In this document: piece by piece, positions 1-64,000 of the stretch | Numbering within the stretch: position 1 is the first letter of the stretch | How the letters are laid out: each line of letters starts with the position of its first letter | From: Mytilus californianus | Lineage: Eukaryota | NCBI RefSeq assembly: GCF_021869535.1 | Contig: NW_026262679.1 | Location: 93,558,001-93,622,000 of the forward strand | Direction of reading: 5' to 3' | Length of the DNA: 64,000 bases | Program-made: the position numbers and the translations under genes | The notes under the pieces: generated by a model | The model's database searches: none | Told to the model about the DNA's origin: nothing | What the model saw: the letters and a program-made list of their open reading frames with translations, nothing else

Positions 1-50
1 CATATATGCATTATTTAACCAAAAAAAATGGTACTGTTGTTCACATAAAC

Positions 51-245
51 AAGGGTCTGGATGGGGTGTCCTCCATTTCTATATTATTAAATCTTTAAGG
101 TCATTTTTCTCTATTCTTTATACTTTTTGCCCATCATTCTCTTTTCTCAATAAATAAGCACAACATTATTCTCTATTCCTTATATTTTTTAGTCAATTTT
201 TCTCTTTTCTTTATACTTTTAGCCATAGTTCTCTATTCTGTTGTT
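51..245. repeat. MITE-like dispersed repeat (TTCTCTATTC-rich family), truncated copy
   Basis: Starts AGGGTCTGGATGGGG and has a TTCTCTATTCT-rich body. The same family recurs at 24779-24932 and 42355-42563, where GAGGGT...ACCCTC inverted ends are visible. Confidence 0.55.
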
Positions 246-1079
246 ATTTTTTTTTGTCACAATTGATCACAAATACTTTACACAACCGTTATAAATAAAC
301 TAAAATATAAATGCTAACATTGATAGGCCAAAATTAAAGTTTTATTTAAAATTGAAGTCTCACGCTGGGAAAGGGGCGTTTATTTACATGTGGTCTGTGG
401 AAATTTCAGCATCAAAAAAGGGGCAAATATATAGCCATAATTTGACATAAACCGATCTGATCTATAAAATTGTGTTATGGATATTGTTCATATCTTTCTA
501 CTAACCATTAAAAGGATATTACTAGGATTTTGTGAGCACAGAAACCTACTATTCATGTGGATCTGTTGAAAAATGGCGTCGATTTATGTGCTTCCCTTTC
601 GCAGCCTCAGTTGCAATTTGACACGGAGTGATGGGTAGTTATGCAAATATTTAGGGACTCCCATCATCATAGATACTATTTTTTGTCATTTTATATTTAA
701 ATAGCCATTAGGATGCAAATGTGTCAGTTATTTTCAGAAGGGGAAAACACCCGCCATATCTTTATCTTCCAAAACAACAACGTCACTTGCAATTTTCAGA
801 TGTTTGTTTCTTGTAAAATAAAATCTCCTAAGAAGAAAAAATAGCATGGTCACCTGTTGAACTTACCTATATAACTAATTGATGATGAAATGATGCAAGT
901 TTAATTGTCTTTAATAATACATTTCTTGAAAAATCAAACGTACACGATGTAAACAAATTACCGATATGGTGCGATACTGTCGTCGTCTATGTAAAAATCG
1001 TGATTGTCGCCCTTGAATTCCTGTCCGTTACGTCATATGGAAGGAGGCGTAGAACTGACGTGTGGCTTTCCCACTGTAA

Positions 1080-2849
1080 TAGAGGTTTCTCTACATCTTA
1101 CGAACGGACGAAACTCTACGAACGTATCATTAAGGAGCAGTAATTTTGTTAAAATAAAATCCACGATAAATTTCTGCCGATATTACAGTGTGTTTCAAGA
1201 CAACAGTTTTCAATTTCATAGTCTTTTTTCAACCTTGCATTTTATTCTTTGTGGTTAAACATCAGTGTTCTTATTTATTTTCTGTTGTTGAATGTTACGT
1301 ATTCTTACGTTGTGTTTCGTTTGTTTACATGTCGAATATATGCGTTCGATTTATCTCCCTTATCCATTTAAAAAGAACATTGTTATGTAATGCTGATGTT
1401 AACAACAATCGGTGCGTCTGGTTTGTATTTGATTGATTGAGTGTTGGATGTTAAACGTTCAGTGGCAAGTATTCCATGAATTTTGCGACGATATTAGCGT
1501 TTGATAAAGGATTGAAAAGTGATTAAGATGACACAAGTTTGGTATTTTTCATTTATTATATCGACACATCCTTTATAAATATGGAACGAATAAAGGAGGA
1601 GTGTTTGGGTAAATACTGTTTCCTAGAATACAGCACCCAACTGGAAAGTCTTAATGTGCACTAGGTCCAAGTGGTCCGACTTTCTGTAACGCATGAGTGT
1701 CATTTACTGGTTCGAGAGTATCTTGGATAAATATGTCGTGAACACCGCTATTTATTTAAAAGAAAATTATCTATTGGGAAAAGGTTACAGAAATATAAAG
1801 GCGCACTCGATCAATCGTAAAGTAATCGATTTTTTGTGTATTCTTGTTGAAAGTATGAGCGCTACAGCACTGATAGTTACATATTTTTTAAAAGCCACGG
1901 TACATTTTTCTAAAAGTCCATTCCCTAAGTTAAAAAAAATAGAAAAATAATAACAGAAGAAAATATATAAACAGCATGCCATAAAAACTCCACAAAAACA
2001 AGAAAACAAAATTAATTATATATACACTAAAATTTGTACGATAATAAAACATACATACAAAGAATAAGAACGGCCATGAAAAAAACAACAAAAAATTTAA
2101 ATACATAACAGTACATCTTTTTAAAGTTTTAATTGGGGTTTTTTTAAATATTTATTTCAATGTTTCCCGTTAGTTATCTTCTTGAGTTTACCAGTTTAGC
2201 TAGAATATAAATCAATAACAATCATTTAAGGTGAAGAAGTGATTATGTGGATTTTAGAGTTGGGGCAACGAAGCGGTTACCCCGGATCCGTAGATGTTTT
2301 TTTTTTTTGGCAAATTAAAAACTAGAGGCATTCACGCCTAGATTTGTTTTAACTCATTTTTGCGGAAGACCTTCTAGCATTGATCTCATCCTTGATAAGA
2401 TTCAAAAAGATTCCTATCCCCTTCCATTCCAAAGTCCTATATTTATCCTTTTTCACATAAATGTACTAAAAATTTCAAATGATGTTGTCATGCTTATCAA
2501 AATCTCTTGTACGATTGCTGCCCTTGGTCTAAATATTGTAAATTATATTCTTCCCAATAATTTTTTGATCAGTTAGATTTTTCAACTGTGTTGATTGAAC
2601 CGTAAATTGTATATTATATATTATATATATCAGTCGTCAATATAATATGTCTACGACTCAAAATGGTCTTAAAAATACAGCATGTTTATATATTTTTTTT
2701 TATATATAAAAGACATTTCAAATGGAAGAAGAACACAGCCGATAGTCCAATATTATTAAATAAATTGATGCTCCCTCTTTTCTCGTAACGGCAAGTCACG
2801 CGAAGTTAGGGCAATTTTCGTTCGTTCGTTAGATGTTGAGAAACCTCTA
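1080..2849. mobile_element. Possible non-autonomous TIR element with TAG...CTA termini
   Basis: TAGAGGTTTCTCTACATCTTACGAACGGACGAAA at 1080 is an imperfect inverted copy of TTCGTTCGTTCGTTAGATGTTGAGAAACCTCTA ending at 2849. Flanks are GTAA and ATAA. No coding content. Confidence 0.3.
1430..1480 (-). repeat. SINE 3' tail fragment ending in (CAAT)n
   Basis: Reverse complement reads ...ACTTGCCACTGAACGTTTAACATCCAACACTCAATCAATC. A similar tail occurs on + at about 60105-60150. Confidence 0.5.
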
Positions 2850-3415
2850 ATAAGGTGCAGATTTCCAAAGTGGAACTACCAAAGTTCCGTTTGCTTTGTC
2901 TTCCAAAAATTTTCTGATAACTTTACAAACCAAATTAGACGGCGGAACAACACAATTGTTTCCATCTTTCCAATTTTGTTTAAAAGCATCTACTGCTTCT
3001 GTACAATTACAACAACATTTAGAATTAAATCTTGTTCATTTAGTGTTATAGTCTGTAGCATATATGTCAACGGTATGAATACCCAATAATCTATCTAAGT
3101 TATCAAAAACTTCAGTACTGATACCCTAGTCATCGAGTTCACGCCATGTAGAACTAATCTTTTCATGATCTGCCCTACCACCCACTACAGTGTTCAAACT
3201 ATTACTGGGCGTAACCAGACTGCAGTTCATCTCAACATCGCTCGAGTCATAGAACGACTCAGCACTATTGCTATTAACAGCGGGGACTACAAATCCCCCG
3301 AAACCAATCTCTGAGACATCTGTAAAAGCCTTAAGATCTTATAAATTTGACTCATGCAGATTCACACCCTTCTCATTCAGAACACTGACTGAATTCTAAG
3401 CTCATCAACAGCTAG

Positions 3416-4130
3416 CTATAGAGCTGTCAAAGCAACCAGTGACTTCCAACTGGCTCTAAGAACAATGCAATGGTATAATTCCATTATCCTTAATCTTACC
3501 AGACTTCCGAAAACAACTTGCATTGAAATTATTTGTCCGACAATATTGGCAACTAGTTTTTCTCTGTATAAAGTTTTACCTTTACTAACACCGTCAAATG
3601 TTTTTACAATACTTAATAACAACCTTTCAACTCGCTCTTGAGTAATCTGAACTTTGCCTAGATACCTATCCCACACTAAACCAATCCAAATCATATTTTG
3701 TGGTGGATACCAAATACACTTATCCTCAGCTATAAGAAAAACCAAATTCAGACAAACTATTTCTTATATAATCGCTGTTCTTTTTAGAAGAAGCTAAATC
3801 ACAAGCTCCACCCAAACCGTCATCAAGATTCATAATTATCTTTATTCCCTGGTTTCTTCAGTACTAAACCACCTGTTTGAAAACTTTTGTAAAAATATGT
3901 CCAGCACTTGCAATACCAAAAAGGGAGCACATTGAACACTAAATAGTTAACCTTTCCGTCAATAACCCAACTGAAACCTAAATATTGCTTGTGCTCCTCT
4001 CTTTTTTCAATATGATGGTATGCACTTTTCAAATCATATCTTAAATGATAGTCTCCCTTTTCAAATAATTCTCTTGCCACTAATGCATCTTCAAATTTGA
4101 ATTAAAATTGGTGTATGCAACTGTTACATC
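3416..4130 (-). pseudogene. DIRS reverse transcriptase fragments
   Basis: ORFs 3823-4080 (YDLKSAYHHI..YLGFSW..VFNVLPF) and 3416-3745 (KCIWYPPQNMIWIGLVWD..ERVERL) match DIRS-type RT motifs. Confidence 0.8.
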
Positions 4131-4396
4131 GTAACGTGTCTGCAATCTAACACTAATCTTGGCTTTTGTGATCTATTAAAAGCCACCGTAAGCGGATTAA
4201 TAACGTATGGTTTATTAGCAACATGTGAAATACAACCTTTTCCTAATAGTTTAGAAATCTGGCTTTCAACAAAATCATCATTGTCTCTCGAAGATTTGTT
4301 ATTGCCTAAAAATACATTATCTAGAAGGTTTTATTTTAAATTGTATACCGTAACATCTTTCTATTACCCAGTCGTCTCAGTTTACCTAAAGGATAT

Positions 4397-4933
4397 TTAT
4401 TGGGTGAATTTAAATGCCAGCAATTGATCTACACATTCCTCACGGTTGAGAAAACAAATATTATCATTGCCGTTGTCAAGTAAGTGAGCTTCGTTTAAGT
4501 GAGTAGTTTTCAATGTTAAACTTTCATCAATGAAATGACCTGAAAAATTGCTATTTCTAGAAATAATTTCATTAGAGAACAATAAATTACTATATGTACT
4601 TAACTTCTTTTTCTTTTCTGGGCATTCAAACTGCCAATGGCCTGGCTTATAACAGTTATAACACACTCCTGGCCTCCTAGATGACTTAGCGCCACCACTG
4701 ATGTTACCATTATCTGCTAAAGTTGAAGGTCTAGAATATGGAGTCGGACGTTTCTTTCTGGATTTTTCTGCCTTTACCTTTCTTTCCGCACGCGACGTTG
4801 CCCTCATAATCTTCTTGTCGTCTTCCGAATCATCGGCCAGTGGGTTTGAAGTGTATTCTTGGACTACTCTCCAACCATGTTTAGACGAATCTGGCATTTT
4901 CGCTAGTTTTTGACGATAAGTTAAAAGTTCCAT
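4397..4933 (-). pseudogene. DIRS gag C-terminal part with CCHC zinc knuckle
   Basis: The ORF contains CX2CX4HX4C (CYNCYKPGHWQFEC). The N-terminal part of gag continues at ~5480-5790, beyond an inserted repeat. Confidence 0.8.
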
Positions 4934-4984
4934 ACCTTCGTTAATCCTCTGCTTAGCATAAAAAGTTAAATCACAAAAATACTG

Positions 4985-5340
4985 AACTCTGAGGAAAATT
5001 CAAAACGGAAAGTCCCTAATCAAATGGCAAAATCAAAAGCACAAACACATCAAACGAATGGACAACAACTGTCATATTCCTGACTTGGTACAGGCATTTT
5101 CTTATGTAGAAAATGGTGGATTGAACCTGATTTTATAGCGCTAAACCTCTCACTTGTATGACAGTCGCATCAAATTTCATTATATTGACAACGATGCGTG
5201 AATAAAACAGACAGACATAATAGGTAAAAATGTCAAAATAGGGGTACAGCAGTCAACAACGTGTCACAATCTTAATCACAACAAAAACAAACAAATATTT
5301 AACAAAGAAGCACAAAAAAGCATATACCACATTTAACAAC
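4985..5340. repeat. Dispersed repeat inserted into DIRS gag
   Basis: Interrupts gag between ..KKLIVTL and ..QRINEGMELL. Part of it (AACCTG..CTTGTATGACAGT..ATTATATTGACAA..AAACAGACATAAT) is similar to 7640-7760. Confidence 0.55.
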
Positions 5341-6713
5341 CTCGTTCATTGCTTACTTATTTTTGTATTTTATTCATGTATGCCAAATCAATCCATAAAG
5401 GATCGAGGAATTTTAAGCACTGGGACCGAATCGTAATTTTAACATTAACTCTGGCGTAGAATCGCGTGTGCAAGGACTTTTCATCTAAAGATTCTAAACA
5501 GGATTGTGGTTCCTAGAGTGTTACAATCAACTTCTTGTTGAACTTGAACTGGTCTTCACAGCTCTTTTTGTAGGGATCCGCCGTTAAAATGTCACTTTGG
5601 ATTTTCCACATCGGTGCCTCTGAACGTTCTTTTTATTGGTTGCCGAAAGCCTGCAATCTTAATACAATATCCCATCTAGTTTACTTAAAAATTCATTTTG
5701 AGACTTCTGAATCTCTTTTCCAACTATCCAACTTTCAATGTCCATGGGATCCATTTTGACAAACTGGCACTCAGAAAAATTTGATGTACACAGTACGAAA
5801 GCAAGGCTAGAAGTAATACTCATATAACTACCTATTTACCACTAAAATTGTTTGCCCCAAAAATTCATACGCCTCGGAAATACTTTACCGAGAAGAAAAT
5901 AAATTCCCGTTTTATTGCGTGCCTCGGGAATTATCTATTCTTATTCGATTCATGAGATTTGAACATCGGTAAACATCTGCTGCCTAAATTTCTTAGCGTT
6001 GACATATTGTCTCCAACAATAGATATGTTTAAATTTTGTATCACATAGCACCAATTGTCGAACAAATGTTAGAATTATTTAGACTGCTTGCTTATCTAAA
6101 AGTAGAAATATCAAGCACGATATACTTCTATTTCACTATAAGAACAAATGAGCCGTGAAAATGTATGGCTCAAATTGAAAATGATATAGTATAGTAGCTA
6201 AAGTTAATAAATCAATAAAGTAAAGGTGAAATACCACCAAAATATAGTACGTCACATCCAGCCCCATGTTAAAAAAGGGTCGAAAAAGAAAATTCCCTTG
6301 AATTAAAGAGTTGAAGGAAATTAACCATTCATTTATTGCAGAGATTTTTTTCTGAGTCATAAACATATATCATGGGTGTTTCAAAGCACCATTTTTTTCT
6401 AATTTGGTGTTTTGGAAACTTGAGGTGACATGGATACTTCAGCTTGGGAAAAAAGTGGCTTGGTTTACTTCCGGTGATGTTTTTTTTTTCTTTTCTTATG
6501 TGCAATGATATGTTGTGATACATTTTCACAGAAGTACTGGACAGGATAAAACTTTACTCATGCCAAGTATTTCATCTTTTTTTGAAACAAGATACGTTCT
6601 GCACATTTTTGTGAAAATGTCAATTACCACAGACTAATTGGGGAAAACAATAGTGGTTTTCTCCTTATTTCAATACTGAAAATATCTAATCATAGATACC
6701 ATGCTTATAATGT

Positions 6714-6763
6714 TGTACGCCAGACGCGTGTTTCGTTTACAAAAGACCCATCAGTGACGCTCG
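6714..6763 (-). ncRNA. Degenerate minimal type I hammerhead ribozyme (Penelope/retrozyme type)
   Basis: Minus strand: GAGCGTCA-CTGATGG-GTCTTTTGTAAAC-GAAA-CACGC-GTC-TGGCGTA. Stem I (GCGTCA/TGGCGT), a CUGAUG(G) core, GAAA and a GUC cleavage triplet are present. One core substitution and one stem II mismatch. Confidence 0.65.
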
Positions 6764-6912
6764 ACAGTTTAATATGGTCAACTACATAACAAAGCCTACC
6801 AAAATATGATAGATTTTTGTGCAACGGTCCCTAAAGGGTTGCCTTTAAAAGGGGTTATTGTCACAATACTCCCAAAATGGTTAAAAGTCCCATGTCCAAA
6901 AATGTTCGGATT

Positions 6913-7565
6913 AAAAGTGAGGCGAAAGATACAAAAGAACATTCAAACTCATAAGTCAAAAATAAACTGACAACGCCATGGCTAAAAAAGAAAAAGACAA
7001 ACAACAGTACACAAAACACAACATAGAAAACTATAGACTGGGCAACACGAACACCACCAAAAACAGGGAGTGATCTCAGGTGCTCGGGAAGGGAAAGCGG
7101 ATCCTGCTCCACATGAAGCACCCGTCGTGTTGCTCATGTTAGTACAAACCCGGTTATAAGTCTAATTCGGCAGGTCACATTCGGGGAAAAGGGGACGGGA
7201 TTGTAGTTACGACAATTGGAACATATCCGTTGTCATATGTGTAACAGATATTCCATAACGGTCAACCAACTCGTGATGGCGTCCGTAAAATTTACGAAGG
7301 GATGATTTCAACTTCACCACTTGGAACTCTTTGTTTTATATCTTTCTTGAGAGCAGCAACCCTCTATCAAGGAAATCATAATAGGAAATACAAGCCCTGG
7401 AATACTGTTTCAACTGGGAGATATATACTCCGTATACAAGCGCTGCTGGATTGTTGCTACATAAAAATGGAAAGTTCACAATTTGGAAGCTGAAATCATC
7501 TCTTTTGTCATAAAGTTTTGTTCTTAACCGACCCTCAATGTCAATTTCTAGATGTAAGTCAAGAT
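6913..7565 (-). mobile_element. 5'-truncated Penelope-like element: RT C-terminus and 3' tail
   Basis: Clearly similar to 47431-48080 (LRKFYGRHHELVDRY region; GCAGGATC(C/T)GCTT..GAGCACCTGAGATCAC tail), with indels. Confidence 0.85.
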
Positions 7566-9261
7566 TAAAATGACAATATAATATAATCGACTATACAGCT
7601 GCCACTTTTATGATTTGGTATAGTCATTTTCGAAATGGTGGTTTAAACCTGGTTTCAAAGCTAGCTTAACCTCCCAATTGTATGACAGTTGTATATAGTT
7701 CCGTTATATTGACAAATTGGATACGCATCCCAAACAGACATAATTGGTTAACATGACAATAAGTGTGATCCAGCAGTCAAAACTGTGTAAACATACATCA
7801 CAGACAATAGTTCGATAGTTTTCTGTCAAATGGTCGCAGAGGACTTGCGTTCATAAGACTTATTATCACAATATTCGAAGAAAATAGTCACAGCCCAATT
7901 ACTCTCATTAAAATGGGGGGATTGAAATTATGGTAAAACATGGTCAAGGAAATATCATGGCAAACAATCTTATTGATTATGACAGCATTCTACAAAAAAA
8001 GTATCAAAAGACAAAAAAAAAAATTATTTTTTTTTATCGAAGTTCCATTACTCCTGTAAAGATGGTAGAATAAAAAAGGTGTTATAATCTAGTCAACTAC
8101 ACAGAATGGCAAACAGTCGTGCTAAGTATTCGAGGTTTCTGTAAAACGGAACTAGAGGTGTTGCGTTCACAAAGTGGCAATGTTTTAATACTGAAAAAAA
8201 TGTCCAAGTCTCATAGCTCACGTTAAAATTGTCGAATCAAGCATGAAAGCTTTATGTCAAACGGTCTCATTAGAATGCATTTTCAGTAACATTCATATTT
8301 TTTTTATTTGAGTTCACTTTGATAGGATATTAAACGTGTTTTTATTTGAAGAATGCTTCTTTTGTCATATTATTTGTTTTTCAAAAATCATGTCTCGTCT
8401 CATTATCTGTAAATAGTATCTCATCTCTGTCCTTTTTCAGAATCGTGAATAAATGGCAGATCAAAATATTTATCGACAAGGTAAAAGAGAGTCGGAAGAT
8501 ACCCCCAATGGGGTATTCAAATTCACAGGTAAGCTATACCACCTTTTGCAGTCGTACCCTCATTCGAAATGACATATTGAAAGTAGACGTTATATTTTGA
8601 TTCATAAAAATGACAAACGAATATACAAAAAGTAGCTTGGGGTAGAAACAAATCATGCTGTGTAAAACAATTCTGATTCAAACAAAAGTTCACCGATACT
8701 GACATCCTCAAAATACTTGAATTCTTTGTCGACAGTAATTGTGGTGCGTGTAATAGACCTTTTTTCAACAAAAAGTCGTTTTTTATTAGAGAATCACTTC
8801 TTTCTAACTATTTCATTTTTTTTTTCAATTAGGCCCTTATCAACAATATTCATGATATCAAGATAAGAAGTTTAAGATATATTTCTTAATCCCATTATAT
8901 TGTCACCTAGACAAAGGGAATATGCTGTCGGTAGTCGTTTAAGCAAAGACAATTTGCAAATCGTCAAGGAATCTTCAAATAAGGTCTGTCAATCTAACCG
9001 ATGGATACACCTTGTGATTTTTATCTGACTATTTATGTATTTCCACCTTTCTGATCGAGACACTTTTTACTTTTGTTTTGAAATTTTTAACTTTCTCCGT
9101 AATATATGTTTGACCGAACCCATCTGGTTACATCGAACTGAAGTTAATTTTGCATTTACATAAGTGATATGCCGTTGTATTTCATAAACCGTAAGTCATA
9201 GAGACCTAAAGTCTTTTGATATGTGGTCCCTGTTAATTTCAAGAAGTAAATTACGATATCT

Positions 9262-9370
9262 GGCAAGCATTACTTGTCTGTAGTATCCTTCACTGGGGAA
9301 GATACGTTCAACATAGTCACCAAACTTTAATTATTCAATGAGAGGACATCGTTTATAAAGCAAACGTTCA
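9262..9370 (-). pseudogene. Short Penelope-like RT fragment
   Basis: The minus strand encodes DVLSLNN..FGDYVERIFP..DTTD with frameshifts, matching the RT at 48110-48200. Confidence 0.6.
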
Positions 9371-9462
9371 GTTAGAGGATAATGCTAGCTTCTATTCTTT
9401 CTTACAATATGTTCATTAATTAGGTCCTATTATCAGTGAGTCCAAATAACTACCTAATTATC

Positions 9463-11460
9463 CATTAGAATATAGCAAAGTGCTCTCGACCAATGAAATT
9501 GTAGGAATTGATGTGCCTTAATAGTGAAGAATGAATGTAAATCATGTTCTTAATAAGAAATTGTCCTATTGTTAAGGCCTACTAACAGTTCAAGACAAAG
9601 AATTTCTATAAATAAATTACAACTGCCAGAAGCACATTTATCAGCTTGAAAGGATTAAATATTTATGATTGAAATTGATTACAAAATGAACAGTTAAACA
9701 AACAAAAAATCAAAATAAGTTTACTGGTGCAGTACAAATTAAATTGGAACCAATAAAGTATATTTGAATATAAATAACTTTAAAATTACTTAAAAAAATG
9801 TTAACTTTATCAAAGCAATGCAAAAGGAAAGAAAAAAAAAACAACTATGAATCAAATATAACTCAAATCTTTAACTACTAAGCTTACAAATTTTCAGACT
9901 ACTGGATCTGCGGTTGGTAAAAAAAGGTATTTTCAAATATTCCGATACAATTGAAACAGGAGGTTAACTTAACCTTAGATTTTCATTAAAAAAAAGGCAT
10001 TTTATTTAAAAATTCAAATTTTAGTTAATTACTTCACTTAATGATATCGTATTTGATGTAAAGAGCTGGAATCAAATATTAGCTGTGGAATAAAATTTTG
10101 TTGTAACTCAAATTTAAAATATATTGATATGAACAGTAAATAAACAAAAAGATACTTTCTTACTTAAAGGCTACATGATTCACATTCATACTCACAATAA
10201 GGTAACTTATGCAATTCTTACCATTTCATCGTATTTGTCGTGTCATCTAATGTTTAAAACACAATTTATTAAAATGTCTCCATATTGTACATGTTATAGG
10301 AAAGTCCCTACATAACCAAGACCTATCCATAATTGCAAACAGTAAAATTCTTGCCAAAGTGGGGCGTTCGTTTAGCTGTGCGGGATGTACAAGTACGCAG
10401 CCAAGTCCTGTCAGAAATGGGGACGTTAAATCCGATGTCTCGCGTAGAAGGAGTGCCACGCTCTCTGCACGTTTAGAACCCTTGCAACAACTCTTTAAGA
10501 GGTCCGTAGGTAGCCTGTTGCAAGGCAAAGTTTCTGTCCCTATCCAATTACTGAATTAATCCTCATTTTCCAGTGGCAGTTTAAGTTTCCCCGACCTTTA
10601 TCATGAAGAAAGGGATTATCATTCTCTTACACATACTTAGAATATAGCAAAGTGCTCTCGATCAATGAAACTGTAGGATTTGGTGTTTCTTAAATGTAAG
10701 AATGAATGTAAATGATATTCTTAGTAAGGGATTATCCTATTGTTAAGGCTCTCTTACAGTTCAAAACAAAGAATTTCTTTAAATGAGTTATAAATGCCCA
10801 GAAGCATATTTACCAGCTTGAAAGGATTTGTGATTGATACTGATTAAAAGTTGAATTTTAAAATAAAATACAAAATCAATATAAGTCGAAGTTTACTGGT
10901 GCAGTAAAATTTGTTCAATTAATGTTATTATGAGAATATTAATAACTTCAAGATTACTAAAATATTGAACAATATCAAAGCAATACAAAAGAAAAAAAAG
11001 TTTATAATTAAATATAACATAAATCTTTAGCTAATACGCTTACCAAAACTCAGATTACCGGATCAGCTGTTGGTAAGCACAGTAATTTCCGATAAAATTT
11101 AAAAAAATGCAATAACTTAATTTTATTTTTTGAATATATATGTTATTTTAACATTTATTTTAGTTAATTACCTCACATAATTAAGTAGTGTTTGATGTAA
11201 AGAGCTGGACTACAATATTGGCTGTGAAATAAAATTTAGTTGTAACTCAAATTTTGAATTTATTGAATTGAACTGTAAATAAACAAATAATTCACCACTA
11301 AAATATTACATGATTAACATTTAGACTCACAACTAGGAAACTTATACAATTCCTACCATTTCATCGCACTGTTGTGTCATATAATGTCTTCAACGCAATT
11401 TATTATATGTTCCACAATTATAAAAAAAAGTACTTACATCACTAAAACTAATCCATAAAT
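9463..11460. repeat. Old direct duplication: units ~9463-10340 and ~10636-11460
   Basis: Both start TTAGAATATAGCAAAGTGCTCTCGA and share colinear blocks (GTTTACTGGTGCAGTA, GATGTAAAGAGCTGGA, TTGTAACTCAAATTT, CCATTTCATCG) with many substitutions. Confidence 0.85.
10355..10612 (+). repeat. SINE central-domain fragment (possibly Deu/Nin-type)
   Basis: GC-richer island with GGGGACGTTAAATCCGATG...GTGCCACGCTCTCTGCACGTTTAGAACCC, recalled as a molluscan SINE core. It lies between the two duplicated units. Confidence 0.45.
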
Positions 11461-11769
11461 AAAAAGGAAGTCATGCATTAATTATAAACATTGCACTGAC
11501 AATGAAATCTAGATCGATAGATCTTTATTCTCATTAACTAAATTACATAGTTACAGAGATGATAATATACATAATATAACATATTTCGCATGTGTGAAAA
11601 ATACATAAATAACTGTACTTTAACCAGGAGGACAGACTTTCACTGATATATAATTAATAAATCTACACAACTTTTGTAGTAAAACAATATTGACTGTATT
11701 GAATACATTATTAAGTTTAAGAATATTAACATTTGTACAACACTAGTGTGGTAAATATTTATATCGTTC

Positions 11770-13177
11770 TTTTTTGAAAAAAAGACAAGACATTACATAA
11801 TGGAATTCATCGCCGATGTCAGCAATTCACAAAGGTGTCATAATCTCTCTGGTCTTTGAACATTATGCCACCTCCCTGTCTCCACTGGCAAACGGTGATT
11901 GCAACATCTAAATTTACATAATTTCAGTACATTATTAAACGATAAAACTGAAATATACTTTTCGAATTTAAGTTCAGTTTTGAATAATTTATAACATAAA
12001 CCTTTTGATGATTGATTTACATCTGCAAACCATTCTTGTCTAAACTGATCTCTTAACTTTTGTTCAATGCTTAATAACCTCTATTGTTTTGAGATATAAT
12101 CTTGATTTTGCCATATATTTGACATTCAACAATTATCAAAAATACTATTGATAAATGACAACCATTTGTTTTCAATTTCATAATTATTATAATTAATATA
12201 TATCAACTTAAATAACATTGACGAAATCTTGTTTTCAAATGTGTTATCAAGAAGGTTGCACCAAAATTTTATCATCCGTAATTTAACGTGTACAGAAATC
12301 GGATATCTTCCCAATTCCCCATAAATCATAAAATTAGGAGTCGATCTTTTTAACCGTGAAACATGTTTACAAAAACTCAAATGCACCCTTTCCAAAATGT
12401 CAAGGTTTTCGTATCCCCAGATTTCGACCCCATATAAAAGAATAGGTAAAACAGCCTTATCAAACATATCGAGCTGGCACTCTATAGAAAGATGGTTAGA
12501 TCTACACTTCTTAATAACACAATACATAGCTTTAATAGCTTGATCTCTAAGATATTTTCCACTTGCAAAAAAAAAGATGCATTTCTAGAGAATATAACAC
12601 CAAGGTATTTATAGTTCTTAACAATTTCAATCTTTTCGTTAAATAATGTAAAACTTCAAATTATTTTGTGGTCTACCTTTTGAAAAAATCATTCCTCTGT
12701 CTTGTTAACATTAATTTTAAGTTTCCACTTTTCACAATATTGAGAAAAACTATTTAAAAGTAACTGTAAATCTGTGCTTGATTCAGCAAGTAAAATCGAA
12801 TCGTCAGCATACAATACGACACATATCTTAAAATAAATGTCCAATTCATTTTCTATGTCAGATATAATTGAATGTACACCTTTTATATCACTATTTTCTA
12901 AAAATTCTTGAAGATAATTTAGGCACAAAGAAAATAATAAAGGAGACTACAATATCACTAGCAAACATGTCAGATGCTTCATTATTATGTACAACTCGTG
13001 ATTTAACATCTTTATACAAATTTTCTACTATTCTAAGAAATTTACAGGTTATCTTATTTAAAACAAGTTTATACAGAAGTGAGTTTCTTTGAACATAGTC
13101 GAAGGCTTTTTCAAAGTCAACGAATACACAATGTATTTTTTTTTTCGTTTGACACATAGCAATTCAAGGAGTGCATA
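11770..13177 (-). mobile_element. Non-LTR retrotransposon (APE-RT; CR1/L2/RTE-X-like), 3' part: RT core and C-terminal Cys/His region
   Basis: FVDFEKAFD, LYADDSILLAES..LQ, PILLYGVEIWG, TPNFMIYGELGRYP, NHRLPVETGRW..GDEFHYVMSC; frameshifted. Confidence 0.9.
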
Positions 13178-13974
13178 TGTTAGCGGCAATAAGTAAAATT
13201 AGGCATTAAGCTTAAATCCTAGGCAATAAGCTAACGCCTAGGCATTAATTTATTGCCAAAAAATTTTAGGCATTAAGCTTATTTCCTGAAATCTGATGTT
13301 GATTATTCAACCTATTGCCAAACATCATTTCAGGCAATAAGTGAACTTTGGGATTTTTGCTTTATCTTCCATATAAATGTACATTCGGTGAAATATTCTA
13401 AATGTAAAGTATTGTTTATATCATATTCCAAATATTAATATATATTAATTTTACAGATCTTCAAATTTTAGTATTTTTCATATTCTTAACAGAATTAACT
13501 TGTATTTCTTTGTGGTATTACTCAAAATGATAAGTGATTGTATCTAATGAAAGGATGTGGATTGGTGATTCTATCTGAAAATTATTTGAAGAAAATCCGC
13601 ACTTCACTGGTCGAGCTGGTTTTGGTCTGGTCAAAAATAGATGCATGTAGATGTGAATTTTTACTCACATCATCTTTCCATTGATTTTATTGGGCATGAA
13701 AAACATATACTGTAAAACATTTTGTTAATTGTCACCAGGCAATCTTGTCTTTTTCACTTCTTAACCTGTATTATTAGCATTTAAGTGACATGTCAACTGA
13801 AGACAAATTTCTTAAATCTTTGTGGTCTAAATTTGAATCAGTGAAAACAAGGAGCATATACCCTAGATAATACAATGATCCTTTGGCAAAGATTGAACTT
13901 TACCTTATAGAATCCCCAGAAAAGACAGCAGCTATAGACTTCTACAATTAAAAAAGGTATTTCATTCCCTGTTG

Positions 13975-14760
13975 TTAATTTTCCTTTTTTAGACGGCGAT
14001 GTTCCTTTGGCTCCATCATACGGTGTTTGTATATCCCAACTCGTATGTTATGCCCGTGTGTGTAGTAATGTCATAGATTTTAACGAACGTAATCAATGCA
14101 TCACTGCTAAATTATTAAGTCAGGGATTTCGTTACCATAGATTACGTAAAACTTTGACTAAATTCTTTCATTGATACAAAGATTTGATTAGTAAATTTGG
14201 CTGTACCTGTAGAAAACTGATTAAAACGGTATTTCACATCCTTAATTTTACGGTAATATTGTACTTAAAGCGCGGAAATCACTATGTGATGCGTGTAAAC
14301 TCATCGAACCTTTAAATAAACTTATAAGTAAAGGTTATCTTACCAAAGTTGTAATTAGATCTTTGAATATAGTTTACATTGGCAATAATATCGATTTTGT
14401 CATCAGCAAATTAAAACATAACTAAATTTGTATTCTTTTCAAACGGGATGTATATAGACACACCCACGTTCATTTTGATCTATTAAGAGGTTAACTCCTA
14501 ACTATCCTACTGCCTGTCGATACATTTATTTTTGGCATTGCACAAGTCATGTCTTCTTTGACTGTCCATGACGTTAAAATACTAAATCCCTGGGATGTGT
14601 TTTAGTTGATTTTAGTCTCTGATGCATGATTTTTTATTATTAATTGTTTTTGGCTTTTAACTAGCTGTCAGTAACTGCAAGTACTCTCAAATCGTACTTT
14701 CTTGATCATTTGACCTGTTGATACTAATTGTAATGCTTTTTTGTTATTTAATGTTTACTT
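13975..14760 (+). mobile_element. Penelope-like RT C-terminal fragment and 3' tail nested in Ginger
   Basis: Translates DGDVPLAPSYGVCISQLVCYARVCSNVIDFNERN..KLLSQGFRYHRLRKTLTKF, homologous to NIPAAPAYGVYISQLIRYSRAC at 51042-51362, but a different subfamily. Confidence 0.8.
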
Positions 14761-15109
14761 ATTCAGGGTTATATCTGGTCTAGATACCAGCTTTGATAAG
14801 TGTTTGGTATTACTATAAATTTTCACTTCTCCGTACTATGAACATCAAAATTATTTATTTTGTAAAAATATTTCCTTTCTCCATTTGAACTGTACACGTA
14901 TACCTAACAACAAAATTATTTTCATTTACCTGTGTTTAAAGTTATTGCAACTGGATGATATTTTTGTTCAAGCATATTGTTTTTCTTAAATTGTTTAACA
15001 TTTCACAGCGGTATAACATGTTACTTTAATTATTCTTCCCTTAGTTTATTTATTCTGTATTTACATTGTATCCTAGATCAAATTTATTTGTTCAGTGTAT
15101 GTTCACTGG

Positions 15110-15540
15110 TGTTAATATGTCTTTTGATTGAGTTAAGCCATTTCAATTGATATTTTAGAGTGTGTCTTTCTATGTTGTGAGGTTACACTATTGTTTCAAA
15201 TAAGGGTGAAGGTTTGGTACTATTAAAACGTTTAAACCCACTGTAATTGTTTGCACCTGTCCTAAGTCAGGAATCTGATGTTCAGTAGTTGTCGTTTGTT
15301 GATGTGGTTCATAAGTGTTTCTCGTTTCTCGTTTTTTATATAGATTAGACCGTTGGTTTTCCCGTTTGAATGGTTTTACACTAGTAATTTTTGGGGCCCT
15401 TTATAGCTTGCTGTTCGGTGTGAGCCAAGCCTCCGTGTTGAAGACCGCACTTTGACCTATAATGGTTTACTTTTATAAATCTTGACTTGGATGGAGAGTT
15501 GTCTCATTGGCACTCATACCACATCTTCTTATATCTATGA
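15110..15540. repeat. Dispersed SINE-like repeat ending TTGTCTCATTGGCACTCATACCACATCTTCTTAT
   Basis: A diverged second copy lies at ~41000-41285 (CCTGTCCCAAGTCAG...TTGTCTCATTGACAATCATACCACATCTCC). Confidence 0.7.
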
Positions 15541-16143
15541 CATGTTTAGCATTGGAGGCTTTGAAAGGTAAAAAGTAAAATAAAGGAAGATGATGAAGAA
15601 AATTTAAAAAACAAATTCTTAGAGGAACTGTATGGTACATGAACAGGTCATGGCGACAGAGACCGTATAATTTAACCAACTTAATAATGCCTATGGCCCT
15701 AGAACACAGTTATTTCGTTGTGCATTTCTTTTAGACAATAAATTAAAATTAAAAAAAATCGCACCTGCTCTATCTCAAAAAGTGTTTTTACAGTGTAGTG
15801 TACTACTTTTGGGACCAATAATATCAAAATTATAGAAAAGTCTACCGCCTCTAACTCAAAATATGGACAATTGTATGTTAAGGGGGTCTATAATTCAGTT
15901 GGCAGCTTCAGAGATACTAAATTTTGACCTTTATTAACTGGACAAAATCAATACTTCACATAAAAATTCATCACCCAAATTTTTTTAACATGTAATTTCA
16001 TCCCCCAACTTAATATTTCATGCTTAACATATAAAGAAAGAAATTTGGAAAGTGTATGAAAAGAATTTGCAAGTTATACACTGTCCACACTAGGGACTAT
16101 ATTAGACAACGAAAATCAAAGGACGATAACTGTATCCTCGGAC

Positions 16144-16232
16144 CCTATGCAAATATTTCTCGTGATTCCATGGCTATGCAGATATTTCTCATGATTCCAT
16201 GGCTATGCAAATATTTCTCGTGATTCCATCGA
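16144..16232. repeat. 30-bp tandem repeat x3
   Basis: CTATGCA(A/G)ATATTTCTC(G/A)TGATTCCATGG repeated three times. Confidence 0.9.
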
Positions 16233-16244
16233 ACTATTTATTTC

Positions 16245-16580
16245 ACTTTGTGAAAATTGTAACATGAAGAAAAAGTATCTAGGGAAGGGAGTAGTAGTAT
16301 CCCATTTTATCCAAAGAGTTCAACAGTAAAGGACAGGTTGATTTAACGGATTTCCAAACCCAGATGGAAACTATAAATTTCGATAAAATCACCTAACAAA
16401 AGTTTGTAACATTAGAGCTCTCGAATAATGTGCTCCAGAGGTGACATTCGATTTAATTGATGTTTTCACAATTTTTGGTCCGCCCCATACACTGCAAAGT
16501 GACAATGGTCGTGAATTTACAGCTTTGGTTATATCCGAGTTAAAACTATTAAAGTGGCGAGACCTAGTGACTTTATTTCA
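16245..16580 (+). pseudogene. Integrase core remnant (KRBA2/SCAND3-like Ginger transposase)
   Basis: CENCNMKKK..GVVV.PILSKEFNSKGQVDL..PDGNYK..HLTK..RAL..EVTFDLIDVFTIFGPPHTLQSDNGREFTA across frameshifts; QSDNGREF is the integrase second-Asp motif. Confidence 0.85.
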
Positions 16581-16825
16581 GGTAGTTGACATTTTAAATT
16601 TTAGTTCTTATCATGTTATAATGTACCAATGTATTTTAACTTTGAATAAATGTCTTTTTATTTACTTGTATTTACATTTTAGGCATTGAAATTAATGCCT
16701 GGACACATTTTTTAGGATTTAAGAATAATGCCTAACATCATTTAGGCAATAGACTTACTGCTTAGGCATAAGCTTATTGCCTAGGATTTAAGCTTAATGC
16801 CTAATTTCACTTATTGCCGCTAACA

Positions 16826-18500
16826 CATACAATGAAAAAAATATTTGGTAGAGTAACCCTGTCGGAAGCCTGCTTGATTTTCTTTCAAGATATTTAGTTC
16901 ATCAACAAATTCCCCCAGTCTATCATTAAGAATAGATGTAAAAATCTTTCCAAGGCATGACAATAAAGTAACTATTCTTGAACACTGGTATTATGTTTCC
17001 AATGAGGCAGGCCTCCGGCAGAATACCCGTATCAAAAACAAGATAAAACAATTTTACATATCCATCAATCATACTGTCAAGAGAATTTGCAACATATTCA
17101 TTGATAATATTATCTTCACCTGGCGATTTGTTGTTCTTTGCCTTTTTAATAGCTTTCCGGGTGCGGGAGTTTCTTGCTGCATTGAAGACCCATTGGTGGC
17201 CTTCGGCTGTTGTCTGCTCTATGGTCGGGTTGTTGATTCTTTGACATCCATTATCACTGAACTAGTATACATATTTGTTTAGGGGCCAGCTGAAGGACGC
17301 CTCCGGGTGCGGGAGTTTCTCGCTGCATTGCAGACCCATTGGTGGCCTTCGGCTGTTGTCTGCTCTATGGTCGGGTTGTTGTCTCTTTGACACATTCCCC
17401 ATTTCCATTCTCAATTTTATTGATAATTTCGCCATGTGTAATTACACCATTCAGTGTCTCATTTACAAGATCTGAGTTCAAATCATTATCGATGACAAAA
17501 TCGTCTTGAAACTTGTTTTTATTCAATTCTTTAAAAAAATTCAAATAAAGTTTCAAAAGATATATTGCTTTTTTCTCGTTGTCTACTTCTGTTATAAAGT
17601 TTTCAAAATTCTTTTGGATTTAAGTTTTTTCATATTATCACTTATTTTCCTATTATACTTCTTAATGTTTTCGTCCATTACATTTTTATAATAATATTCA
17701 CAGTGTTGTAATCGTTCATTAAATAAATTTGACCCATAATGTTTATACATTCTTTGTGCCTTTCTCAGTTCTTTCTTTGCCTTTTTACAATCAAAATTAT
17801 AGCATTGTTTATTATGTTTTCTATTAAAATTCAGCATATTCCTATTAAAACTATGTGTACCAAATTTTGTTTTGGCAGAATCAATTGAAATATCAGTAAT
17901 ATTTGTAACAACAGTATTTATTTCATTTTTTGTTACATTTTCAAGATTACTATTACAGATAATTCATCAATAACCTGTTTTATTTTGTCACCATCTATGT
18001 TTTTTTTTAAATCCTTTACCTGCTCAAAGTTCCATTTTCCAATTTTATTTTCTTCTTAGTAAGATAACTCTGTAGTGTGTATTTCAAATGAAGGATTCAC
18101 CATATTAATAGATAGTTTAAAGGTGAGTAAACATCAGAAAAAAGTTTAGAAAATTCAAGAACTTCAAAATTCGTTATGCATTTTAAAAAGTGTGAAGTAC
18201 AAACAATATAATCTATAACACTATTATTTCTACTGGTAGGTCGACCATTAATATCTTGATTAACTCTACCGTTTAAAATAAATACTTTGTTATTTTTACA
18301 AAATTCAAGAAACTTTCTGCCATAACAATTAACAACTTTGTCGGAATTGTTTCTTGTTCTTGATTTATTTAAATCGTCTGTCATATATACATCAGTAAAA
18401 TCAGTGTGATCAGTAAGGTTGTCAATAACAAAATCATCTACATCATCTTCATCACCTGTGTATCATAATCAATTGAATCTTGTGTTTAAACCGCATTGTA
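16826..18500 (-). mobile_element. 5' part of the same LINE: AP-endonuclease C-terminus, linker and RT start
   Basis: VVNCYGRKFLEFCK..ILNGR..SVIDY..FSD (APE); KNNKSPGEDNIINEY, PENYRPITLLSC.GKIFTSILNDRL, ENQAGFRQGYST (RT). Joins seamlessly to 13173 once Ginger and one TSD copy are removed. Confidence 0.9.
17156..17425. repeat. Dispersed repeat (partial plus longer copy in tandem) inserted in the LINE
   Basis: CCGGGTGCGGGAGTTTCT..GACCCATTGGTGGCCTTCGGCTG..TTTGACACATTCCCCATTTCCATTCTCAATTTT. Other pieces at 26305-26350 (reverse), 45640-45802, 48960-49110 and 52954-52985. Confidence 0.85.
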
Positions 18501-18603
18501 CTAGCCTCATTGTACCCATTTCATTATATAAATAGTCCTTATGGACCAAATATTCCATACTAATCATAACATGGGGAATAAATAACAGTGACGGTACCAA
18601 TTT

Positions 18604-18654
18604 TCTGCACCAGAGGTGCATTTCGACAATAAATGACTCTTCAGTGATGCTCGA
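18604..18654 (-). ncRNA. Degenerate minimal type I hammerhead ribozyme, second family
   Basis: Minus strand: GAGCATCA-CTGAAGA-GTCATTTATTGTC-GAAA-TGCAC-CTC-TGGTGCA. The CUGAAGA and GAAA cores are intact; stem I is GCATCA/TGGTGC; stem II has one mismatch. Confidence 0.65.
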
Positions 18655-18777
18655 TAAATAAAACTGATAAATCCCTAACTATTTCTTCCTTTTGGAACAC
18701 AGACAGGAGGCAATGGTATAGCAGAAAAGATATAAAATCCTGTGGAAAATTGATAAATGGATAAGAGTGTAAAAAAA

Positions 18778-18900
18778 TCTGCGGCCGCCACAAAACGAAT
18801 CGAGAAATAATAATAATCTGCGGGCAGGAATAATTGTAATTTGCGTGCGGGATTGACAATTATCTTCGGGCGGGAATAATAATAATCTGCGGGCGGGAAT
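18778..18900. repeat. Short imperfect repeats of AATAATCTGCGGGCGGGA
   Basis: About five copies of a (T/C)GCGGGC(A/G)GGA-like motif separated by AAT runs. Confidence 0.65.
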
Positions 18901-18917
18901 TTGAAGGTCGCCGAATA

Positions 18918-20245
18918 ATTATTAAGGTCTTTCCTTTCACTATAAGGAAAGACCTTACTGTATTTCTTCTGATTATTATTATTATTATTTGGTCTTTTCC
19001 ACTTTTACGTGGAAAGACCTATTGGTTTTGTTCTGATTTTTAGGTCTTTCCACTTTTCCGAAGAAAGACCTATTGGTTTTGTTCTGATTATTATTTTTTT
19101 TCTTCCGCCTATTTTTTTTTTCCTTCGCTGTTTTTTTGTTTCGCAAGATATTGCTTAGAAATATGGCATATAATATCGAACAGTTAATACGCTTTTGAAA
19201 CTGACACCGCGTAACCAAAAACTTTTCGATGTAAGAGTTACCTCCCCGAACACTGTTTTTCTTGTTATTACTCATACGTCGCAACTGCATAAGAAACCGA
19301 TTAATTTATTTTACCAAATTCCTCGTTATATCCTCAGGATGATTTGATTGATTTTGACCAAAGCTATCTGGAGACTCCATATGAGAGTTATTTCCCCTTA
19401 TGCATTTGATATAAGTGATGTGCATTTGTAACTGAAAAACCATAACTTATAGAGACCTGAGGTCTTTTGATTTGAGGTCCTCGGTCCAAAAAAAAGAAAA
19501 TAAGGTCAAGGTCAAAGGTCAAGGTCATATTCTAAATTTTGATTTTGGCTTGTTATCACTTATTTTCAGAGATTGTATAAGATATCGACAAAATATTTTT
19601 ACAGAATTGTTAGTTACGACGTGTCGTAACACGTAAATTTTAGTTGAAAGGGTACGTAGACATTTAATGGGAGTTTTCGCCCCTTTTATATCTTATATTA
19701 GCTGTATGGTAATATAACTCATTAACAATATATAGTATAGACCTAGAGTGTTTTGATTTGAGGCCCTTGTTTCATGACCTTGAAATTGGGGTCAAGGTCA
19801 AAGCTTGATTTGAAGTTCGAGAATTTGACCTTTGCTTTAACTTTTAAATTATGCATAATAAACCTATGGGACTTTGTGCACTAAGTTGCAAGTCATATAA
19901 CCTTGAAGAAATCAACTGGAAATGACCTTTTGTAAACCGGAAGTAGCAATTTTTTGTACTTATTTATTGTAAAAGTACATAGAACCATATATTTTTGGAA
20001 TCAGTGTCAAGTAAACTATCAAATGAGACCGAAATTGAAATTTTTCAAACCGGAAGTAACAATTTATCTCCCTTATTTCAAACAAAAATGTGTAGAAACC
20101 ATATATTTTTAAATTCAACGTACAATAAGTTATCATTTGTCACTGAAAATAACATTTCTAACCGAGTTTTATAATTTTAACATCAAAATTTATCGTATCG
20201 GGTGGAAAGACCTTCAATTGTTCTCTGAACAATTGGTTTTTAATT
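18918..20245 (+). mobile_element. HINE A: non-autonomous Helentron-associated element with three stacked 5' hairpins
   Basis: 5' AGGTCTTTCC-loop-GGAAAGACCT hairpins, (TTA)n, body, 3' subTIR GGAAAGACCT and palindrome CAATTGTTC-TCT-GAACAATTG. This matches the DINE-1/HINE architecture. Confidence 0.8.
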
Positions 20246-21741
20246 ATTAGGTCTTTCCACTTTTCGGTGGAAAGACCTATTGTATTTGTTCTGATTATTA
20301 TTATTAGGTCTTTCCACTTTTCGGTGGAAAGACCTATTGTATTTGTTCTGATTATTATTATTATTATTTTTTTTTTTTTTTCTTCCGCCAAATTTTGTTC
20401 TTGCGATAAATATTTGTTGTGCAATATGTCGCTTAGATATTTCTCATATTGTATCGTATAGTTTATGCGCTTTTAAATTTCACCCTGCTAAGCCGAACAA
20501 TTATCTTTGTAAGAGTTATCTCCCTATTCACTGTTTATCAAGTGTGTGCATCTCCTTCGTAACAAAAAAAGATATCGACAAAATTCTTCTTTTTGGTTGT
20601 TCGTTACATCCTCAGGAATTTTTGGCTAATTTGGATCGAAGCGATTCGATGAAATTTTATAGGAGTTATCTACCTTTATCAAATAAATTTGTCGTTATGT
20701 TTTTGTTACTCATAAACTGTAAGCCGTATAAACCTATAGTCTTTTTATTTGAGGTCCTTGGATCCTAACTTCAAAAATGAGGTCAAGGTCAAAGGTCAAG
20801 GTCATGTTCTGAATTTTGTCTTTTGCTTGTTTTTGCATTTTCTCCGATATTTTTAATATTATATATAAAAGAACAAGTGCAAAATGTTTGTTATATTGTG
20901 ATGAAGATATGATACATTTGGTCTGAGACAATCCAGCGACATCTTATTGGAGTTATTGCCCCTGAAATGTTTTATTTTAAGGTAAATTGATTATTACTTC
21001 ATATTGGTACATGATAAAGCCATAAGATCTTTTGCAAAATGTTGGGTGACATATGACCTTGAAAAATGTCAACCGGAAGTGACCTTAAGTGAACTGGAAG
21101 TAGTCATTTTTGCACTTATTTCATGTAGAAGTACATAAAAACCATATATTTTTTGAATGGTCATACATTAATCTATCATTTGAGACCGGAAGTGATATTT
21201 TATAAACGGAAGTAGCATATTATCTCCCTCATTACAGGCATAAGTATATATAAACCATATATTTTTGGAATCAGTGTAAATAAAGCTATCATATGAAACC
21301 GAAAGTGACATTTTCTAAACCGGAAGTAGTCAATTATCTCCCTTTTTACAGGCAAAAGTGTATATAAACCATATATTTTTGGAATCAGTGTAAATAAATA
21401 TCATATGAGACCGGAAGTGTCATTTTCTAAACCGGAAGTAGCCAATTATCTCCCTTTTTACAGGCAAAAGTATATATAAACCATATATTTTTGGAATCGG
21501 TGTAAATAAAGCTATCATATGAGACCGGAAGTGACATTTTCTAAACCGGAAGTTGACAATTATCTCCCTTATTTTAGGCAAAAGTCTATAGAAACCATAT
21601 GTTTATTGAATCAGTATGATGAGACCTATCATTGGACGCCAATAGTAGCTTTGAGTAAACCAGAATTAGCTTCTCATCAATTATTTAGAAAATTGATGTG
21701 GAAAGACCTTCAATTGTTCTTTGAACAATTGGTTTTTAATT
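20246..21741 (+). mobile_element. HINE B with central 114-bp tandem array
   Basis: Two 57-bp hairpin heads, a body, about 4 intact 112-114-bp units (21181-21600) and the same 3' subTIR and palindrome. Confidence 0.85.
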
Positions 21742-23240
21742 ATTATTATTTTTTTTTTTTTTTCTTCTGCCAAATTTTGTTCTTGAGATAAATATTTGTT
21801 TCGCAATATGTCGCTTAGATATTTCTCATATTGTATCGTATAGTTTATGCGCTTTTAAATTTCACCCTGCTAAGCCGAACAATTATCTTTGTAAGAGTTA
21901 TCTCCCTATTCACTGTTTATCAAGTGTGTGCATCTCCTTCGTAACAAAAAAAGATATCGACAATATTCTTTTTCTAAATTGTTCGTTACATTCTCAGGAA
22001 TTTTTGGCTAATTTGGATCGAAGCGATTCGATGAAATTTTATAGGAGTTATCTACCTTTATCAAATAAATTTGTCGTTATGTTTTTGTTACTCATAAACT
22101 GTAAGCCGTATTAACCTATAGTCTTTTCATTTGAGGTCCTTGGATCCTAACTTCGAAAATGAGGTCAAGGTCAAAGGTCAAGGTCATGTTCTGAATTTTG
22201 TCTTTTGCTTGTTTTTGCATTTTCTCCAATATTTTTAATGTTATTTATTAAAGAGCAAGTGCAAAATGTTTGTTATATTGTGATGAAGATATGATACATT
22301 TGGTCTGAGACAATCCAGCGACATCTTATTGGAGTTATTGCCCCTGAAATGTTTTATTTTAAGGTAAATTGATTATTACTTCATATTGGTACATGATAAA
22401 GCCATAAGATCTTTTGCAAAATGTTGGGTGACATATGACCTTGAAAAATGTCAACCGGAAGTTACCTTGCGTGAACCGGAAGTAGTCATTTTTGCACTTA
22501 TTTCATGTAGAAGTACATAGAAACCATATATTTTTTGAATAGTCATACATTAATCTATCATTTGAGACCGGAAGTGATATTTTATAAACCGGAAGTAGCA
22601 TATTATCTCCCTTATTACAGGCATAAGTATATATAAACCATATATTTTTGGAATCAGTGTAAATAAAGGTATCATATGAGACCGAAAGTGACATTTTCTA
22701 AACCGGAAGTAGCCAATTATCTCCCTTTTTACAGGCAAAAGTGTATATAAACCATATATTTTTGGAATCAGTGTAAATAAATCTATCATATGAGACCGGA
22801 AGTGACATTTTCTAAACCGGAAGTAGCCAATTATCTCCCTTTTTACAGGCAAAAGTATATATAAACCATATATTTTTGGAATCAGTGTAAATAAATCTAT
22901 CATATGAGACCGGAAGTGACATTTTCTAAACCGGAAGTAGCCAATTATCTCCCTTTTTACAGGCAAAAGTATATATAAACCATATATTTTTGGAATCATT
23001 GTAAATAAAGCTATCATATGAGACCGGAAGTGACATTTTCTAAACCGGAAGTTGACAATTATCTCCTTTATTTCAGGCAAAAGTCTATAGAAACCATATG
23101 TTTATTGAATCAGTATGAAGAAACCTTTGATTGGACGCTAATAGTAGCTTTGAGTAAACCAGAATTAGCTTCTCATCAATTATTTAGAAAATTGATGTGG
23201 AAAGACCTTCAATTGTTCTTTGAACAATTGGTTTTTAATT
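21742..23240 (+). mobile_element. HINE C: tandem near-duplicate of B with one extra 114-bp unit
   Basis: Colinear with 20370-21741. TGAGAC recurs at 22677, 22791, 22905 and 23019 (period 114). It has no 5' hairpin of its own. Confidence 0.85.
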
Positions 23241-24326
23241 ATCATTATTATTATTATTCTTTCCGCCAAACTTAAACGACATTTCCCAAAAAAAGTACGC
23301 GACATGTTAAAATGATATTAGGTATCTAGTATTGGTTAACCAAAAGCTATCTTGTGGTGAGGGCACGACCGCGTAACATTTCCATTATAGCGGTTATCTC
23401 CCCTAACACCGAAAACCTTTTTATCATTCTAACTCCATTACCATAATAGGTAGAAAAAAACGAAGGGTGGAATTTGTTCAAGAGCAGATCCTGGTTCTTC
23501 ATTACATTTAGATTGAAAAGATTCAATGACTCATTGGTAGGGTTATGTCCTTTGAAAATTGACCAATGTCGGTTGGCCACTAAAACTCAGAAACCGTAAG
23601 TTGTAGGCACCTAGGATCTTCACCAATGATCATCAATTCACGTGACCATGAAAACTGATCTAAGGTCAAAGGTCAGGGTCATGACCTAGATTTTGACCTT
23701 AGCTTGTTATTGGATTTACTCGATAACCGTAAAAGATGTCTAATAAAATGTAATAGAGAAAATGTGTGTCTTGGCAAGATCTACATTTGTTATGTGGAAT
23801 CAAAATTATTGGACCAAATATTATGGACCTAGGGCACCAAAACTGTTTTTCGGGTCCGAAATGATGATTTTTTGCTTATAACTCAAAAGAGGTTAGAGAA
23901 AGAAAGAAACTTTGAATTGCAAAAATGTTCAGCATAATAAGATCTATAAAATTAGGTCAATATCAGAGGTCAAGGTCCCTAGCAACGACATAAAACACCT
24001 TAGTAACCATATATTTTTGAACTTAGAAGGCTATGAATAATATAAATATGAAATTTTTAATACTGGAAATGACATATTTGTCCCTAGCAACGCTTAATTT
24101 TTTTAACTTGAAAGACTATGAATAGTATATGACATTTATAATACTGGAAGTAATATTTTTATCCTTAGGAATGATTGTTTTCCTTAGGAATGATTTTTGT
24201 CCTTAACAACCACTTGTTATGAACATAAAAGTCCTTAGCAACCATATATTTATGAACTAAGAAGGCTATCAATAAAAGAAAAAAGGAAAGACCTTTCAAT
24301 TGTTCATGAACAATTGACTTTTTAAT
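23241..24326 (+). mobile_element. HINE D
   Basis: Starts (TTA)n-CTTTCCGCCAAAC and ends GGAAAGACCTTT-CAATTGTTCATGAACAATTG. An inverted copy lies at 26753-27862. Confidence 0.8.
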
Positions 24327-24778
24327 TTTTAATGCATTTCTTATGGGAAAAATAAAAATAATCGTGGGGTTCACTGCGGCTTTCCATAAGAAACAAATCT
24401 CCCGCCAGCCCTTAAAAGTTAAAGCAATATGTACTTGCCAATTTTAATTTTTGTGAGTTCGAAATCAGTAGCGACAGATCATTTTACCTAAAGGGGTGTT
24501 TACCCGAGGTCAGAAATTTTGGAGTTGACAATGCAGAGTTGACTTATTACGTAATATGATGAAATCCAGCTAGCGGGCGGGTGGACGTGCAGGCAAGCGG
24601 TAGAAGAGGGGAACCGTTTTGAGTAATAAACTCCTAACCTATGAGCTTTTAAGGTTTGCACAATGTATGTATATACATAGAAAATGTGCAACTCTTTTTA
24701 TGGATTCATTTTGAATAATGTTTGCTGTTTTTTTTTTTTCAGAGGTTGAAACTTTGTGATTTTTTTGCAATTGTACAT

Positions 24779-24932
24779 GAGGGTGTGGATTGGGGTTTGC
24801 AGCATAGAGAATAATGGGCAAAAAAAGAGGTGCTAAATTATAAAGAATAGAGAAAAATAGAGAAAAATTATAAAGAATATAGAAAAATGGTCTAAAAAAT
24901 TAAAGAAATAGAGACCCCCCTTCAAGACCCTC
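24779..24932. repeat. MITE-like repeat (same family as 51-245)
   Basis: GAGGGTGTGGATTGGGG...CCCCCCTTCAAGACCCTC imperfect inverted ends around an AGAATAGAGAAAAA-rich body. Confidence 0.65.
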
Positions 24933-26752
24933 GTTAATATGACCAACATGCCCTGCTAGCCCTTATTAGACCTTGGAAATGATTTTATACATAATAATCT
25001 GTTAATACTTACTCAAGAATGGTGTATTTCCCTTGTACCACTTTCATGTAAAATGTGACTTGTTCGACATAACGAAATAAGGATATTTGGAAACAGATAT
25101 TCTATACATATGCATGCAAAGTTTCAAAACATTTCGCATTGTAATTTCTGAGGTATGAAATTGTTTTACCCGTTTGACCAGCCTCTTAAACAGTCAGAAA
25201 AGTACTCACTGTCATATACCCTCTAATTAATGCATGTAAAATGCATATATGTGACTCGTTTTTTGCCGGTTTGACATCCTATATACATATTTCTGCATAT
25301 TTCTCTTTGAAGTTTCTGTTCATGCTGCGAGTGCACAAATAGATGCTTAGATACCGATTCTTTGTGAAATCTATGCACTAAATACTTCTTGATCGACAAT
25401 AGAAAATTGGCGACAACTACGTGGAGGGTGGCATAATATGCCCACAGCGTTAGCGGCAATTAACAGCAATTTTCGCGCAATTTACAGACCACACACGGAG
25501 CCTTGGGCACAATTTAACTCTAAATACCGGCATTCCATACTTACGCAGTTTTTTTTGCGGACAAAAGGAATCATATAAGATTCACACGCAGTAGTTTCCT
25601 GGGACAACGGGATGATGGACAACAGTTTAATCTACTGCATTCAATTAGCCATGTATAGAATTAGATTTCCCCAAGGATTTTGTCATTTTAGGGAAAAAAA
25701 ACATATACCGCATGTCGTTCTCCGCTCGTTACCCTCTATAGGCGTCTTAAACTTAGACCTACATGTAGACTAAGAGCAGAAAGAATATAATGTAAAAAAT
25801 GAACGTGTGATTATCGTTCGGGTGTCTGGTATACATGTATGAGGAACACGCCATTAGGCGCTTAAAAACTTTCACAGTTAATGGAAGCGTATGGAGACAT
25901 CCAAAAAAAAAATCAACCAGACAGTTAAACTTTGTGCAGGTTTAGTAGAGATTGCTTGATAGTTGTTTTATTTCGTCCAGTGACAAATATTTTATACATT
26001 TTCAGGACGAGGTTCAATATAATGGAGTGACAAACTGATATGTTCGAATAACAGTAATATATTGATAAACAAAAATCAGCTGTCTTATTTTGTGATTTTT
26101 TTTTAAATCTAGAAGTGGATAATTGAAAAACCATCAAACCCCTCCCCCGCATACACTTACACTTCTCCCGTCCTATAATAACAAATAATAATATCAGAAA
26201 ATTATTATTCTAAATTTATTTAATTTTAAATGAATCAAAAATTATGTAGGATACCTGGCTGACAACACGCATATTGAATTTTACCGGCTTTAATCGATAA
26301 TAAAATTGAGAATGAAAATGGGGAATATGTCAAAGAGACAACAACACAACCAAAAATCAGATAGTCAATGTTTTGAAACAGTCCCCAAATTTAAAGTATA
26401 ATTTGGCAACCTCAGCGTCGAGATATACCTTTTCGTAACACGTGTAATAGAGGTTCCCGATTTGCTACCGTACCAATCATAGTACAAACTGGGAGCCGTC
26501 ATTGAACTTTAAAAAATAATTCATATATGCCCTTAATGTCAACGTATACTTTATGAATCATTACCAAAGTATTTGGATGATTTTTAGCTACAACTAGGTA
26601 TAAATTCCATGTGGATATAATCCGTATTCATAACAAACGATATTTTGTGTATTCGATTATGCTCTCAACTAACTGTTGCAAGTAACCGTTGCACAATGGT
26701 TTATAATTAAGATTTATTTCCCCTGAAATTGAACAGACAAAAAGAAGCTAAA

Positions 26753-27862
26753 TATTAAAAGTCAATTGTTCATGAACAATTGAAAGGTCTTTCCTTTTTC
26801 CTTTTATTGATAGCCTTCTTAGATGAAAAATATATGGTTGTTAAGGACTTTTATGTTCATAACAAGTGGTTGCTAAGGACAAAAATCATTCCTAAGGATA
26901 AAAATATTACTTCCAGTATTAAAAATGTCATATGTACTATTCATAGCCTTTAAAGTTAAAAAAATAAGTGATTGCTAAGGACTTATATGTCGTTGCGAGG
27001 GACAAAAATGTCATTTCCAGTATTAAAAAATTCAAATTTATATTATTCATAGCCTTCTAAGTTCAAAAATATATGGTTGCGAAGGTTTTTTAATACGTTG
27101 CTAGGGACCTTGACCTCTGACCTTGACCAAACTTTGTAGATCATATTTTGCTGAACATTTTTGCAATTCAAAGTTTCTTTCTATCTCTAACCTATTTTGA
27201 GTTATAAGCAAAAAATCTTCATTTCGGACCCGAAAAACAGTTTTGGTGCCCTAGGTCCATAATAGTTGGTCTTATAATTTTGGACCCATGCATTACAAAT
27301 GTAGATCTCGACAAGACACACATTTTCTCTATTACATTTTATCAGCCATCTTTTACGATTATTTAGTAAATCCGATAAAAAGCTAAGGTCAAAATCTAGG
27401 TCATGACCTTGACATTTGACCTTGAAACATTTTCATAGTCACATGAATTGATGATCATTGGTGAAGATCCTAGGTGGCTACAACTTACGGTTTCTGAGAT
27501 TTAGTGGCCAACCGACATCGATTAATTTTCAAAGGGGCATAACTCTACCAATGAGTCGTTGAATCTTTCCGATCCAAATGTAACGAAGAACCAGGGTCTG
27601 GTCCTGAACAAATTTCACCCTTCAGTTTTTTTCTACCTATTATGGTTACGGTGTTAGGGGAGATAACCGCTATAAAGGAAATGTAACGGGGTGGTGCCCT
27701 AACCACAAGATAGCTTTTGGTCAACCGATACTTGATACCTAATATCATTTTAACATGTCGCGTACTTTTTTTGGGAAATGTTAAAGTTTGGCGGAAAGAA
27801 TACTAATAATAAAAGAAATACAGTAAGGTCTTTCCTTATAGAAAAAGGAAAGACCTAAATAA
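26753..27862 (-). mobile_element. HINE E: inverted copy of D, with its 5' hairpin
   Basis: Reverse-complement colinear with 23241-24326; hairpin AGGTCTTTCC..GGAAAGACCT at 27826-27856. Confidence 0.85.
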
Positions 27863-27864
27863 TA

Positions 27865-29157
27865 ATTAAAATGTCACCTGTTCTTGAACAATTGAGAGGT
27901 CTTTCCTTTTCGTAATGTAAAATATATGTTTCAATAGGCGAAGAATACATTGAAAAGCTCAAAAACACACATAAAACCCTTAAAATATGACAAAAAACAC
28001 ATATATTCCGCTATTTGCGAAATGACCTTGACTTTTGACCTTTTGACCTTTGTCAAGGTCATTAGTCCACAATGTCATTGGAAAAGACCCCATGGGTCTA
28101 GACCCTTTGGTTCAAGTGTTAAGGCTAATTTTGTCTTTTCAGAAACAGTTAACAGGGGTTATGCCCCTTACGGATAGGTCAAATCTCTTCAGTCAAAATG
28201 TAAAAAAGTTGCGGCATTATGACTCAAAAATTTTTCACTATTTACAATTTCTGTAAGATTAACCGTTTTGGAGATATTCCATAAAAGTTGTAATGTCAAA
28301 GGTTAAGGTCAACCTTAAAAAGCTTTAAAACACACTAAAAATCCTTAAAATAAGGTCAAAAACACATAATTCGCTATCTGGGACATGACTTTGACATTGT
28401 GACCTTTGTCAAGGTCATTGGTCCCAAATGTCATTGCTGAAGACCCCATGAATCTAGGAGATTTTGGTTATATAGTAAAAGCTGATTTTGTCTTTTCAGA
28501 AACCTAAAACAGGGGTTATGCCCCTTACAGAAAGGTCAAATCTCTTCGGTCAAAATGTAACAAAGTTGCTCCTTAATGACCCAAACATTTTCCACTATTC
28601 AAAACTTCTGTAAGTATAATGGTTTCTGAGATTATCCCATAACAAGGTCAAAGGTCAAAGGTCAAGGTCAACATACAAATTTGACCTTAAGGCATTTTCA
28701 AAGTCACATAAATTGATGATCATTGGTGAAGAACCTAGGTGGCTACATCTTACGGTTTCTGAGTTTTAGTGGCCAAACGATATCGGTTAATTTTCATAGG
28801 GGCAAAACCCTACCAATGAGTCGTTGAATCTTTTCGATCCAAATGTACCGAAGAACCAGGGTCTGGTCTTGAACAAATTTCACCCTTCGTTTTTTTGTAC
28901 CTATTAAGGTTACGGTGTTTGAATGATAACAAAGTTTTTATGTTTCGGATGGATAACTCCGGACCGACAAAATTTTACGACTCACAGGGTGAGTTCCGGA
29001 TAGGAATTTGTGACACTGATACAAAGTGTGAACCTGAAAGCGACATGGCTTACGGTTACGGAGGGAAATTTTGTCAAAGTTTGGCGGAACAAAAAGAATA
29101 ATAATCAGAAGAAATACAGTAAGGTCTTTCCCTTTTGGAAAAGGAAAGACCTTAATA
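27865..29157 (-). mobile_element. HINE F with two ~360-bp internal units
   Basis: 3' subTIR and degenerate palindrome at 27875-27907; internal direct units ~27960-28320 and ~28330-28690; 28700-28930 is shared with E (27430-27660); 5' hairpin at 29121-29153. Confidence 0.8.
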
Positions 29158-29357
29158 ATTAAAAACCATTTGTTCAGAGAACAATTGAAGGTCTTTCCAC
29201 CTTAGTCAGGTTAAAAAAATTAGATGAAAAAGTAGCTCTGGTGTCAATAGATTACATTTTAAACTGAAATAAGGGGAGTAAAATGCCAACAGTTACATAT
29301 ATTTCTATCTACAGAAAGGGTCTTTAATTTCAGATATCAGTGTTTATTTTTTGGAAT

Positions 29358-29463
29358 AGTGTATTTCAACCATAGATATTAAAATCCACATCAATAAAAG
29401 TATGATATCTGAATACCATACCTTTCTTTATGTGGATTTTAGTATCTATGGTTGAAATGCACT
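29358..29463. repeat. Long hairpin with 34-bp arms in the Helentron 3' region
   Basis: AGTGTATTTCAACCATAGATATTAAAATCCACAT (29358-29391) pairs with ATGTGGATTTTAGTATCTATGGTTGAAATGCACT (29430-29463); the two substitutions would form G-T wobble pairs. Confidence 0.85.
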
Positions 29464-30431
29464 GTTCAATAAAGTTATCTGATATTTGTGAATCCAAAAA
29501 CTCACTTCTGATATTTTAAGAAAGGTTTTTTTAACACTTATTCTGGAGATGGTCAATATGAAATATTCTAGGTAATTGGGTATTCCCGGTGTCATGATTA
29601 AGCTAAGTTAAGTTATTTGTCAAACTAAGTTTAAATTAATTTTACCAGGAAATTAAGCCCTAGTGCCTCATTTTTTTTCTGAAATTAATATGAATAAAAA
29701 ATTTGTTGAGCATAATCAAAATTTATTACTTACTACAACTAACAGAAGCCTTTGATACAAACACCAGTGTCAAATCTTCATTTTTTGCTGATTAATTATT
29801 ATCAACTATTTCACCTCATGGCATTTGCTATTTTATATATAAAACAATGCACAAGAGCTAAAACAATTGAGTTCCAAATCCATCTTCTTACTGCTGAGGA
29901 AATCGTTTTTCATTCTGAAAGAAAAAAATGAGACTTGCTTTATATGAAATTCGTTGAGTGGTCTATTTTTTAAAATGACATGATGATGCATCATATTATA
30001 ATTTCTGGTAGACTGGAGTAATTTTTGAATTCTAAAATTTTAGTCTTTGATTGTAAAGGTCAGACAAAAACACAGAATAATGACAAAGGCATTCAATACG
30101 AGTTTACTTTATTAAAAAACTAAAATCTTTATTAATGTCGGTTAGAAATATCTTGATTGATCGTTTTTTGCTGAACATCTTTCATGTATATTCAGCAGGA
30201 TTAAACACCATGATCACTAGATCATTTATGGTGTTTGTTGCCAGGGCCCTGTCTGTTATCAGCACTAAATCATGTGTTAGTGCTGATATCCGCCTCCTAC
30301 GACGGGGACGAAGGGTTGGACTTTAGGAGGCATAATTTTTATATTTTTGTAATGTCTGAAATCAAAATTAAAATTTATATTTGTTAAACAGCTTCATATT
30401 TATAGCTCTGTTGGTTCTACAACTTTTTTCA

Positions 30432-31364
30432 TTACTTGTTTTTGTCGCATTGTATTACTATTTTCAGTGCCTCATGGTAGCTGTAATATGTGAGATTAAT
30501 TGCAACCTCTTTTTCAGGACATCCTTTGACATATACATGATCAATAAGTGTACCACCCTCTGTTGTTGGACTACTGACAAGCTGTCTGAAACCTCTCAAT
30601 TGCATAAAATTTAAAACTGTACAACCCCCTTTCAAAATATCTTGATTAAAATCACCAATGACAACTATTTTTTCTGATAATTCTTCCATCTTAGAGATTA
30701 ATGTCTCCAAATTCTCCAAAAATTTTCCAAAATTATACTTCTGAGTTCTGTATATTGTAGCAACTAAAATAGTTCTTGTTGTTATCTTGAAAACTATACA
30801 TTCCAAATTTGAAGTCAATTTGCATAGTTCTGTCTCTGAAGAAAGCTTGTAAAATACACACACACCACCATGCTGCATTTCCTTTAAAGATAAATATAAT
30901 GAATTGTCGTTATCAAAAGCTAGAGATCTTGTCAAATGAAAACCATCATATCCCATCATTTCAAAGCAATTGAATTCCTGATTAGCCCAGTTTTCAGCAA
31001 GACAAATGTAATCAGCGATTCTAAAGTCTGGATTTTGTTTCAAGTCTTCTGCATGAGTCTGTAAACCTTGAATGTTGTGATACATAATCTGAAGAGTATT
31101 TGCTTGTTCCTCACTTGAATCCTCAACTTCAGGCAAAAATCTTGTCATTTCTGTAACACCCTTTACAATATCAGGATCACAGAAGATTTTCTTGTCAAAT
31201 TCTTCAGCCTCTATGCTTTTAATGTGTAGACCAGATTTTGAGATTACACTACTAAGGGCTACATATGCTTGACCATATGTGAAACATTTGTTCAGATCAA
31301 CAACACATTCTTCAACTGTCAAACCTTGAACTTTGTGAATAGTGCAAGCCCACGCTAATTTCAA
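30432..31364 (-). pseudogene. Helentron helicase motifs V-VI plus C-terminal AP-like (EEP) endonuclease
   Basis: [24 protein letters not shown], then [49 protein letters not shown]. The helicase ALSR Arg appears replaced by Ser and the SDH Asp by Tyr. Confidence 0.92.
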
Positions 31365-32765
31365 TGGAAACTGTTTTCGTACGTAGTTGCTTAAATGAAT
31401 GTCTTGAAGGTTTCAATCCGACACAGCGTTTTCCACTGATTATTTTTTGTAAATTATAATTATTCCCAACTCTTTCATTGTCAAAATTAACATATATGGT
31501 ACTAGGGAGGGCATTAGGTGAGTAGTCTCTGATAGATATTACTGTTCCCATTACACCATTAACCAAACCATCTGCCGTGTCCTCATTTTTGATAAGCATT
31601 ACCCTTGCTCCCTCAGCTAAAAGAATAGATATTGGAAGACAAACATCTGACTTTGTACAATGAATTTTTTTGCGAGTCAATTTCCCAGAAGTTTTGTTTT
31701 TTTCGTAGTCTTCTGCTTCAATTAGTTTTGGTTCTGTACATAGTTTTATTATCATTTCCTTGTTAAAGGTATCAACCTCTGCATTTGTAGAGTATATGTG
31801 CAAAGCTTTATCAGGTCCATCACCAAAGCATTGTTTTAAAGATTCTTTATCAGAGTATGACAGACTTTCATTTTTCTGTTTCACACGCAGTCTATTTAAT
31901 AGTTCTGCAAACAAGCCATCCTCATGTTGACGCATAATTTCATCCAGCTCAGCAATTTCAAACAAACCATTCCATAGTAGATTTGAAGGATTAGCGGGAT
32001 CATCTACATACAATTTGTCTACCCTTTTTGTTCTTACAGTTGGTAACTGATTAAAATCGCCAACAGCATTTACTGAAACACCTCCAAATAAACAATTGTC
32101 TGGTCTTTTTTCACTTGTCTAAGTCGCTCATGAATGAAAAACAATAATTTCTTGTTGACCATAGAAATTTCATCAAAATCAAGATTTGCAAATTTTCTAA
32201 CTTACCTCTGAGTGAATTTATTTCGTCTTCACCTAAAGTTGCATGATCAGGTGATAGTGATTTGAAAATTCCAAGATCACTGTGAATGGTCAATCCATGG
32301 ATGATAAATGCAGCTGTTCTAGTTGGAGCTTTTAACAAAACTGTGAGATCATCTGGATTATCTGAAGTTTGTGCTAATATTCGAGTTGCTTCATATTGAA
32401 TACACTTAATCAAGTGACTTTTACCTGTTCCGGCTCCTCCTGTGATGAATAAATGTAAAGTCCCTGATGTTTTTCCATTTGCTTTCTGTATGCACCAATC
32501 TCTTACTTTATAGAGAATTCTTCTTTGTTTCACATTCAAACTTCTGAGTCTTGGAATAATTTCATTTTTTTGTGAGGGAAACTGATAGATTAGTTCCAAC
32601 AGATGATAAGCTCTTTTCATTATTCAAATCTGGTATTGCTGATTCTGACAAATCTTCTTCAATTACACTTGTTACTTTCCCTTCATCTATACATTCTCTT
32701 CTGTTTACTTCTGCTTCTGGACATAACTCACACCATGCATCTTCTTTTGGATCTTTTTCATGCAA
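31312..32765 (-). pseudogene. PIF1-family SF1B helicase (frameshifted)
   Basis: LFITGGAGTGKSHLI (Walker A), ILI(D)EISMV broken by a frameshift, FGGVSV.AVGDFNQLP, LDEIMRQ, GARVMLIKNEDTADGLVNGVMGTV. Confidence 0.92.
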
Positions 32766-32835
32766 TTGTTTTTCTGCTCTCTCTTAATCTTGTCCATTTT
32801 TTACATAATCTGACATGTTTTTGGTAACAACTTGT

Positions 32836-34430
32836 TTAACTGAACTCTGGAAACTTAACTCTACCACAAGTAAAGAAATTTTCATATGTATCAAATAGTG
32901 GTGGTTTTAACTGTTCATTACATCTGTATGGTAAAAAGAGTTGCAAAATGCTTTGAGAGTATTTCTCTGGGGAAGTTTCCTGTGAGAAACGTGGATATTT
33001 GATAACTGCAGGTGAGGTCCGTGTGCGCTTTCGGATATATCCAAGATTGCCTTCAAGTTTGAAGGTTGTTTCTTCATTGATTTTCTGGGGTAACTGTGAT
33101 TCTCGTAAAACACTGTATTCAGAACCGAACCTTGCAAGACACATTTTGAAAAAAATATCAATGTTTGGTCTACCTTTATATCTATCAACTATATTATTCA
33201 TCCAAATACTATTCTCATCTTCATCTTCACTGTCACTATTACTCTTTTTTCTTTTAGAAGACTTGTTACTTTGTTGTTTCTCCAGGTCTTTCAAAGGAAT
33301 ACTCATTCTACATGGATTTTCACCAACAGGTATAAATTCTACTTTCCTAGAACATTCTCTTTATCGCAATCCAGTTACTCTAAACACAGCTTCCTGTGCA
33401 CTAATCTACCTATGGTGTTAGTATGAAGTTCCAATTTTTTTCATAGTCTGTTGTGCATTTAAATTTCCTTCTTCAGCTTCATTTTTGGTGTGCTGTAGTA
33501 GTAATCCTTGCTCTCGCTCAGATTTACTTATGTAACTGATAATGTATACAACACAGGAAAATGCATCCAAAATATATTGTATGTCCATGTTAGCATTCCA
33601 AGCCCTTAAAAGATGTGGATTATACTGATTGGTGTATATTTCATTTGCCTCACGTTTAAGAACGACTGTGTTTCGATTGGTGATGAAACAAAAATATTTC
33701 TCAAAGCTTTCTTGGGTTAGACCTGCCTTCTTGAAAATTTCAGATACATCTAAGTTTTCATCTTCATGCTCTTTTATAACTTTCCATAAGGCTGATAATA
33801 TTTCCTTTGCTACTTCTTCATCTTCTTTTGAATCCTTATCTGGATCACTTGGTTCTGAGATGAATGTTCTAGTTGAGGGAGGTCTTGGGAAATTAAAACG
33901 ACATACTGTTCCTTTTTTTTTCACAAGTTTTTGAATGATTTTTGCTATGTTGGTGTACTGCCATAACAATGTCATGCAACTCTTTGTCTTCCGTTTCATC
34001 TGGTATCTCACATGTAATGTACTTGTCAATAAAGCTTTCTACTTCTTCATTATCATCCTCGCCAAATTTTGGAGCATTTTCTACCCAAAATAAACAATGA
34101 GTGTGAGGAGAACCCCTTAGTTGAAATTCCACTCTGTAAAAATAATCGTTTATTTTCCCTATTGGTGCAACTTCTCACATGATAACATTCTTCAGAAATG
34201 TATGGAATCTATGATCAAAAATTCTTGCTGCTGTAACTGGATTGCTACAAAGAACTTTACATTTTTCATCCCATGTCATATTTTCACTACTTCTCATGTC
34301 ACCCTGCTGTTTTAATATTGTGTTTACAATTTCTGACCATCTGAAGTCTGCAGAAGAAAAAGAACAGAAGAATGTGGGGACTCCTGTCTTATCATAGCAA
34401 ATATTTTTTTTTGTGAACTTTGCCAATATG
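32836..34430 (-). pseudogene. Helitron Rep (HUH/Y2 replication initiator) region
   Basis: [32 protein letters not shown] (HUH), [61 protein letters not shown]. Confidence 0.92.
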
Positions 34431-34559
34431 GGGTGTTCCTCGAATAGGTTTTAAATATTTGATAGCTTCATCTTTTTTAAACAATTCTTTCAAGGTTTCC
34501 TTGTTGCACAGCATTTCTCTAGGAACTTTCTTTCCATCTTTTGAAAAAGGACACTCTTT

Positions 34560-36090
34560 TCAGAGAGATATCTGTACATTTGAAATCACACTATTGAGCT
34601 CCGTTAAATATTGACTGAAAAATATGTAGGATGTATCTCTTGCAAATCTATTTTCAACACTCATCAATCGAAGGTTTAAGTACCTTCGAATAGTCAGTTT
34701 TTCATCACGGTCTTCATCAAAAGTATTTTTGCCAGATGGAAAGTGTACAGAAAAGGTTTTTGCTTCAATTCCTGGTTCTTGGAGAACACTAAGATGACTG
34801 TTATTTTCTGCTGACGCTATATTAAATACACGGTCAAAGCATAAATCTAAGGCCTCCTGTCCAATATCAGCAGGTTGTAAACAAGTATCTAACTGAACGC
34901 CATGTAATCTATCATCAATGTAGCGAACAGGTTCACTTTCAATTTCTCTTTCACTTCCTTTTGTAGAAGACTTGTTTTCCTTTAATATTTCTAACTCTTC
35001 TTCCTTTTTTCTGTTATTCCTCACATGATCAGGATCATCAGAATCAGATTCACCATGAACCACTTGATCATCATTAGATCCAGGAATTGGATTAATCCAT
35101 TCATTGTTGATTGTTATATCTTTGTACCATATGTTTTGATCTTTTAAATACAAAAGAGCTTGCTCTAAATGATTTGGTCTAACAAACTGATATTTGTCAT
35201 ATCCATTGTAGCTGAGCTTTCTTTTTAGTTTCACCTTAATCAAAAGACTTTCATCTCCAGAATGTGGTAATGAAGAGGTTACTTTTTTCAAATCAGATGG
35301 GACACAAACTACAGGTGCATGAACACCTTTTTCGTCCCCCTTTCGGTAAAGCCATAATTTTCATAAATGAAATGTTTTGAGATATAAGTTGTTGCTCTAT
35401 TGAATTCAGCTGTTTTAATTCTAATGGAACATCTTCTAGTAAAAGGCTATTCGAAAATGAGTCTGCAGGTATGCTACCTTTCTGCATTTTACGATGACAA
35501 GTGTAGCAAATCCATAGACTTGTTCTACATGTTCCTTCAAAAGTACAATTTGTCTGACAATCATCTGTACATATGTGTTGATATTTATCTGTTGTGTATA
35601 AATCAAACATAGAGTTAGGGTATGAATCCTTTTTACAGATCAGAACTTGTTTTTCAAAGAACAACCTCAAGCAACAAGAACAAACATATTCTGGACCCTT
35701 TTTTACTTCATCTCTAATTTTTCTGATGACCTCCGGTATTTGCATGTTCTCTTCTATAAGAATTTCAGGGCGCATTGAATTTTAAATCTATGTGCATCAT
35801 CATCTGCATACTTGTGTATACTTGCTTGTTTCATCCTTTCTCTGTACTCATTGTCTTCTTGATATTTTAGAATTTCAGATTCTATCAAAGCATCTCTGTA
35901 ATCCTCATCGTCTTGATATTTCTGAATACCTGCTTGTTCCAAATTTACTCTGTATGTCTCATCTTCTTCATATTTTTTCATGCCTAAACATATTTTTTTG
36001 AAACGTATTCCATCATTTTCCCATTTTTTTCTTTTTAATGTGTTAGTCTTTCTAGCTCTAAATTCATCATCTATCCAGTACTTGATCCTT
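34560..36090 (-). pseudogene. Helitron pre-Rep region: charged KY(Q/E)DDEDYR-like repeats, Cys-rich zinc finger and conserved linker
   Basis: KYEEDETYR/KYQDDEDYR/KYQEDNEYR/KYADDDAHR repeats; GPEYVCSCCLRLFF..WICYTCHRK; LIKVKLKRKLSY..VRPNHLEQALLYLK..NIWY. Confidence 0.8.
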
Positions 36091-36289
36091 TCTTTTTTAC
36101 AGCTTTAGATAAACTTTTGATTCAGTATTACAGTCGTCCACATTGTAAGCTGAGCTAGTCATTTGGATTTCACCAACTTTCATTTTCTTTGTAGTTACCT
36201 CAGATTTCCTATCAACTTGATACTTTTCCCAATGAACTTGTCTACATTGTAATTGGTTTGGAGACAGAGACTTTTGAGTAACCCCTGTG

Positions 36290-36730
36290 ACAACTTCATA
36301 ATGATTTATATCTCCTTTATGTTGAAGATAAATTGCGCGTCTGGCGTAAATATAAAATTTCAATCCTGGTATCTATGATGAGTTTATTTGCATGGTCATT
36401 TACACTATTATTGCTGCATATTTGAGATGAAGAATATTCTATCCATGAACCATTATAAAAAGTGTAAATGTCTGTCTTAAGAAGGTCAGCAAAACCTATT
36501 ATTTCCAGTTCAGTTCCCCATACATTATTTTGGTTCATTTTCATTGTTTGTATATGCTGTTCTACTGTTGTAAATTGAGGCTGTAAAAACGACTTCAACA
36601 TTTCTGCATTCATCATTAAATGATCAACTATTGCCCTTCTTACATTTCCATAAATTCTTGTCTATTAGATAGTGCATATGAAATAGCTCGAAAAAGACAG
36701 TTGCCATCACCTGTGATAGTCTTTGTAGCA
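36290..36730 (-). pseudogene. OTU-family cysteine protease domain of the Helentron polyprotein
   Basis: TITGDGNCLFRAISYAL (catalytic Asp/Cys loop), WGTELEI, and IYLQH...NHYEVV (His loop), interrupted by a stop/frameshift and a 51-bp insertion. Confidence 0.88.
36337..36387 (+). mobile_element. 51-bp insertion derived from the 3' side of a hammerhead-bearing (Penelope/retrozyme) element
   Basis: GCGTCTGGCGTAAATATAAAATTTCAATCCTGGTATCTATGATGAGTTTAT, flanked by TTGC on both sides. It matches the reverse complement of 6690-6727. Removing it restores DHAIYLQH in one frame. Confidence 0.8.
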
Positions 36731-37089
36731 GATGGTAGTCCCATGTTATATATATTTGGTGTAATCTTTTTGGAAATGTTCTTGATTGGTATTTTAACAA
36801 TAGTACAGAGCTTTCTTTTTGAATCTGTATTCAAAGGTTTGAAATCATAAATATTATCAGTTGTCGATAAAATTTCAACATCAGATTCATTATCCATTAT
36901 ACCCTCATCAAAGTGTACTTCATTAGTTTTCTCAATGACATTACTTTCATTACTACAAATGTTAAACTTGAGTATTTCTGGTGATATGTGGTCACTCATA
37001 GTTAAATTTTCTCGAGTTTTGAGAACATCATGGCTATTTCTGTTTTCATTTTCTAGATTTTCAAAAAATTGAGAGTTGCTGGTGCTATC

Positions 37090-37740
37090 TTGGTTATAAC
37101 TTTCTAAAAGTTCATCATTATTGGTATGGTTTTCAATACAAATACTGACTCCTGTTACCTCAAACCATTGATTTTGGCTTGCTCCAGCTTTCATGTTACA
37201 ACAATATTGATAGAGATGATCTAGATTGCTTAACTTTAAAAGTAAACTTTTACCATTACTATGATGTAAGCCAAACTCGTTTCGTGCATGAGAATCAAAC
37301 AAGAGTAAATCTTGATTATGTTTCAAGGCTAAACAAGTAGTAGCATATGCACATATAAAACAAGCATCATAGTCTATTAAAGATTCTTGTAAAGCTTGGT
37401 CTAAAGGTAAAGAATTTCCAAATTCACTAAAATCTATAATTCCCAAGGTATCTATGACAGCTGTTATTGATTCTCTTCTTGAAATTTTCAGGAACTTTCC
37501 TGACATTTCTATAATTTGTGGTAGGTCTAATACAAGGAGATGAATATTATCACCATGAATACGGCTATATATTTTATTTCCGTCATTCAAAACACGATCT
37601 AAATACATCTGATCGCAATCCTTTAAACTTTTAAATTTACTATGGGCAAGAGCTGATAAACAGTTTTTAACACATTGCTTCCCACTATTAATTCCAAATC
37701 TCTTATCTCCTTGGTGAAAACTACCTTGGACTACAAAATT
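37090..37740 (-). pseudogene. Herpesvirus tegument-like deubiquitinase (peptidase C76-like) domain
   Basis: The open frame upstream of the called ATG reads VVQGSFHQGDKRFGINSGKQCVKNCLSAL..DQMYLDRVLNDGNKIY and later LLLFDSHARN. This resembles the QC...DxIL..G...FD(P/S)H pattern of herpes USP domains; recognised by eye only. Confidence 0.7.
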
Positions 37741-38031
37741 CCTATCATCTGATCTATAGCTACTAACCTATATACTGTTTTCAGCTATTGTACCTTTTTT
37801 CTTATGACTTTACATCTTTAACAAATCATTCTCTTTTTCAATTTCTATAATGAAATTAACATTACAATCAAGTTGTGTATTGTCAGTTTAAATAATTACG
37901 CTATTATTTTTATCTTTGAGTTCTCTAAATGTTTTGGTTTTTTTAATGTTCATGTTTTTCATTTTAGCATCGCTTGAAGTATTTCCTATAATTTGAACCA
38001 GATTCGATTGCATCATGCAAATTTAATTTTT

Positions 38032-38979
38032 TCAGTTCACATTTGCCATTAGAATTTGAAAATCCAAACTTGATTCCACTGATTTAGAATCAAGATTTAA
38101 ATCCATTGCTTTAGAATCCAGATTTGATTGTGTTGCTTCATAATCCAGATTTGCTTTAGTTGCTTCAAAATCCAAAATTAAGCTAGTTGCTTTAGAATCC
38201 AGATTTAAATCCATTGCTTTAGAATCCAGATTTAAATCCATTACTCCAGAAACCAGATTTAAATTAATTGCTTCATAATTCAGATTTGATTTAACTAATT
38301 CACTTAATTTGATTGATTTATTTGATTTGATAGATTCATTTAATTTGCATGATTTAGAAGGTTCAATTAATTTGCTTGATTTGTTTAATTTGATATATTC
38401 ATTTGATTTATTCAACTCGATAGATTTGAATACTTCAGTTCCATTAGGACAGTTCAGAGAGATGACACTCTGGTCTTGTTTTATAGGACAATTTAAAGAG
38501 TTGATGCTCTGATCTTGTTTTATTGGACAGTTTAGAGAGATGACACTCTGGTCTTGTTTTATAGGACAGTTTATAGAGTTGACGCTCTGATCTAGTTCTA
38601 TAGGACAGTTTATAGAGTTAACGCTCTTATCTAGTATTATAGGAATGTTTAAAGAGTTGACGCTCTGATCTTGTTTTATAGGACAGTTTATAGAGTTGAC
38701 GCACTTATCTAGTATTATAGGACAGTTTATAGAGTTGATGCTCTGATCTTGTTTTATAGGACAGTTTATAGAGTTGACGCTCTGATCTTGTTTTATAGGA
38801 CAGTTTATAGAGTTGACGCTCTGATCTTGTTCTATAGGACAGTTTAGAGTGGTGACGCTCTGTTTATCTGTACAAAGGAAATCCTGTTCACCAGTCTGCT
38901 TCAATCTTTTCTCCCTTAATTTGTCCCTTTTTTCTTTCCTTTTAGTATCATATTTCTTTCTACCTTTGCGAGTTATTGT
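38032..38979 (-). pseudogene. Helentron N-terminal region: basic segment, 13-aa Cys repeats and 9-aa repeats
   Basis: The frame is open from 38979 (TITRKGRKKYDTKRKEKRDKLREKRLK), followed by about 10 full CPIKQDQSVNS(I/L)N units (39 bp) and LDSKAMDLN-like units (27 bp). Same strand and directly upstream of the C76-like domain. Confidence 0.65.
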
Positions 38980-39689
38980 CTACAACAAAAGAAACAAATT
39001 CAATTAATGTAAAAATAACATGTAGTATGCTTGCAAATGAGACAAAATTTTCACCAAACAATGTAATCTTATAATGGCCTCCAAAAAAGAGCAAAATCCA
39101 TAATGCATAAAATGCACTTACTTGAAAAAATTTAAAACAATTTGAAAAGTTGTGTTTGTCATTAACTGGAAAAAGGAAAAGGAAGTAACTCACTATCAAA
39201 TCCATTCTGACCTGATGTGGCTGTGTATTTATACATTCGACACAACAAAACAGACATCCAACTTTAATATACAAATGGTTTACTGCCAGTCAGTAGAGGA
39301 CCTAAAGTGACTATATTTTCATTCTACAGCCACCTTTGGAGACCATCTGGAGCTATGTGCATCTTCAACAATGGCCCTTTTCCAACATTATAGACTAAAA
39401 TCCATATAGTAATGATTTTTTTCTTGATATTTTTGTTTTGATTTAACAGTCTATATATAAATGTTCAAAAAAGATTGTGGATTTCTCTTACAATCACAGT
39501 ACCCTAAAATATATTATCATCAAAATTTATATAACATGACAACTGTATATTTTTTGGTGTGAGTACTGGGTAGAGAGCATGCCAGATATTTTTTAACTTG
39601 TGAAAACATGTAAAACCTCATCACATGGTGTGGTTAGTTCTTATGAAGCTTAAATCTGCTTTTTAAGAAATTTCAAGAACTCTGTGAAC

Positions 39690-40190
39690 TAGAGGCTCTA
39701 AAGAGCCTGTGTTGCTCACCTAGGTCTATGTGCATATTCAACAAAGGACATTCTCCAACAATGTAGATGAGAATAGAATCTCTATTTTGTTGATCTTTAT
39801 TGCTCATCATTTAGGATGTTTAGTTTCTTTCTATCTTCTTTAGATTTTGCTAAAAAAACAAAAGAGGAGGAACACAATCCTCATTTAAGGGCAATCACTT
39901 CTATAAAGGGTGACAGTTCACTAACTATATCTGAACTTGTTTGTAGATCTTGCCTTGCTGATCAGTTTTGCTATTTAACGTTTCTATTTATATATTTATT
40001 TTCATCATAAAAGGGAAAATCCAAAAAAAATTGATAAAATTCGTTATATAAGGGCAATTACTGCAATAAGGAGTCGCCTGATGATTTCCCTAATATTTTC
40101 ATAATTGAAGATCTTGACTTTCTTGCCATTTTTGATACTTTAAGGTTTGATTTATCTATTATAACTTTCAACATGTTCAAAAAGCACAGG
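39690..40190 (+). repeat. Fragment of another HINE-like family
   Basis: Begins AACTAGAGGCTCTAAAGAGCCTGTG (hairpin AGGCTC/GAGCCT) and contains AAGGGCAAT(C/T)ACT motifs typical of HINE bodies. Confidence 0.4.
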
Positions 40191-42354
40191 CATCTGACGA
40201 TATTTCACTGTTTGAAATTAAGGAAATGGCCTATTCAAATTGTGTTTCTAAATGAAGATAAAATAAATAAAACTGTGCTATCGTTGCGCAAAACAAATTG
40301 TAATCAATTGAATTGAATTTTGTCTTTGCTTGTGGTTTGTTTAGGTGTTCTCATCGATGTCAGCGTTACATATTTATAGATTCTTGACAATATAAGGAAG
40401 ATGGGTAAGTAACAAGACATCTGAAATGGTTTTTGATGCAATTACTTGTGCGCTTTGAAAAACGATAAATCTCCATTTTAGTAAAGCACCAATTTGTCAC
40501 AGAGAGAAAACACATGTTGATCGAAGATGACAAATAAACAAGCAAAAAGAAAATCAACGTTGCTTGATTTCTTTTCAGCCCTCAAAAAGAAAAAGAAGCA
40601 GGTGAACAGAATCACATATATGAATATCAATGGTTGTTGTAACTGACAATTCATTTATATTGATCATATTAATTTTTGGATCTATTCACACTGATATGGT
40701 TGTCAAGTATGTATAATTATTGCTGCAGAGCTCAACGAAAACACACAATATGTCAGTGTAACAAGTTTGCTAAGTATGTATAACCATGGTTCTAAAGTTA
40801 AAATTTTCGTCATTTTGGTTGTAATCTCATTAGTGCTGTTTTTAATCTAGTTTTTTAAAATAATTACTATAAGCCAGATGATGAGATATATGTTAAGCCC
40901 TTTAAACTGATTCGTATAATTTGTTCTTCTGTTTGTACTGTTCCACCACTGTCCTAGGTGCCAGAAAACAAGTTTAGCCACGCCTTACTCTGTATGTGCC
41001 TGTCCCAAGTCAGAAGTTTGTAGTTCAGTGGCTGCCGTTAGTTCAAGTCTGTCATATTTGTTTTTCACAAATTGTTTCGTTATAAATTAGGCTGTAAGTT
41101 TTCTCAATTGCATTGTTTTTATTATTTTTCTCATGTCGGGGCCTTTTTTAGCGGACTATAAGGTATGGGTTTTTCTCAATGTTGAAGGTCGTACAGTTAA
41201 GTCCTAAAATTGCTTACATACAATTCTTCCGAACTTTTGTGGATAATTGTCTCATTGACAATCATACCACATCTCCTTAATTTTATATATAAACTTACCA
41301 CAATGTTAATTCTATCACAAAATAAATGTGATCTTCAGAACAGCTATTATGGTCAGCAACTAACACTATCAAAAACCTCTTTCACACCTACAAGTCAAAA
41401 ATAAAATATGCCTGTAAAAAGAAGCATCATTACACATGTTACATATGCAATGTATGTAAATGTTTGTTTTTTTTTTAATTAGTGTGACCAACTCCCTTTT
41501 ATCCCATTCATTTCTTTTCAAAAACAATATAAACTTTTTGGTTAATGGATTATAATAGGTAAGCACTTTTTAATATTGTTTTGCCCAATCTTAAACAGAC
41601 ATGTATCACTTACATGTACCACAAAAACAGACAGATATGGGCCGGCTCTGGTGTATACTTGGAGGGCCTGTCAAAGCCAGTATGTCCTTCCAATACAAAT
41701 TCTTGTACTGACAAGAGTTTTATTTTTAACTATTTAATAAATATCAATGAACAGTTGTAGCAGTTGATGTAAATACTTTTTTTTGTTTAATATTCTCAAA
41801 AATGACATGCTTTTTTGTAATAAGGAATTCCTATGGGTTTATTTTAACACTTTATACTAACACATTTTGTACAAAATGTTAAAATAAAGTGGGCTATTTA
41901 CAATCGTTTAAGCGACACATATGTTTGAGGCATAGTTTAACCTCCAAACTTTTTTTTAACGATGGTCCGGAAAAGATAACTATTGTCATGATTGTTAAGA
42001 ATAAAAATATTCAAAAGTAAGAAAAATCTCTGACTTTAGTCTGCATGAATATCTCAATGTCTGTAGTACATCAACTTACCAAAATGTCAACTATATAAGT
42101 TCCAAAATTAAAGTTTGGAACAGCTATTATGGTCAGCTACAACTGTAACTAAGAGTAAGAACCTCAGTCACTTCAATGAGTCAGTTGAAAACAAATGCCT
42201 GAAAAAAGAAGTACAATGTATAAGTACATATACATTTTGTATATATATGTTACTATCATTTATCTAATTATATATATACAAGATGATCTATCCCCATTTC
42301 AAAATTTCAAAATCAATTGTATTTCCAAACATTCTTGATAGACTACATGTATAT

Positions 42355-42563
42355 GAGGATCTGAATGGGTGTCTTACAGTTCTGTTTTCTTTAATGTTTT
42401 AGGTTATTTTTCTGTATTATTTATATTTTTTGTCCATTATTCTTTATTGTTTATATTTAAGCACTCCATTAATAACTATTATCTTTTTTTGCCCTTTATT
42501 TTCTATTTTTTATTTTTTTTTTTGCCATTTATTCTCTATTCTGTAAACCCAATGCAAACCCTC
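42355..42563. repeat. MITE-like repeat (same family as 51-245)
   Basis: GAGGATCTGAATGGG...CCCAATGCAAACCCTC ends and a T-rich TTCTCTATTCTG body. Confidence 0.6.
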
Positions 42564-42635
42564 CTATATCAACAAAATTAAGACTTATTAGATACATGTA
42601 TTAATATAAATAAGACCCATATCATGTTATAAAGA

Positions 42636-42850
42636 GAGGAGCCTTGGTGGTCGAGTAGTCTAAAAAGTTAAACAACTGTATCAGTGGCCTATCACCACGA
42701 TCACTGAGGTTGTTGTTTCAAATCCTGCACAGTGCATTGACTAAGATTGTCAATTTTCATACTGATGTTGGTGGTTCTTTCTGGGCATTCTAGCTTCCTC
42801 CACCAATAAACACAGTTATAGTGCTGAAAGTGGCATTAAACATCAATCAT
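42636..42850 (+). mobile_element. Degenerate tRNA-derived SINE (V/Meta-like core)
   Basis: A-box-like TGGTCGAGTAGTCTA, B-box-like GTTTCAAATCC, core GGTGGTTCTTTCTGGGCATTCTAGCTTCCTCCACC, tail GAAAGTGGCATTAAACATCAATCA. Confidence 0.65.
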
Positions 42851-43967
42851 GTTTATTAAAAGAAGTAGGAGTACATTTGTACTTAGGACAAATTTTATAT
42901 CACACCAGGGGCCTATGATTTCTAAATGTTTTGCATGTTTACTAAATTTTAACAGTAAATAAGTTTCCATTATGTACAGTTCTGCAAAATGTATAGTTTT
43001 GTCCCCATGGTGCTTGTCTGGGTTTTTTAAATTGTGGATATATGACTATTGGCATTTTTCTAAAGTTTTGGCATATAAATAAAAGTTAATTAACACTGCA
43101 AAATTAAACCATGATTGTCTAAGTTCTCAAGAGACCATGAAAGGCTGAGACCCTGTGACCATCTTTTTAAAATGTTTGATAATACATGTATGTTTGGCAT
43201 TGCACATGTACACATGTATCTTTAGGTTGGACCATTTTGAAACTCTGGTCAGACCCATTTAAGGACCCTTCCTATGGTCTGCATCATTTGCCCTAGACAT
43301 TTAAAACTATTTTAACAAATGTTCTCATGTTTCCTGATATATCGTGGTGTTTAAGGTTTTTCCTCAACTTTATTCTGGACAAAAACACCTGTATACCAAA
43401 GCAATACACCTTATAACACTATTCAGTCCAATGTGGGAAAAACAGTTACTTAAACAACTACCTGTTTTATCTAATTAAATAATTACATTATTTTCTAAAT
43501 GGATTTTTAATAATGTGCACAAGACAACATAAAAAAAAATAAAACATACAAAAATGAATGTCCGAAATGGGAGACTGATTTCTGTTATACTTAAAACAAT
43601 GAGTTTAGTTTTGAAATTTAAAATAATGTAATCATATAATGATTAATTTCAAAATTTAGGAAGATTGTTGATTGCTTATTGTCATTTCTTTGGTGAACAT
43701 AATTTTTATAATAATTATGATTTTGTCAAGAAAATGTAAAGGAAATACAAAACAAAATCGCTTAAAACACAGCACCCAATCTGAGACTACTATAACACTG
43801 TGTATTAGTAACTCTCAGTTTCAAGCAGATACTAGTCAGGATCTTTACTGACTCTTGCAAACTTATAGTTTAGTACATAATAAATACTAGAAAATTATAT
43901 TTATGTTATAACTATGAATTAATACTTGTTGTATCATTATATTTTATGTTATAACCACAATTAATGG

Positions 43968-44364
43968 AATAAGCATTCTGTGAGTATTGCATGGCAATAC
44001 ATAGTCCCCTATTGGTTAAAAATATTCATTGTATTGGAACAAACTTCTACTTTGATCTATAACTTGTCATGATATAAACTATATAACAAATATCAGTGTT
44101 GAAAACTGATTATTTAAGTGAATTTTCTAAGTCCAAGGACCATAACTCTGCACAAAATTATCAGACTAGAACAAAATTAGAACTTGATCTGTAACTTGTC
44201 ATGATATAACAATACACCAATTATCAAATCAATACCTTCAAGCATGAAGAAAAAAAGTGTAGAAAACTGATTTGCTGGACTGACGGATAGACAAACAGAC
44301 AAGACAGACAGACAGATTGCAAACCTTAAGTCCCCTTCGCCTTCGTCGGTAGGGGACTAATAAA
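43968..44364 (+). mobile_element. Short DINE-1/pearl-type non-autonomous element
   Basis: 5' palindrome GTATTGCATGGCAATAC plus subTIR TAGTCCCCT, internal repeated GAACTTGATCT(A/G)TAACTTGTCATGATATA, (GACA)n microsatellite and 3' hairpin AGTCCCCT..AGGGGACT. Confidence 0.75.
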
Positions 44365-45959
44365 TACTTAAAGTATGGACAATACGTCTTTACAAGGAAT
44401 GGCCGATATGGTAGTATAGCCCACACATCCTATGGACGTCGTGGAAATCTGGCTGTTGCGACTCGAAATAGTGTTTCCTGCAACTATTAAAAAGGGCCGG
44501 GATTTTTTTTCACAGAGGGCACTCTTAGCGCGATTGGCTACACTTTAATGGGACTCTTTACATAGATATTCAGGCACTGTTATGAATATGGATTTTATTG
44601 AATAAACAAGGTACCACCTTTTCATATATTTATTCATAAGAAATAAAGATATGTATATTAGGTTGTTAATTTAATTCCTTTTTGTAATATAAAATGATCA
44701 CTCAGAATAAGACTCAGCTAATAGAACCTGAGCAATTTATTGTACAACTCTGTCATTTCAATCAGTAACTCCAGTTATAAACTTTAATACATGTAAGATT
44801 GGATCAATGAGACCGAATGTCTAAGGATGTGTTGTGAAAGTGGACTTGCATTGCATTATAGATGTACAACAATGTACAAATGAAGTGCCATATAACTTTT
44901 GGATCTCACATTTTTGTAACATTTAAGCTGCATGTCAGACTCAAAACAATAAACTGTACAAATAGTTTTATGCTATTCAAAGATAGCAAGACTTACTATA
45001 CATATTCTTGTGCTATTCATCTTTTTTCAATCTAATTCTGTGTTTTTTTGTTTTTTCTTATTATTGAAACATTGTTTTTTTTTTTAAACTTTTCAAAACT
45101 ACATCAGCTTTATTCTCAACTTTAATTTTATTCAGATAAACAACAGTATAAAAGCTGTCGTAAATTCACACCCAATCTGACGTCTCAACCGACTGAATAC
45201 CGGTAATTTAAATGAAAAAAATAAACAAATATTGGACATGTTGGATTGTTTACGTAATCAGTGGTAATTTTCATCCCATATATCGTAAATTTGTAACTCA
45301 AGTGACAGCCTGTTTCCCTTTTAAATTGTCTACATTTTTAATTCGTAGAGGTACAAATCGATGTTGTCCTTCAAAGTGTCAATCATGAACCGTATTTGTA
45401 CTCAGTCGCTAAAAAACTGTTTACCTAATTACAAAATTCAATAAAAGGTCAGCCATTAAAAATTTTATTTTGTTTAAAGAAATAACTTGAATTGGTTTTG
45501 CTAAAAGATTAATTGCAGAAGTTGAGATCCCATATCAAATTATGGCAGCACTTGTTCTCAGATACATGTGTACGATGAAAAATGGGCATGGCACATTTTT
45601 TTTATGAATATATTTTATACAAATCGAGTGAATATATTTTTTCAGAGTTTAGTATGATGTCCATTATCACTGAACTAGTACACATTTTTGTTTAGGGGCC
45701 ATCTGAAGCACGCCTTCGGTGCGGGATTTTCTCGCTATGTTGAAGACCCATTGGTGGCCTTCGGCTGTTTTCTACCCTTTGGTCGGGTTGTTGTCTCTTT
45801 AACAGGTTGGGAACAACCCCCCAAATGAGGGATATCCCTTAAATGAGGGACTGTCCCTCAGACAAGGGGTCATTTTACTGTTGTAGAAAAGAAAAAAGAA
45901 AAACATTATATAACATACATTTTTTAACTTATGGTTCATCATAACCTTTTTGATAATAT

Positions 45960-46472
45960 GGCCGTATTTACACCACAAATTTTACTCTGAGTACAGACAA
46001 ACTGTGCACCTGGATAAGTTTTATGGCATGGCAGGAACTAGATAATTAAATTTTAAATGCATTTTATGTTTCAGAAAACTAGAAACTTTTCTGGATTTTG
46101 CTTTTCATTTATTTCATTCCTGTAGAAGGTGCCAAAATAAACTAAGTTGGGAAAGATATTTGAGAAGCTCCCCTCATATAATAAATGTTATGAGTAGTAT
46201 TGATTTAAATGGACAATAGACATCTGCAAACAATAGGTGATTTAAACTGTGTAACTGAGTAGACCGTATCAAATGAAACTCATGTGTTTGTTTATTTTGC
46301 TATCTTCTGCAGACTGGAAAAAATGCACATAAAAATCCAGGTAAGTTTTTAAAGTTCTGAAACATATACTACATACAACTTTTATATATCTAGGTCCTGC
46401 CATGCCTTAAAACTTTCCTAGATGCATCAGTTTGTCTGTACTCATAGTAGATTTTGAGGTGTAAACATGGCC
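45960..46472. repeat. Foldback segment with long imperfect inverted arms (second copy ~49269-49780)
   Basis: GGCCGTATTTACACC..GAGTACAGACAAACTG..GGCATGGCAGGAACTAGATA is matched in reverse at 46385-46472. Confidence 0.8.
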
Positions 46473-47430
46473 ATATTTTTAAATCAGGGGTTCAAATTAG
46501 CGGTGGTCCGAGGTCCACGACCTTGGATTTAAGGGTTAGGACCGTCCCACCGATAGTGAGGTACACCCGGCCGACATTCGTATTTTTGCAGGTTAAAAAG
46601 CTACAAAAGCATTTTGAACAAAAATATATGAAATCAAGAATAAAAATAATCTTGAAATATGCAACTTTACCGAAAGGAAACTTAAATGTATTTGATTAAA
46701 TTCTTCACAAATGAATTGATGTGTAGTCATGTGACCGGTCGTCGCACAAGATCCCGGGAAAATCGAGGATATAATATTAAACATAACCAGTAAACGGTAT
46801 GAGTCTGTTAAATTTTGGAGTGACCCCTTTCAAGAGAAAACTTGATGAAACAAGAGACACAAAGGGGGTGATTGGTGAAATAGGGGATACAAGGGGGTGA
46901 TTGATGAAACGGCTTACCACAGCCCGATAGACAGGATCTGACTAAAGACCAAAAATATGACAGGGAAAAACAAGAACGTAAATGTTTCCCACTAACAGTG
47001 AAAGGGAAAGTGCCTTGGTTCATTGGACAACAAAAATTTAAACTTGACCCCATAAAAAATCATGATGAAAAATAACCACCCAGCATCTATGTATCTTTCC
47101 AAAAAAAAAGGTGGTTGTAACTTGTAAGAAACTGGCCCCTAGTTTGAAAACGAAGTCGAGCTGTTAACTGACACAAAGTTAGGCTAGTGTTGTTAAGCAG
47201 CAATTGAAACCAAACCAATTATAAAGGTACAAAGTGTTTTTTAACATGAAGCATATAGTGTTGGAAAAAGGGGAAGCCTTTTTCTGACTGACTTTATTTA
47301 AGAAATTCAGAAAGACATGCGGTTAATGTAGTAAGATATGATGTGTGTTTTGTTATGGTAAGCATTTTCTATTTTTATCAATTGAATTTTCAAAACAAAA
47401 TGGACCTTCTAAGAATAATGGAGGACCTTT

Positions 47431-48640
47431 GAAAGAGGGACGAAACATACCAGAGGGACAGTCAAACACATAGATCGAAAACAAACTGACAACGCCATGG
47501 CTAAAAATAAAAAGACAAACAGACAAATAATAGTACAGATGACACAACATAGAAAACTAAAGACTAAGCAACACGAACCCCACCAAAAACTGGGGGTGAT
47601 CTCAGGTGCTCCGGAAGGGTAAGCAGATCCTGCTCCACATGTGGCACCCGTCGTGTTGCTTATGTTATTACAAATCCGGTAAATAGTCTAATTCGGAAAG
47701 TCACATTCGTGAAAAGGGAAGGGTATTGTAGTTACGACATAAGGAACATATCCGATATCATCTGTGAAACGGTTATTCCATAACGGTCAACCAACTCGTG
47801 ATGGCGTCCGTAAAATTTACGAAGGGATGATTTCAACTTCACCATTTGGAACTCTTGGCTTAATAGCTTCCTTGTGAGCAGCAATCCTCTATCAAGGAAA
47901 TCATGATAGGAAACACAAGCCCGGGAATATCGTATCAATTAGGAGATATATACTCCGTATGCATGCGCTGCTGGAATGTTGCTACATAGAAATGGAAAGT
48001 TCACAATTGAGAAGCTAAAATCATCTCTTTTGTCGTAAAGTTTTGTTTTCAACCTACCCTCATTGTCAATTTCTAGATGTAAGTCAAGATATGAGGCAGA
48101 CTTAACTGTATCTGTAGTATCCTTTATCTCTAGTTCGATGGGATAGATTCGTTCAACATAGTCACCAAATTTTGTATTATTTAGTGAGAAAACATCATAT
48201 ATAGCGGAACGTAGAGTTAAAGGATATTGCTAACTTCTTATCTTTCTTCCTAAGAAGTTCCTGTATGACGTTAGCCTCATAATAATAAAGAAACAAGTCG
48301 GCAAGAAGAGGGGCACAATTGGTTCCCATTGGAATTCCGACAGTCTGTTGAAAAACCAGTCCTCCAAACGTAACAAATATGTTGTCAATCAAGAAATCAA
48401 GCATCTTGATAATGTCAGTTTCAGAGAATTTTTTGTATGAATCAGAGTGATTCTTTACAAAGTAGGATTTATCCCTCCCCAAGACAAGATACTTGTATCT
48501 ACGTTCGCCATTCTTTTTAATTAAACAAAGTAATACCAACTCTTTCAATTTGTCTTTGAGTTTGGAATGGGGAATACTTGTGTAAAGTGTAGAAAAGTCA
48601 AATGTTTTAATACTATTGCAAGATGAGAGAGTCTTAGTTA
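47431..48640 (-). mobile_element. 5'-truncated Penelope-like element, RT domain (copy 1)
   Basis: IKTFDFSTLYTSIPH, QQTVGIPMGTNCAPLLADLFL, FRYI(DD) with a 2-bp deletion, KTKLYDKRDDF, AYGVYISQLIRYSRAC; the ORF ends MFLMS* followed by the 3' tail. Confidence 0.93.
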
Positions 48641-50740
48641 AATTCTAATTCGTAAACTCAAACGAACATAAAATATTTATCAAATAACCACAAACTCTCA
48701 CATGGGAGACGCCACTTGCAGAGACAAGTGCACATTTTATTATTCATATGTGTATAATGAAATCAATGTTTTTTGTGTAAATACACCGAACATTCTCAGC
48801 TGGTACTGGTTACCGCATACTAATGGTCAACAAATCTGAAAATAAATAATATAAATTTATTATATTATTTATTAGGAAAAGTGCTACTGTTCACTTTAAC
48901 TGCAATGACTCGAATGACTTTAGACTACCTGAATTTACTCGTGCATGAAAATATATTTTTTCAGAGTTTAGTATGATGTCCATTAGTACACATTTTTGTT
49001 TAGGGACCATCTGAAGCACGCCTCCGGTGCGGGATTTTCTCGCTATGTTGAAGACTCATTGGTGGCCTTCGACTGTTTTCTACTCTTTGGTCGGGTTGAT
49101 GTCTCTTTAACAGGTTGGGAACAACCCCCCAAATGAGGGATATCCCTTAAATGAGTGACTGTCCATCAGACAAGGGGTCATTTTACTGTTGTAGAAAAGA
49201 AAAAAGAAAAACATTATATAACATACATTTTTTAACTTATGGTTCATCATAACCTTTTTGATAATATGGCCGTATTTACACCACAAATTTTACTCTGAGT
49301 ACAGACAAACTGTGCACCTGGATAAGTTTTATGGCATGGCAGGAACTAGATAATTAAATTTTAAATGCATTTTATGTTTCAGAAAACTAGAAACTTTTCT
49401 GGATTTTGCTTTTCATTTATTTCATTCCTGTAGAAGGTGCCAAAATAAACTAAGTTGGGAAAGATATTTGAGAAGCTCCCCTCATATAATAAATGTTGTG
49501 AGTAGTATTGATTTAAATGGACAATAGACATCTGCAAACAATAGGTGATTTAAACTGTGTAACTGAGTAGACCGTATCAAATGAAACTCGTGTGTTTGTT
49601 TATTTTGCTATCTTCTGCAGACTTGAAAAAAATGCACATAAAATCCAGGTAAGTTTTTAATGTTCTGAAACATATACTACATATAACTTTTATATATTTA
49701 GGTCCTGCTATGCCTTAAAACTTTCCTAGATGCATCAGTTTGTCTGTACTCATAGTAGATTTTGAGGTGTAAACATGGCCATATTTTTAAATCAGGGGTT
49801 CAAATTAGCGGTGGTCCGAGGTCCACGAACTTGGATTTAAGGGTTAGGACCTTCCCACCGGTAATGAGGTACACCCGACGGACTTTCGTATTTTTGCAGG
49901 TTAAGAAGCTACAAAAGCATTTTGAACAAAAATATATGAAATCAAGAATAAAAATAATCTTGAAATATGCAACTTTACCGAAAGGAAACTTAAATGTATT
50001 TGATTAAATTCATCACAAATGAATTGATGTGTAGTCATGTGACCGGTCGTCGCACAAGATCCCGGGAAAATCGAGAATATAATATTAAACATAACCAGTA
50101 AACGGTATGAGTCTGTTAAATTTTGGAGTGACCCCTTTCAAGAGAAAAACTTGATGAAACAAGAGACACAAAGGGGGTGATTGGTGAAATAGGGGATACA
50201 AGGGGGTGATTGATGAAACGGCTTACCACAGCCCGATAGACAGGATCTGACTAAAGACCAAAAATATGACAGGGAAAAACAAGAACGTAAATGTTTCCCA
50301 CTAACAGTGAAAGGGAAAGTGCCTTGGTTCATTGGACAACAAAAATTTAAACTTGACCCCATAAAAAATCATGATAAAAAAAAACCACCCAGCATCTATG
50401 TATCTTTCCAAAAAAAAAGGTGGTTGTAACTTGTAAAAAACTGGCCCCAAGCGTGAAAACGAAGTTGAGCTGTTAACTGACACAAAGTTAGGCCAGTGTT
50501 GTTAAGCAGCAATTGAAACCAAACCAATTATAAAGGTACAAAGTGTTTTTTAACATGAAGCATATAGTGTTGGAAAAAGGGGAAGCCTTTTTCTGACTGA
50601 CTTTATTTAAGAAATTCAGAAAGACATGCGGTTAATGTAGTAAGATATGATGTGTGTTTTGTTATGGTAAGCATTTTCTATTTTTATCAATTGAATTTTC
50701 AAAAAAAAAATGGACCTTCTAAGAATAATGGAGGACCTTT

Positions 50741-51945
50741 AAAAGAGAGACGAAACATACCAGAGGGACAGTCAAACTCATAGATCGAAAACAAGCTGAC
50801 AACGCCATGGCCAAAAATAAAAAGACAAACAGACAAATAATATTACAGATGACACAACATAGAAAACTAAAGACTAAGCAACACGAACCCCACCAAAAAC
50901 TGGGGGTGATCTCAGGTGCTCCGGAAGGGTAAGCAGATCCTGCTCCACATGTGGCACCCGTCGTGTTGCTTATGTTATTACAAATCCGGTAAATAGTCTA
51001 ATTCGGAAAGTCACATTCGTGAAAAGGGAAGGGTATTGTAGTTACGACATAAGGAACATATCCGATATCATCTGTGAAACGGTTATTCCATAACGGTCAA
51101 CCAACTCGTGATGGCGTCCGTAAAATTTACGAAGGGATGATTTCAACTTCACCATTTGGAACTCTTGGCTTAATAGCTTCCTTGTGAGCAGCAATCCTCT
51201 ATCAAGGAAATCATGATAGGAAACACAAGCCCGGGAATATCGTATCAATTGGGAGATATATACTCCGTATGCAGGCGCTGCTGGAATGTTGCTACATAGA
51301 AATGGAAAGTTCACAATTGAGAAGCTGAAATCATCTCTTTTGTCGTAAAGTTTTGTTTTCAACCGACCCTCATTGTCAATTTCTAGATGTAAGTCAAGAT
51401 ATGAGGCAGACTTAACTGTATCTGTAGTATCCTTTATCTCTAGTTCGATGGGATAGATTCGTTCAACATAGTCACCAAATTTTGTATTATTTAGTGAGAA
51501 AACATCATCTATATAGCGGAACGTAGAGTTAAAGGATATTGCTAACTTCTTATCTTTCTTCCTAGAAGTTCCTGTATGAAGTCAGCCTCATAATAATAAA
51601 GAAACAAGTCGGCAAGAAGAGGGGCACAATTGGTTCCCATTGGAATTCCGACAGTCTGTTGAAAAACCAGTCCTCCAAACGTAACAAATATGTTGTCAAT
51701 CAAGAAATCAAGCATCTTGATAATGTCAGTTTCAGAGAATTTTTTGTATGAATCAGAGTGATTCTTTACAAAGTAGGATTTATCCCTCCCCAAGACAAGA
51801 TACTTGTATCTACGTTCGCCTTTCTTTTTAATTAAATAACGTAATACCAACGCTTTCAATTTGTCTTTGAGTTTGGAATGGGGAATACTTGTGTAAAGTG
51901 TAGAAAAGTCAAATGTTTTAATACTATTGCAAGATGAGAGAGTCT
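50741..51945 (-). mobile_element. 5'-truncated Penelope-like element, RT domain (copy 2)
   Basis: Same as copy 1. FRYIDDVF is intact here, but there is a different 1-bp deletion just upstream (ELLGRKIRS). Confidence 0.93.
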
Positions 51946-53130
51946 TAGTTAAATTCTAATTCGTTAACTCAAACGAACATAAAATATTTATCAAATAACC
52001 ACAAACTCTCACATGGGAGACGCCACTTGCAGAGACAAGTGCACATTTTATTATTCATATGTGTATAATGAAATCAATGTTTTTTGTGTAAATACACCGA
52101 ACATTCTCAGCTGGTACTGGTTACCGCATACTAATGGTCAACAAATCTGAAAATAAATAATATAAATTTATTATATTATTTATTTGGAAAAGTGCTACTG
52201 TTCACTTTAACTGCAATGGCTCGAATGACTTTAGACTACCTGAATTCACTCGTGCATGAAACTTTATACCCCATTCAAACCGACCTTACTATAAATAATC
52301 AAACACGTGCTAACTATAAACAAAAACAACACTCTTACATGTTCGACTTTTGTACAACTTTGATAAATACATATTGTATGTACTCTAAAAGATCTTTGGA
52401 ATTTTTTAGTATCCACATCTGATTCACGCCACCTCTAGAATAGGCAGTTTCACAATAACTTTGGAGCCCGGCTTTGATTGCTGATAAAATAGATGTTAAA
52501 AATTTAGAAAGAGGTTTCGTGGAGCACTTGGAAGACCCAGCAATTTACCGTTGTTTGTAAGGATACTTAAGTATCTTTGGTCAAAGGTCCTGGACCTTCC
52601 ATTGCTTAAAGTAAATTTGAACCCCTGTTAAATTCCTTTTCATGAACCTTAAAAGGGGAAAAATTCATTATATTTGGAACAACTTTTCTAAAAGAGGGGT
52701 CCAATTATTTTTAATAATAAAGAAGATATAAGTCCAGGAATATTACAAACTTCTTGGACATGTTAAATTGTTTTGACCATATAATAGTTCTTTGGGGAAG
52801 TTTCTTCAAATAATATAAATATGTGCTCATTTGTACTAAAAATTGGTTTTTACTAAAAAAAATAATTTTTATCACTTGAAATGTACCCCTCATAAAAGGG
52901 GTAGTCATTAAATTTAGGGGTTACCCCTCTTTTGAGGAGTTGTTCCCAACCTGTTTGACACATTCCCCATTTCCATTCTCAATTTTGTACCTACTTTTAT
53001 GTATACCTGAAGAACGATGAAAAAATCGGTTTTTTTGAATGGCTATCTATTTAATACAACTCGAAAATACAATTGTATATCTGGTTTTAAGGATTGTAAC
53101 TAGTACGAAACTCGAGCGTGCAGAAAAATA

Positions 53131-53597
53131 GGCTTCAGACCACAATTAATTCCCTTCGTTCGTGGTCTAGGAATATAGTTCCCAATTATCATATGGGGTA
53201 TTTTTTCCTAAGCATTCTGACTACTGTTTTCCCTGAAATGTTTACTATCATTAGTGATTCTATCAGTTGCATATAAATTGAAATAAGTAAAACATGTGGA
53301 AAAAAATTATTGTTGAAAGTAAAAGTAGTGATTTGGCCAAAATGAAAGTAGGGTAGAAATTAGCCTTCGTCATTTATTCAAGGTTTAAATCCTACCATTG
53401 GCATGTTGATATGGCTCTCAAAAGAAAAAGCACTGATGGATTGTCCTGGGACAAGCATATTTTATTCAAATAATAATGGTCTATAAGCAGTTGAATTTAT
53501 TTCATGTTTGAAGCGGTGCAATTTTTTTTTAATTCAATTTGACTTTTCCCAAAAAATGCATTGTAACCAATGGGAAGAATAATTGTGGTCTGAGGCC
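53131..53597. mobile_element. MITE with TIR GGC(T/C)TCAGACCACAATTA, copy 1
   Basis: GGCTTCAGACCACAATTA...TAATTGTGGTCTGAGGCC with TA on both flanks. Confidence 0.8.
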
Positions 53598-54454
53598 TAG
53601 GAGATGAGTTTGGACAAAACACAATTATTGTGAATAAAAGGTCTTACAGGTACAAAATGATCTTAGTCAGATTACCTTTCAAGAAAGAAAATAGAAATTA
53701 CCCAAAATTTATCAAAATAAGACATTTTGACCATATTTGGGCATATAAGGCAGAAATTAGCATTTTTTTTACAGTTAACATGATTTTTGATGAAAATTTT
53801 AGAAAACAAATTGTGAGAATGCACCACATTACTTCATTCAATCAATGAGGGTACCTTATAAATGCAATTTCAATAAGTTTTCCAAAATTGGTTTGATCCT
53901 GGGACATAACATGACTTACAAACACATTTAAACATATGTAAAGTAAAATTTCTTAAAAGTTCAAAAGTGTCAATTCTAAATTACTTTTAGTTGTTTAGAA
54001 GTAAATAACCAATAGAGATGATAGAAAGATGAAAATAAATCAACTTTTCAGTGTTAATTTACCTACAATTATGCTTTTTATGGCTGTACCCTTATCATAT
54101 TGACCAATTCTGACTTAAGAACCAGAGATATATGAATATGAAAAAAACTGGCACATAAGTGGCAGTTTGCTTTAACAGTTGTCTCATTACAACTAAATGC
54201 AAGTTATGTTTACTGGATCAAGGCATATTTTGGTAAAAAATTACTAAACAAATATTTTCTGAATAAAATTTTAACTGAATTCTTAAAACTTTGCAAAACG
54301 CATGTTCCGCAGACAGATATGCTAAAATTAAAACATTCCAAACTTTTTTAATAATTGTCAGAATGTAATAAAATTTAACATTTATACTACTAACATATCA
54401 TGCTAAGTAATTGTAAAGTTTCATAGGATTACTATAAATTTTTAAGGTCTAAAA

Positions 54455-54918
54455 GGCTTCAGACCACAATTAATTCCCTTCGTTCGTGGTCTAGGAATAT
54501 AGTTCCCAATTATTATATGGGGTATTTCTTCCTAAGTATTCTGACTACTGTTTTCTTTAAAATGTTTACTATTTAAGTGGTCCTATCAGTTGCATATATA
54601 TTGAAATAAGTAAAACATGTGGAAAAAATTGATTGTTGAAAGTGAAAGTAGTGATTTGGCCAAAATGAAAGTAGGGTAGAAATTAGCCTTCGTCAATTAT
54701 TCAAGATTCAAATCCTACCATTGGCATGTTAATATGGCTCTCAAAAGAAAAAGCACTGAAGGATTGTCCTGGGACAAGCATATTTTATTCAAATAATAAT
54801 GGTCCTATAAGCAGTTAAATTTATTTCATGTTTGAAGCGGTGCATTTTTTTTAATTCAATTTGACTTTTACCAAAAATGTATTGTTACCAATTGGAAGAA
54901 TAATTGTGGTCTGAGGCC
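54455..54918. mobile_element. MITE, copy 2
   Basis: Colinear, same-orientation copy of 53131-53597 with AAAA on both flanks. Confidence 0.8.
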
Positions 54919-54924
54919 AAAATC

Positions 54925-55254
54925 ATGCACAGGAAGTCGACAACTGTTTCTAAGATTTGGGACAAAATTCGGTGCTAATTCCGGAATTTACATAAGTAAT
55001 CAAATTAAAAATATCCCAAATGAAGCAGTGTTTGGGGAGATAGCTCTTACAAGGAAAGTGTTCAGTTAATCGTGCAGTGTCAGTTTCAAAAGTGCATTAA
55101 CTGTTTGATATCATATACCAAATATTAAAGTGGCGTACTGCAAAAGAAACAACAATACTGCGAAAGAAAGAAAAAATGGGATGAAGAAAAAAGATTATTA
55201 AAAACAGCAGATCAGAGAACAGGGACTTTCTATACTTAGTATAGAAAGTCCCTG
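54925..55254 (-). mobile_element. HINE 5' fragment with variant terminal hairpin
   Basis: Hairpin AGGGACTTTCTATAC-TTA-GTATAGAAAGTCCCT (55221-55253); the body 55036-55140 is homologous to 56220-56320 of HINE G. Confidence 0.65.
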
Positions 55255-56493
55255 CAGAGAACAATTGAAGGTTTTCCATCCAAAATGCACATGTTTTGAT
55301 AGGAAAATATTCATTTTTATTTGAAATGTCATTTCCAGTGTCAAATGATAGCTCATTGTTTGCTGATTCCAAAAACATATTGTATTTATACAATTTTGTT
55401 TGAAATAAGGGAGGTAATTTGTTACTTCCGGTCTGACAAATGTCACTTCTGTAATTATTTGATAGTTTTTTTGACACTGCTTTCAAAAAAATGTTCTATA
55501 TACTTTTACTTGAAATAAGTACAAAAAAAGCCACTTCCGGTTTACACAAGGTCACTTCCGGTGTGCTTGTTTAAATTCATATAGGTTGTAATCTAATACA
55601 CAAAGTATTACTGCTTTATGTTGTATAAATATAAACTTAAATCAAAGGTCAAAATCTAGAACGTCAAATTTACCTATGAAATTGACCTCAATTTCAAGGT
55701 CATAAACCAAGGACCTCAAATTAAAAGACCCTAGGTCTTTAATATGTATTGTTAATGAGTTATATCACTTTATGCATTATTCTAAATATAAGAGGGGCGA
55801 AAACTCCCATTTAAAGTCTACGCACCCTTTCAACCAAAATTTATGAGTAACAACATGTCGCAAATGACAATTTAATAGAAATATGTTGTCGATATCTTGT
55901 ACTGTTTTTGAAAATAAGTGAAAATAAGCCAAAATTAAAATTAAGAATATGACCTTGACCTAATTTTCATTTTTTTTGGACCAAGGACCTCAAATCAAAA
56001 GATCCTAGGTCTCTATCACCTATGATTTACCAGTTAGAAATGCATATCACTTGAATCAAATGAATAAGGGGGAATAACTCTCATATAGAGTCTCCGGAGC
56101 GCTTCGGTTAAAACCAAACTCAACATCCTGAAGATATAGCAAACAATTTGGTACAATAAAGTCATAATCTTTTTTTATGGTTGCGAAGGAGTAATGGCCA
56201 CAAGAAAAACAGTGTTTGGGGAGATAACTCCTACAAGAAAAAGTGTTCGGTTAAACATGGTCAGTTTCAAAAGCGTATAAACTATTCGATATCATATACC
56301 AAATATCTAAGAGACATCTTGTGAAACATTAATACTACGCAAGAAAAAAAAATAGGCGGAAGAAAAAAAAAAGCAATCAGAACAAAAGCAATAGGTCTTT
56401 CCACGGAAAGGTGGAAAGACCTAATAATAATAATGATAAGAAGAAGAAATACTAAAAGGTCCTTCCTTATAGTGAAAGGAAAGACCTTAATAA
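55255..56493 (-). mobile_element. HINE G, same composite family as HINE A
   Basis: Reverse complement starts TTATTAAGGTCTTTCCTTTCACTATAAGGAAGGACC like A, has a second hairpin head and a colinear body; 3' remnant AGAGAACAATTGAAGGTTTTCC at 55256. Confidence 0.8.
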
Positions 56494-57819
56494 AGCACAT
56501 TTATATGTTCCTGTTATATTGATATAACAGTAGAGAATTAATATGTTGGCATTTTTTGGGGTAGGCTTTTAGAAAACATGATAGAATAAGAGCTGTTTTA
56601 ACATACAAAATTGACCTAATTAAAATGTATTAATGATGAAGATAACTATAAAAAAGCCACATTGGAACGTCATCTTAACTCATATCGGTGATCAACCATC
56701 TTATTTACTTAGTAATCATTAACAATTCTTCGCATTCTTATTTAGAATCGAATATTGTAAGTTATTTTCAGTAGTTCAAATTTATTGTCTATATCATTCT
56801 TTTATTTTCTGCATTTTCGCAAAAAACGTCATACACACGTACATGTACGAGAAATTTTAGCATTGAAGTTAAAAGTACGAAGGAAGGGTCAAATAAAAGA
56901 TACGTTAATAAAATAGTAAAAGAACACAAGATTCAAGACATTGGTTTTTTTTTTCATCGGCAACAGAATAATGAATACTTATTTTTCAATGCTTTTTCAG
57001 TTTACATTTTTAGAATGCGTTTCTAGAAAAAAAAATTGAAGTTGTTAAAAAAAAAGATGAGAAGACTGTCCTTTTCTTACTCAATATGAAATCTGAGCTC
57101 TCGCAACCTCTCAAGAAATATCTTCTGCTGTAATGATCGAAATAGATTTCCTAAATAATAATTACTAATTTCAAAATCGTGCAAGAACTAATTGTAATAT
57201 GAAATCAACACAATTTTAACACGTTAACGAATATAACCAACACCAGTAAGACGTGTTTAAGAAAGTAGTTCGTAGTTTTTATTTTAAATTATTCCAGATT
57301 CTGTTTAAACATAAGAAAAAAGTCTTTTTTTCCCTAAAAATAAACGAAACAAAAACAATACCTATAACAAACAGCAACGCAAATCTATATTTAGAATCCA
57401 AAGGCCGTGTCAACTCAGTTAGTTTAAGGTCTGTTTGATTCACGCACTTGTGCACAACTAAATAATCTCATAAACAATAATACACAAAGTGTTCTAGAAA
57501 CGTTGAAATCATTATCAAATAAAATGTTAAGCTAGTTTTTTTGCTGATATGCGCTTCGATTCTTTTAATTTCATCCTGATGAATAAAATAATCTCATGCA
57601 TTAAATGATACCTCCAAAACAGCACGAATTGTTGAGTTACGTACCAATCGTACCTGATACGTAGCAAATCAGGAAACCTCTTATACCACATACGTTTAAA
57701 CATAACAGGTTAAAAATATTGTCAGTTTTATTTACAGTTAAATTCGAATCACAAAGGTGAAAGTCATAGGTATCGTTTGACTGGTCACTTCTTACTGTAT
57801 CGTTGCCTCTAGGGTTGTC

Positions 57820-58083
57820 CTATAAATGTTGTTTTTGGAAACGTTTACCGTTGTTATTTCTTGGCGTTAATTTTGGGTGAGCGCCTTCTTCATTGTAGTT
57901 TCGTCTCGGTTGTTGTCTTGGCATTCCCGTTTTTTGCTGATCGGTTTTCTCTGGTGGAAAAAGATCAACCCCATATATGAAGAGGCGATCTCTCCTGGAG
58001 AATGCCTTTTTTCTCTGTCTTCGTGCTTCTTGGACGAAAGGCCATAAAGTTTTTCGCCTTTCATTAATTTTTCTTGAATACAA
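57820..58083 (-). pseudogene. LINE ORF1 C-terminal remnant
   Basis: YSRKINERRKTLWPFVQEARRQRKKAFSRRDRLFIYG resembles the ERRKxL...EAR..KKA...DKL.I.G pattern of non-LTR ORF1 C-terminal domains. Confidence 0.55.
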
Positions 58084-59489
58084 CCAATTCAGCGATCATA
58101 TGAGCCTTGAGCACTTTACAATATTCTAAGTTTGTAAGAGAATGATAACCCCTTTCTTCATAAGTACTCGCCAACGCTCGACGCTTATTTATGAAGAAGA
58201 ATTATCATTCTCTTAAATATACTAGGAAGCGTTGATTTTAAAAAAGGTCCACGGTAAATGAATAGGCCGACGTCACGGCAATGGTTAAAGTAGTCGTATA
58301 CCACAGGGCATCACGGACGAGCGTTAACAGGACACGTGGAAAATAGCACTCATCTAGCCAATCTCAAAGGAAAAGAGAATCGTTGAAATGACGATCAAAC
58401 CTTAAGAAAATTTACAACGTACGCTAAATTTGCAAATCAACAGGAAAATCAGTCTTTAGGGAGATCCTAGGTATGAAGGCTAGTTAGACCGTTTAATTTG
58501 CTTGATAAAATGTTAAAAAGAAAATTTTGTAGAGCACTTACCAGAGAACAATATTGAGAGAGATTAAAACTATTATATAACATCGCCCGATTATTAACGT
58601 ATCTTCAGATAAAAGAGATTCCGAACCACTGACTGATACATTCTAATTTTTAACAAGGAAGGGTTATTCCGACGACGGAGTGGTACAACGACAATGCGGG
58701 TATTTAAGATTTAAATGCAAACAAATGTTTTGAGAAAAAAAAAGACTTTTATTAGACAATTTAAAGGCTTTGTAAGTGATATTATAAACGAAATGTATAC
58801 TACTTGTTTCAGGGAAACTTGGATTTAATTTCAAAACCTCGCCAGGTACACAAACCAAGTTTATCGGTAGACAAGGCTAGCTTTAAATTCTGTCTAACAG
58901 CATTGTTTCAGCTTTGACAGACTCTGAGGATTAGCCTCATATGAGTCTACAGTAACTTAAGTGAAGTTTAGCCAATTACGTTTTATCTACTTTCCTTGCC
59001 TTTTAAAAACTTTTAGAGCACAATTTCTACAATGAATAAATGCTCTAAACACGAAGGTCGAGTATGTCATTGCAACACAAAATTTCAGTGGCAATTTTCG
59101 GAATGGTGTGTATTACCTAATTTGCTCAACCTGCTGCAAAGAAACGTAATTACCGATCTATGAAGTTCCCGCTTGACAAACAGACGGTGATAGGCAGATG
59201 ACAATTTTAAAACTAAACCCGTATGTCTAACATTAGAATAGAAATATGGTCATCCTATGACTTCTTTGGTCCAGCAGATAAACTCTTGCTAAGGCGTGGT
59301 GTCCAAACATCTGGATATAAACATCATCAGGTAGATATGGGTAATTCTGCCAATATCCAACAACTATTGTACCTTCATTTACAGTGTCAGTTCATATGTC
59401 CTGTTCTTTCTACTTTGCAAAAACTATCAATAGTATTAATCAGAATTGTATTCTTATCCTTCTCTTGCTAAGGCGACGGTTATATGACG

Positions 59490-60085
59490 AAGCTAAGCAA
59501 GAGTTACATTTTATGCTTGAAACATCACCAAAGTGTTGAATATATAAGTATCTTGTTTCAAATGTAAAATTACAATATAATTTACGAAAATGTATTCCTC
59601 TAATGTCTTGTAAACGGGTAATGAAAATTTGTCTGTCTCACTCAATCTATGTATTGAAACTGGTCGTTTTTGTGGAATAAGCAGAAATAGTAGAATGTGT
59701 ATTATGTGTAATCTAAATGTAGTAGAGGATGAATTGCATTGTATTTTAAAATACCAAAAATACACTTATACACGTAAGAAGTTTATCAAGAATATAATTG
59801 GTCTAGACCTTCAACTTATAAGCAAGTACAATTAATTTCTGTCGAAAACGCCAATGAACTTTTGTAATTTTGGAAAGTACTATTTTATGCGTTAAAGTGC
59901 AAAAACAATATTTAAGACATATCTATAGTATATGTATTTTGAAACTCACAAACTGTTTAACATGTGACTGACATTTCTGACGTTTATATTCTTTCTTTTT
60001 TTGTTTAGTTAACGCTACACAACTTGTAAATTGTATATTTTTCCATGCTATACTTATGAACCTTATTGTTCAAAGTAATAAAGAA
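59490..60085 (+). mobile_element. LINE 3' end fragment (same superfamily as 11770-13177)
   Basis: SPKC..YKYL..LNLCIETGRFCGISRNSRMCIMCNLNVVEDELHCIL..Y...RKKFI, followed by an AT-rich tail ending AATAAAGAATTGATTTGAAAAAAA. Confidence 0.8.
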
Positions 60086-61998
60086 TTGATTTGAAAAAAA
60101 CATGCTTGATATTTGCCATTGAACATTCAGCAAGTTCTAATTAATCAATATTTTATTCTGTACACAATATGTGGACAAGAACTTCACGATCTCTCGAAAT
60201 TTTGTAAATAATAATATCTGGAAGACAAACACAAAGTACACAATTTGACGATGGCGAGTATACTGATTTCTTAGTGTTCCAACTATATTGATTTGCCTTT
60301 TAACCATAATAACCCTGTTTTGTTAAATCAATTTCACAGCACGTAATCATGCAATAAGTTTTCTTCAAAAATAATAACATATTTTACGAGCTGTTACCAC
60401 AGATTCCTAGCTACATGTACATATGTACGTATGTGGTTGTAGTTTTCAAAATATTTTTTATGTTAAAAGCGGTGTTTGGTGTGTTGTTTTGATTTATATG
60501 AATATTCCACAATGAGTGGAAACATTTATTGGTAAATCATCCTCATAACTCTGTTGGAGCAGTTTTGTGTAAAAAGAACAAACCTGTTAATGAAGTCCCA
60601 ATAGAGACATACAATACAATGACATACGTATGCACCTAGACCTACGGAACTAATTGGACTGGTTATTGCCATCCTTTACGTTTTGTTAAATACGTCATAT
60701 AAGTATTCCAAGACCAATAAAACCTTAAACTTAAATTTCGTCCATATGAAATAATATTTTGCGATGAAAAATGGTAGAAATCATGTATTTCTTATCACGT
60801 GGTTCTGCAGATTCCCGCAGAAATATCACTTTCATGGAGTACGTATAAACACATATCTTTTACCTATCATACTATTAATTTGAATTGTCTTTCAATTATT
60901 TTTTATTGTGACAATTATTTTTCAACATACGTTGCAGATGAACGTTCCATTATTCTTCATTTTGCATGCTAACTTTTTTCTCGTTATCAAATATTCATTA
61001 TCTACATGTATTAATTTTCTTTCTTTTTTTTTTTGGTGGAGGAAAGAATATTTAGAAGGATATTATTACTGACAAATTTAGATATATCGAAATTAAAATG
61101 CGTTACAGAACTTGTCTCTCAGTAAAATTTTAATTTTCAATTTTTATAGAACATCATTTCAAACTCTTCTGTCAATTATACGGAATATGAAAATTCAGTT
61201 TAGCAACAATGGCTTCCCTTTAATTTCATTATTCTTGGTGAACGAATGCTCTTTTCTTTAAAATGAAAGCCAACTAAATAATAAGTATTTATCGTACAGT
61301 ACAACCTCTGCCATACTCATCTGGTATGGTCACCATCAAATGGTGACCAGTTATTGGAGGTCACAAATGATAGGATGTTGACCATTTATTAGGGTCATAA
61401 AGTATGGGCTATTGGTCAATTTAATTAGGCTACCAGGTGAGATGCAATAATATTTATCTCTTGGGCAGTCAGATGTGAAAATGACATCCTACATGTAACT
61501 TTACCTGTACAGGTAGATAGTTCTTATCCCTGTCCAATTTCATCCGTGTTAATAAGTTTTCCTCATTGAAATGGAGGATTTTTTTCAATATTCATTAGGT
61601 TAGAAACTGATTACATGTATCAGTAGCAATGAAGTTAATTTTAATTTGAGTATGTGATAATGTATCATTCTGCATTTTCTATGTAATACAACGTAATTCC
61701 CATTCCCAAACAGTTTCATTTATATATTGTAGCATTTTCATTTGAATTTTTTTCAAAATGCTAAGGATACAGGCATTATTTTGTGACTTGTTTTTCCAAG
61801 GACTAAGTAGGGTTATAAGTCACAAAACAAAAAGTAATAGAAAAATGTTATCAGTTTTGATAAAATTGTTCTATGATTTACAAATAACTTATTTTCAATC
61901 TTTTTTCTTTAAGTACATATATACAGCGACATATAATACAATAAAAGAACTTAATAGTTAGATTTTAAAGTTTAAAAGTACAAAACACAATTAGCAAA

Positions 61999-63880
61999 AT
62001 GCATATAAACAATCAACAAGTTCATGCAAACATTGGAACTTCTAAAACAGACGATTCAGCTAAATGTGAAGTGCAATGTATAACATACCATGAATCAATT
62101 GATAAAACTGTATTGCCAAATGAGGAGTATGCATATCCCATATGCTTAAAAGCAGCAAGATTAGACACTATTGCTTGCGAAGAGTGCAACGAATGGTTTC
62201 ACTTCAGTTGCATTGGTCTTACAAGAGCCGATGAAAATAAGCTACACGAAAACCATCCCTACATCTGTATGCCATGTGTAGATAACCAGTTGTACACCTC
62301 AAATGTGTCCTGCAACTCTCAAGCTGAGGAATTTGGACCTGAGCCTGTTGTTACAAATCATGAAACCAACTTGAAGCTTCCATAAAATAATATTATACAA
62401 GAAAGAAGCAAGTTAACTGATTTTCCGCAAAAAACAGGAGTAAGATTCCCAGTCAGCACGGGCTCTTCCGAGCTATACTGGAGAATCTACATCTGACGTT
62501 ACAAAACATGAAACCAAACTGAAGCTTCCACTAAATAATGTTATACAGGAAGAAAGTAAGACTGAGCAAAAACAAGATTCAGATTCCCAGTCAGCACGGG
62601 CTCTTCTGAGCTATATTGGGGAATCTACATCTGACAATCAACAATCGCAACCATTAGAGCTTGATTTGGAACAAACAAACCATGAATTACAAAAAACAAA
62701 ACCATCAAAGAAGTTTCAGTCAAATACTACTGAACAAGTAGGACCAATCCAAAACCCAACTGAGATAAACCAAGAGATTGTCTATACATACTGATTATAA
62801 TTTAGCCAAATCCAACATTACTTCTAAAGAGACAAAACTATTCAAATTATGGAGGTTAGACTTTCTCAACTGGAACAAAAGCACCAATCAACTCCAAATA
62901 CTAGTGAAATAAATTATAACTCTTGCAACTGCCACCCACTTTATTAGGGGACAAATACAAACAGTCATAACAACAACCACTATTGCTGTCAATTGCAAAA
63001 CGTAATGAATAATGTGAAACCCTAGAACAACAGCTTACTCAGCAAATGTGCATAAACACGGCTCTAACTACACAAATGGCTATGCAACTACAACAAAGCA
63101 TGTTTGTTAGGCAGATTTTAATGAATGTAGATGGATACGCTGCTCCAACAAAAACGAATATGACAGATACACAAAACCAACCTTTCATTCAAATAAATCC
63201 AAACATCAATCAAGAACTATAGGGGCACATATTCATGAGTCAAAATCAGAATCATACTCCCAACCAAGGACCACCAACAAACATGCCTCCTTATATCGAC
63301 CAGCAAAATCAACATCATCATTATAATCTGCAAATGCCTCATCATGCTCATGCAAACCAGCTGTACTACCAGTAAACCCAGCCGGAAGCAAATATGCCGC
63401 CAGTGTGAACAACCCACAGCCAGTATATACTCAAATCATTTATGATAACACAAGCACCACCAGCCTACTCTCGGCCAAGGCAATCTAGAATGTCAACATC
63501 AGTACAACAGAGCTTCAAATTACCTCAAGATTCATATATTCCTCTACATCCAGGATATGTAATGAGCCCACCTCAATATGAAGTGCACCGTAACATTTAT
63601 TGTAACCAAATACAAATATAAAGTATTACTCACAAGAAAACCAAATAGACCCAAAGGGCCAAGTATGATATAGCACAAGGTACAACTCATGTAACTCATG
63701 ACAAAGAAACAAAATGGCAATATACGAAAGACATACAACACAATAGGAACACTGGGATCAACAAAACCAATGATCTGAAAAGTGCTATAAAGCATCTAGA
63801 GATAAAGCAGGCCAATAGCAAACATGGAAACCCAGACTTTTTTTTCACCATCCCAAGCCTCAAAAAAGTAAATAAGTCCA
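61999..63880 (+). pseudogene. Degenerate LINE ORF1 with N-terminal PHD finger and Pro/Gln/Asn-rich C-terminus
   Basis: PICLKAARLDTIACEECNEWFHFSCIGL..PYICMPC (C4HC3, first Cys lost); stops downstream; directly followed by an APE start. Confidence 0.7.
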
Positions 63881-63994
63881 CAGATTATAGGTGTAACAAC
63901 ATTCAACATTGAAGGCATACAATCAAATATAGAATACTTAAAAGAACTAATAAAACAACAAAATTTCTTGTGTATACAGGAACACTGGCTTTGA
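63881..63994 (+). pseudogene. Start of LINE ORF2 AP endonuclease (stop at 63992; the element presumably continues beyond the window)
   Basis: QIIGVTTFNIEGIQSNIEYLKELIKQQNFLCIQEHWL*: NxxG and CIQEHWL are APE N-terminal motifs. Confidence 0.8.
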
Positions 63995-64000
63995 ACATTT

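Follow-up and report, generated by a model that had tools for sequence, protein, structure and literature searches.

A decayed Helentron copy with remnants of two deubiquitinase-type domains in the mussel Mytilus californianus

Results

Structure of the element

The window analysed is a 64,000 nt stretch of the Mytilus californianus assembly GCF_021869535.1 (contig NW_026262679.1, positions 93,558,001 to 93,622,000, forward strand). All positions below are coordinates within this window; the open reading frame (ORF) of the element is on the minus strand, as is each of its regions and domains. The locus almost certainly holds a Helentron (HLE2) of the Mytilus type, in a copy that is dead. The ancestral product is one polyprotein of around 2,800 residues, composed of N-terminal repeats, a VTD (viral tegument-like deubiquitinase), a linker, an OTU domain, DUF6570, a Rep domain, a PIF1 helicase and an AP endonuclease, in that order.

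The former N-terminus (38035-38970) aligns from residue 1 of the Mytilus protein P0002, which opens MPRKGRK; in the mussel copy, the site of the start codon reads ATA rather than ATG. A basic start is followed by tandem repeats of 13 aa and 9 aa, the DNA of which forms arrays of 39 bp (10.7 copies, 38445-38862) and 27 bp (7.7 copies, 38086-38294). The 13 aa units of this region (38086-38862) are Cys-Pro repeats. Relatives have other repeat units at the same N-terminal place, hence the region turns over fast. Between the repeats and the VTD lies a decayed stretch (37768-38034) with stops at 38034, 38025, 37890, 37812 and 37770 in the VTD frame, opposite which P0002 has sense residues.

On the 3' side of the OTU domain, Pfam and the ORF list place DUF6570, Helitron_like_N, PIF1 and Exo_endo_phos in order, with the ORF stop at 30432. 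The DUF6570 domain (35091-35481) is split by a frameshift and matched in two ORFs (E 1.2e-6 and 1.6e-9). The Rep domain, an HUH endonuclease of the Helitron_like_N type (33421-34447; E 8.7e-7 and 8.6e-8), is fragmented, having stops at 34177 and 33420, and its motifs PHTH and YIISYISK are readable. Also fragmented is the PIF1-type helicase (31250-32620; PIF1 E 4.4e-5, Pif1_2B E 6.1e-6), the frame of which shifts relative to the protein P0020, and in which the Walker A motif GGAGTGKS can be read. The AP endonuclease (Exo_endo_phos, 30432-31079) is matched above the cut-off, at E 3.9e-7, and closes the ORF.

The element has, according to Pfam, a Rep (HUH)-PIF1 fusion with a C-terminal AP endonuclease, colinear with single-chain relatives, along with DUF6570, the marker domain of HLE2. 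Such a fusion forms part of the definition of Helentrons (Thomas et al. 2014, PMC4067079), whilst DUF6570, Herpes_teg_N and the endonuclease are features of HLE2, in which OTU is located upstream of RepHel (HELIANO, Li et al. 2024, PMC11417382). HLE2 subgroup b shares Herpes_teg_N, DUF6570, Exo_endo_phos and an OTU domain upstream of RepHel with the mussel element (PMC11417382), and domain content suggests that the element belongs there. However, HELIANO places most extra domains, OTU included, in separate ORFs, whereas relatives of the mussel element have OTU in the same chain (PMC11417382).

Inverted-repeat and hairpin searches of the window gave no convincing pair of element ends (subterminal inverted repeats, a 3' palindrome and a T/T insertion), yielding just AT-rich 11-13-mers and, at 39724-39686, a single 3'-type end without a partner.

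The two protease domains

A preliminary description of this DNA had placed a C76-like and an OTU domain, both of deubiquitinase type, upstream of a Helentron Rep. All the motifs it listed were found on the minus strand where it had put them, and Pfam domain order, fold and the motif spacing of homologues bear out both the domain identities and the Helentron context.

The first domain (37130-37735) matches Herpes_teg_N, or peptidase C76, and is itself open. Its predicted fold and Cys/Asp-x-His triad identify it as a VTD, an enzyme defined by a catalytic Cys and an invariant Asp-x-His motif (PMC9741609). The motifs GSFHQG (37725-37708), GKQC (37683-37672) and FDSH (37299-37288) lie inside a stop-free stretch of 375 codons (36640-37767), at the end of which is the GDGNCLFRA of the OTU domain. 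The catalytic motifs QC (37677-37672; Gln 37677, Cys 37674) and DSH (37296-37288; Asp 37296, His 37290) align, in the profile, with the QC and DSH of PDB entry 8ADD. This is a zebrafish Helitron VTD structure, that of DrT1-VTD2, the one solved in PMC9741609. In the VTD frame, no ATG occurs before 37608, which is already past the catalytic Cys codon (37674), just as the preliminary description had noted in placing the start of the C76-like domain upstream of the called ATG.

The C76 assignment stands on both profile and structural comparisons. The Pfam match to Herpes_teg_N has an E value of 2.3e-8 and scores 34.4 bits (cut-off 25) over model positions 1-163 of 183. Searching the PDB with the single VTD sequence gave too little signal (best E 0.1); a profile built on 42 sequences resolved the matter, with 8ADD matched at E 3.9e-32 and tegument proteins of herpesviruses at E values from 3.9e-14 to 1.1e-7. 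An AlphaFold2 model of the domain, with a pLDDT of 92.8, shows the papain-like, alpha-beta-alpha fold of this class, has DrT1-VTD2 as its best structural match (TM 0.78, rmsd 2.9 by Foldseek) and superimposes on M48 of MCMV (2J7Q) at TM 0.73-0.76; all six PDB matches at E <= 0.001 were VTD or M48 structures. In the structural alignment with 8ADD, the mussel VTD is around 21% identical, and it differs further in being of a mussel lineage and in a pseudogene copy.

Catalytic residues are conserved across relatives: alignment extends over all three sites in 151 of 181 relatives, and 148 of these have the Cys/Asp/His triad. The residue equivalent to E377 of DrT1-VTD2 is Asp here, and an acidic one (Asp or Glu) in 165 relatives, by far the larger part of those that align at this site; that equivalent to D376 is Leu here and Ser in 31/38 close relatives. 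In DrT1-VTD2, E377 binds the ubiquitin tail, and D376 and E377 are the acidic residues for its C-terminal RxR (PMC9741609). Two conserved residues have been replaced in the mussel copy: the Ala two residues past the catalytic Cys (Ala in 33/35 close relatives) is Lys, and a conserved Trp (35/37) is Cys.

A low-complexity, fast-evolving linker (36860-37120) separates the VTD from the OTU cysteine protease domain (36290-36711), which is broken. The D-x-x-C (Asp 36708 and Cys 36699, within GDGNC at 36711-36697), WG (WGTELE from 36520) and His (NHYE from 36306, the His itself at 36303) motifs have the spacing of an OTU domain, save for a 1 bp deletion and a 55 bp insertion. From Cys to Trp there are 179 nt, as compared with 60 residues in 7/8 homologues, equivalent to a 1 bp deletion near 36650; from Trp to His there are 217 nt, as compared with 54 residues in 8/8 homologues, equivalent to a 55 bp gain. 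The reading frame joining Cys and His is interrupted by the frameshift near 36650, by stops after it and by the insertion, such that WGTELE and NHYE sit in two open stretches other than that of GDGNC. With the Cys, WG and His motifs in no single open frame, no OTU protein is possible from this copy. Pfam does recognise OTU, but in two pieces (E 0.0073 and 0.00041; 17.2 and 21.3 bits) that both fall under the 23.3 cut-off because the domain is split across frames. Long relatives pass this cut-off, and the His motif is present in 23 of the 28 close relatives having the OTU Cys motif.

Insertion within the OTU domain

Geometry, read depth and RNA indicate that the 55 bp insertion (36333-36391, plus strand) is a piece of a transcribed mussel repeat with a very high copy number. 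A 4 bp direct repeat, TTGC, flanks it at 36333 and 36388, and a joint skipping the 55 bp (36332-36388) was seen in two runs. The summed depth of run X1 reaches 113,059 in the bin 36344-36624, versus 29-40 in bins 36625-36905 and 35782-36062. The insert is the cut-off end of this abundant repeat: reads extending past it enter a CTGATGA...GAAAC sequence, which we take to be a hammerhead ribozyme core. Such a core would agree with the mussel retrozymes described in PMC7229834. At gathering scores, Rfam has no matches in the 64 kb window, the ribozyme core being absent from the stretch inserted in the OTU domain. A second remnant of the same repeat is found at 6677-6728.

Degradation of this copy

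The mussel copy is a pseudogene, unable to express VTD or OTU, a point that the preliminary description did not report. Its ATG is lost, the stretch from the repeats to the VTD has five in-frame stops, and the OTU domain is split; over the whole ORF, chained alignments indicate around 11 frame changes and around 11 in-frame stops, and there is no uninterrupted RepHel frame. Contigs of three DNA runs, from two studies, match parts of 37768-38034 with 0-1 differences. An assembly error was considered as the source of the upstream stops and rejected, since contigs from the runs of both studies agree; the 1 bp deletion near 36650 is outside the contigs listed. Runs X7-X20, the word shares of which are small, play no part in these results.

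Transcription was assessed in RNA run X21, which has the same species label, by reading around 6% of the run at >= 90% identity. Depth was zero in 28 of the 30 bins, and all 910 placed reads fit partly and are confined to the two bins with the inserted repeat. No reads from this one sample, at the around 6% read, fell on the VTD. The RNA silence of the locus in a single sample is weak evidence on its own. After insertion, the copy would have decayed neutrally, and it would have no present function.

Relatives and conservation

With a length limit of 2,000 aa, the 40 closest proteins include 37 named Mytilus, at up to 87% identity, and 22 have both Herpes_teg_N and OTU; at this limit, none of the 40 is a complete polyprotein. 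That similar proteins might already be in databases had been anticipated, and the VTDs of Mytilus proteins annotated as 'OTU domain-containing' or 'Peptidase C76 domain-containing' (e.g. P0002, P0004, P0009 and P0017) are 71-87% identical to that of the mussel copy. These database proteins have the same N-terminal repeats and downstream domains, and in several of them a single open chain spans the VTD and the OTU domain.

More widely, there are 770 relatives at E <= 0.001 in a library clustered at 50% identity. Sixteen long relatives were chosen among the 150 matches listed. VTD and OTU occur together in 13/16 of these, with OTU ahead of the VTD in two; three have no OTU match. Helitron_like_N is found in 14/16, and in six, of 2,587-3,003 residues, VTD, OTU, Rep, PIF1 and endonuclease are all in one chain. 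Twelve of the 181 relatives have 3 to 7 VTD stretches per chain (e.g. P0048, P0075, P0083, P0101, P0129, P0132, P0147 and P0156).

Comparison across Mytilus subfamilies (P0009, P0015 and the P0017 group) gives an identity of 71-78% in the VTD and 72-82% in the OTU domain, versus 18-27% in the linker. Pairs involving P0036 and P0037, the linkers of which have 25 residues, were excluded from this contrast as uninformative, and pairs within a subfamily (P0017, P0019 and P0021) were not used. The contrast may be read as purifying selection on VTD and OTU in transposing lineages, protein identity serving as a proxy rather than dN/dS, and adds a small amount of support for selection maintaining both protease domains.

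When the VTD model was compared with viral structures, the third-ranked match was an unnamed 810-residue protein, Q06VS9 (TM 0.78), presumably of an ascovirus from its accession series. Ranks 27-30 were uncharacterized giant-virus proteins at TM around 0.5. These matches may represent VTD-like enzymes outside the herpesviruses; the main text of PMC9741609 contains no mention of 'ascovir' or 'giant virus'.

Other repeats in the window

Just past the endonuclease stop is a broken, arginine-rich small frame (30104-30332, minus strand; MPPK...RPRRRRRISAL...), the DNA of which has a copy number like that of the element (depth 274 in run X1). The frame may represent a further small gene belonging to the element; it was not called a gene, there being no Pfam match, 0/24 candidate protein relatives and Atlas scores <= 0.80.

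The unpaired Helentron-type 3' end (39686-39724, minus strand) is upstream of the ORF and consists of a short subterminal motif and a GC hairpin (39708-39693). There is no partner end for it in the window, and it may belong to a non-autonomous Helentron. A degenerate neighbour (39333-39401, minus strand) is 72% similar to it. At 29320-29501 is a fold-back element with arms of 89 nt, 75% complementary and 4 nt apart, one of which resembles 39380-39408. Copies of a dispersed repeat, in which a short hairpin motif occurs along with 114 bp tandem arrays, are found at 27370-27906, 28634-29201, 18916-19142, 20201-20368 and 21072-23715; these copies are probably non-autonomous rolling-circle elements.

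Discussion

A Helentron with both VTD and OTU is an architecture already known, as is the class of the enzymes (PMC9741609; both domains also in HELIANO, PMC11417382). Most non-viral VTDs are located in Helentrons, 121 of which also have OTU (Erven et al. 2022, PMC9741609); VTD Helitrons have been found in molluscs, and pseudogenized copies exist (PMC9741609). The closest characterised systems are those of zebrafish, DrT2 and DrT1-VTD2 (8ADD), in which the same set of domains occurs in the same order in a Rep-helicase-AP endonuclease element, with the same triad. The preliminary description had looked for novelty in function, which does not survive comparison with the literature: the deubiquitinase activity of VTDs is already in PMC9741609, where protection from the proteasome was proposed, as was a Helitron source for the herpesviral domain and with it exchange with herpesviruses, and the idea of polyprotein cleavage is found in Thomas et al. 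2014 (PMC4067079).

Reaction with ubiquitin probes has been shown for three VTDs of zebrafish Helitrons, which cleave K48 and K63 chains and in some cases K11, and two of which act on NEDD8; DrT2, with its single VTD and an OTU domain, is ubiquitin-only, weaker and with negligible NEDD8 activity (PMC9741609). A role during transposition is proposed in the same paper, which states that the OTU domains of transposons lack assays, and cargo such as OTU has been argued to be non-essential (PMC11417382). A literature search, with most subscription journals beyond its reach, found neither a published functional test of a Helentron OTU domain, or of why Helentrons keep deubiquitinases, nor any later paper (2023 on) on Helitron VTD deubiquitinases.

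The conservation of both domains relative to the linker fits a tethered module that shields RepHel from degradative ubiquitin. In active elements, the VTD and OTU domain, tethered to RepHel, would clear the transposase, and proteins close to it, of such ubiquitin, which would let the transposase last until transposition is complete. We infer that this anti-degradation role in living elements is probable, if only just. Taken as a whole, a dead Helentron copy descended from an ancestor with such a role is very probably the best explanation of the locus.

The main rival to anti-degradation is action in trans on host chromatin or cullins, whereby the proteases would remove K63-linked or histone ubiquitin, or NEDD8 from cullins, at sites of repair or silencing; their effect would be to damp the response of the host, not to shield RepHel. 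This agrees with the cutting of K63 chains by the zebrafish VTDs, and of NEDD8 by two of the three (PMC9741609), and chromatin signalling has been suggested for the OTU domain (PMC4067079). However, DrT2, the tested element of the same VTD and OTU layout, has negligible NEDD8 activity (PMC9741609), and fusion to RepHel in a single chain suits action in cis; we regard the in-trans role as unlikely, though a serious contender.

Self-processing seems improbable; here the Rep, helicase and endonuclease parts would be released from the polyprotein by one of the proteases or by both, in the manner of viral deubiquitinases acting at diglycine sites. OTU cleavage of the polyprotein has been proposed (PMC4067079), the viral precedent is stated in PMC9741609 and DrT1-VTD2 cleaves an RLRGG peptide substrate (PMC9741609), yet a [L/R]xGG site is present in 0/3 long Mytilus proteins and in just 5/12 long relatives, at positions that are not shared.

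The VTD of this locus shares its fold and triad with the tegument C76 domains of herpesviruses (MCMV M48, EBV BPLF1 and HSV-1 UL36), which are 12-20% identical to it and joined to a capsid-bound tegument protein, not a transposase. Exchange with large DNA viruses had been raised as a possibility, and an ancient transfer from Helitrons to Herpesviridae is proposed in PMC9741609. Nevertheless, a recent exchange of the VTD with a large DNA virus, be it a mollusc herpesvirus or some other, is very improbable. The fold match to herpesviral tegument deubiquitinases is clear (TM 0.67-0.78), but at such low identity, and the named viral proteins in the top 26 are all of vertebrate herpesviruses; the profile also favours the zebrafish Helitron VTD over herpesviral chains, the latter at 3.9e-14 or weaker. 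Hence the fold search gave no sign of mollusc herpesviruses, and nor did viral contigs, where 0/103 candidate stretches were confirmed by a search that finds close relatives only; the many relatives in the clustered library, with Helitron_like_N in most of the long ones scanned, also argue against a viral source. In metagenome contigs, likewise searched for close relatives only, 0/71 candidates were confirmed.

That the locus is a domesticated host gene making a stand-alone VTD enzyme is scarcely credible: the triad is intact in a long stop-free stretch, the same sequence is found in the DNA runs of two studies and VTD genes have been domesticated in insects and nematodes (PMC9741609), but the first in-frame ATG is past the catalytic Cys, near-invariant VTD sites have non-conservative changes, run X21, in the around 6% read, is without reads over the VTD, and the identity of the VTD to its relatives resembles that of the adjoining broken domains.

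The locus itself is of little weight, as a single degraded example of an architecture described before, and close relatives of it are in protein databases. Why Helentrons keep deubiquitinases is a question that belongs to the family, and intact relatives, not the dead copy, are suited to testing it. Rep proteins form a covalent intermediate with DNA, and DNA-protein crosslinks are destroyed through ubiquitin-guided proteolysis. In living Helentrons, both deubiquitinases might be active, with complementary chain specificities, and shield the covalent Rep-DNA (phosphotyrosine) intermediate from this crosslink proteolysis, a suggestion that we make tentatively and consider doubtful. If true, shielding of the Rep-DNA intermediate would constitute a transposon counter-defence against crosslink repair, as a property of the family rather than of this dead copy.
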